A stretch of 57,438 nt of DNA, counting the filler, from Platydemus manokwari (taxonomy: Eukaryota), in the NCBI GenBank assembly GCA_037951405.1. It is 5 parts of 5 records of this genome, joined end to end, with 100 filler letters (N's around TTAATTAATTAA, not from the genome) between each part and the next. Parts side by side here need not be neighbours in the genome. Positions count along the whole stretch, not along the records: positions 9,522 to 20,725 come from JBBMOY010837756.1; 4 more parts are not named here. The stretch is one strand, 5' to 3'. Positions 1 through 57,438 of the stretch are shown here, in pieces (positions within the stretch are counted from its first letter, which is position 1; each line of letters opens with the position of its first letter). The position numbers were made by a program, and so were the translations under genes. Under the pieces are notes generated by a model. It did not search any database, was not told where the DNA came from, and saw only the letters and a program-made list of their open reading frames with translations.

Positions 1-725
1 TATATACATACATAATATTTCGGAGATGGAATAAACGCCTATTTTTGATCTAGAGTTTGAGTTTAACTCATAAGAATTAAATTTAAGCTCTCATAAATAT
101 ATCGAAATCATTGTAGAACATTGGACTCATGAATCAACAAAAAGTTATTGAGACGGTGTCAATTCATTTTGTTAAAATAATCAATGGCAGTATTCTCGAT
201 CAAGATCCTCTTGTTTAAGATTCCTTGATGATGAGCGGAAATTTTCATTTTGTTTGAGACTGTTTGGTTCCAAATGGCTTTTCTGTAAATAGCATGAAGA
301 TTACCACAGTAATAATATTATTGAAATTAATTTACCATTGGACCTAAACTTTAAGATTATCATTTTCATTCTGAGTATTTTATCTGTCTATTCTTTTGTT
401 AATATTATGTTATCGTGTTTGAATATACTTATTGGCTTTAGATAAATTATAATTTTAAATTTTCATTAACTTCTTGACGAATATCAATCTATGATTTGCC
501 TTAAATAAAAGGGTTAAAGTATAATGAGAAGACAAAAATGTAATTATAAAACACTTTTTAAATTTAGAAGAATAAACTTTTAATGTATCCAAACACTGTT
601 CAATAAGTTACCCGACGGTGAAACTAGATCGAAAAATCTAATCTTACAGAACACTTATATAATATTCTTAAAAGTATATTCGGACATTTACATTTATTAT
701 TGATTAATATTATCTATGAGAATAT

Positions 726-995
726 CATATTGAATTCAATTTGAATTAATATAGAATTTAATTTATATTGAATTGAGTTTTGTATTGAATTTAATGTTGT
801 ATTGAATTTGATTTTAAATTGAATTTAATTTTATATTGAATTTAAATGTTTATTGAATTTAAATTTATATTGAATTTAATTTGGTATTACATTTTCTTTA
901 TTTGTTTAAATAATTGTCTTTGAAATAGAATTGAATGTCGAGTCTTTTCAGTTCGTTTTCGATGCGTTTTTTTATGAAATAGTAGCGGCTTACAT
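726..995. repeat. About 19-bp AT minisatellite plus a repeat tail also present twice at 39938-40073 and 40377-40485
   Basis: About 8 imperfect TTGAATTTAATTTTATA units; the tail TTTTCAG...TAGCGGCTTA is shared with the two direct repeats near 40 kb. Confidence 0.55.
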
Positions 996-1595
996 TATTA
1001 ATATTTTCCTCCATAAAAAAATCATAAACAGTTTAATAATAAATTCTTCATCATTTGGTTCCTGGAAAAATATATTTAAATTCTTGTACACATTCTCTAT
1101 TATCTGACATTAACAATTTATTGTCAGATGTCATTTTGTTTTAATTAATACATTCATTTATTAAAACAGTAAACATTAATTATGGACATCTTAGGGCTTA
1201 AATCAACTACTGAGTAAAGTACCATTAGGATAATTCAAGAATGTTTTTGATACGAATAAGTTGAGGGTTTGGAATCGGTTTATCTGTAAAAATCTTATTT
1301 GAATTTTCTATCATTTTGATGCCACATCCAATCAAAATGAAGTAGAATAACCTTTTAATATCAATGATATACAAATTCAATATTGAAATATTCAGATTAA
1401 GTTTCTATTATCTCAGTTACACTATTTTTCGATTGATTCATAACAACAATAACAAATCCGTCAACTGTTACAGTTTTAATAATAAGAATAGTAAAATCTG
1501 TTCATATCAATTCGACGAAAATAGATTTTAAATTATAAATAAGGATGGAAAAATTTTTTGGGTTTATGATGATATTTTCATGTTTTGTTTTTTCC

Positions 1596-2275
1596 TACGT
1601 TTCATACAAGAAATAAGAATTTGTTGAGCTGAAAAAATTCATTTCATCGAAAGATTGTTTTAATAAAAACAAATGAAGGCATGATTGTTTTTTATTGTAA
1701 TTCAGAAGTTATTACTCCCTTTTTTCTGCGAGAAAATTTTTATCATTTAAATTTTTTCAGATATTTTTTATATTTATTAGGTTATGTGATATATATTATC
1801 ATATTGAATTTGATTGATTTGAATGATCCAGCTGGTTACATTTTAATTAAAATTCCTTTTTCAATCCTACGATTTCAATCGAAGAAACCCACAGAAATTT
1901 TGCTCGAGTCACTTAATAAGTGTATCAAAATTCGTGATTTTGGTTAATGATTTGAAATAGATCTATATCTCAATATTTACTCTTCAACACCGCGTATTTG
2001 ATTTACTTATCTGCATTCAATTTCAAAAAATATTTTCTCAGCAGTTCATGATGAAAATTGGAATTGGTTATTTGCATCAAACTTCATATAAAGTTAATTA
2101 ATTAATAAATTTCAAATTTTTCAGCAAAATGATTTGTAAATTATAAATAAAATGTCTGTGCTTTATTTCAGTCGATTCCTATGTTGAGACAATTGTACAG
2201 AGATTGATATTATTTTAATCTCTAAAATATCAACAAATGATCAATGTACTTTTAGACCTAATTCAAATAATCGTA
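1596..2275 (+). pseudogene. Decayed protein kinase relic
   Basis: FIQEIRI (alphaC-like), KKPTEILLESLNKCIKIRDFG* (DFG at 1936-1944) and a later TFRP. Confidence 0.4.
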
Positions 2276-5034
2276 AAGTGCAAAACATTGTCATTTGATA
2301 TTTGGGTGCTGAATGAAATAAAAATGAAACATTTTTTCTTTCATCTTTTTAAAATTTAATTTTAAGATTATATTTAAAGTTAATCAACGCATAAATACAT
2401 AAATTTATCATTAAAATGAATTTACTTAATTTGTTAATAAAACTGAAATATATCAGAATTTTTGTTGTTTAAATAATCGAAATCAAAGCTTAAAATTTGA
2501 ATCAAAGTTTATTACAGTTGAAATTTAAAATGTTAATAGTTACTATAATAAAATTTAAAATTCAAGTTAATGAACAATAAAGCATATTATAAAATATCAA
2601 GCACATCGAAATTTAATTTATAAAACTTTTTCTGTAATTAATGTAGTCAATAATAGTGAACTCAATATTATGAGATCATTGGAAAAACGTTGGTAATAAT
2701 AATTCAGAATTAATAGTATAGGTGACCCTCTAAGTACTTGACAATATGAATAATTATTTTTAATATTAATATTTACCTTGAATAACATCTTTGCTTATCT
2801 CTAGAAATACTGGCCTTAAGGTTTATTATTACAATTTTTATATATGTCCAAGGTAGAAGTACGAAAGAGTAAATAAATGCGATGTATCTAATTAATTTTA
2901 TTCTCATAAGTTATTTCAAGAGTTACTTCATAGCAGATTATATTAAAAATGTATTTCTTAAATGTTGTTTTTAACGAGGCAATTGATTATGTCACAGATT
3001 CGTAGTCGCGACTATTTGTCGAAAAATTTTATTTTGCGGACTTAATTCACATGTTTATGTTTGGCTTTCCAACCATGGTAATCAACCAACTAAAACTTAG
3101 GAACTATCTTAGCAATATAATGTTATAATTGCAATAAGATTCTCATTTATCGTAATTTTTTGAAACAGGAACTGTCTAAATTAATTATCAGCTAATGAAA
3201 ATGTAGTTCTCAATGATAAATATAATTAAGTATGAACCACGCATATCTAACAAAGCTCCTTTTATTCTATATTTAACTCTTTACTCAAATTATGGAGCAA
3301 TAGTAAAAAAAAATAAAATTCAATTAACACCTGTTCGTAATATCGATATAATCAGTCTCTAATAATCTGTATAATGGAATTGAAAACCTCGAAAAAACAA
3401 CTCTAATAATAGATTCTCTGCTGGTTATCGGACGAAAAATTTTATATTTGTCGATTCTTATCTGGGTGAGTGCGTGTTGGGTTGTCTTGTTTGTTCTCGA
3501 TTTGCAGTACTATTTATTATCCCATATCATTCAAAATCATAATTTTCTTTCAAATATGGATTTCTAATGTCAATTGTATTACCTTGGGATAAAAGAAATT
3601 TTCAATGCAAATATTTTCTTTTTTAAATTCATTAAATCTCTTAAAAGTGCTGTCATTTGAATTAATTTGTTGAGATCACTGTGAGATCAATATGCATTAT
3701 GCTGTTTTGATTAAGAAAATCACCGTGAATCAATGTAATGAATATGATGTAGTAGTTCCATAAATTTGATAGTGATGTGGTGTGGGATTAGAGTCCATTT
3801 GTTTTGAACATCGTTTCATATGAATAAGTTTGAGAGTCAAAAACTAAAAAACTGAGTGAAATCATAACTTTACGACTGCCTCGTGTAGTAGGATCGAAAT
3901 TAGGTAATGAAATCTATTTATAGGTGAAATTTTTGAATACCGTTTTCCCGTCAAAAATCCCAAATGAAATTCATAACAATTGAGAAAACGATATTAAATA
4001 TTTCACAAAACGAATTCATAATTATTTTAAGGATAATAAACGCAAGAAATTGTAGGATATTCTATGGTAAATGGTAAATGGATTTTCATAATAGTGATTT
4101 TAATCTAGTTCTGATATCAAATGAGTTTAATGTTTGCTTGGTTCAAAGATATGTTAAAAATATAGAGACCCAACAATACTACCCGATTAATATATTAGGC
4201 CTATTTTTTGTTTGGAGGAACCGTTGATTCTATGTAGAACAATGGGACGAGAATCATTCATTGAATCATTTTACTATAGAATTCCTTGTTACTAAATTCA
4301 TATCTGGTTTATGATTGAGACAGATGATATTACATCACGGGAAGAAACGATAGCCGTATCCATGTCATATAATGAAAAATAATAAAATAATAAAATAATA
4401 AAATAATAAAAATAATAAAATAATATGTAAAATTAGAGATTTAGAAATATTTCTCAATTTTTACATAATAAATTAACACATATTTTACCATAAATTTTGC
4501 TAATGATTTTTTTATAATCACCAATCAAAAAATCAATTAATTAAATACTTAAATTTTTGCAACACAATCGATAATTTGCTTCCAACGAATCGGTAATGCT
4601 TGTTTTTGTATTTCAAATTCCCACTTCTCTCGTCGATTATTTCTTTCATTACCCAGTGATGATTTAATTTGAATATGATTTGTAGATTTATTTTCTTGAC
4701 ATTTTCTTTACAACAGTCACGATTATTTTTTCTGAGTTTTTTTCACTTCATTAAAACAACTGACTCGATCGATGTATTTAGGAAAAATAAAATAATTACC
4801 TTGATATCAGTGCTTTATTGAATTGAATATTGATTTATGCAAAAAGAATTTTACATTGTAACCATTTTTAGAAATTTGGTAATGTTTTATCAAGGACTGC
4901 TGAGCTGGACTAAAATAGATTTGGCTCTGAATCGATTCGGTTTAATTTTTTAGGAGATGAATTCGGCTTTTCATTAAACAGATCAACCTTGTAACATATA
5001 GTGATGAATTAAAAAAAATAAAATATTACAATTA

Positions 5035-6129
5035 AAAAGTTAAAAAATAGTCCTAAAATAAAATTTTTAATTTGAAGAATGTATTGCAAAAATCAGTATA
5101 GCTTATTTAATCAATACTTTAAAAACACTTTGAATTATTTATTTAAGTATATGAGAAGAATTATAATTGTTTATAATCAAATATTATATACACAGGAATT
5201 TGAAAATCTGCTAAAAATTAATTAGTTAAAAAATGGGTCAAAGTAGGTCAAAGTGCAATTAGAAGCAAATAGAACGATATCTAAGATTTTTAGAATTGTT
5301 TAAAAAAATATTGATTTGGAAATCATTGATGAATGCCAGAAACTAAATACTTGTGTTTTATCTCAAAATAAATATGTTAATATCCATTTAATAGATTGGA
5401 TAAACAGATCCGAAACCTGTCGATGCTGTAATGAAATGAAGATTTTATTCAAATAAAATAAATCGTATAAATGGAGATGCAGCAAATATTTAAGATGGAC
5501 TTGGTTGAAGAATTCGGCCTTATTCCTTTTCGACATTATGAATAAGGTACACGGGACTCACACAAAAAATGTATAAGCAAAATGATCTCCAACAATCAGT
5601 AAATATTGACAATTTTTATTAAAATAAAAATTAGAATTTAAAATTATTTATAAAGGTACAAAATTTGTAGATTTCACGCCTATGAAGAAATAGTTTGGCA
5701 TAGAAAAATAATTGGGGACCGAAATATCGTCGTAGAAATTGATGAGACCCATTTCGTAGGGGTCAAATATAACATCGTACGTCGAAGACAGGATATGTGA
5801 GTTGTTAAAAGACTGGAGAGATATAGTAAGAAAGAAAAACTTCTTATTACTTGAACGCAATTGACTCTAAAAGTAAAAAATCCAAGTTAAACATAAATTT
5901 TATATTTGAAATGATACTTTTATTTAAATGTAGGTTTTACGAAAACATGCTACATAATATGTAGGGATTATTGGAGTTGTTTTTTCTTTCTATTCATTTA
6001 AAACTAAAATTGAATTTTACGTAAAAATTTCATTAAAATATTATTACAAATGAATTTTAATATCAAATAACTCACGAAAAATCATTACATTAAAATTGGG
6101 TCAAAGGATCCTTTTTCTAAACTTAAGCC
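5035..6129 (+). mobile_element. Merlin (IS1016/ISXO2-like) DNA transposon, decayed and internally deleted
   Basis: Frame from 5657 reads YKICRFHAYEEIVWHRKIIGDRNIVVEIDETHFVGVKYN, matching the Merlin motif IGGxxxxVEIDES..KYN. 3' terminus GGATCCTTTTTCTAAACTTAAGCC. Homologous in inverted orientation to 44820-45914. Confidence 0.75.
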
Positions 6130-6206
6130 CTCTAATAATTTGAATGAAAACATTTGAATAAATTTAATCAATAAATAAATCATTATAATTATATTACAAA
6201 ACAAAA

Positions 6207-6665
6207 ATCTCCTACCTGGTCTTTGCAGACGACCTCGCACTGATCGTAAAAACTAGTGAAAGCCTCTAATCAATGGTTAATGATGCATCAACATTTGCAC
6301 AATTAATATTCTTCCGGATATCTGCACAACACGAAAACCGGCTCCATCCTGAGTAATGTCTACCTTGACGGGCAAAGGATATCCCCCATTGAACCGGAAG
6401 ATCTCTATCGATATCTAAGAGTTAAATTTTCCTCAAAGTTACCCAACTCCACCGAGGCTCTTTTTATTGATATCGTATAGAACATGGAAAAGCTTTAAGA
6501 ATCAATACTCTTAAGGTGGCAAAAAACTAAAGACCTTTAGGTTGTTTATACACACCAAAGCAACCTTCTTCCTACGGAACTATTACATAACATTTATCAG
6601 ACCATTCGAATTCGAAGTGATCGTGCGCAAAAATCTGAAAACAGTGTTGGGTGTTCCTAAGTTAA
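6207..6665 (+). mobile_element. Non-LTR retrotransposon RT remnant (R2/NeSL/Utopia-like)
   Basis: ISYLVFADDLAL (FADD at 6222-6233), then LDGQRISPIEPEDLYRYLRV and S..LRWQK; contains stops and frameshifts. Confidence 0.7.
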
Positions 6666-8369
6666 CTTCCTAATTAACTTGAGAAATTATTTAGAATTTA
6701 ATTTAATTTTATATTTACAATAAAGAACTTGTTATTTGGTTTGAGTCTAATAAATTTTTTCAATTTTCATTTTTCTGGGTTTCAAGCCGTGTTAAAAACA
6801 CATATTCGAACTCTTTTAAATTCTGATCCAGTGGCTTTTTGTTTGAAAAATCTTCTCATCTTTCCAATCTTTTGACTTTAAATAAAAAAAACCTTTATGG
6901 CGTAACGCAAGAAAATTTGAAAATATTAAGTCTAATGTGTTTAAAAAATCAATTGTTCATCTTCTATCAAGCTTGTCAACGCTTCCAAATACGTTTTTTT
7001 CAAATAAAACAGAAAATAATAAATGATGATCAATAACTAGAATAAAGATAATAGTTATGGTAAATAATTATTATAAATTTATTAATAAATTTATTAATAA
7101 ACTCAATGAATACTCTCATCGCAAAATTATAGATTTATATCATGATGATTTTTTCACCGAAACCTTAACTATAAATAAATTAATGTAACTGGTACGTTTG
7201 ATTTATAAATTAAAAAATAAGGTTTCAACCGAATAAATTAATATTTATTTTCTGTGATAATTTCAGTTTTCGCTTGGATGATTGGTAGAAACATTATTTA
7301 TTTTGTTATGTTTATAACTTGGGTTTTTGTTGATTAATATTGATTTGAAAATTATTCACCGATTTTAGACTTGGAAAGTGTACGTATTTCGGAGAATAAT
7401 TTTATATTATAAATACCTTTCGTCGATTAGAGACGAAATTTCACAAAAGAAACACGATTTTACACATTGGAGCTCTCATTTTAGCAGTTTGAGAATTTGC
7501 ATGCCTATACAGCCATACCGGCATAGCAACCAATCAATCACAGCTGACTTAAATTGAAATTTATAATTCGGAAAAGGGATATGGACACACAGTGACTCCC
7601 AAACAGGGATTGACCAATCAATAAATTCAATTGAAACTTGAGAAATAAAAGATCAAATCAAAATGTGATACAAACTTGATAAAAAACTAATCCACGAATC
7701 TTAAGTATAGATACTGATGTTAAGGTGCCCAACTGTCAAGTTTGGTGTCATTGTTATTATTGATTATGAACTGATTTGCTGATTTTAGAGTCATTTTAAG
7801 TACCCACTGGTTAGTAAGGTGTTGAGAAATACAAATTGTAAGTTTAGTTTCTTTTGAAACACAATAGGTAGGAAACATTATAGATAGGAAAGAAATGCTA
7901 GTCAAACGAGATTATGATCATGTGAAAAGTGCTATTCATCTAGTAATTAATTAAATAATTAATTGAATGACTAGAATCACTAAATCCAGTGATACTAACA
8001 AACATCTGACATAATGAAAATTATTAATTACTATTATGACCATTACTATAATCATTGATCGAGTTCTAATGAGCCCTAAACAATGACATGAAAGAAAAAG
8101 TATAATAATATAATTTTGTAGACTTGCTAATAAGGCCTCAAATTTTAAATAAATATTAAAATTTTAATCACCATAGAAAGAGAGATCAAATAAATTACAA
8201 ATTCCAATATTTGAGTTGCTGGATTCTGGTATCGGTATTAGATCTAAATTATTGAATTTGCTCATTGTTCTAGGTAGTAATCAATTAATATTATTTCATT
8301 ACAAAATATCCTTAAGTTGCTGTCTCGATTGATATTTGTTCACAGTACATTAGTCGATAAATAAGAGGT

Positions 8370-8470
8370 TCTGCCAAATACCAAGGGGCAAAATCTTTGT
8401 AAAAAACAATCGGTAGGCAATGTCCCATAGCAACTCCGAGTTTAGATCGAAAAAAGGAATATTTAACTTT
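8370..8470 (-). mobile_element. Possible Penelope-like RT fragment
   Basis: FFRSKLGVAMGHCL resembles the PLE RT motif YxQxxGxAMGSPL; single short motif only. Confidence 0.3.
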
Positions 8471-9421
8471 GAATTTTATTAATGTCAATATGTTACTGAA
8501 TTTTGTAAATATAATTATACAATAATAATAATAAATTATAATATTAATCATCATTAAGTTGTTATTATTAAAGAATCTATAATTTAAGAATTATGTTATC
8601 GCGCACAGTACAACCATAGCCTAATTAATTTTAAATTCATACATGTTAATTATTCTCTATATCTTCAAAATTAATGATTTTTCTCAATAGTAAAGCTTGA
8701 AGTATTTCGATGTGGAATATAGATTTTCTATTAAGAATCATTAAAGCTTTCAATTTTAAAGATGATCACGATTTCCAAAGAAATTTTATTGACATTGGGA
8801 ATTGTATCTTTATCAAAATAATAATAAGAGTAGATAATAATAATTCATTTGAGGTTTTAGTACCTGTCATAATTTGTCTCTCCACAAACACCATCATTAT
8901 ATCGGCAGAAAATGATGAAGGACTAAAGGCTCCTGGAAATGAAAAATTTAGAAAAAGACAAATAATTCGAAATCCGGAATTATTGTACTGCTGCTATATT
9001 TACTAATAGGCAAAGAAAAATCCAATACTCCTAACAAGCAATAAATTACGAAGCATTTTTTATATACAGCTGGAGCTCACAAACTCAATTTAGCTACTTG
9101 TTAAAAATCCTTTGTTGTGATTTTGATTGATTATCGAAGCTCAATGAGATAATATCCATACTGATAAAAATAACGATGCTGTTCAGTGATCATTTAAAGA
9201 AATGAAACTGGATTGTTTTCAACCGACAATCGGAATATGTATAAAAAGTACTTCAACTACATGCTTTGTGAGCATTAATTTTAATTAAATGATAATAATT
9301 TAAAAATTTCAAAATAATTTGTATTGTATTAAGTGTTCTAATTACAATCAAAAGGCGTATATAACTGTTCCCGCAAACAGAAATATCAATAGGAGTTTGA
9401 TATGTGCAATAACCAGCAGAG

Positions 9422-9521
9422 NNNNNNNNNNNNNNNNNNNNNNNNNNNNNNNNNNNNNNNNNNNNTTAATTAATTAANNNNNNNNNNNNNNNNNNNNNNN
9501 NNNNNNNNNNNNNNNNNNNNN
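9422..9521. other. Artificial contig spacer
   Basis: N44-TTAATTAATTAA-N44. Confidence 0.97.
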
Positions 9522-9778
9522 TGTATTTTATTAATACTACTTCGATTATTCTATAATTTATGAGAACTACGAACTTTCTGAGATAAAAACGAGTGATTAC
9601 AGCCCCTGTGTCCTTTTATACAAATTTTAATATTAAGATTATATTTACTTTTTATTATTATTAATCCTGGGTTCTAATCACCTGTGTAGTAATGATGTGA
9701 ATAACTAATACAACATATAACCATGTATTCCAGGATAATTTGGAATCAAACAACAATAATCCTTCAGAAATTGTCGAA

Positions 9779-10909
9779 ATGACAACTGATCAATACGATG
9801 AACAAGTATATTTTCAGATAAGCTTTATTTGATCATTGATCCGAAACAGGTAATGATTCAAAATATGTTCTATCTGTTGGCATTAAAACACGATGAGTAT
9901 AGTGCAGGATTACTTATCCATTGTAGCTTTGGACATATGAAACCACTTGACCGAGTTCCTTCATTTACTCATCAAGATTCTATTAGAGATAATTCAATAG
10001 TCATAGAAAAGATTGAAGCGTGGTATCTTTGGAAATTTCCAATTGAGAAGCGAATAAAAATGCATAAACGAGGCGAATTGAATATCATGAAAGAATTAAA
10101 TATCGGCCAAGGATGCTTTTTCCGGTCTGATTCTAAACGATTGAATCCTTATGAAATTATTGCGAAATCTTCATCAGATTATTGTATAAAGTTTGATTTA
10201 CGCTCAAAAGTTTATTTTAATGATTTCTATATCAATCTTGACACCTGTTTCTGCAGAGAAAATCCTCCGTAATTAGAAAAGGAGTGGACGCATCTGAGAT
10301 TAAATTGACCAAGGTAAATATTTCAAATATTCGATTACTTTCTTAATAATATTATTGTATTATTGTATTATTATTATTTATTTATTATTTATTATAACCA
10401 TATTATTATTTTTTATCATAATTATTAATATAATCAATATATAAAAATATAAGTGAAATTTGACCAATCAAATTGATTATTTATAATCTCTATTTGGTCA
10501 TTATTTTCGGTAATATTTATTAATCCTGTGATATCCAAATTTGACAAAAAATATTTAATTAAAACGAAACAAATTATGCTTGTACAAGAATATTCAAATT
10601 TCAAGATAATAATACAATTGATGAATACATTACAATCAGAAGTTCAATCAAAAGCTACAATTATTTATTTATATTTGCCATTTTGTGACTAGATTTTCTT
10701 ATGTAGGGTTTTTGGAAATCTGCATCCAATAAGAGTCTGTTATATTTAATTGATTTAATAAATTATCTGTTTTTTATAGATCAGGTTGTCAAGAAGAATG
10801 GCAAGAATGATTTATAAATTATATTATTCGAGTTTTTAATTCAAAATTTGTTATTTAGATAAAGTCGGAAACATGTCCTTAGATCCGGGATTTACTAAAT
10901 ATGATCCAA
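9779..10909 (+). CDS. Probable 5' exons of the CAP-Gly/ANK/RING gene (CYLD N-terminus-like)
   Basis: Candidate exons 9779-9805, 9850-10209, 10257-10313, 10707-10734, 10780-10800 (GC donor) and 10859-10909 keep frame and end in phase 1, matching the exon at 12165 (total 966 codons). The peptide FYLL...IVIEKIEAWYLWKFPIEKRIKMHKRGELNIMKELNIGQGCFF resembles the CYLD region before CAP-Gly1 (recalled, not aligned). The true start and the exon-like stretches at 10960-11740 are unresolved. Confidence 0.5.
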
Positions 10910-11130
10910 GTACAATTTTTTGTCTAATAATAATAATTTGATGTACTTCGATTTTGAAGTGCAATGATTGACTTTCCTGAGGTTATCAGATCATTTAAAA
11001 AAAATTTCGATAAAAGTACTCGACAATTATTATCAATACTGTCGAAACCAAAATCCGATTACAACAAGCACTCAACAGTACGCTTAAGTTATAATAAAAT
11101 TAATTAAAATTATAAAATCATGAATTAGAG

Positions 11131-11365
11131 CAAGAGTGCGCAAACTAGGGGCGCGAAACATTATTTTGGGGCGTCTAAAATTTGATAAAATTATTAATTA
11201 ATAAAAAAGCATCATTTTAATTATATGTTGCTATGAAGAAGATATTTATTTCATTTAAATAGTACATCATATGGGAGTTATGACCTATTACGAGGCCCAT
11301 TTTTAGCGGCGTCAGTAGCTAATATAATAAAAATGGGGCCCAAATTAAAAGTTTGCGCAGCCCCG
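11131..11365. mobile_element. hAT-type MITE (235 bp) upstream of the first CAP-Gly exon
   Basis: 16-bp imperfect TIRs CAAGAGTGCGCAAACT / AGTTTGCGCAGCCCCG; flanks AATTAGAG and GATTAAAG match at 6/8 as a TSD. Confidence 0.7.
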
Positions 11366-12164
11366 GATTAAAGGTTTTATTTTATATTAAAGAGAAAAAA
11401 GACAATAACATAGACTTGTTCATAGACGAAATATTTGAATATTGCTCGATGAAATCGATTACTTTCATTACAAATCACTTAGTTAATCCACGTAGCAAAT
11501 TGAATCCGGTTTTTATTCGGATGACATTTTATGATCAAATATATTTCTATTCTCAATTCAATTCGTTCAAATATTTTAATAGCCTTTTCCAATCGATAAG
11601 TGGGTTTAGATTCTTTTTATTTTATTTAATTCTTATGGATGCTTAATAAAGATTTGACGCTTGGAAAAATTTGTTTCGCAATTTGTTCCTGTTGTTACAA
11701 TGAACTAATTTAGATTGCAAAACATCTATGTCATTTAAGTATTATTTTTCACATGTTAGTCACGTGTGACAATTGGTCACTTGATCGCAATGATTATTGA
11801 ACATGTTTAAGTCGTTTGTTTTGTTTTTGAAAACTGAAATATTCGGGGTTCATTTTATAATTTGGAGATGATAAATAAAACTAATTTTTAAATAATGTAA
11901 TTATTCCGATCATTATCATGCTTAAATTTAAGAATTTAATATGCTTATTATATTGTGAAATAAAAATTCCTTCAAAAATTAACAACAAACATTTAGCTTA
12001 TTCAAAATAAAATATTATAATTTGTGAATTTTTTTCAATACTTTTATCATTTCTGAAATTGTTTTTTAAAATGTAAATTTTTATTTTAATTTATTTCTTT
12101 ATTAATATTAAAATTATTATATTATTAATTATAGTTATTTAATTAAAATTTTAAATCACCTCAG

Positions 12165-15100
12165 ATATCCACATGAATGTAATCGATCCAGCGAGTGTAC
12201 TGTTAATTGAAAATGGATTGGAAATTAGAAAAATATTATTTATAAAAGTAAAATCAATTAAAAGAACTATTCGTGTAAGTTGGAGAGGTTGTATAAATGG
12301 GATATTGTGTAACGGATGTGAATTAGCGAATCCATCAGATTTTGGAACTGATGGAACTTTCGGTGGTCAAAAATTATTTGAATGCACTGCTGGAAAAGCT
12401 ATTCTCATTCCTGTTGATGAATTTCGCGATAGTTGTGAATCGAGTATGAAGTTTATTTTGTTGTTTTCTACCCGACAAATGGTATTTAGAAAATCACAAA
12501 GACTTAATGAAATCGGAAGGGTTTATGAAACGATTTCGAGGTGTTATCAAAAATATTAATCCCGAGGATACTTGTTGTATAGAATGGTTGATTAATATTA
12601 AAACTTGGCCTGAATTACAAGTAGGAGGTAAAGTTAAATTGAAAACTCAAGATATTCTTGGAACTTGTAAATGGATTGGATCGATAAATGGAAAAGAAGT
12701 TGTTGGCTTAGAGATGGTAAATCTAATTTTTTGTATTTTCTGGAACTCCTATATCGAGTCATATTGTTAGAACAGTGATAGTGATTGTAAGGGAATAATT
12801 GGTCAATCCTCACCTTTAGGTTTATTTAGTTGTTCGAACGAGAACGGGATTTTATTAACAGCTGATGGTGTAGTACACGGTAAGATTCGTTTATAAATTA
12901 TGGGAATAATAATAAAAATAATAATGATGTCTTTGTTTTTTGATATTTTCATGTGAGATCTTTAACTTTTAATTTTTATCGAATAATTGCATTTATGCGA
13001 TATGAATATTTTAAATAAATAAATAATGTGTTCTTTAAGAAGCTGATAAGAAAAAAGTAAAATTTATCTTGGACTCTTCTGAAATCGCTTCTGAGATTCA
13101 TATATTCAGACTTACACTTAAGAAGGCGCATACAATTAAAACAAGGAAAACCTATATACCTAATTGAACAGTAAGTTCGACAAATTTCCATTAATGCATC
13201 CGTATCCCTATTATCGTCATTATCTATATTAAACTATTTGGTTGGTGGTCGGTGGTTAATTTTAAATTTTACTGGTTCTAGTGGCTTCAGCAACTGGTGT
13301 GATGACCGCGCTGCTGGAAAGTCATTTGATTTTAAATTAATAACCGAGCACAAAGGAACTGAAAAATAATGAGGTGGTTATGAAAACCTGCTTTAATTAA
13401 CAGTCTATGATAAAACGACGAGCAAGATTTAACTGCTTGATATTATATTTTACAATGACGGCCGTTAATGAATTAGTATGATATAATGTTATGTTCTCAC
13501 GCGGTCTCTTGGTAGATAATAATTACGTTACTCTATGTAATGATCACTGAGTTTAAAATAAACATGCAAAATCTCAAAAATATTTATTAATTAAGAAAAA
13601 CAGAAATTCAACAGTTAATATTAAAAGAAAACACCAAAAATCTAAGTTAAATACCCCGTACCTCACCTCAATGATTAACAGGAAAATCAGTGGAACGGAC
13701 GAAGAGTTTGAATTACACAAAAGCGGAAGATATTAATTATCGACAAAGTAATATAATATGTGAACGATTATTAACTTTATGATTAACTATTAATTATTAA
13801 GAGTAAGCGTTTAAAAAGGTGATAATTATTATTTAAAAGATCCTTACTACTTTTCAAATTCCAAGTGATCAAAATAATTCCCGACGCTGCTGGCGCAATG
13901 AAATAATTTCCAATGGTATGATCGACGATCAAGAATAATGTAGTGCTCTGTCTCCAAAAATTAGGCTTGTGTATCTCCGCAAATAGTGAGGCTTTCTTAT
14001 CTTCGTCCGATTAGTCGCGTAAAAGTTTTCGAATCGAAATAACTTTCTTTGTGTTTTTCACCGTGTGTTATCATGGCGGCTCACATATGACCAGCGTTGG
14101 TATTTATAGGCGTCCGATCCTATTTACTTTCTCACGTCAATGGACTAAATTTAACTGATTGTTTTTCTCATAATTTTCCTTATTTGATCCAAGTTAACGG
14201 ATTATTTTCTCATGGTTTTATTTGGCCCACTTTGACTAATTATTTTCTCACGGTTTTTATTCAGTTATTTTCTCGTGCCTATTTTAATTAATCTAATTTA
14301 ACTTCATTTTGCACCTTTCATATTTTTATTATATTTTATTTATTTATTTTATTTACTTTTAATTTTGTTATTTAACTATTTATCCTAATTACCCTATTTT
14401 ACTCTATCGTTTTATTATTAATATTATTATCGATTTGCTCTGTCGATGTTCATCTCCCGAATTCACCTACTCCGTCCGCACACACAAATTTCACAATAAA
14501 AGCGGTTACATAACAATACCTTTTTTTAGCAAAATATTGAAACACAATAGTTAATTTTTTTCGCAAGCAAAAATCACACTGATTGTTTATTTTTGATATC
14601 AAACAAGAATCAAAATCAATTGTAACCCACAGTATCGAATAATTGTTTATGTCACAACTGGGGTTGATGCTGAAGCTACATAGTCCTCTGTTGGATATTT
14701 GTCCTCCTCGAGCACGCTTCTTTTTTTGGTCGGTCCATAATCAAGGTTTTTTGATAGGGTTATAGGCTATATGTGTATGTTTAATGTTTTGTGGTGCTAA
14801 ACTATGTATGTACAAAAAAATGTTTGGTCGTTATGCCAGGGGGTTGACCCAACATCTATATTTAGCATCAAAGTTGATGACTGTTGAAACTTTAAATGAT
14901 TCTTACAAAAATTGTTAACTACAAACTATTATTTATACTACCTAGATATAAGTTTATTATTACTGCTATTAATTGTTATAACTACTGCACGAATCAAATC
15001 AAATCAAAATTCGAATTTAAACACCAAAGGTATATTAAACAACAAATTACAAAATTGCACAATAAAACAATCCACTACTCTAAAGTTTTCTTTCGATTTC

Positions 15101-18100
15101 TTTGTAAAGTAATCGGTGTGAGCGAAAATCTCCAAGTACGATGTATTTTAAAGGGTGTGATTTATATTTAAAATTGAATTTTAATTAAGCGAATTTGTGA
15201 TCAATAAACCCTCTTTTTGATTTAAGCACAACAACATTTCTAATATTTTTTTAAGTTTACATTTATTGATAGAAAACCCAACATCCAATCAACAAATAAA
15301 AATAGAAACACCCCCGTCTAATTTTGATTATCAATTAATGACTTTATTCATAATATTTTCTCTCAAAATGATAAGAATTCGATTTGATATGATATCAATG
15401 ATATTCTAATTTTATAAAATTGGATTGATTTCAGATGTTAAGCGTGAAGATGTTCAATTTTCTGTGGATAAAATTGTCGATATCAATAAAATATTTTATG
15501 TGAAGTCTATGAATAATAGTAATGCTAACGAAATTAATTTGGGAGATCCTGTGATTTTTGAAATCGATAAGAAAGATTATATAGGGGAAGTTAAATGGAA
15601 AGGAATGGTCAATAATGAGAAATGCGTTGGTCTAGACATGGTCAGATTTGTCATGATAATATTTTTTCATAAATGTACAACATTTTAGGAGGATCGATTT
15701 GAGTTCGGAATGAATGGTGTCATCAAAGGAGATGTGAAATTCGATTGTTTGAAAGGTCATGGATTGATCACACCCTTATCAAATGCTGTATCATGTAATT
15801 AATTAATACATAACAATTCAGTTGGATATTATTATATTGTGTAGATGATTATAGGAATCGACTACCTGTGCTGGAATATGGATTTATAAATCCGAAAAAA
15901 TTTTTGAAATGTGAAGAAATTCGAAACAAATCACTTCTTAAACAAATGAATTTATTATGTGGCCGTTATGTATACGTTAGTTTGAAAATGAGAAATGATG
16001 AGATCAAAATGAAGGGTACATTGAGATGGATTGGTTTAATGAATGATGTACAAGTAGCAATTGTAGAACTGGTAGGATTAGTTCACGAGCGACTATAATT
16101 TTATTGGTTAATATTATGATATATAGAATCAAGATAATGAATTCGGAACAAATGGAATGTTTTGGAGAAATCAATTATTTAATGGAGACCAACGGTTTGT
16201 AGCAGTATCGTCCAATCAAGTTCAGAAATGTAAAATTGTCTTTTTAATGACCTTCGTGGATAAATGATTTTCTAATGAATTAGATGTTCCGTTTATACAA
16301 AAAGATATTCCCAAAGATACGCCAGCATTCCATGATGTATACATCAATTCGCCTGTCATCTATAATTTAGAGTCGAATGGCGTTGTAGAAGAGGCTTTTG
16401 GAACAATCAAATGGACCGGTGTGGATGAATATGGGAAATATTTCTATGGGCTAGAATTAGTATCTGTATTTTAACCAAATATAGCCTTTATGTTTTCGCT
16501 GTTAGGATGATATGATCGCTGAAGGAACTGATGGTGAATTTTCTGACCAGAAATTATTTCATTGTCAACCTGGTCATGGAATTTTAGTGCCTGTTGGAAA
16601 AGTAAATAAAAATTCCGCCCTTATGGAAGGTTTGATTCCAACCTATCAGAATATTTTAATCAATTAAAAATTTATTAATCAACTTTAAAAATCGATTGAA
16701 AAAATTAAAACAAATTATGTTATCACACCGAAATGACACCAGATCAAATAATCGATTTAAATCATAAATCCAAGCGATATTAATAATTTATCCGTAATTT
16801 CACAAAATACATTTTCATATCCTACTCAATGAAAATAAAGAATTTTTCAAAATAATATTGTAAATAGTAAAAATTGGAGGGATTGTTCGAGATATTGATA
16901 AAATGAAATGAAATCTTAAACAATACTCCAACAAATACTGATAATATAATAATATCTAGAACTATAGAAAACAATATTTATTTAAATAATTAAGACAATA
17001 TGTATATGAGAAATATAAAAAAACATCAATCGTCTGTAAATCTAAAAATTCTCAATGTTTTATAAAGAAATTTTCAATTTAAATGCATTATTAAATCCTT
17101 ATTAAATGTTTGATTTCTATCTTATAATTAAATAACTGTTTCAGTTGACTTATGAGTTACTGGTGGGTGTCTGAATTATATTGTTGAGTGAGATGAAATT
17201 CTGCAAAAAGAAAAGAAAATTTGCACCTTGGAACCCATGTTTAAGCACTTTTAACATTTGCTTGCCTACACAACCATACAGGCAATCATCGAATCATAGT
17301 GAAGTTAAATGTTAAACGACAATTGGAAAAAGGGGCATAACTACACAACAACGCATACATAGGGATTGATCAAACTCACTAATGCAAAAATTTGAAAACC
17401 CAATAGGAACATAGAAAAACAAATATCGAATCAAAATATGATTACAAAAAATTACACACAGATTGCGAATATAAAAATCGATGTAAAGATGGCCAACTGG
17501 CAGTTGGAAGCCAAGCTTTGGTTGATATTTTGTCCAGTATAATTTGGGTAAATGTATTGATTAGTGCATAAGATAATATATTATTTGCCTTCGAATTTGG
17601 AGTCAAAGTTTAATCAATTATTTGGAACTATTCAACAATATTAGTTGTACAAATAGGATATTGATTGAAAGACATACAGATTTTTGGAAAATGATTATTT
17701 GCGATATGATTAGGGAATTGGAGCATTAATTGCAAGTGTTGATATGATTTGTTAGTTTAAAGGTAATTGATCGTGATTTGTTAATAGATGCTCCTCACAA
17801 ATAGAATGTTGATACTAATTCAAAGATAAAATTTTGGCAATACTTCAAAGTCAAAAATTAGTGTTTCAATTCCCCAATAATATCGCAAATCACCGTTTTC
17901 CACCACAACCTCTTTTTTCGTCTATCTTTCAATCAATATCCTATTCGTACCATTAATATAATTCAGACACCAATCAGTAACTCGTGAATCATCATGAATG
18001 AAAAACTCGATTCCGTGAAAACGTTTCACTTCTCTGAAGAGGTTCGTTTCAAAACCTGCGGAATTCCATAAAAATGGCGTAAAACAATTTCCAGAAAGCT

Positions 18101-19315
18101 GTGGACCTTAAAAGTGACTATTTTCAACATTTCAGATTTACAGACGAACTATGTTTTGTTTATATTTCTCAATTTACATATTTCCTTTATTTGTTAACTA
18201 AATATTATTTTCTATCGGACAAAACTTTCCTATCAATCCCATATTGCGATTATTTATTTTATGTAATCTGACTTTTATGTTTATCAATATAAATATCAGT
18301 AAAATTATTTTTCGTTGATATTTTCATGACAAATGAAAAGTGAATAAATTCTATACTCAATTAGGAGAAAGCAATTTATTTAATCAATATTTTCTTGAAT
18401 TGATGAAGTATTCCACTAATCGTGAGCTGGAAGTACGGATTTTTAAAGATATCTTTAAAATGAAAAATAAAAGGTGTTCAAATATTGAATTAGATTAATT
18501 TAATTCAAATTATCAGGTTAATTAACTCACTTATTAGATGCACAGATCACCCTGTGAGACTTGATATTCACGAATATTTGCTTCCAATGCTAATAGAAGA
18601 ATCAAATGTTACATTTATTAGATTGGTTCTCAAAAATTGTGACTTAAGAAATGCCAGCAGTGAAGTTTGTTTGGACTTGGCAAATTATGGTTTTCAAATT
18701 GAAGAATGGGATATTTTCTGGACTGCATTGGATTCATGTGTGAACAAGAACGTTTTGTTAAATAATGGCGAAACGTTTCTCACTAATCTGATCAAGTTCA
18801 ACTGTTCAGAGGAATTTATTCTGGAAATTATTAGAAAAAATATTTTCGATTTACAAATGATTAATAGATTCGGTGAATCGGTTTTTGTATTGGCTTGTAA
18901 AATGGTGTTGCCATCGATCGTCGAGGAAGTTATTCCCAATTCTTTGAATTCAGCTCAAAAACGAGAAGTTACAAATCTTATTATTGATGCCAACGAGAGA
19001 CTTTCGAAATTGGTTCGAAATTTTAAATATCGTTTATAATTTATGGTTTATTATCAGGGTCAACCCTTGGATGACGTTTGGAGAATTTCTAAGCTGATTA
19101 ATAACACCGAAACCAGACAAATAATAGTAGAATTTTTATATTGATTTTTGTTTTATATCACTGCATAATAGGAATGTTCGATTTGCATGGGCGAAGAAAT
19201 AAACGTGGTTTTAGAATGTGGTCATATGTGCTGTGATATTTGTTCTGGAAAATTGACGAGTTGTCCTTTCTGTAAGAAAAATATTGGAAAAATCAAAAGG
19301 ATTTTTCTACCATGA
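12165..19315 (+). CDS. Core of a multi-exon gene: 5x CYLD-type CAP-Gly + ankyrin repeats + C-terminal C3HC4 RING (putative E3 ubiquitin ligase)
   Basis: Phase-consistent GT-AG exons: 12165-12443, 12490-12716, 12771-12879, 15435-15640, 15689-15794, 15845-16071, 16127-16229, 16284-16459, 16506-16629, 18365-18473, 18538 (or 18517)-19012, 19058-19126, 19172-19315; about 785 codons with no internal stops. CAP-Gly motifs include VSWRG..GCEL..FGTDGTFGGQKLFEC..AILIP and GTIKWTG..YGLEL|DDMIAEGTDGEFSDQKLFHCQPGHGILVP. Ankyrin-like: NGETFLTNLI and FGESVFVLAC. RING: CSICMGEEINVVLECGHMCCDICSGKLTSCPFCKKNIGKIKRIFLP*. AATAAA at 19391. Confidence 0.88.
13487..14515 (-). mobile_element. Probable solo LTR (about 1.03 kb) antisense within an intron
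   Basis: Termini TGTTATGT...ACATAACA (8-bp inverted); flanks ATAA/ATAC. On the minus strand, imperfect repeats (14120-14280) precede the TATA box CCTATAAATA (14110-14101). Confidence 0.55.
17142..17996. mobile_element. Foldback/MITE with about 130-bp inverted arms; left arm interrupted by an insertion
   Basis: 17144-17181 plus 17642-17731 form the reverse complement of 17856-17990 (e.g. GGTGTCTGAATTATAT and AATAGGATATTGATTGAAAGA). Confidence 0.7.
17182..17637 (+). mobile_element. 456-bp TG...CA element (solo LTR or Ginger-type) with 4-bp ATAT TSD; multicopy
   Basis: ATAT|TGTTGAG...TTCAACA|ATAT; the empty site is visible in the opposite foldback arm. Homologues at about 42280-42765 (inverted), 7462-7680 and 49588-49790. 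Confidence 0.7.
17997..18243 (+). mobile_element. Mariner 3' remnant
   Basis: Degenerate KRFTS..EV, FHKNGVKQ and FQKAVDLKSDYF (mariner C-terminus), followed by the TIR-like CGGACAAAACTTTCCTATCAATCCCATA. Confidence 0.6.
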
Positions 19316-20725
19316 TTAAACAGTGCTGGTTATTTTGATAAAACTTTTTATATTAAAAAATAATTGATAAGATATTGGGTTTTTATAAAAAATAAATATT
19401 TCAACAAATATTGATTCTATTTGGAATCAGTTCTAATCATTTCATTTTCTATCATTATTCAATGATTTATAATTTCAAATTTTTGGATTTGATATACGAT
19501 TTTATTAGGAACTGCTAGACTTCATGTTTTGTAAAAATCTATTCTTGAAACTCAATTCATTTTACAAATTATCTCAACCAGTAAATCTTTCGATTACAAC
19601 TATAAAAATAATATAATAATCAAGATTGTTATGAATATTTCTACATATTTAAATAAAACTACGTGTCCGTCAAAATATTGTAAATCACGTTTAAGGTAAA
19701 ATAATATAATCTATAAAAATTACTTCCGATTTTAAGTTGCATATTATAAACGAATGAAAATATGGTTGAACAGTGTGTGTCATCCCCAAACCCAGTCAGT
19801 TCCAGAAATGAGGTTTGGAAATCTAAAAAAGAGTCTATTTAGAAATTATTTAAGTTTATCAACTTTAAAAATTAAAGAAAATTTAATCATTGTATGTAGC
19901 CCATATTATGTAGTGTGGAAGCAAAATATAACATATTGAGAATATAACAATATAATTCTTAATTTAACAATGCACAATTATCGAATAATAATAATTGACA
20001 AATATATAATAGGCACAAAAAGATTAAATAATGATTAACAAATATCGATTAGTAAATAACAATTATTAGACAACAAATAATCAGGGTTTTTTAGTTAATT
20101 TTTTTAATTAATAGTTATTGTTTTGTATAGGATTTTAAAAGATCCTTGTGAAGAGAGCTGCAAAGTTCAGGTATTCGAGTTTATGATAGTTTGGACCCAA
20201 AGAGTCTAGCAACTATAACGACAAGATGAGCTGAGTTTGAAGGAGATTTTAGATGATTTGTGAATAAGTGATTGGACAAAGTCCAAGCCGCTTTTAATTA
20301 AATTGTTCATTGTTTGCCGCTACTACTATTTTAAAAGCCACACATTAAAATCAAACCGTAAAAAGTCAAGACACAATCAAATCTATTTTATATCCAAATA
20401 TTTTAACAAATATTTCTAATTTTACATTAATTTAATTTTTTATAAAATTAAATTAAATATGAATAATATTTGAATAAAATTTAAATAAAATGTGAATTAA
20501 AATTGTTTTGAATTAAATTGAAATTTAATTCATATAAAATATCTCACATTCATCAAAATTATCGTAATGAAATACATTTAAAATAATGAAAAAGTAATAA
20601 AATTAATTTTACATTGTTTAGGACTTTTTATAGGAAATAATTTCTCTTCTAATTTTGATCGGTAGTAATCGCTTTTATTTATTGGTACTTGACTCATCTG
20701 ACAATAATTTTACAGACTGTGAGAG

Positions 20726-20825
20726 NNNNNNNNNNNNNNNNNNNNNNNNNNNNNNNNNNNNNNNNNNNNTTAATTAATTAANNNNNNNNNNNNNNNNNNN
20801 NNNNNNNNNNNNNNNNNNNNNNNNN
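20726..20825. other. Artificial contig spacer
   Basis: N44-TTAATTAATTAA-N44. Confidence 0.97.
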
Positions 20826-22163
20826 AGTCATTGAAAATGATGGACTGTACTTCGAGGAATAATATGTTCAGCGTTATAACAATTTGTGTTAATAAAATAC
20901 CTCCATAAAAACATGAATAACTTTTGACTCAACCTGGTATATACAATATCATACTAATATAGGTAAGAAAGCGTAATTAAAAGCAATAAATACAAAATTG
21001 TTGGTTTATCTGATAAGATTGGGATTCAATATTTGATGGTTATCAGTCTTACAAACAATGATGAGTGGACCCTCGAAACATGACATATTGATAATCATTT
21101 TTTGTTGGTCAACTATATCGATTTTGAGTGATTAAAATATTTTTTATCTATTATATGGAAGACAATTTTGCAAATAAAAGTAGTATATTTAAAATTTTAT
21201 AATTAATTAAAGTGGGTTTTTATAGTATTCACATTATTTGTGAGTATCATAGGTAAAGTGCAATCCAGTGGTCACTTGGATGGAGCGAAATTATTTTTAG
21301 AATATAATTATTAGAATATGATTAGAATATAATTATATAGAATTCAACTTAACTTTTATAATGATGTCGATTTCTTTTAAACATTTTTTAAAATTAAATT
21401 ATTTTAAAATTTTTAAATAATTAATTAGTTTTTTAATATTCCGCGCAATTAATATTAAAGATGTAATTATGCTAAAAAATGGATGACTTCGTAGGAATTA
21501 CAGAAAAGCACCTCGTAAAATAAATTTTTTAATTTGTTGGGCGTATTTCAAAAATCAATATTGTTTAGTAATATTCATTAAAAACACTTTCAGTTTTTAT
21601 TTAATTATCTATGAAGAATTTAATTCTTTGAAATCAAATATCAAATTCGCCAGATTTTGAAAACCTCTTAAATTTTGACTATTTGAAAAATAGGTCAAAG
21701 TAGGTCAAGTAATAATTTTATCAAATTTAGCAAATCACTTTTAACTAAATCCCAAATATATGCTTACGCACACTACTAAACACTTATATTTCAATAAAAG
21801 CTCTAATTTGAACTGAATTAGCAAAACGACGACCTCATTTGCCAACACTAACCGTCAAAGCTTAGTTCAAAAAATATTGGCAAATGTTGAAAAACATGCG
21901 TCATCGGAGATAAAAAATTTCAAGAATATTTAAAATGAAAAAATTCACACGCGAAATATTTTATAATTTAATGTTTAAGTTTATTGGTCATATTTCAAGT
22001 GCCCTTCATAGTGAACCATATACGATGATGTTAGAAATCTTCAAATCTATATTTTAAGCCAATCATTACACATCGTTTAAACAATCAATTTTATCAAAAA
22101 CGTTTTGCATGAAATCAATAAATTTATTCCAAGAAAACTGTTCAGCTAAATCAATATCATTTG

Positions 22164-24744
22164 TTATACTGCTTGTGTGGTCGGTCGAATTAATATGTCA
22201 TGCACTGCACTTCGAGGTTCGGCTGATAAAGCGAAAATAATCGCATCCGTTATATCAGATGCTTGTAGAGGTTCAGGAATGGCTGCTTTCAATTGTTGAG
22301 CATAAAGTTCACCACTTGATCTCGTAGCAAATTCCGTGTCCACATAACCTGGGCTAATTTGGGTTACTCGAATATTGGATTTGATTTCTCTCAACTCCTA
22401 TTGATTAGAAATATCATTTAAATACAATGATATTAAATAATCGATATTCTAGTTTAATTGACGTATTGCAGAAAGGAGTAACCTAATCAATAAAAAAATC
22501 TGTTAATTAAAACCTTTCTGTGTTGAAGATTCAAAATAACTATTTTTTAACAACATTTAACATTTTAATGCCGTTAAGAAAAGCAGTCTTTTATACCTAT
22601 TACGCCATGATGAATTTTCGCGCATGAAATAATTTTATAATTTAATTTTCTGTATTTTCCTCCAAGTGCACGCAATAGTTTATTTCTATAATTTTTTGTA
22701 ATATTAGATCAAAATTATAAAAATTATTTCTTCTGCTATACTATAGTTGTAAATCTTTCGGCTTCATACTTTGATGACGCATTTTACCAGGTTATCGTCG
22801 GCCTTTGATAATCGAGGTTTGAAATGCAACTGCAAAACAAAGAAAAAAGCTTATAAATGATTGATCCGGCCTTACCTATTGCCAATTAAACCAAAAAAAT
22901 AATACTTAAAATATTAATTTAAATCTTAATCTCGTCATTTTACATCTAGGATTGTCACATAATAACCAATCATAATAGCGGTATATTTTATGTTATAATC
23001 AATAATTAAAAATATTGTTATATTCCCATGGCATTTCTAACAATTTTGGTGATAATTGATAAGTTCATCTGATAGAACACATTTAGAATGGGGGGAACAA
23101 AACAAATTTCTTTTCGAATCACAAATTTTCTATTTGATTTTATAAATTTAATATTTTTTTAAAAATTATAAATCGATTTAATTAACACCTGACGCGGTTA
23201 AAAATACAAGACTAACTTGTTCTTCTTTATAAAAGACGTACAAATATTGAGAACATTCTCCATTTGCTTCTAATTTGCTTGAAAGAAGCGATCCTCAATA
23301 ATTTTCTGCTTAAAACCGTCTTACAAATAACAAATTTTTAGAACTTTTTACATCACTATTCTATTTAATATTTGATTTCTTCTTGGGTACTCAAAAAATT
23401 GAAAATCTTTTGACCTACTTTCGTTATAATGAATTTTCGCGCATGACATAATTTTATAACTTAATTTTATGTACAACTGCTATGTTTGATTTATTCGTAT
23501 AATTCAGTTAATATCTCATTTTTAAGATGTCTAATAGTGACAAAGCACAGTTTTCAAACCAAGTTCCCATTCTAATCACAACACTTCTATATCATTATTT
23601 GAGTTTTTAAATTCAAATTTTTATAATTATAAATCGAGTTAGTTAATTGCAGATATGTTTAATAATATCATTGCTTATTTTTATAAAATAATTGTCAAAA
23701 TTGATAATATCTCTTAATTTCATTAAAAAATGGCACCCTAAATAATTTGCAATTAATTGCAATTCGATTTACTTTGATCAATTTTTCAAACAATCAAATT
23801 TTAGGAGATTTTGAAGCTCTCGTGTATTTAATATTTCAAACAATTGCGATTCTTCTTAAGCACTTCAATAATAAATGAAAAATGTTTTTAAACAACATAA
23901 TTAATTAAACTATATAGATTTTTGCAATACACTCAATAAATTGAAAATTTCATTTTAGGATCCTTTTTCTTAATTTTGACTCAAAATTTCAATGAAATGT
24001 ACCAGTAGATTATAAAATAAGAATATTTTAATTAGATATCTTATTTTTAATACAAGCTAAATAATATATTGATTGAATCAAATATTGATTGAAATTTCAA
24101 AATTATTTCTATTCATTTTACAATATGACATGACTAAACAATAGTATTACTTGTCTTATTGCTTCCGTTATTGCTGTAACAGAAAATTTGGTACAACCAT
24201 AAAAATGGCTCAATGATCTTGCCACAATTCGATGTCCTGACATACTGTTAATATTGATTATATGACCAGGTACTATATGATTCATGTCTTTTAAATTCTC
24301 ATTTTCTTTCATCAAAGAGAATGCCTCTCTCGTACAGACACAAAGTCCTAAAACATTTGTTTCAAACATGGATCTCCAATTTTCAGTTTTTCCTTCAAGT
24401 ATTGAACCCTAGAATCACTTAAATTACAAAAACATGAAAAATAGTTTCCTAACATCTAAAGAGAACCCAGCATTGTTAATCATAATACTCAATTCTTTGA
24501 AATTTGTTTTGACGTAATCAAACATTTTCAAAACATCTTCTTCATTTGAAACATCACATTTGATTGGTATAAATTTGCCTTTGGAATCTTTCGGTATTTC
24601 CTCATTGACTTTCAAAAGATTATCAAAATTTCTACCACAACCCACAACATTCAATCCATAATTAACTAATCTCATAGCTACATCCTTCCCAATTCCAGAT
24701 GATGCACCGGTGACAATTGCAACTTTACCAATCCATTTATCCAT
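22164..24744 (-). CDS. DHRS11: Short-chain dehydrogenase/reductase, DHRS11/farnesol-dehydrogenase-like, 260 aa
   Basis: Exons 24744-24454, 24408-24151 and 22397-22164, with phase-0 GT-AG introns of 45 nt and 1753 nt. Motifs: MDKWIGKVAIVTGASSGIG, CDVS, NNAG, NINSMSGH, catalytic YGCTK, ISPGYVDT, C-terminal IRPTTQAV. Confidence 0.93.
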
Positions 24745-25509
24745 CAGATTTTCAAATATTTCAAATATCCGTAATTAAAAACAAAATGATTTTTAAAACT
24801 AATCTTATCATGAATATCAATGACCTTGAAATTATGATTCGATTAAATGGATTGTGTAAAATTTTAAATTACCAACCACATGAGTTGTCTGGTTTTTCTC
24901 ACGTTATCTAATCTTAACGGATTCATATTTTTAACATTATATCTAATCATTTTGTTAATTTATTAGAAATTCATTTCATTGTATTGTTTAATTGGAAATA
25001 TATTCAGTACAATTTATACGTTCTACATTACTCCCACAAAAATACCTTTGTTTCAAGCTACTAACCGATATCATGATATTACTAACTATACTTAAAATGG
25101 ATAAATATCATAAATTTTTAGTTTTAATCATAATTTTTTTAATTTGAAATGGCCACAGTACTGTATGCACTTAAAACCCACAGATGGTTAAATTCCTTAC
25201 GTATTTTAAATACCAACGTTAAACAATTCCAAATCAATAAAGATTATAATAATACTTGTAGGTTCAAGTTTAAAAGAACTATATTATAAGATTATTTAAT
25301 ACTTTAATTTACTTTGTTTATTTATTAAATAATTATTTTATTTACATTTAATACTTTTAATTTTGTTTTAAGATCCTTAACTTATTTTTGAATAAATATA
25401 ATAAAATGATTTAACGAAATAAAAAATTCAAGATTCATATTCCTGAACTTTTTTTATAGAAATTTTTAAGTAATATTATTACACTAAGAAATCGTTTTAA
25501 TTTTGGGTT

Positions 25510-27620
25510 TGTAATTTCGATGTTCGTGTTTATTTTTCTCGTTCGAATATTGTTAGTTGTGTATTAATGTTGAAAAAGTACGTTTGATTTGAAATGCTTA
25601 TAAGTCTTTAGAGAACTTTTCGAAATAAATGATTTTAGATCTTCTTTATGGATAATTTATTTACCTAAGTGTCACTTGATTCACTAATTTTTAAAGTCCT
25701 TCATAAAACCAAACTTCAAACACGTCTCTTTTATAAGCTTGTTTTTATATCTATATTTTAAACTCGTAGACAGATTTCTTATAATTTGATTTACTTTTCT
25801 TTTTCCCCAAATTAAAAATTTCTTCAAAATTTTATTAGTTTTTAAAGATTTTAAACTTATGGCTAATTAATAGAATTACTATTTGAATAGCCCAGCGTTC
25901 CAGGAAATTTGAAAAATTACAAATTAATTAAGTTCATTTGAACGGTTTAATTAATAAAATAACTAAAAATAAATTTCCAAATATTCAAAATTTCCAAACC
26001 TTCGGTACTGTAATCTTTCTTTAATTGAGCTTGTGTTGGGTTATTAAACAAAAATTTGAATCTGAAAATCTATATTAACTAAAATAATACACTCAAAGTC
26101 TCAATAATAACAATAACAAATCTTTGCGCAATTCACAAAGAAAATCATTCAAATTAGGATCATAGGTCGAAAGTTAAAAACAAAATCAATAGTAATCAAA
26201 AAGATTGATTACTAAAATCACACATTACCTAAGCATTGAAATTACCGACCAAAAAAGACTGGCAAAAATCCATCTAATTCAACCTCTTTTATAGACCCAT
26301 TGGATGTGTCTGCTTGATGTCACGGATCTTCGTTTTCTGATTCGCTGAATTTGTTTGTGGATCGATTTATTGAGATTTTCCTTACATCTCGCATGTCATT
26401 GGAGAACATTTGACCTTGACTGACTATTTGTCATCTAATAGTTATCATTTTATTCAATTAATTTTCAATCCTTTGCTGACCATTATTTGTGCATCACTTA
26501 ATTTAGCAAATATATTTTTTCGTTTATTTATTTATATTTAAATTATTATCGTTGTTTCTGTTACTGCGCTTTTGGAGTCAGGCAAAATTTAAACATTGGA
26601 ACTATTAGAGAGCCAAATCCTTCTGAACTTATACAACTTAAACAACGCGTAAGAACCGAACAATAAATATTTCACAATATTGAAAATCTCTTATTAAAGG
26701 ATGTGAATCAGAAGACAAACAGTCATCAATTATCATCAAAGTTCATGGAATTATTGATAAACTCGAAATAAAATCGAACAAAATTGAAGACTCTAGTTTA
26801 ATGATTATCAGATGATTTGTTTTTGTAAATCAATTGTGATAGGAAAACAGTCTGGCTCAGTGTATTCACCATTGTATTGAAGTAAAATATCATTGGACTG
26901 GGACATATCAGCTCTGAACAGTTCTTTAGTTTGATAGGCTTATTTATTATTACCTTGATTAAATCTCAAATTGACAATCCTAGGAACTTTAAATAGTAAA
27001 CCTCACTGTAAGTAAATCTCATTGCATTCATATTTTTAAATCAAAGGTATGTAAAGAGGTTAGTCGAATAAAACTAAATCACCTCGGAAATAATATAGAA
27101 CTATACTTTCCGATAAGTGACTATGAAGCACTAGTGATTACCGTAATTTTACAAATACATTTATTCATTATATTTAAAGTAATATGATTATAGTATAATG
27201 TTTTATTGCCATTTGTTATACATACATACACATACATACATATATACTATCCAGCTTGAAAACAACCAGGTTTATCGATACATATTATTTTGTAAAATTT
27301 ATTGCAATCGATGACCTTTGAAAATGAGTTCTGTTATTGATCCATAGTATGTTTTGAATACAGGGACTTTGAAATAAATAAACATTATTAAAACGATTTG
27401 AAATTACACTGGAGATGATGTAACCAGAAATCTAAAAAGTCCTTTAAAAGAAAAACTATTCTCAATACCATATCACCCCACTTGTTTTTACAAGAGTATT
27501 TTATATTCAAATAAAATAATTTTTTTAATCTTTTTATTCCAACATCGTGGGATTTTATGTTTAATAAATGAATATCAGATTCAATTCAAGATCATCAGCT
27601 AAATTTTCATTTAAAAGCAG
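25510..27620 (-). pseudogene. Possible decayed kinase relic between the two SDR genes
   Basis: IILFEY, WLHH, QNIL, KVID, then KRDV/FGF near 25720; strongly degenerate. Confidence 0.28.
26245..26420. repeat. Dispersed repeat, direct copy at about 55170-55345 (possibly a LINE 3' end)
   Basis: Shared ACCAAAAAAG.CTGGCA, TTGATG, GATCTTCGTTTT, TGAATTTGTT and CATTGG.GAA. Confidence 0.6.
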
Positions 27621-29039
27621 TATTAATCTCTCATTTGAAAGATTTTATTGAATGTGTCGGCATCATATTCAATAATATAAGTAAAATTGAAAATTAACTT
27701 GCAAGTAGCTTCGCGATCAACTTAATATTATTTAAAGATTTCATTTTAATTTTACCAAGTAAACTCATCTTCTGATTGTTATTCATGCATATCAATAGCC
27801 TCAGTTTGAATAATAAATAAAATTATTGTGATTTATTCGTGATTTCAATCTTCGATATTTAAGGTCAATGAATTTTCCATTCAAGTGATATCTTTTCCCT
27901 AATTTTTGAAATAAAATTTGATTAAATATCTCCACAATTCATTTTAATTTTATTCTTTAATACTGGAATACGTTCCACCATCTTAAGAGATAGGAACCAT
28001 AAATTGCAAAAAAAGCTTAAAACTTTCAAAAATTAAAATTATATAAATCCATTTCGCAATCTTCAAGCGTTCATGAAACTTTAATTTTATTTTATAAACA
28101 TAATAAAACCTGTTTACTATATCTGACTTTAGCCGCTGAATTTTTAATGGCGAATAAATCACGATATCTAATAGATATAAACGAAATCTCATAAACGTAA
28201 AATAAACTGATTAAACAAAACTTATTGAAGTATTGTACTTACTTAACAATGATTACGTGATTTCAGAAACAACAGAGAATGGAAATTACAAAAGATTTCA
28301 CAATCAAAATTCAATTTTTAAATACAATATCAAAGATAAGCATTGCGATGGTCGATGATGGCATGCATATTTGTTTTGTTTGTCGTCGTATTAGTCGAGT
28401 CAAACTCAATTAAGTTCAAATGGTCGAAATTGGTTGAATATTATACTACTGGTTCAACACCATTCACGAGAAAATGTTTTAACGATTAGCCTCTTCATAA
28501 ACATTAGTAATAAATCTGTCTAAATCAAAAAGAATTCTCAGCTCCAGAGTTCTTTCATTCTATTTGTAAATGGCAATAATCTCAAGGAATCTCAGTCTGA
28601 GGGTTCCCCAAAAATAACACTGACTGATGAATATAAGGGTTAAGGTGATATAATGATTAAAATTGTTCGCCAATTTCAATAGATAGCACATTAAATATAT
28701 CGATTTTCAAAACATTGAATCCATCATTAAATGATCAGTTATTGATAGATTTGACCAGAAGATAATTTGGTGAAAAGTAATTGAATTTGTATTTTACATC
28801 ATCACGCTGTTAAAAGAATCGAATAATTTCTTCATAAACATCACACAGAAGTTGATGAATTAAAAATAAAATAAACATTATCGATTAAATATTGTCATGT
28901 TTATTTTAACAGAATAAATCGGAACAAATAATATGATTAATGGACAATTTCGAGAGGCTGGCAGTGCAGAATCATTCAACAACAGATCGAAGTCAATTAA
29001 ATCGATGATGAAATTTACAAATTGATTTATTTATTTGAT

Positions 29040-29517
29040 GTGGATAAGTGGATTAGTAAAGTTGCGATTGTCATTGGCGCCTCATCTGGTATTCGAAAAG
29101 ATATCGCTATCAAATTATTTAATCACGGATTGAAAGTGATTGGATGTGGTAGAAATCTGGACAATTTATTGAAAGTAAAAAGTGAGATATCAAATGATTC
29201 CAAAGGTGAATTCATATCTTTCCAATGTGATGTATCGAAAGAGGACGATGTGTTGAAAATGTTCGATTATGTGAAAACGAATTACAAACAATTGAGCATT
29301 ATGATTAACAATGCTGGATTTGCATTAGAAGTTTAAATAATATTTTATTTTGATTATTAACAACATTGGTTTCAGGGATCAATTCTTACTGGGATAAGTG
29401 AGAATTTTAAATCAATGTTCGAAACTAATGTTTTGAGTGTTTGTATTTGTACAAGTCAAGCTTACGCAATGACGAAAGACAATGAAAACTCTAATACTAA
29501 ATCGGATGTAAGATAAT
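29040..29517 (+). pseudogene. Damaged paralog of the DHRS11-like SDR (exon 1 and part of exon 2)
   Basis: DKWISKVAIVIGASSGIRKD...NNAGFALE | 45-nt intron at the same position as in the intact gene | GSILTGISENFKSMFETNVLSVCICTSQAYAMTKDNENSNTKSD. The start is disrupted (ATGTGGATAAG vs ATGGATAAA) and the third Gly of GxxxGxG is Arg. Homology ends near 29508 and the contig ends at 29893. Confidence 0.75.
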
Positions 29518-29818
29518 TTGCTAACGAATCAATATGTGGATGAATTTATTAAGTGAAAAGCGAAGATCAGTGATATCAGTTGGGCACACAGGAAAAGCCT
29601 ATAAAAAGAAGTGTGATTTAACGAACAGCTGTCAGTCTTTTGGGCCTGTAACCCTCAATGTGTTATGTGATTATCTTACTACTAATATTCATCGTTGTTT
29701 TCTGTTCTGCATTCAACGTTAGGAGGTGATCCGGTTTTAAATGATTAACTATTGTTGTACTGCGATTTTTTCATGGCAATTGCTGGATAATCGACATTGT
29801 GATTTTTTGTGAATCACA
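29508..29818 (+). mobile_element. LTR-like sequence at the point where SDR paralog homology ends
   Basis: Starts TGTAAGATAAT, contains TATAAAA near 29600 and is richer in GC than its flanks; no TSD confirmed. Confidence 0.3.
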
Positions 29819-29823
29819 TTATA

Positions 29824-29893
29824 TTAGGTTGTCCCATATGAAATGTCCGATTTTCATGCACATATTTGAAGAAGCATAACTCATAAGAAAATA
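29824..29893 (+). mobile_element. Mariner-type TIR at a contig end
   Basis: TA|TTAGGTTGTCCCATATGAAATGTCCG runs into the spacer. Confidence 0.6.
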
Positions 29894-29993
29894 NNNNNNN
29901 NNNNNNNNNNNNNNNNNNNNNNNNNNNNNNNNNNNNNTTAATTAATTAANNNNNNNNNNNNNNNNNNNNNNNNNNNNNNNNNNNNNNNNNNNN
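29894..29993. other. Artificial contig spacer
   Basis: N44-TTAATTAATTAA-N44. Confidence 0.97.
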
Positions 29994-30068
29994 AACTTAT
30001 TTTTTAAGCGAGTTATAGTCTTTTAAAGTTGCTGTTAGATAACGGCCATTATTTTTGCACCAACCTAA
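29994..30068 (-). mobile_element. Mariner-type TIR at a contig start
   Basis: Reverse complement TA|TTAGGTTGGTGCAAAAATAAT closely resembles Hsmar1/MADE1-type TIRs. Confidence 0.65.
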
Positions 30069-33060
30069 TAAAACATGAATATAATAAATATGTAGTAATT
30101 ATATTTTATTGTCACGGTAATAGAAATAACTGTTATTATTATAAGCTTTGAATGACACGACTTACAAATGAAATACAGGTGATGTATAACTGTAAAGAAG
30201 CAGTCACTATAGTAGTGAAACTTATGCTGTTGTAGCTTTTAATGGCGAAAATAGGGCAAATAAGGATGATAACAATTAATCTTTTGATTTCAGTTACAGA
30301 TTTAAAAATATGATCTGTATTAATGTGATTTGGTTACAATTAACAAAACAAAACACATAGAATAATTTTCTAACAATGAAAGGAGTTTGAGATAATAATA
30401 AATAAAAATTCTAAAAAATTATATAAAAAATAAACAATTCTAGTCGAATAATGCTTTGTTTTGTGACTAATAAAGAAATCCCATTTATAAAAGCAGTTAA
30501 ATTTTTCGTTAATTAATTATTCTTTTTAACATGTTAGAGTGGCTGATTTTTGCAAATTAATTTTCTAGATTGAGGAAATGATTTTGTTTAATTTATTCTG
30601 ATCTATTTGGTTTGTTTATAAATCAATGAATAGAGGTGATGACTTGTTCAATATTAAGTGATTTTTAAAGTTACTTTCGAGTTGGATTAATTTTTTAAAG
30701 ATAATGTTTATATCTGTACAATATCTTTTATAGAATTATATTTTTTTTATTGTTATTAAATTCAATTAATTATTTATTTAATATTAAAATGGATTATTTA
30801 TAAACTCCATATGCATTTATAATCCAAGCAAGTTTTTAAAAATTGCTTATCAAGTATGTAAATAAAAGTTTTACACGAAAAATAATTTTTTTCTGAAAAA
30901 ACTTTTAAAAAAAGTTACCCTTAACAATGGAATGTTTTCAATAGATCATAAATAAAACCAAAATATTCACATGAAAAATGAAGCTCTGAGATATCGTGTG
31001 AACACCAATAAACAGTTGATACACCTATAAAAGCAGTTGGACCCCACCTGTCTGTCATTTTTTGGTCGATAACTTCTAATATGTATGACTTGATTTTTCT
31101 CACAATCAATCTTTGCCAGTTCGACAGTTCGTTTTGTCTTTTGACTTTCGGGTGCTGATACCACTTTGCTTGATTATATATTGTTAATTTAGTATGATTT
31201 TAATTAAGTTTGGTTACGAATCGATTTTGTAATTCGTTGTGATTTAAGCTACAATTTTTAGTATTCAGCGTCAATTGATATTATAACGTAAGCCTGAGAA
31301 TAAATTTAATAAATAAGGAGTTAAAGTTAAAGTAAAACAAAGAATAATAAGTATAAATAAAAAATGTAAATGAAATAAAATCTAATAATATAAAATAAAA
31401 TGCAAACTGAATAATAATAATAATTATCAAAATAGCAGTGAAATACTACAAAAAAATAATATTTCAACAATAATAATTTAAAATGTTAGTAATGATTAAT
31501 AACAAATTATAATATTTTTCAGGGCTAATTATAATAATTAGGAACGATAAATGTCATCAAACGATTATATTAAATTAAAAACAGGAAGCTTGACCTAATA
31601 AATAGTAATGGTGATGTTCAGCTAAATACATTTACGAAAGCATCCCGATGTATGTTTGATTTTTGTTTTAAACAGTGGACACAAATCTTTAAACAGTGAT
31701 TAAATCAGATCAATTAACTAAGGTGGGCATTAAGTAGTTGCATATTTGTTGCAGTATTTTTGGTGGAGTTAATAAATCGATAACTCATATTGTATTTTAG
31801 TGACCGTATTGGGTAAGAAAGTTTGTGATAGCAGTCTGAAGTAGTCTCTGTACTGGTTTGGGACTGTGCTCACGGTTTTAAACCTAAAGACATTAATTTA
31901 ATCATTTTGCACTTAATGTGATAAATTCTTTGTAAAGAGTGTCATATTAATTGTAGCTTTATAACTAGAATTAATTGTTAATTTATTCAGTGCGATTCTG
32001 TGTGATATAAAAATAGAGGTCACTTTGAGTTCGAGTAGTCCCAAACTTTATATAAAATTGTAATTATCACCAGATAATTCTATCAGGGAAAATAGTTTTC
32101 CGTATTCAATACTTGATTAGATTCTAGAATGAAAATTTAAAAATTGTTCATTAAAAATATTAATTATTCAATAAAATATAATCAAATAAAAATACTAATA
32201 ATATTTAATAATCCAATGATATTCAAGTTAATTTTTCAATTTCCACGAAATTAGATTTATTTCTAAACTTTCTTAAGCAAATCAGATTATCATAATAAAA
32301 TATATGGAAAATATAATTATTTATTTCTACAAATTAAAGATAAAACATTGGTATAGCAAATTTAATAATCCATATAAACAAATCATAACGTTTCTTTATT
32401 TAATAAATTTACTGTTTCACTAACCACACTTGAATGGTTTTTAATTTTCTCCGATTTCAACATTGGCAAATGTGGCTTCCAACAAATTTTGACAAATCAA
32501 TATATTATAAATGGAATACAAATAAAACAATAAACAAAAAAATGAAAGATAATTACCAAAAAAGATATAGCAAAAATGAATTGAGAATTTTGAAGTTTTT
32601 GAGATTATAATAAACAGCTTTAGATTGTGTAATTATATGTGATTTGTTTGAATATCGTTGATGAATGATGCACCACAACATCACAATATCGATTCAGCAC
32701 TACAACACCCATCACATAAACATTAAACCAAAACAAATAACAATACAATCAAATCCATCCAATATTATGCCAACATCAGACCCATTCACCGTCAAATTCG
32801 ATCCCAATTAAAACTCAGGATCCAAACCCTTAAATAGCCTCAATTCAGCAAAGTCCACTCTATTTGGTTTTCTGATATCCTTCGTTTGGAAATTGAACAG
32901 CCATCTTCTGGAGTAGTGCGTTGATATTTTACCAACATTTCTTGTTACTTTGGATCTTGTTAATTTTTCCCGTTTTTAGAGATAAATTTTATTAATATAA
33001 ATCATCTTTATTATGAATCTCTACTTAAATCATTACACTAATATTAATATTTTCTGATTA

Positions 33061-34690
33061 TTGTGTTCGTTGAGCACCAAAATAATTGACTACAACAAGA
33101 AAAACACTCATTTTTGTAACAATCAATATTTTCCAGAAACCCAAAACATTAAACTCACATTTCTTATCGACATGAATGTTTGGAAAACCTACAAAAAGAA
33201 TTTAAATTTTAAAAATTTTCTGATACTTATCGGAGCAGAAGAAATTTCTGCTTCATACCAATCAGTTCTGGGTATCAATATAGAATATTCAAAATATTTA
33301 TTGATAAGAACTAGATAATAAACGAAAACTGTTTATAAATTCATTATATTTTTGGGAATAGATTAATGATTTGACGCCAAACACTTTCATTTGAGATTAT
33401 GTGTCTTCATAAAATATCCAAAATTGCGGCATCATTAACATTTCTTTGATGTTCTTGATAGAGGCAGTTGAATTTACAAAAATTCGAAAATAATTTGTAT
33501 GGTTTATCCTTTCTCCATGACTTATCAATATTAGTGTCAGTATTAAAAGCTCCACAATTTTTTCACCACCCTCTAATTTATTCGAAAATGTCGAGACTTT
33601 GAAATATGAAAACTTTTTAAAGAAGTATTTCCATTCGATTGGATATTTGTGAAATTTTGTGGAGTAATCATTATTTAGAATATATTTTTAATACTAATTT
33701 TCTCTTTCTTATATATTTTCACCCGTAATTCTTCCTAACCAAGATTATTATCTTAAATTCAGTTTAAAACTATTCTACAAAAAATGCGATAGAATTCCAC
33801 AATGGCATACATTTTCTATCAAGAATCTTCCGTTAATTATAATTATAAGCTGATAACATTGTGATCGATATTTCATACTTTCAATTCATAGACATTTTAT
33901 CTGATAAAAGAAGACAAAGGCTGGAAAGAATTGATCGAATGTACAATCTAATTATTATTTATAGATCTGTAATTTTTTCTGATTATAGTTGTCTAGAATT
34001 ATTTGTTTTTCTAACAGCTTCAATTCATATAATGTAAAGGCGCGGTTCTCAAGCTTTCTTCTATGTTGACCCATTTTCCCATTTTAAGATCTTGGCGATC
34101 CCAAAGAAAATCAATATTACTAAAAATAAGTCATGACTCACCATATTTAATAAAACCAATTTGCAACAAGTAATGAATTACCGATAATAATAAGATTACC
34201 AGATAATAACATAACCTATAAAATACTTAACTGAAGTAGTCAAGGTAATTGTGAACAGAAGCAGTTTAAACAGTATCATAAAACACCACTTTCACATGTA
34301 ATGGTTTGTACACCTACCATAATTCGGCAATACATTTAAAAGAGCTTGCCGACTCCGGGTTTGAGAACCACTAATGTAAAGGGATTTAAAAATTATTTAA
34401 GGGGATATCCAAATTATTCAAAAAGATAGATTTTCAAATAATTTTTTTCAACAATCATCTGGAATCTCATGATATTTCAAAATCGATTGTAGTTATTGAC
34501 TATAAGCTTTCCAAATAAGCTGTAGATTCTTTTTTCAGAATCTTTATGATTGATTATATATATATATATATATATATAATAAATTTTATGTAATTGGATC
34601 GGAACAGAATAGTAACATAGAAATTAGATATTATATTGAAATTAATGAAAGATAGAATCCAGAACCACGTAGAGTGCATACGAGAAACTC
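33061..34690 (+). pseudogene. Decayed protein kinase relic (the clearest copy)
   Basis: In order: TFLIDMNVW..LNFKNFLILIG, VLGINIEY, GLSFLHDLSILVSVLKAPQFF (same spacing as GLxYLHxxxIIHRDLKxxNxL, from 33501), KMS/DFEI and KLMK..NPEPR; has stops and frameshifts. Confidence 0.5.
34040..34373. mobile_element. hAT (Charlie/MER5-like) MITE, 334 bp
   Basis: TIRs GCGCGGTTCTCAA / TTGAGAACCACTA with a perfect 8-bp TSD ATGTAAAG (34032-34039 and 34374-34381). Confidence 0.85.
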
Positions 34691-35169
34691 TAGCAATATA
34701 ATTCGATATATAATTCATTGAGCAAAATATAATCATTAGATTCCAATGGCTCAAAGAACGTGTAGTAAAAAATGAAATTTCATAGGATATAGGTCAAACA
34801 ATTCGATTGTCAATACAATCGTGACCAACTACAGTTCTGAAATTGATTAAAAATGAAGAAAAATAGAATTAGACTCAGTAAATTATATCAAAATTTTTTA
34901 TTTTAAATGATTCTCAGATTCTTACGTGATCAAATTGACTCTTAACTACTAGTAGATTTCCTTGTAATTTTAGTGTGATTCTAAACTTCTCTTTGTTTCT
35001 TTGTTTTCTCTCATTTCCACTTTAGCCTCTGAGGTACTAAAATTACTAAAATTAACTTACCATTATTTTTGATGATCTATTCTCATGCAGCTACTAAACT
35101 ATCACTATTTTCAATGTAATAAACATTAAATTGACAAATATTATTTTGTTGTTTAAATATACTGAGTAT

Positions 35170-35930
35170 TTTATATTTGTCTGATATTTGAAATTCCCTG
35201 GTATATTATAAAATTTTCAGGGTTAACATCAAATTCCTTTACTTTCCTTCTGTTACACCTTCTAATACCAATTCCGTGATAAAATATGTTTTCAGTTGAA
35301 CTTCTTGGAATCACTTTCCATAATATCTGTCTAAGTTCATTTCCAAACACAACCATTGTTTTACTTATTGATAGATTCATCAGATAGGCACATAAAATTT
35401 ATTAGATTGTTTTTCGAACCGAAAGTATTGGTTCATGATATCAGTTTTTTCATCATTAGTTTTAAATATTTTTTTAAAAAATTTAAAAATAAAATTGAAA
35501 GAATAAGCTATGAAACCGTAAAAATTAAGCAAGAGAAAATCATATAATTTGCATACAAATTTACATCGCTGGATAATATTTCGTCTTTAATAATAGATTT
35601 ATGTCCTTTTTAAAGAAAATCGACTTATTAGATTATCTCCGAAAATTTAAGGTCAACATAGAATCAGTATTCCAGATAAAAAAAATTGAGAGCTATTATA
35701 TCTAGTTGTGATTGATCAGAAAATCGACTTCGTTGAGAATGAGATTCGGAGAATTTTTTTATAAAATCACTTTACGGTTTATAGATTCTCATAATTAGAA
35801 TTTACTCAGTTTATTCAATCGGCTAAGAAATTAATAATTTGCTCTCAATTTACTTGGTCGAAATACTTCAGATTTTATGAATAAAATGGCTTTTTGTGAT
35901 AAGTGGGAATTCTATTTATCTGTCATATAA
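35170..35930 (-). mobile_element. Highly decayed LINE reverse transcriptase remnant
   Basis: Degenerate motifs in the expected order: NY*FLSRLNKLSK (NYRPISLLxxLSK), NLYANY (LYADD), MNLSISKT (LxLNxxKT). Confidence 0.4.
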
Positions 35931-36149
35931 AATAGTACGATAGTTTTAATAAGAAGTTTGAAAGTTTCGTCTTCTACCGAACTTAATATGTGAATTTATC
36001 AACTTGAATTAGAAATTATAATTTTTTTTAAGATAAGGGACTCGTTTAATTTTTCATTAAAATATTTTTCAATGAAAGTAAAAAAAATCAGTTGGTGATA
36101 TAGATGTGACTTCTTCTATAGTTTCTCTATAATTCAATCAAATTCAATA

Positions 36150-37200
36150 AATAAGTATGGCAAATACTACCCCACATTCCAACTACTTCTCACAACTGGG
36201 AGGAATATTAAAATTTGATAAAATGTTAAAACGAGAGTGGGTAGAAGTATTGTAATTAGATATATTATCGCCATATGATCAGGATAAATAAGCATATATA
36301 AGTAAACAAAATAATCCAATAATCTTCAATAATATAAAAAAAGACTATAAGCATGGAAACAGCAGTAGTGACTCTCCAGAATTATATGAAAGAGTACAAC
36401 AGGAGGTCATTAAGATTATATCTAAAAGGAATACATATGTCAATACAGAAAGAAGGGAAGACAAAAAAGAAACAATGATAACAACAATCTCAGAATTAAG
36501 AAACCCAAAGATATGGTATAATAAAATGCAAGACGGACACAACACTACTATAAAAATTAAAAAAAATAATTTGAGTATTTACTAGACATAGGAGCACGAA
36601 TAAACGTTATGATTGAAAAAGTATTAATAGTACTGAATCATTTAGAATAGAATATACTAGTGAAAATTTGCGTTGCTCAAATGACAATAAACTAGAGGTA
36701 ATTGATAAAGCAACAGAAGCAGAAATGATAACAAATAAAGTTTCATTGGTGACTGTTGAACAGATTTCACTACAAATTATAGCCGGAACTGAATTTCATA
36801 AATTGCTTGGAATAATGCTAGGCTAAGCAAGAATTTTTTATATAAAGAATTGGAAAAAGAAAAACAAACACAACTTCGGTTGTGAGGTAACATTTAAATT
36901 CGGATGGAATATTGATAAGAAGAGAGAGATTTAAAAACTAAAGAGCGCTTTACAACAAAAGAAGGATCTCGTATATTGATAATCAGGAATAACACAAATG
37001 TATTTATGGCAGATCATTGGAATATTGGCGGCGTCAATTTAGTGAAGCATAAAACTGTAACAAATAATATTCCAATAAATCTCTAATCATGGAGCTAACC
37101 GGCAAATTTAGAAATAAGATTAGATGAAGCAATTAACAAAACCTGTCGCAAATAACAGCATTGGGAAGTGCAAGAAACCTTGGATTGTACAGGGAAAAAG
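36150..37200 (+). mobile_element. Gypsy-type gag-pol remnant
   Basis: Protease-like LLDIGARINV near 36579-36608, then the RT N-terminus-like IGGVNLVKHKTVTNNIPI...PANLEIRLDEAI; many stops. Confidence 0.6.
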
Positions 37201-37449
37201 CTAGGAAAGATTTACCTTTGTTTCAGAAATAAACAATAATAAACTCAAAAAATAATTAAATTATAATTTAATAGAAAATAAATAATATTAGTCTAGAGTT
37301 CGTTCAATCTTTCAATGTTTTGCGATTTGTCAGTCTTCATAATCGGTTAAAGTAACTTAATATTAATGAAGGTTGATTTCTATAAAATTTATTAGATCCA
37401 TTTGGTTAATCGTGAATATTTTTAAACTTTATTTATTAATTCTATACAC

Positions 37450-38060
37450 CTCACATTGCGATTTAAGCTTTATTATCTAGAGATTTTAAATGAATCCGAA
37501 GGAATCCAGAACAAGTCAAATTAAATTCGGAATGATTATTATTTATGTTTTGTATTTATAATGATTTAATTCATGAAAATATGGACCTGTACAATTGGAT
37601 TCTTCAAATTAAGACCAACAATGTGATTAAGTTTATTTCCTGTTGCTCTAATGTAACTTGTGTATTTTTGATGACTGATTTTGTTTAGAAAAATATCATT
37701 TTCTTCAGATAATCAATCGATATCTGTGGGTTTTTTTAGAAAATTTAATATGGTTTAATTGTGACTGATTTTCGCTTCATATTTAATGTGGACATTATTC
37801 ATCGAATAATCAATACTGGAGACACCAGGATCTGATTACATATTAAGTTATAAATTTAGATTATCAATTTTCATAAAATGCTTCATAAAATATAAAAAAG
37901 GAATTAAAAAAAGAATTAAAAAAGGAATTAAAAAAGGAATTAAAAAAAGATTTTTATATACATATCAATGAGAAATAAAATTTTCTAATAATTTTGTATC
38001 AAATTATATAGACACCAAAAGACAGGTTTAGACCCAATGGTCCGTGACGTCTTCTGTTCG
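37450..38060 (+). pseudogene. Decayed kinase relic
   Basis: HIAI/K, LIHENM, IGF, a short GT-AG intron, DIIHR (IIHR at 37794-37805) and RDVF. Confidence 0.33.
37893..37950. repeat. 12-bp tandem repeat AAAAAAGGAATT, about 4.5 copies
   Basis: Visible directly in the sequence. Confidence 0.85.
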
Positions 38061-41000
38061 AATAATACAATTTCAAATAAATAATGAAGATGAATCATTC
38101 ACAATTATATTTATTAAGGACTAATTTGTTCTCCATTATTGGTTTTTAATAATTTTTTTAATCTTTTAATATTTTAATTTTATTTTAAAGTTCTACTACC
38201 AGTATTTAGAGTTTAAGTCGTTATCCAGTCAACAGACTTGTAAGTCAGTTAAAAATATTTTAATTTTTATCGACCTACGATTATAAAATAAATTTGGAAG
38301 GATAAATCCCGAAAGTAATTTTAAATCACGATTAATTTTTAATGAAACCAATCAAGATCAAAATATCAAAATTAAAGTCTGTAATCATGGAAAAATGATC
38401 AAATAACTCTCTAGAATGACTGAGTGACCGCAACACGAAACGTTATTTTGCCTAGAAAATATTACAGTATTAGTCAATCTATGCATATGTATCGTAAAAC
38501 TGAAAATCCTTGTTCTCCAATGATTATGATTGGTTGATAATTTCTATATGACCTTGTAGGTATGCATGTATATAAAATTTTCAAGCAACGGTTGAAAGTT
38601 GTCAAGATCATTATTTTGTGTGATATTCTTCTATACTCTATGGATTACTTGAGTAAAAATATAAAATCAATAAAATACCAATATTTCCTACTTACAAAAT
38701 AATATTTGTTACCAAAGATCGAAATAAAGTGAAAACGAAACTTTTTTTGTTATGAACATAAAAAAAACGGTTTTATCTAATTACAAATAAAATTTTTTTA
38801 ACGATAAAATTAAATGATACATTAAGAGCTTCTATCAAATAATTCAGAACTATTAAATGTGAATTTATGTTATCTCAACGAGATCTGTCTGTTTTTTTTG
38901 TTATTTGACTTCGATTATACTGAGAATGTCACGATATACGACGCCATGATATACAATGTTTAACAATTAAAAGTATTGGTTTTATGAAATGGATATGAAA
39001 GCTTAAATTTAAGTTCCTTGGAATGAATGAGATTATTTTCTCAAGCAGACTTTCAACGATAAAATTTTTTGTTCGCAATTTATCAACACACACGCACACA
39101 CAATGAGTGAAATTAATGAAACCAAGTATTTGTCACATAAAAGAGGAATTATTGATTAATAGAATGAAATCCCTGCATTGTGGAAGCCATTATCCACATA
39201 TTTATAAGACAATAATCTCAGCTTGATATCCTTATTTTCAATGATAAAAGTACGTCATGGGGTTTGAATACTCATTAAATCTCGATTTAAAAATAAATGG
39301 TATAAAATGACCCACACAAATTTGCACGAATCGATTTATGAATGAAATGCGAATCTGAAAAGCTGAGAGTTGTCCACTGATAAAAATTATTAATTGAGTG
39401 AAATGTAAATTGAGGGAAAAAGTTTTCTTTTTGCTTTTAAAATTTATTAATTAAAAATTCAGGTGAATAATTGAGAAAAATAGATAAATATCTCTTTCTA
39501 AATTAGAAATTATTTTCTATTCCTATTAGCAATTCGGATAATTTTACGATAAGAAATTTTCGATTAAAATTTTTTACCAATACTATTTTCAATGAATGAA
39601 TTTATATTAATTTTTTATTTGTTTTAAACAACTGGAAATAACTAATACAATATAATAAATAATCAATAAATATTAGATAAATAATACAAATATAAATCAA
39701 TAATAAACCGTGATGAAGTTTTGTAAATCCCAAAAATACTTCTTTGAATCTCAAAATCGATTTTTCTCCTTGAAAATCCGACAGTCAACGTGAAAGTAAT
39801 TTTATCTCTTCACAAGTAAAGAAATTGAAACCAGTTTTTACATGTTGTTTTAGCATATTTTCACTTTTTAGTGGTGCTACAGTTCGATAAATGTTTCCTG
39901 ATTGTCTATGTGAGATACTTTCAATAAATTAAATTTTTAATTCAAATTTAATTCTAATTTTCTATAAAATAATATTTATATAAAATTAAACTTATTTGTT
40001 TTTAAATAGAATTTTGCTGTCTGGACTTTTCAGCTCATTTTTAACATGTGGTTTTTAAAATAATAGCGACTTACATGGCGAACACGCATCTGGATTCGAT
40101 TCTGAAAAGATCAACGACTGCAAATTATAGAAAAGAAGGAGGAAGATACAGAGACTATATAGAGAATATATAAAGAAGATACAAGGAAGATATAAAGGAG
40201 TTGTAGAAGAGATAAAAAGGGGATATAAAAAAGATATAAAGAATATATAAAATAAGATATTAAAAGATAGAAGAATTAGAGTTTTCGTGTAATGAAATAT
40301 ATAGAGCAGGGACAATTAAAAAAATCAAAAATTTTAAAGAAAGAGGGATGAGATATTTTAAATGAATTAAGTCTTTAATTCAAATTTAATTCTAATTTTA
40401 TATAAACTCATTATAGATTTTTGGTGTTTTGAGTTTTCAGTTCTTTTCAATGTGTGATTTTTCAAATATTAGCGGCTAAAAACCGAAATTTTTTGTAATC
40501 TTTTAGAAATTTAGAATGAAAATAAGCTGATTTTACTTATTAAAACTACCGATCTTATTTTAATATTTGCATTCTTTTTATTGAATATAAGTTACAAGAC
40601 TTGACAGTTTGATATACAATGGTTATGGTAGACCTCAATTACATGTTCACAGTGGCTAAAGTGTCGAAAGATATTAAAGAACACATTTAAAAACTTTACA
40701 ATGAAGCCTAGAAAGATGTATAACAAGTACACCGAATAGCCAATCACGTGCTTTCAAATTAACAATCTTTGATTGCATATGAGCAAACAACGAGTAATAT
40801 ACTGACGACACGAGAAATAGAAGGAAATTGTTTATCACTAAAACGATTCTATCAAATGAAATGCAGAACTTCAAACATATAGGCAAATGCGGTATAATCT
40901 GTAGAATGGGTCCTAACTCTAATAACGTTTATTTTTGTTATTACCTGTGTGATTTCATTTATTGACGAGTGGTTGACTTTATCCCGAAGTGGCTATTTTT

Positions 41001-41649
41001 ATTCTTGTAGTATTCAGCTAAATAGAGTTCAGTTAATTTCTTAAAGGTTTTAAAAGCCTCCTATTTTTACTGCAGCACTGTGCAGTAAACCATTCAAATT
41101 TACTGATTCTTCACTAATTCCACTAATTGGTGTTTGTTTAACCTTTGAGCGGTTGAAACACTTTCGCCAATTCATTATTTTCAATTCTTTACCAACTTCA
41201 CGATTTAGTACTTTGACCTTGATCAAGTCTGATTTTATGGCAATTTCAGACTTTTTTGAAAATCAATTTATTTTTATTGTTTTGTTTTATTAATTATGTT
41301 TATCTGGTGTGCTCATTATAGCCAATAGATTCTTTAAATGTTTGTATTCTTTTTTCATTTACAGTACCTTCAAAAACAACCTTATCCAAATCTCAATAAA
41401 AAATAAAACATCATTTTAATTATAAATTCAAAATGGAATAAAACAGAAAATAAAAAGAAAAATCTATCTTCAATCATCAAATGATAGTTCTCTTTGTTTT
41501 TCATTTTCGGTAATAAATAAAATGAAAAAAACGCGGTACGTAATTCTTAAAATAAAGACCAAAATCAGAAACAATATCATCTACTTGACGGAAGTCACAT
41601 TAGAATCATAATCACAAATGATTCTTGGAAAGCGAAACGATGTCTAAAA

Positions 41650-41935
41650 TAGATTTCCGTTCATTACACAATACAAATCAATACAGCATCAATTTTTCAT
41701 CTATTTGGATTTCACAATGTCATTTCACAACATAGAAAATGTCGTTCATTCATTGAGTAAAATCTGAACACAGTTGGATTTGAAATTTTCAATATTTTCA
41801 TTGTTTCGAAATTGTGTTATAAAAGGATGACTCGTTTTATTAAATAGGCTATTTCACGGTAACACATTAGTGTTTGAATTTTTAAAGTTCGAGACTGGTC
41901 ATTTGTGATTTCGGCACGATGCATGTTCTTATAGA
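41650..41935 (+). pseudogene. Decayed kinase relic
   Basis: SIFHLFGF, G*LVLLNRLFHGN and VICDFGT (DFG at 41907-41915), across frameshifts. Confidence 0.38.
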
Positions 41936-42279
41936 AAATCGATATTTAATATATCTATTAAATGATTATTTGATTCTATCATTGATTCAATTAATTTTAA
42001 TTCAATTTAATCAAATTATAATAAATCAATAATTCAACTATTATATTGTATTACAATTATTACTATTGATCATTATTGATTATTATGTTGCTGTGATTAA
42101 TGGAATAATAATAATGATTTTATGATCATTTTAAATAACAATACATTTATATTTAAAAAATATAAGTGATCAATATTATTTATTTGAATATTTGAACTAA
42201 ATAGATTTTATGGATTAAATTTTTTAAATAGTTTATATTCCATATTTAATGAAATCGTAGCAGTAAGCATGGTGAGTAG

Positions 42280-42765
42280 TGTTGGAATACTTCTGAACAA
42301 TTCACTGATCGCTGACTCTAAAAATAGAAGGCTGACTTTGTTTTCAACAGCCTACTACTCAGTAAGACATGCAAAATAAATACACTCAACATACTTCTCA
42401 AAACATAAAGAAAACCGGGCTTCCAACTGGCAGTTGATTCTCTTTACATCGATATTTATACTCGAGATCTGTGTGTGATTTTTGTGTCACTTTTGTATCA
42501 CATTTTGATTCAATCTTTGCTTTTCTATGTTACTATTGCGTTTACTAGTTTTTACATGAATGAGATTGGTCAATCCCTATCTGTGTGCTATTATTCGGCT
42601 ATGTTCCCTTTTCCAATTGTCGTTTATTATCCTACTCCGCTGTGATTAGTTGTTTGCTATGCCTATGTAGTTGTGTAGGCATGCAAATGTTTGTAGTGTT
42701 TAAACAAGGGTTCCAAGGTGCAAATGGGTTTATTTATATTGAGGGACGAATCCGTTGCTAAACTA
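42280..42765 (-). mobile_element. Inverted copy of the 456-bp TG...CA element
   Basis: Reverse complement shares TTTGCACCTTGGAACCC, CGACAATTGGAAA, ATCGATGTAAAGA and CAGTTGGAAGCC with 17220-17510, and the homology extends to the 3' end of the element. Confidence 0.7.
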
Positions 42766-43465
42766 CATGTTGAAGTTCCAATGGTTTAATTTATCTTACC
42801 TAATGGTAATTTTAATTAACAAAGTAATAAGTGTATAATTATCGACCTAATTTTACCAAAATTGATTTAATCTACATCGATATTAATTTAAAATTACAAA
42901 AAAATTGAAAAACCGCATTATCGAACTGCGCCGATCAGGAAATTTTTCATTTCATTTAAAGATTTACTGATATTTCATTTTCTCAAATCACTTTATCTTC
43001 CCATCTTCCCATAATCAAAAACAATTTATAATTCGATAATTTTTCAATGCAAAAATTTCCCAAAATTATTATTCCTTTTACTGCACAATGAGATTTATCT
43101 CTAAACCAATACAAACCAAATTTGTAATATTTACTGTGTTATCAACAATAACCTCAGTTAAACAAGAAATAATGATAAATTTATCTGAGCAAAATCTAGC
43201 TTTTAAATAATCCAATCAGAAATTCTTTTCATAAAAAATATATTTCCAACTTTATAACTAGCTAATGATTGGATTATCGATGCATAACAAGAATCTCGCA
43301 GGATCCTTTGATCTCAAGCGGTGTTCCACACAATAAATTTCCTCTCTCAATTCCTACATTTATTTCATAAATAGGTGGTGGACAATAACGAATTCTTATA
43401 TCAATGCTAAACAAATTTGACTTTTGTAATCTATCGATGCCAATGTTAGAAAATTAAAAGAATAT

Positions 43466-43906
43466 ACCGTGCGTTTCATAAGTCTCCGTCTTTCAAACTA
43501 AAATAAAACAACAAAACACAATATCATTTATACTCACATATTTATATTCATTGATATTAATTATTATTCAATGATGAATGTGCTTTATTTCTTATTTCTT
43601 ATTAATCAGTTGCATTATTACAATATGGAGGAAGCAGCTGGTGATGCTAAATTTTCGAGAACCAAAGGAATGGCTACCAAGATCTCTAGACCTCACGTAT
43701 TGGACTTTTGGCTATGGAGCTACATCAAAGTTTGAGTTTATGCAATCTATAACAATTATGCAACGCACAACGAACTTGAAGAAACAATCCCACATGAATT
43801 AATAAATAAACAAGAAGTCGTCCGTAAATGTTATTCACACTTCAGGAAAAGATACAATCTCTGTTCGGAGCAAGATGGTGAACATTTTGAACAATTGCTA
43901 TGTAAT
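43466..43906 (+). mobile_element. Tc1/mariner remnant, internally deleted
   Basis: TIR-like TA|CCGTGCGTTTCATAAGTCTCC; WLPRSLDLT/LDFWLWSYIK (WPPRSPDLTPLDFxLWG) from 43671; C-terminal CSEQDGEHFEQLL. Confidence 0.75.
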
Positions 43907-44154
43907 TGCTTATTATTCTTACCGTTATTTGTTCCTACTGTTATTATATTATTTATCTTATTATTTATCTTATCTTAGTGACTGACAAAATATTTCATTA
44001 AAAATTTAAATATATTAGAGAACCAAAAATTCGAAATTATTTTGATTATGTTATTAAAATTTTTATGATGGAATTATAAATGAATATAAATTAACACAAG
44101 TAAATAAAAATAAATAAAAATAAATATTTTAATATATTTTTAAAAATTAAATTA

Positions 44155-44277
44155 ATGATAATAATAACATTAATAATAATAATAATAGTAACAAATAATA
44201 ATAATACTGATAATAATAAAAACACAATAATAATAATGATAATAATAATAACAAGTAATAATAATAATAATAATAAT
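44155..44277. repeat. Imperfect (AAT)n microsatellite
   Basis: Visible AAT tract. Confidence 0.85.
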
Positions 44278-44819
44278 TTTCAAAGATATATTCTCAAAAA
44301 TTTGTTATTAGATTTTATAAATGTCACAGAATAAATACTGGTATTACAGGACAGAGGAATTCTGAAAACAGCTAGACAAGATCGTCCAGGAAATGATAAT
44401 TATACTAGCAATGTTGCTAATGCAATGAAAACAAATAGCGAAACGAATGATATGAAATGCAAAACTCCAATTATCTCAATTTTCATTGTTTCTGAAAAAT
44501 TTTCTATACGGTTCAGGTAATTATTTTATCATTTATTTGGCGGAATGAATATTTCGGAATAAAAATATTTTCAAAGGTAGACGAAATTATTAGTCGTGAT
44601 TGGATGAAACATTGGACAAACATACTGGGAACAATTGTGTGATAGAGTTTTGGTTCATTTTTATCGATTAATTCTGGTTAGGTTATTTCAACGAAAATTT
44701 AATTCGCATTTTGAAAATCCTTCTGAAAAATGTAAATTAAATTCTTCAAGAACTTAAATGAAAATATTCAAAATATTTTTAAAGAATATAATTAAATAAA
44801 CTCCACAAATTAACAATTT

Positions 44820-45914
44820 GGTTTGAGTAAAGAAAAAGAATCCTTTGACCCAATTTAGTGTAATGATTTTTCGCGCATTAATTAATATTAAAATTCATGT
44901 TTTCATAAAAGTTTCACATGAAATTCGATTTTACATTAAAATGAGAAACATCTCCAACAACCTGTAATATGATTCAATAAAAAAATATCATTTCAAATAT
45001 AAAATTTCTGTTTGATTTGTGATTATTGCTTCTTGGTTGCTACACTTCGATTGCGGACTAGAAATAAGAAACAACCTCTTATTACATCTTTTTAGCCCTC
45101 CAAAAACTCAAATACGTGTTGTTCGACGTCCGTAATTATAGTTGACCTCTCTAAGATATGTCTCATTAATTTCCTGAACGATATTTCGGCTTCCAAACAC
45201 TTTACTATTCGCGCTATTTCTTCATACTCGTGTCATCTGTAAATTTTGTATCTTAATAAATAATTTTAAATTATTGGTTTGACTTTGATAAAATTTATTA
45301 CCATTTTGTGATTGTTGGTTTAATTACGGACGTCTTTTAATGACACACTTTTTCTGTGGCTCCGATGCACCATAAATAACCACATATTGTCGATGAAGGG
45401 CAAGGTCGTATTGTTCAACCAAGTCCCTATATAAATTCAAAAATTTCTTGTACATTTGTGGCATCCCTAGCTGTACTATTTATTTGATTTGGATGAAATC
45501 CTCACTAGATTAATGAATCGACAGGTTTTGGATCTATTTATCTGATCTATTAAAGAGACATTGATATACTTATTTTGAGTTAAAACACAATTGCCTAGTT
45601 TCTGGTCAACAGTAATGATCAGCAAATTACTTTTTTTTATAAAATAATTTTAAAAATCTCCATTTACTTCTAATGTTAAGAAAATGGATTGTATTTTGAC
45701 ATAATTTGACTCGTTTTTCAACGAATTAATTACAAGTAGATTTTAATTCTCCAGTGTGTTTAATATTTGATTTCAAACTACTAAAATTCATCTTACGTTC
45801 TTAAATAAAAAATTCAGTGTTTTTAGATAATTTAATTAAATAAACTATATAGGCTTTTGAAATACACTCTGTAAATTTAAAATTTTATTTTAGGACCTCC
45901 TTTTAATTTAAGCC
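44820..45914 (-). mobile_element. Merlin DNA transposon, second copy, with TIRs and an 8-bp TSD
   Basis: Imperfect TIRs start with GG. Flanks AACAATTT (44812-44819) and AAAAATTT (45915-45922) match at 7/8. Remnant peptides GTWLNNTTLP, EINETYLREVNYNYGRR, VFGGLKR, RNRSVAT. Confidence 0.78.
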
Positions 45915-46139
45915 AAAAATTTATAAACCAAAATTTATTCTCGTATCCTAATATTGTATCCAGAATCCAGAATGCCAATTTTTCTCTTTTTTTTCTTTTA
46001 CATTGCCAGCTAAATATATTGGCTTTTCAGAGTCTTGGAGTTTTGATTTCTTTTATTGCACATAAATATGAACTTACTTTTATAATAATAATAATTATTA
46101 TTATTATTGTTATTACTATTAACAGTGATTGACAATTAA

Positions 46140-46472
46140 TTTTATGATCGAGAACAAAGCTATTTTATCGGTTTATGACTATAAACTATAAACCATCGAT
46201 ATTCCGGTATCGATTTGATGAATGGATATAGAGCAACTCAAATAGGATTAGTAAATTATTGGTTGCGATTAGGAATTTTTGAAGCTATTCAAATTTGGCA
46301 ACGATTATCGTGGAAGATAAGTGGTGATATGGGGTTTTTGCATAAGCTATTTAATAAAGGAATATTTGTAATTTATGACCTATCGATTTTTCTCCTCTAT
46401 TTCAATTTATTTGAATCCAGTACCGCTCATCTAGATTCAATTGATATTTTTGCTTTGGATAATATTATGTAA
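46140..46472 (+). pseudogene. Decayed kinase/pseudokinase relic
   Basis: INHRYSGIDLMNGY...IWQRLSWKISGDMGFLHKLFNKGIFVIYDLS resembles TKL/IRAK subdomains IV-VIb. Confidence 0.4.
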
Positions 46473-47795
46473 AAAATATGTCGAATATGTAAAAAATAAA
46501 CTTAAAAAAATAATAAAATAATTACAAATAATAAAAAAAAAATCAATTTTATAATGCACGCGATATCACTATAAAAAGTCCATTCTTGGTAACAGTTGCC
46601 AGTCTTTTATGGTTGGGAATTTCTGAGGTTGTTTGTATCTTTCGGTGTTGATCCAATTGTGATCTGACTTTCGAAATTTAGGTTCGCTGAGTAACTTTGA
46701 GTTCCGAGTGTTTTACCTTTGACGGTCTCGTTAAATTTGTACGTGTCGTTACTTTGAGATTCCAGTGTTAGTATTTAACATAACACCTATATACATTGTA
46801 AATCATTTTTAAAAATAGTATTTTATTCTAATAGAAAACACAATTTAAAAATAATAGTATAAATTTATTTCATCGATTTTTTAATTTTTGTCGATATTTC
46901 CACTTAACAATTTTCTGTGTCTGTTTCCAAACTTTCAAAATCTGAAATGGCATCACAGTGTATCTAAGACATAGTCAAGTGTTTGATGTCAATAGATGTA
47001 GTCACGTTCAGCTGTGTTATATTAAATGACTTCAATTTTATCAGGAATTATCAGATGGCATCACATTTGTGTTCCATTTTTCCAAGCTGACATTTTGCCA
47101 ATGTTTTTCTGAAGTTTTTTCGAAAATATTTTTAGTGGATTTTAAAAATAAATTTTTCGATAACAACTACTCATCACCAGCTTTATTGGGCGATTAGATT
47201 TGCATTTTATATTGTTGTAATTATACCGGGTCAGTAGAGTGTTCCTGTCTGAGAATTATCTGGATTATTAATCAAATCTTCAAATTGTCATGGATGAAAC
47301 GGTGGAGCTAAAATCGATTTAAGAATATTTGCAAATTGGCGAAAAATTAAACATTTTTTAAATCTCGTCAATAATAATATAAAATAAACAATATTGCTAC
47401 TTTTATTAATGATAAACTAAATTATGATCTTCCTCCAAAAATTCTGAATAATGGCATCAAATGAAATTTGAAAACATCGGTTGCAATTACTAAATTTAAA
47501 CTGCCTGCCAAATACAAGCAAAAGATCAAGTTTAATTAAAAAATATTTCATTACAGAGCAAATCTATTTTTGATTTAATTGCTTTGCTGTCATAATTAAA
47601 AAGGAAATTTTGTTTATGTTTTATTTATATTCTATCATTAATATATTTTATTATTATGTTATATATCTTAATAATTAGTTTAATAATTATGATTAATTAA
47701 TAATATATTATTATTATTAAATATTGGGTCTATAATTTAATAACCGGAATTTGACACCAGATGTAAACACTTGTGTGTGTGCTGTAGCAAATCAT

Positions 47796-47895
47796 NNNNN
47801 NNNNNNNNNNNNNNNNNNNNNNNNNNNNNNNNNNNNNNNTTAATTAATTAANNNNNNNNNNNNNNNNNNNNNNNNNNNNNNNNNNNNNNNNNNNN
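47796..47895. other. Artificial contig spacer
   Basis: N44-TTAATTAATTAA-N44. Confidence 0.97.
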
Positions 47896-47990
47896 GTCTT
47901 TACTTTGAAACTTAATTGTTTTCCATTTGTTGTAAAATTATGTTTAAATTTTTAATAAAAAATCGGAAAAAAACTTTTGGTTCACCCTAA
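47896..47990 (-). mobile_element. Tc1/mariner-type TIR at a contig start
   Basis: Reverse complement TA|TTAGGGTGAACCAAAAGTTTTTTTCCG. Confidence 0.55.
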
Positions 47991-48770
47991 TAGTTGTATT
48001 ATTTTATCATTAGCTATTGTTTAAAAATACTAAATTTAATATAATTAAACTCGTTACATTTGAAAGAACACTTTGTCCTACAACTATTTGGTTTGCTTAT
48101 ATATATGGATGTATAATTCTGCTTCCAGATTTATAACCATGGATCGATTTGTGAAGACAGATTCGGATGAAGATATCCAAGATTCATTTCATCAACAAAC
48201 ATGTACAATACTCTGAACAAAAATACTTTTATTACATTTTAAAAAATAAATGCTGTTTTCTGCATAAAACAATACAATTATTGCACAAGGATTCCTCTAG
48301 ACAGAGGAATGTTTCCGTAGGGTTGCTCTCCAGCAAAAAGGTTTAAATATGTATATGTTCCCTATGAAATAATTACTTTTCCTTTTGGCTTCATTTTTTC
48401 AATAGTTGGTATTAGATTTAGATTAGGAGTTTAGATTTAGACTAAATATGTATATTTTATTTACTGAAATTTCAGTAAAACGCATTTTTATTTATTTAAG
48501 GGACTTACAAGGTTAAAGTGAATTTTCCATTTCAAATATTTTGAACTTCTTAATCAATTCGTTATTAATTATCGTTGGTTTAATGATAAATTATTTCTGC
48601 TTATTTTTACGGACTCACCAGTTTCATTATTGTCTTCAAAATGACAAAATTTCAGTCTTAACACTATGCATTTGGTTAAATTCATTCTTAAATTATATCA
48701 AGACTTTTTGATTGTATTATAGAGGAAATGATGAATACCATAACCACTAAAATCATCTTCATTCGGTTAC

Positions 48771-49191
48771 CTACTCTACGAGCTCTTTTTCCAAGTCCGG
48801 GTACTTGGCTGGAAAGCCACTGCAAGCTTTTTTAGTTTTTGGCAGCTCAATAAGACATTCTTTCTGCTTTGTCCACAACCTGATATTTGTCTGCGGAATT
48901 GTGAATTCTCTGGAAGCAGCCCAGTTACCATTTGCTTCTGCAAAGTTTATGACTTTAAGTTTGAGAGAAGCTTCATAACAAGATCTCTTTCTTTTAAATT
49001 CTGGCGTGTCAGTCATGTTTGTTGGGGGATCAGAATGATTGTCGTTTAAAAATTGTTAATAAACATACTCCTCTTAATACATAATCATTACATAATTTGA
49101 TCTTTCTTACATACTCAAGTATAATACTTCCCCTATTTTTAATGTTGAAATTTGAGACGAAAATGGGAACATTATACTTGGGTGATTACGA
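48771..49191 (-). mobile_element. pogo/Tigger-family 5' remnant with a Brinker-type DNA-binding domain
   Basis: ORF 49016-48771 (KRSCYEASLKLKVINFAEANGNWAASREFTIPQTNIRLWTKQ...AKYPDLEKELVE*); TIR-like TA|TCGTAATCACCCAAGTATAA and a subterminal repeat near 49112. Confidence 0.75.
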
Positions 49192-50049
49192 TACTACATA
49201 ATTTTTATGTTTTATCACAAATTAACAATTCTGATCCAATTAAAAGAAAATATGTAATCGTAATTATCTGATATGTAATTATCCTGATATGTAATTATCC
49301 CATACCTAAGACTTTAAGACTACTTTCTCAACTTTGCTTAATGAAAATAATCCAAAGATCTCTATTGTATCCGCTAAAATGTTTAAGTCTTGTTTTAAAA
49401 ATAATAAACGCTGAATCAAATTCATTTTTAAGTTGAATTTATCCCAAATTTTTCATATTATTCTTCAATTATAAAAGTTATCTTTAATTTACAAGGAAAA
49501 CATTCAATTGATGGTGACAAAGTCTCAGCTTATATCTAAAATGAAGCTATCGTTGAGTAGTGACTAAGTCTTGCAATAGAAAAAACGAATTTGCTCTTTG
49601 GAAACTTTGTTATAGCACTTTAAGCTTTCGCATGCTTACACAACCATACATATATATGGCAATCAACCAATCATTGTTAAGCTAAATGGAAAACTATAAT
49701 TGGAAAAAGGACATACCGAACATACGTATAAAAACCAAAAATCCTAAAAGAAAAGTGATTAAGATTTCGAGTATAAATGTCAGCAATTATTTGGTTATTC
49801 AGAATTTAGTGCCCAACATAGTCATACTATAGATACTTTTTTCTTTCAAGTAATTATTTTCTAATCTTTATAAATTCATCATACTATAAATTTCATCTTA
49901 AGAATTAATCTCAATAAATTATTAATTTTAACTCGTCTATAATTGAATGAAAAATAAATTTATTCATTTAATGGTAATATTTTTATTTCTTTATTTTTCA
50001 TTTGTCCTTTCATATAAGTCTAATTAAAACAATGAAAGTCATATTTCGG

Positions 50050-50830
50050 TCAAACCTTGTGTGTTGTTATGTAGTCATGTACCTTTACTGAATTGGAATC
50101 TTTAATTTATATTATCTCTGATTGACTGACTACTATGCCTTCATGTGGAAATTTTCAAAACAATTGTTAAAAGATGCCAATTTTTTTGGGTAAAATTGGA
50201 CTTTTTTCAACATTATTGATTTAGTTTTAATTTATTAATTTCAAAATTCAAATGTTCTATATCAGCTATTATAGGACGCACTATTCCTTTAATATCATTA
50301 TTAAAATTTGACATTTTTAATCTTCCCCATATATTATATGATGATTAATAAAAATATACACTGTTACAGAATGGCTGTAATATTTATTACTAATATTTAA
50401 TTTTATGATTCACTCTTTGATCATTCTTGTTGTTTTATTAAATGAACCAATATTGCTATTTGCTATCATAATTTCAAATATTTCGTCATTATTTCTGAAA
50501 AGTACAATAACTCATACCAGATAATAGATTTAATTTAGAAATTGTTTTTCATGTATCTCATTATTCAAATATTTACATAATCCATTTGATTTCTGATCAA
50601 CTAATTTCATGGAGATCACTAATGATTTCTAAAAATTCGTCTTCATTATTTACACATCATGTTTTTAATATTGTTTTGAAAATAATTTAATCCTCATATA
50701 TTCATTATCTATTTTATAAACACATTTTCTATAAATATTTTGAAATACTGTTTTAATAATTATTATTATAAATTGAATACTTAAATAATTGTTTATGGAT
50801 TCCAAAATTTAGTCTCAATCTTAAAGAATT
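50050..50830 (-). mobile_element. Decayed Penelope-like element remnant
   Basis: Degenerate LRLRLNF (LxLGLNF), IYG..K and IVRPII motifs in PLE order. Confidence 0.35.
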
Positions 50831-53800
50831 TGATAAGTTTTATTTTCGTTGATTTTTATACATTACTAATATTAAACAGTTTTGTAAATATCAAACACAT
50901 TAAATTCATTATTACTAATTATTATATTATTTATGTTGGTGATTTTATTTTATTATCATTATTAACACTTTATTCAGATTTTCTATCGGCTTCATATCTC
51001 TAAATATTTTCAAATATTTTTTTCCAAACATTGTATTAACTTTATTAGGTTAGAAAGGGAACTAGTGGTTGAAAATAGTTTATTTTTTAAGCCTGTCTGC
51101 CTTACTTCGAAACAAAACCCGTCATTAAAATATTTGCATAATTAGAGATCATTAGAGTTCAACAAATACAACAACCCGCAACTCAAGTGTTAAAAACGAA
51201 TTTAAATAGTTTATCCTAATGTTAACTATCACCCACAATTAGAACCAAACAAAATAGACTACGACAGTCACACAACGAAATAGGTATACATCAAGCTATT
51301 TAAAATGTAGCGAGAACATTCATTCGGATCAATAATTATTGGAATTCGGATTTCATATCAATCAATTTACCGAATTATTTTTACCAAGAATCTTGTTGTC
51401 GATGAAATTTTACTATTTGATTGGAGCAAGGTTTACAATTTTTATGTAAGAACTATCATGTACATTTTTAATAATGGATTATCCATATTTAATTAAAATT
51501 GGCATCGTATTGATGTGTTTCGGGTTTATTTAGTTTTTTGTTTTAATTGTTGATCAGTCTCGTTTAACCTATTTCAATATTTGAGCATAGATCACAGTCG
51601 TCTTATCAATCTCACGCGATTCTATTACAAACTTAAAGTACAATCCATTAAACCTTATTGTTATTGTTTATTTTCGCCTCGCTTATAATATTGTATTAAG
51701 ACAACATACATACGGCAACTATGATCTTAGAAACTATTTGTCAACCTTATCAGTCTCAAACAATTTATTATTACACTCAACTTTCACTATCTATGATCAG
51801 TAAACACGAACTAGATACATTGATTTTTATTGCTATAACAAATTAACACCAAATAAAAAGTATAAAAATGATTTTACAATACGATTATACACCAAATAAA
51901 AATGACACCAAAACGATTATCCTAACAAATTCTTGACGTCGTAGAGCATTGGCTTCTTGAATCAATATCTTCGAATGAATTACACAATAGAACTTCATGC
52001 AACTAGTGCTTTTCTCAAAATGAGCTTAGTGGTTTCTGATAACGGGCATGTTGTGGCTATTTTAACCTACTTATATACTTTTCCATTGCTCTCCGAAAAT
52101 CGCTACAATGTCTCATTTATTGTTACAATTATCTTAAAAATCGTAACATTTAGAATTTATTCCCCTATATTTTATGTTAAACACTTTCCCCTTCAATTCC
52201 CGATTTTATAAAATACTGTTTAAATTAATATTTTAAAGGATTGCCATTTGCATATTAAAATAAGTTTTCATATAAAATATTTGTATAAGAATATATATAT
52301 ATAATTTTCTATTAAACTCATCTCCTAATTAACCGTTTTCTAATATTTAATTATTCTCAAATTATTATCATTTATCGTTTATTAAAAAGACAGAAATTTG
52401 TTATGATAATATTACAAAACATTTACAGTGAAATAACGGTAACGATTTCCAAAAATCGTTCATGCAATTACTACATTTCTAAAAATACATTGTTACATAA
52501 AAACTTGAATATACAGTATACAGCAATTTATGCACATTTTACTACTATTATACATTGATACATTACTTTTAGACTACAATTATACATCGATACACATTGA
52601 ATGTAACTTTGTTATGTTTTATCAATTGTTTCTCGGTAATTGATTGTTTTTAGCAACTGCTACTTGGTAATTAATTGAATGTTTTTCTCGATTCCCCAAC
52701 AGTATTATTAATTTCACTTTCTCTTCTCCGTCCGCTTCGGATTTTCCAGTAATTCACTTTTGTGGAGCACTGCATATCGTTTCTAAAATTGTTGTTATTT
52801 TTTAATTTTTAAACTTTTGTATTTCTATTTCTAAATAAGATGTATTAGAACTGGAATAAAGTCAAATTGACATGGTTTCCAGCTGCCAATTGAGATTTTA
52901 AGTAAAGCAAGAATAACTGGAAGAGTGACTAGAAGTCAGTCAAAAAGATACTTATTATTTAAGGAACCAATAGAAAAGTGAATCTATACTCCGTTTCCAC
53001 GCTATATAGCAACGGTTAAAGTGTAGAATTTAAAATAATATCAGTAACGAGATAGTTCAATTTAATAGTAATTCTAAAAGTTTAGGTTATTTATTTCTCT
53101 GTACAATAAATTTAATCTGAAAGAATTTCTCTCACTGATAAATAATTTCACAGAGAAAATCGTAAATACACTAGCATTAAATTTAATTGCAAAGAATATC
53201 TGCGAGTGATTTACCACTGCCTATATAAGGCAGCAGTCATAATTACCCTTGACATAAAACCACTATTTCACATTACAGAAGACGCAGTTACTCTTCATAT
53301 TGATTGTCATATGCTGGAGAAGACTCATTATTTTGCAAACAAGAACTGCATAATAGAAGATTGTAAGGCATCGAAGATGATGATTCCCTGTATGCCCAGT
53401 GTTTTACTGGAAGACTGCAAAATACTAATTTATATTATATATTGTATTGTTTATCTCTTATTATTTAGATTTCACTCAATCATCTTGAAAGGTAAATGTT
53501 TTGCTCCACGAGTTGAAGTTTATTAACCGAATCTTTAATCCAGGAGTTGTTAAGGTTTTTTATAAGCTGATGTATTGTATAGTATTAAAATCTATTTGTA
53601 AATTTTATTTTTATCATTGTTAATTAGTTTATATCGGTGGCAATTATTAATAAACATTTGTAGTAGCAAGTCCTAGTTATTTATTAAATAGGGATCATAA
53701 ATCATTGTTTATTGTCATTGGAATCTGCATAGTTAGTAGTTTAAATAGATTATATAAGTTGATACTGATCGTTAAGTTATATAGCTATTTCCACAACTAT

Positions 53801-54427
53801 TGTCTACACAAATAAGGTTGTGCAAGGTAAAGATTCAGCAAAATAAGTTAGATTACACTGGGGGCTTAATCAAGACTTCATAGGTACTGATTAAGACAAT
53901 AGCGATATTAAATAGAATTAAGTTTAATGAAACAATAAAATCAATAAGGCCCGAACTTAACAGAAACATGAAACAATAATATAAAATGAAAATAGAAGAA
54001 AAAACTAAATTTTTTAAATTAGTCTATATTCTTAAACATGTTTTTATATCCAATGGTATTGTGCTGTTGAAATATACAAAAATATTCAAAATAAAGCAGT
54101 TTTGACGTAATTATTTAATGTTAAAATACTATTTATATATTTTTCAAAAATTCTTTAATTAGAACGAAAAAATTATTACCTGTTTTCTAGAAAATTTAAA
54201 TAAAATTTAGACATCTGTAAAAACTACTTTTGTGAAAATAATTTTAATTTCTTAATCATTATTTATGTAAATAGTATTACTGTCGAAAGATTCAGAGCTT
54301 ATAAAATAACAGTATTACGAAATGTCACAAAATCAACGCTTAAATTTTATTTTGACTTTAAACACAAATTAACTCAATACCAATAATAAAACGAATAAAA
54401 TATTATTATCCGATCAAACTACAGAAG

Positions 54428-57284
54428 TTAATTATTGTGACAATTGTTTATTTGCGTCAATTGATCAACCACAAGGTTACGTTTCAAGATTGATTTGATT
54501 TGTATGATTTCATTTATAATAGGAACAATGATCACGTAACATGCTGATGAAATCACCCATATATCAATAATATAAATCTAAATATTTTTCCAAAATATGT
54601 ACTCTAATTATATCATAATAACTAAATTTTAGTCTAACCCACGCCGAAAATCTTTCACTATCAAATACATTGATTCCAATCATTATACTGGGCCATAAAA
54701 TAACGAAAATGAAAAGTAGACTCAGCGATATTATTATTACGAACTTCGTTTCTTTGCCAAATCCTTTTTGCACTTCTTCCAGGCTTGGTCTCTTGTGCAA
54801 ACAGTGAGCAAAGGTCAATTTTAATTCCCTAAACAACAGATTATAGTGAAACTTTCAAAATTAAAAAATAAAAGGAAAAAAATATGAGTAAAAAGAATTG
54901 AGTTGATAACATTTTCAGCAAGCTTATGGAAAATATTCCATTTCTATATCTGTTGGCTATTAGCTAACAATAAAATCTGAAAATTATAATTTAAATTACA
55001 GAATCACATGTTCGTATCGTCAACAGATACAATTGAAATCGTATCACCATACAATAGTAAGTTATCGCTTAAGGAGGAAACAGCACACGAAAGTCAAATA
55101 CAGAATCGCAGACAATGAAAAGGACTACCTGTTGAGAAAAATCATACGAAAATCAACACGCAGAATGAAAGTTGCCGACCAAAAAAGCCTGGCAGTTGCT
55201 TATGGAATCCAGCCTTTTTCTTAGATCTCTTGTGTGTCCGTTTGATGCCCCAGATCTTCGTTTTTCATTTGTTGAATTTGTTCATAGATGGATATGGTAG
55301 TAATTTTTCTGAGATCTCTTGTGCCATTGGCGAATATCGGTGTTTGTTGCAATTTACTGGTATGCACCAGTTGATTATAAACTTTTAAATATGGATTGAT
55401 ATTAGACGGAATCTAATTGGTTATTAGCACTTATATTTATTAAATATGTGTTACTTTCATGGTTTCTGTGAACATTTTGGTTGTTTTTGTGACCTATCCA
55501 AGATATCTAACAGCAGAGGATGTTGGGAGTTAATTATAAATGGAAGCAGGCTGGATGGCTATAAATCTATCAAAACAAAAAAGACAAATGAGGCATACTA
55601 TCTGTTTGGTGGAATACTAACGAACTCATAAACTGAGGTGCTTACTGCTTTCAACTCAATCATTTAAAAGGAACGGATTGACTAAAGTAATTTATGATTA
55701 GTTAATTTTTGAAGAGTCATTTATAGTCATGATAATGCATTGACTTCACTTAACTTTGGTAATCCAAGTAAAATTTATATAGCTTGAATAAGATAGCACG
55801 ACGTAAGCTCGGTATTCACTTAAATTGATATAATTTTCACTTATCAAGTCATGTATAGAACTCCTTTGGTAGCGAACAATTAGTCCTTTGGAAGCTTTAC
55901 AAAAAAGATTGTCACTCGTAGGTCGACAAGTTCATTGTAACATAAAATTCAATTTTTAAAATTAAATCACACACACACAAATATCGATTGAAAGTGGATC
56001 TCAATAGTCATAATGATCTTACAAATCAATTTGGTTAATTGTAAAATTGTGAAGAATTAAATAAAAAATCTGCTATCTGTATATACTAACGGTATATTTT
56101 TGATAGCGTTAAATATAGCATAGGATTTTTGCAAGTACGTAGATTCGGAAAAATATTGCAACTTAAAAAGATGTAACGAGTTTATTATGCTTTTTTTTGT
56201 ATCAGCCTATGCGAATATGTAAATATTCGCATAAGGAAAAAATTAAATACTTAGCGTAAGTCTCTGGCCAAGGAGACAAAGGATTGTCAATATCTCTCGT
56301 GAATTCCCAAATGTTGAATATCTCATCATCTGACAGATTTCTGCTTTGAACAAGCGATACTGATATTGCAATTAGTGAGCTCACACCAACCGAAATACAA
56401 TTTCCTAAAAACATTACCTCTAGTCTACCTAAATGACACAATTTCAAACCCGGTAATTTAAACAAAAATCTACCAGTGTTTGCATAAAATAAAGTTAAAC
56501 CTCCAGGATAAAATGATGCATAAATTAACCACGAAATAAGTCCTATAACTGTTCCTGTGATAGAACCTGTCATAGCTGCTATCCCTGTAAGTTTAGACCA
56601 GAACATTGTTAATGAAATTGGAACTACAGCAGAACCAATGAGAATTCCCATAAAATTATAAAGCCATCCAACGTGTATCTTGAATTTTATTGATAAATAT
56701 CATTAAAATGAGTTTATTCTGCTAACCTCACTTATGTCTGCAATGATAGTCAATGGTATCATCGAAATCGTAACACATATAATGCATATGTTTTTTATCG
56801 TGGTTAAATGATCAAGAAAATCTCGATATTTCCCATGTATTCGACAACTATGCAAAGGTATTGTAAATCTTCTATTATGATCACTGTTTCTGAAACTAAA
56901 ACATATTATCACACAATAAACTCGTTTATACGAATTCTTTCTTTACAAATCATCCTTGATGCAAGCATCACAATAAGTCATGCTCTCACAGTCACATTTA
57001 TCGCGCAGATTTGCCAGTCGACCTCTCATTTTACCGCACAGCAAACAACTGTTATCATTTACAGTTTTTCGATAGGGCTGAAGGTTGAAAAGCTATGAAA
57101 AAATATTCATAATTTCAACAGCGTACTTTAATGTAAACTGCGTAGATGTCGAAAATTATAATAGATGTGACTGCCATTACTTCTGCAGATGCCGTTGATG
57201 TCATGGCTAATATAATCAATACAATAAAGAGTAACTGACCAGCAAAACCAAGCAATAAGTCAGAAACTAATGATGGAACCGAAC
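54428..57284 (-). CDS. DUR3: Urea-proton symporter DUR3 (sodium:solute symporter family), 3' part; 5' exons lie beyond the window
   Basis: Exons 57284-57127, 57077-56947, 56895-56727, 56678-56474, 56428-56251, 54828-54639 and 54577-54428 are phase-consistent. Motifs: AMTSTASAEVMAVTSIIIFDIY, GWLYNFMGILIGSAVVP, WEFTRDIDNPLSPW, FVILWP. Confidence 0.9.
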
Positions 57285-57368
57285 CTAATAAAATTTAATT
57301 AAAATAATCTTAAAAGTCCTTTGATTATAAAAACAGAGAGTAAAATTGATCAAGAGCATTGTCTAGAT

Positions 57369-57438
57369 CAGGGGTCTCCAAAGTACGGCCCGCCAAGCTT
57401 ACTATGAAACACACGAACATTATGACAAAAATCTTGCT
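57369..57438 (+). mobile_element. hAT-type TIR within a DUR3 intron
   Basis: GTCTAGAT target site followed by CAGGGGTCTCCAAAGTACGGCCCGC. Confidence 0.7.

Follow-up and report, generated by a model that had tools for sequence, protein, structure and literature searches.

The locus and its gene model

The window, by which we mean the whole stretch of 57,438 nucleotides of Platydemus manokwari DNA, carries between positions 9779 and 19315 an unusual assembly of protein modules. Manual splicing of the + strand from 12165 to 19315 joins 13 GT-AG exons into one frame that stays open for 790 codons. An earlier note on this DNA had proposed that one spliced frame holds a CAP-Gly array, ankyrin repeats and a RING, and this is what we recover, as follows:

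9818..10269, + strand: candidate upstream coding exon, within an open frame of 156 codons (9802-10269), phase-1 acceptor 9817|9818
12165..12443, + strand: CAP-Gly repeat 1, a complete domain in a single exon, extended N-terminally by IDPxSVLxIE, motif GTDG
12490..12716, + strand: CAP-Gly repeat 2, N half, ending GLEM at a phase-0 donor
12771..12879, + strand: CAP-Gly repeat 2, C half, degenerate motif CKGIIG, phase-1 donor ACG|GTAAGA
12880..15434, + strand: long phase-1 intron of 2555 nt, with no recognisable coding content
15435..15640, + strand: CAP-Gly repeat 3, N half
15689..15794, + strand: CAP-Gly repeat 3, C half, motif GMNG
15845..16071, + strand: CAP-Gly repeat 4, N half
16127..16229, + strand: CAP-Gly repeat 4, C half, motif GTNG, conserved Cys absent, the most degenerate repeat
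16284..16459, + strand: CAP-Gly repeat 5, N half
16506..16629, + strand: CAP-Gly repeat 5, C half, motif GTDG, phase-1 donor AAG|GTTTGA at 16629
16630..18364, + strand: long phase-1 intron of 1735 nt, holding a foldback or MITE-like element
18365..18473, + strand: helical linker exon (NQYFLEL...KMKNKR), conserved in relatives L001, L002, L003, L006 and L007
18517..19012, + strand: degenerate ankyrin-repeat module of about four repeats, family signature C..KN.LL.NGETFLTNL.K
19058..19126, + strand: short exon LINNTETRQI preceding the RING, conserved in L001, L002 and L003
19172..19315, + strand: C-terminal C3HC4 RING (zf-C3HC4_3, PF13920) with the tail KRIFLP, stop codon 19313-19315

Ten of the 12 introns measure 43-55 nt, the remaining two being those of 2555 and 1735 nt, and both of these long introns join their exons in phase. 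The donor of the ankyrin exon (19012|GTTCGA) opens a 45-nt intron, in agreement with the relatives; two other donors for this exon, 19032 and 19013, were ruled out as breaking the frame. The locus is AT-rich (28% GC). At such a composition stops make up about 8% of random codons, so a frame of 790 open codons, spread over 13 exons whose splice sites are intact, would be short-lived if it were not under selection. The reading that we favour, with a confidence somewhat above even, is that of a single gene encoding a putative E3 ligase of at least 790 residues, with, from its N terminus to its C terminus, five non-canonical CAP-Gly repeats, a helical linker, an ankyrin module of some four degenerate repeats, a brief conserved segment and the RING. 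We infer that one transcript covers all these parts; a search of sequencing runs retrieved one run with this locus, apparently of DNA.

The 5′ end of the gene is less clear-cut. A start at 9779, as first proposed, is not confirmed: the frame of its ATG meets a stop, and the sole GT...AG pair at hand lies 12 nt apart. The open frame 9802-10269 is much longer than expected at this GC content. Yet a usable ATG was not found in it, and it matched nothing in Pfam, in the atlas or among homologues, nor did it yield a CAP-Gly domain when compared with a profile of the gene's own five repeats. Its candidate phase-1 donors, 10183 and 10246, are weak, and donor scoring demonstrated no link between 9818-10269 and 12165. 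Codon-bias scoring gave a signal too weak for placing 5′ exons, and a start codon for the gene at 12165-19315 was not found within 9779-12164.

Relatives of the gene

The family is small, sparsely sampled and known from fragments. The earlier note had put forward a CAP-Gly array fused to an ankyrin-RING moiety, and this combination recurs in these relatives, with L004 displaying the front of the arrangement and L002, L003 and L007 its back, where the order linker, ankyrin, RING is kept. Two further proteins are informative: P0033 is a short ankyrin-RING protein of 238 aa, without CAP-Gly, and P0027 carries in one ORF an ankyrin module followed by a CAP-Gly domain, sharing with the window gene the ankyrin signature NGE.F. 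Several paralogue-like fragments come from one sample.

Beyond these sequences the harvest was meagre. A phmmer search with the ankyrin exon against 1.84 billion representatives retrieved only fragments and generic ankyrin proteins; word-index searches with exon 9820-10269, P0033 and P0027 returned the queries themselves; a scan of JGI metagenomes gave one contig of 1.1 kb, and that of GTDB no match. The databases searched hold no annotated full-length homologue, and an architecture combining CAP-Gly with RING is not described in the literature searched. This domain order is absent from both, save for a few unannotated environmental fragments.

The CAP-Gly array

The motifs initially read in the repeats (GTDG in 1 and 5, GMNG in 3, GTNG in 4) hold, with CKGIIG in repeat 2, and a motif reading of the spliced product finds the canonical GKNDG missing in all five. 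When the six frames of the piece (9779-19315) were searched with a profile of the five repeats, no sixth copy turned up. Assignment to the family asks for some care. The gathering cut-off of the Pfam CAP_GLY model (PF01302) is 26.5 bits, and scoring took in repeat 1 whole and the other repeats as halves: repeat 1 reaches 22.6 bits (E 1e-4), the halves of repeats 2-5 at most 23.5 bits or no match, all below the cut-off, with the C half of repeat 5 alone at E 5.5e-5. A family profile (A5) compared with the PDB speaks for the assignment: 27 of its 28 matches are CAP-Gly chains (best E 2e-6) and its matches to proven CAP-Gly domains are significant over the whole domain; the profile of the N halves alone gave chance matches only. 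P0027 provides a bridge: its CAP-Gly domain passes the Pfam cut-off at 33.1 bits and aligns with the spliced repeats at 50.1 bits (repeat 3, in an alignment that runs across the splice site), 33 (repeat 5), 28 (repeat 1) and 27.7 (repeat 2), while repeat 4, at 9.8 bits only, is barely recognisable. Repeat 1 gave a predicted model of low quality (pLDDT 52.9); its first 18 Foldseek matches are CAP-Gly domains, the top six from CYLD.

Repeat units have phase-1 introns at their borders and an internal phase-0 intron. The earlier note had suggested an exon-shuffled origin, and these phase-1 borders are what one would expect of symmetric modules that were shuffled as exons or duplicated in tandem; the array probably grew by tandem duplication of such a phase-1-bounded unit with its internal phase-0 intron.

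Ankyrin module and RING

The ankyrin nature of the region 18517-19012, also anticipated, is upheld by several approaches that agree. Phmmer pairs it with proteins of many ankyrin repeats at E values as low as 1e-22; among its language-model neighbours in the ESM Atlas, scoring 0.97, the best ten with a Pfam family all belong to ankyrin families; and its AlphaFold model (pLDDT 79.5) displays paired helices, for which Foldseek returns ankyrin or DARPin chains with probability 1.0 and E 0.01-0.04. Divergence is considerable: the exon of the window has no match to the Pfam Ank models at E ≤0.01, and the modules of the relatives score 18.8-24.2 bits against Ank_2, below the cut-off of 27.3.

The terminal C3HC4 RING announced by the earlier note stands out clearly, at 38.6 bits for a Pfam cut-off of 27, with all eight zinc ligands in the spacing C-x2-C-x11-C-x-H-x2-C-x2-C-x6-C-x2-C. 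It is conserved in L002, L003, L007 and P0033, its ligands and tail being kept across relatives that are about 50% identical. Among solved structures the nearest RINGs are those of MYLIP (E 7e-7), cIAP2 (1e-5), cIAP1, SIAH1, ML-IAP, MIB1 RING3 (4e-5) and XIAP, and dimeric RINGs are the closest. The likeness to Mind bomb that had been noted is thus real as far as MIB1 RING3 belongs to this neighbourhood, but MYLIP and the IAPs are nearer, and the MIB/HERC2 and ZZ domains are missing.

Alternative explanations

The piece might instead hold two or three adjacent genes: a CAP-Gly-only protein ending at about 16665 (and perhaps another at 12892), followed by an ankyrin-RING gene with its first exon within 16630-18364. 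The joins at issue do fall at the two introns that are long (2555 and 1735 nt, the others being 43-55 nt), read-through meets stops shortly after both donors (at 16665-16667 past the donor 16629), ankyrin-RING proteins without CAP-Gly exist, P0033 among them, and the 2555-nt intron is without comparative support. Yet the junction 16629|18365, which stands as first given (phase 1, G|GA), has much in its favour. At 18365 the exon opens with a phase-1 acceptor; it lacks an ATG, and an in-frame stop lies 8 codons upstream. It requires a phase-1 partner, and the 1735-nt intron offers neither coding matches nor a convincing coding first exon. The length of this intron is accounted for by insertion of a foldback element at about 17017-18160, in which inverted repeats (I1, I2, I3, I5) are nested, with a hairpin at 17630-17995 (folding z -5.9). 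ORFs in either long intron, or downstream of the gene, match no Pfam family, and neither tRNA nor Rfam families were found in the piece, these scans having been run on both sides of 14317-14374, with those places set aside. Across the junction, 53 residues of the spliced peptide align without a gap with the uninterrupted ORFs of L006 (E 1e-10) and L007 (2e-9); 17 of these residues lie upstream of the junction, where the likeness is weak (4/17 identical), and this upstream side searched alone gave no match to L006 or L007. In L004 a CAP-Gly domain is interrupted by a phase-0 intron at the corresponding position, after which a degenerate C half, linker and ankyrin module follow in one ORF. The upstream ORF of L004 contains two CAP-Gly pieces, as detected with a profile made from the window alone, so that this ankyrin module is immediately preceded there by two or more CAP-Gly repeats. 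With matching phases, no start of its own for the downstream part and relatives having both sides in one ORF, the join has three supports, and we consider separate genes unlikely. An ATG just 5′ of repeat 3 could start a shorter product. Even less credence goes to the idea that the family has expanded and that this copy is a paralogue gone silent or in decay, its frame still open and its expression lost. The two long introns may carry inserted elements, repeats 2 and 4 are degenerate, the start codon was not found and the paralogue-like fragments of a single sample would fit an expansion; against this, 790 codons remain open over 13 exons with intact splice sites where some 8% of random codons would be stops, and every RING ligand is in place.

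A different question is that of the origin of the modules. The nearness to CYLD that the earlier note had seen is borne out by repeat 1 among solved structures: the best PDB match of repeat 1 is CYLD CAP-Gly3 (E 0.015), which repeat 1 and the family profile place first, about 5 bits ahead, and the profile of the C halves is nearest to CYLD CAP-Gly1. Descent from CYLD does not follow, as the scores in favour are marginal and driven by repeat 1, while P0027 points to dynactin and CLIP3. The modules might come from the CLIP3/CLIP4 (CLIPR-59) lineage, with the array expanded, the order rearranged and an IAP-type RING added. Ankyrin repeats and CAP-Gly domains already occur together in that lineage, and P0027, which has the NGE.F signature and a CAP-Gly domain much like repeats 3 and 5, has CLIP3 as its nearest named atlas clusters when taken whole (0.95, 179 shared features, a lead and no alignment), its CAP-Gly domain being nearest, among solved structures, to dynactin rather than to CYLD. 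Since P0027 resembles CLIP3, descent from CYLD is not established, and since it adjoins CLIP3 clusters, a CLIP3/4-like ancestry is at least as likely. Still, the lead of CYLD CAP-Gly3 in the searches with repeat 1 and the family profile, a TDG...LF.C pattern that is CYLD-like, a domain order opposite to that of CLIP3/4 and the nature of the atlas score restrain us, and we see in this scenario a plausible account, on the doubtful side of even.

Possible function and meaning

Returning to the single-gene reading, we think that, as judged from its sequence, the product is a real and probably functional RING E3 with a new combination of modules. It would act as a single-subunit ligase, its RING recruiting a charged E2 and, by analogy with its nearest solved relatives, probably working as a dimer via the conserved aromatic that lies three residues from the C terminus, while the ankyrin module and the CAP-Gly array would select substrate or location. 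CAP-Gly domains are mainly known as readers of microtubule tails. With all five repeats devoid of GKNDG, classic binding of EEY/F tails (tubulin, EB1) is probably not what they mainly do, and it is possible that they bind other peptides or ubiquitin, as happens in CYLD. Ubiquitin binding, an involvement in NF-kB signalling and antagonism with CYLD are conjecture. To push the speculation to a point that we ourselves regard as improbable, a 'reader-writer' ligase might use CYLD-type CAP-Gly domains to read existing ubiquitin chains or the partners of CYLD, bringing a dimeric RING to extend or rebuild chains, as an evolutionary counterpart of CYLD made from the same targeting modules.

To our knowledge, ubiquitin- and NEMO-binding CAP-Gly domains in a deubiquitinase are known only in CYLD. 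A ligase with five CYLD-like non-canonical CAP-Gly domains would, if true, mean that this module targets the addition of ubiquitin as well as its removal, and the array would be a natural test of the ligands of CAP-Gly domains lacking GKNDG. Lineage-specific fusions of IAP-type RINGs to varied binding modules are common in invertebrate genomes; this, together with a family known from fragments only, keeps the weight of the finding modest for now.

Comparison with known systems

CYLD associates three CAP-Gly domains with a USP deubiquitinase. The window gene resembles it at the N terminus, where non-canonical CAP-Gly domains, with TDG replacing KNDG, form an array, and differs from it in having five repeats instead of three and in continuing with ankyrin repeats and a RING; no exon or frame of the piece matched a USP domain. 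In CYLD, CAP-Gly2 binds ubiquitin and so does CAP-Gly3, the contacts named for the latter being Val487 and Arg488 (PMC8511506). In our reading of a weak alignment, these two residues are not retained in repeat 1. CLIP3/CLIP4 (CLIPR-59) have three ankyrin repeats, then two canonical CAP-Gly domains, and no RING. The window gene has in common with them the presence of ankyrin and CAP-Gly within one protein, and P0027 even has the CLIP3-type order; the window gene departs from them by its reversed order, its five repeats without GKNDG and its C-terminal RING, and the CAP-Gly chains of CLIP3/4 ranked below those of CYLD and dynactin when the family profile was compared with the PDB. In Mind bomb (MIB1/2) proteins, ankyrin repeats occur together with MIB/HERC2 and ZZ domains and with two or three RINGs. 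In contrast to the IAP, MYLIP (IDOL) and MIB proteins, the window gene has a single RING and is without BIR, FERM, MIB/HERC2, ZZ or REP domains; what it shares with them is the RING subtype, its location at the extreme C terminus and a hydrophobic tail, and, with Mind bomb, ankyrin repeats that precede the RING.

Gene model and splicing

At about 28% G+C, the piece at positions 9522-20725 alternates short open stretches on the + strand with GT...AG intervals of some 50 nt, and we read it as eukaryotic DNA in character. Exon borders set from the sequence itself give 13 exons that splice into a single open frame of 790 codons, with the stop at 19313-19315. Since roughly 8% of random codons would be stops at the composition of the piece, such a frame is not a chance product. 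The earlier note had described an uninterrupted spliced frame joining CAP-Gly repeats, ankyrin-like repeats and a RING; from repeat 1 onward this is correct. Ten of the 12 introns measure 43-55 nt, the remaining two 2555 nt (12880-15434) and 1735 nt (16630-18364).

Exons of the gene model
12165-12443, + strand: exon 1, repeat 1, undivided
12490-12716, + strand: exon 2
12771-12879, + strand: exon 3
15435-15640, + strand: exon 4
15689-15794, + strand: exon 5
15845-16071, + strand: exon 6
16127-16229, + strand: exon 7
16284-16459, + strand: exon 8
16506-16629, + strand: exon 9
18365-18473, + strand: exon 10, linker
18517-19012, + strand: exon 11, ankyrin module
19058-19126, + strand: exon 12, LINNTETRQ exon
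19172-19315, + strand: exon 13, RING

The start codon formerly proposed, ATG 9779, is not confirmed: its frame meets a stop, and the sole GT...AG pair at that place has a spacing of 12 nt. An open frame of 156 codons at 9802-10269 (+ strand) is probably coding, being too long for chance and having a phase-1 acceptor. No relatives, Pfam family or atlas neighbour were found for it, and donor scoring gave no convincing donor from there to 12165. It bears an IDPxxV motif resembling the start of repeat 1. Only 300 nt of the piece lie ahead of it, so the true start of the gene may be outside the contig. Further on lies a G+C-richer island (11120-11370) whose short complementary motifs (GCGCAAACT ... 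AGTTTGCGC, GGGGCG ... GGGGCC) are separated by about 200 nt; the island may represent a small inverted-repeat element, either of the 5′ intron or of intergenic DNA.

Of the two long introns, comparative support covers the 1735-nt one; the junction across the 2555-nt intron is a predicted one, and a shorter product beginning before repeat 3 is conceivable. That intron contains a 38-nt unit in two tandem copies, 79% alike (14180-14255), within a stretch of strongly negative GC skew (14022-14521). Later searches of the piece covered the sequence to either side of 14317-14374.

The CAP-Gly repeats

A single exon holds the whole of repeat 1; in each of repeats 2-5 a phase-0 intron divides the unit right after the G-L-E-L/M strand. 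A phase-1 acceptor opens every repeat unit, and likewise the ankyrin-RING block, as would be expected if symmetric modules had been duplicated in tandem or shuffled. A profile of the five units matched no sixth repeat in all six frames of the piece, so that the count is exactly five. At the GKNDG position the spliced translation reads, from repeat 1 to 5, GTDG, CKGIIG, GMNG, GTNG and GTDG, in agreement with the motifs previously noted for repeats 1, 3, 4 and 5.

With Pfam CAP_GLY, repeat 1 scores 22.6 bits and the C half of repeat 5 23.5 bits, both under the cut-off of 26.5. A profile of the repeats and two relatives (A5) retrieved 28 PDB sequences at E <1, 27 of them CAP-Gly domains, with CYLD CAP-Gly3 at the top (E 2e-6) and dynactin and CYLD CAP-Gly1 next (1e-4). 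The CAP-Gly domain of P0027, a relative protein carried by contig L005, is above the Pfam cut-off (33.1 bits), and its alignments with the spliced units cross the splice sites (repeat 3, 50.1 bits; repeat 5, 32.7; repeat 1, 28.3; repeat 2, 27.7), repeat 4 reaching only 9.8 bits. The spliced units outscore their separate exons by far, and the internal junctions are therefore validated.

One gene or several

That the CAP-Gly array and the ankyrin-RING block form one gene is the weak point of the model, yet four lines of evidence from the sequence speak for it. Both sides of the junction are phase 1 (donor 16629, acceptor 18364/18365; the earlier note had placed them identically). The exon at 18365 is without ATG and has an in-frame stop 8 codons upstream, so it must be spliced to an upstream partner. 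No coding sequence was found in the gap 16630-18364. Nested inverted repeats within it (about 17017-18160; arms 17017-47/18130-60, 17146-82/17955-91, 17638-77/17920-59 and 17685-731/17856-902) fold into a single extended hairpin (z -5.9), probably a foldback or MITE-like element, the insertion of which would explain the unusual length of the 1735-nt intron. The left half of the hairpin holds about 450 nt of extra sequence.

The fourth line comes from relatives on other contigs, in which both sides of the junction occur together. One ENA sample supplies three short metagenome contigs (L001, L002, L003) with fragments 47-53% identical to the ankyrin exon, and L006 (a further ENA contig) and L007 (a JGI contig) are each about 45-50% identical to part of it. 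The order linker, ankyrin module, RING is kept in L002, L003 and L007, and the LINNTETRQ exon also in L002 and L003. The open frames of L006 and L007 continue past the linker on its upstream side and give ungapped alignments with the spliced peptide of the window over 53 residues, 17 of which precede the junction (E 1e-10 and 2e-9). L004 (NCBI assembly, 42% G+C) contains a CAP-Gly N half with its phase-0 donor at the equivalent position, a 46-nt intron and then a single ORF that encodes a degenerate CAP-Gly C half followed by the linker and by the ankyrin module; a profile from the window alone also matches the C half of one preceding repeat there. CAP-Gly repeats thus precede the ankyrin module in a second, distant genome.

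The ankyrin-RING copies of L001-L003 (sample ERZ27257134) are 55-68% identical mutually and 47-52% to the window, a divergence suggesting one organism with a multigene family or else a number of related species sampled together.

Ankyrin module and RING

Pfam gave no match for the ankyrin exon (18517-19012). Its phmmer matches are long multi-ankyrin proteins (E down to 1e-22), its language-model neighbours exclusively ankyrin families (0.97), and its AlphaFold model consists of stacked helix pairs (pLDDT 79.5), for which Foldseek returned DARPins, tankyrase ARCs and other ankyrin proteins (probability 1.0, E 0.01-0.04). Exon 13, the last, encodes a complete C3HC4 RING (zf-C3HC4_3, 38.6 bits against a cut-off of 27), closest among solved structures to MYLIP (7e-7), cIAP2, cIAP1, SIAH1, ML-IAP, MIB1 RING3 (4e-5) and XIAP. 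RINGs of the MYLIP/IAP/SIAH1/MIB1 type are mostly dimers that rely on a C-terminal tail bearing an aromatic residue; the tail here is K-R-I-F-L-P. The domain is intact and is conserved among relatives with an overall identity of about 50%, and a RING E3 is the best-supported reading of the predicted function.

As to possible ligands of the array, the loss of GKNDG is an argument against its binding tails of tubulin or EB in the classic manner. In CYLD, CAP-Gly2 and 3 bind ubiquitin at its Ile44 patch, a property that six further CAP-Gly proteins lacked when tested (PMC8511506). The contact residues named for CYLD are not obviously retained in repeat 1; on these grounds we take ubiquitin binding by the array as a hypothesis, and an improbable one.

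Origin of the modules and known systems

The earlier note had likened the CAP-Gly array to that of CYLD. By sequence, repeat 1 alone puts CYLD CAP-Gly3 first (E 0.015), as the family profile does, and the first six Foldseek matches of the low-confidence model of repeat 1 are CYLD CAP-Gly3, 2 and 1. This favours descent from CYLD; P0027 tells against it. That protein has its ankyrin signature in common with the gene, and its CAP-Gly closely resembles repeats 3 and 5. The order of modules is opposite, with the CAP-Gly placed after the ankyrin module; of the named clusters, those of CLIP3 lie nearest to the protein (0.95, 179 shared features), and its CAP-Gly ranks dynactin first. A CLIP3/4-like origin of the modules is, then, no less plausible than descent from CYLD. 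Upstream of P0027, L005 1-240 is an ORF fragment that resembles the C terminus of a retrotransposon integrase, in our reading; if right, this suggests an animal host for L005. P0033, an ankyrin-RING protein of 238 residues, has the same ankyrin signature; together with P0027 it indicates that relatives of the gene combine the three modules in several ways.

No annotated full-length homologue was found among 1.84 billion representatives or in a 5.8-billion word index, the latter hiding long relatives, and no description of a CAP-Gly plus RING protein was found in the literature. As these searches were not by architecture and long relatives are hidden, unnamed database entries of the same architecture may exist. 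We rate the predicted product as a modular RING E3, hence of a known kind, its combination of modules being a variant of it.
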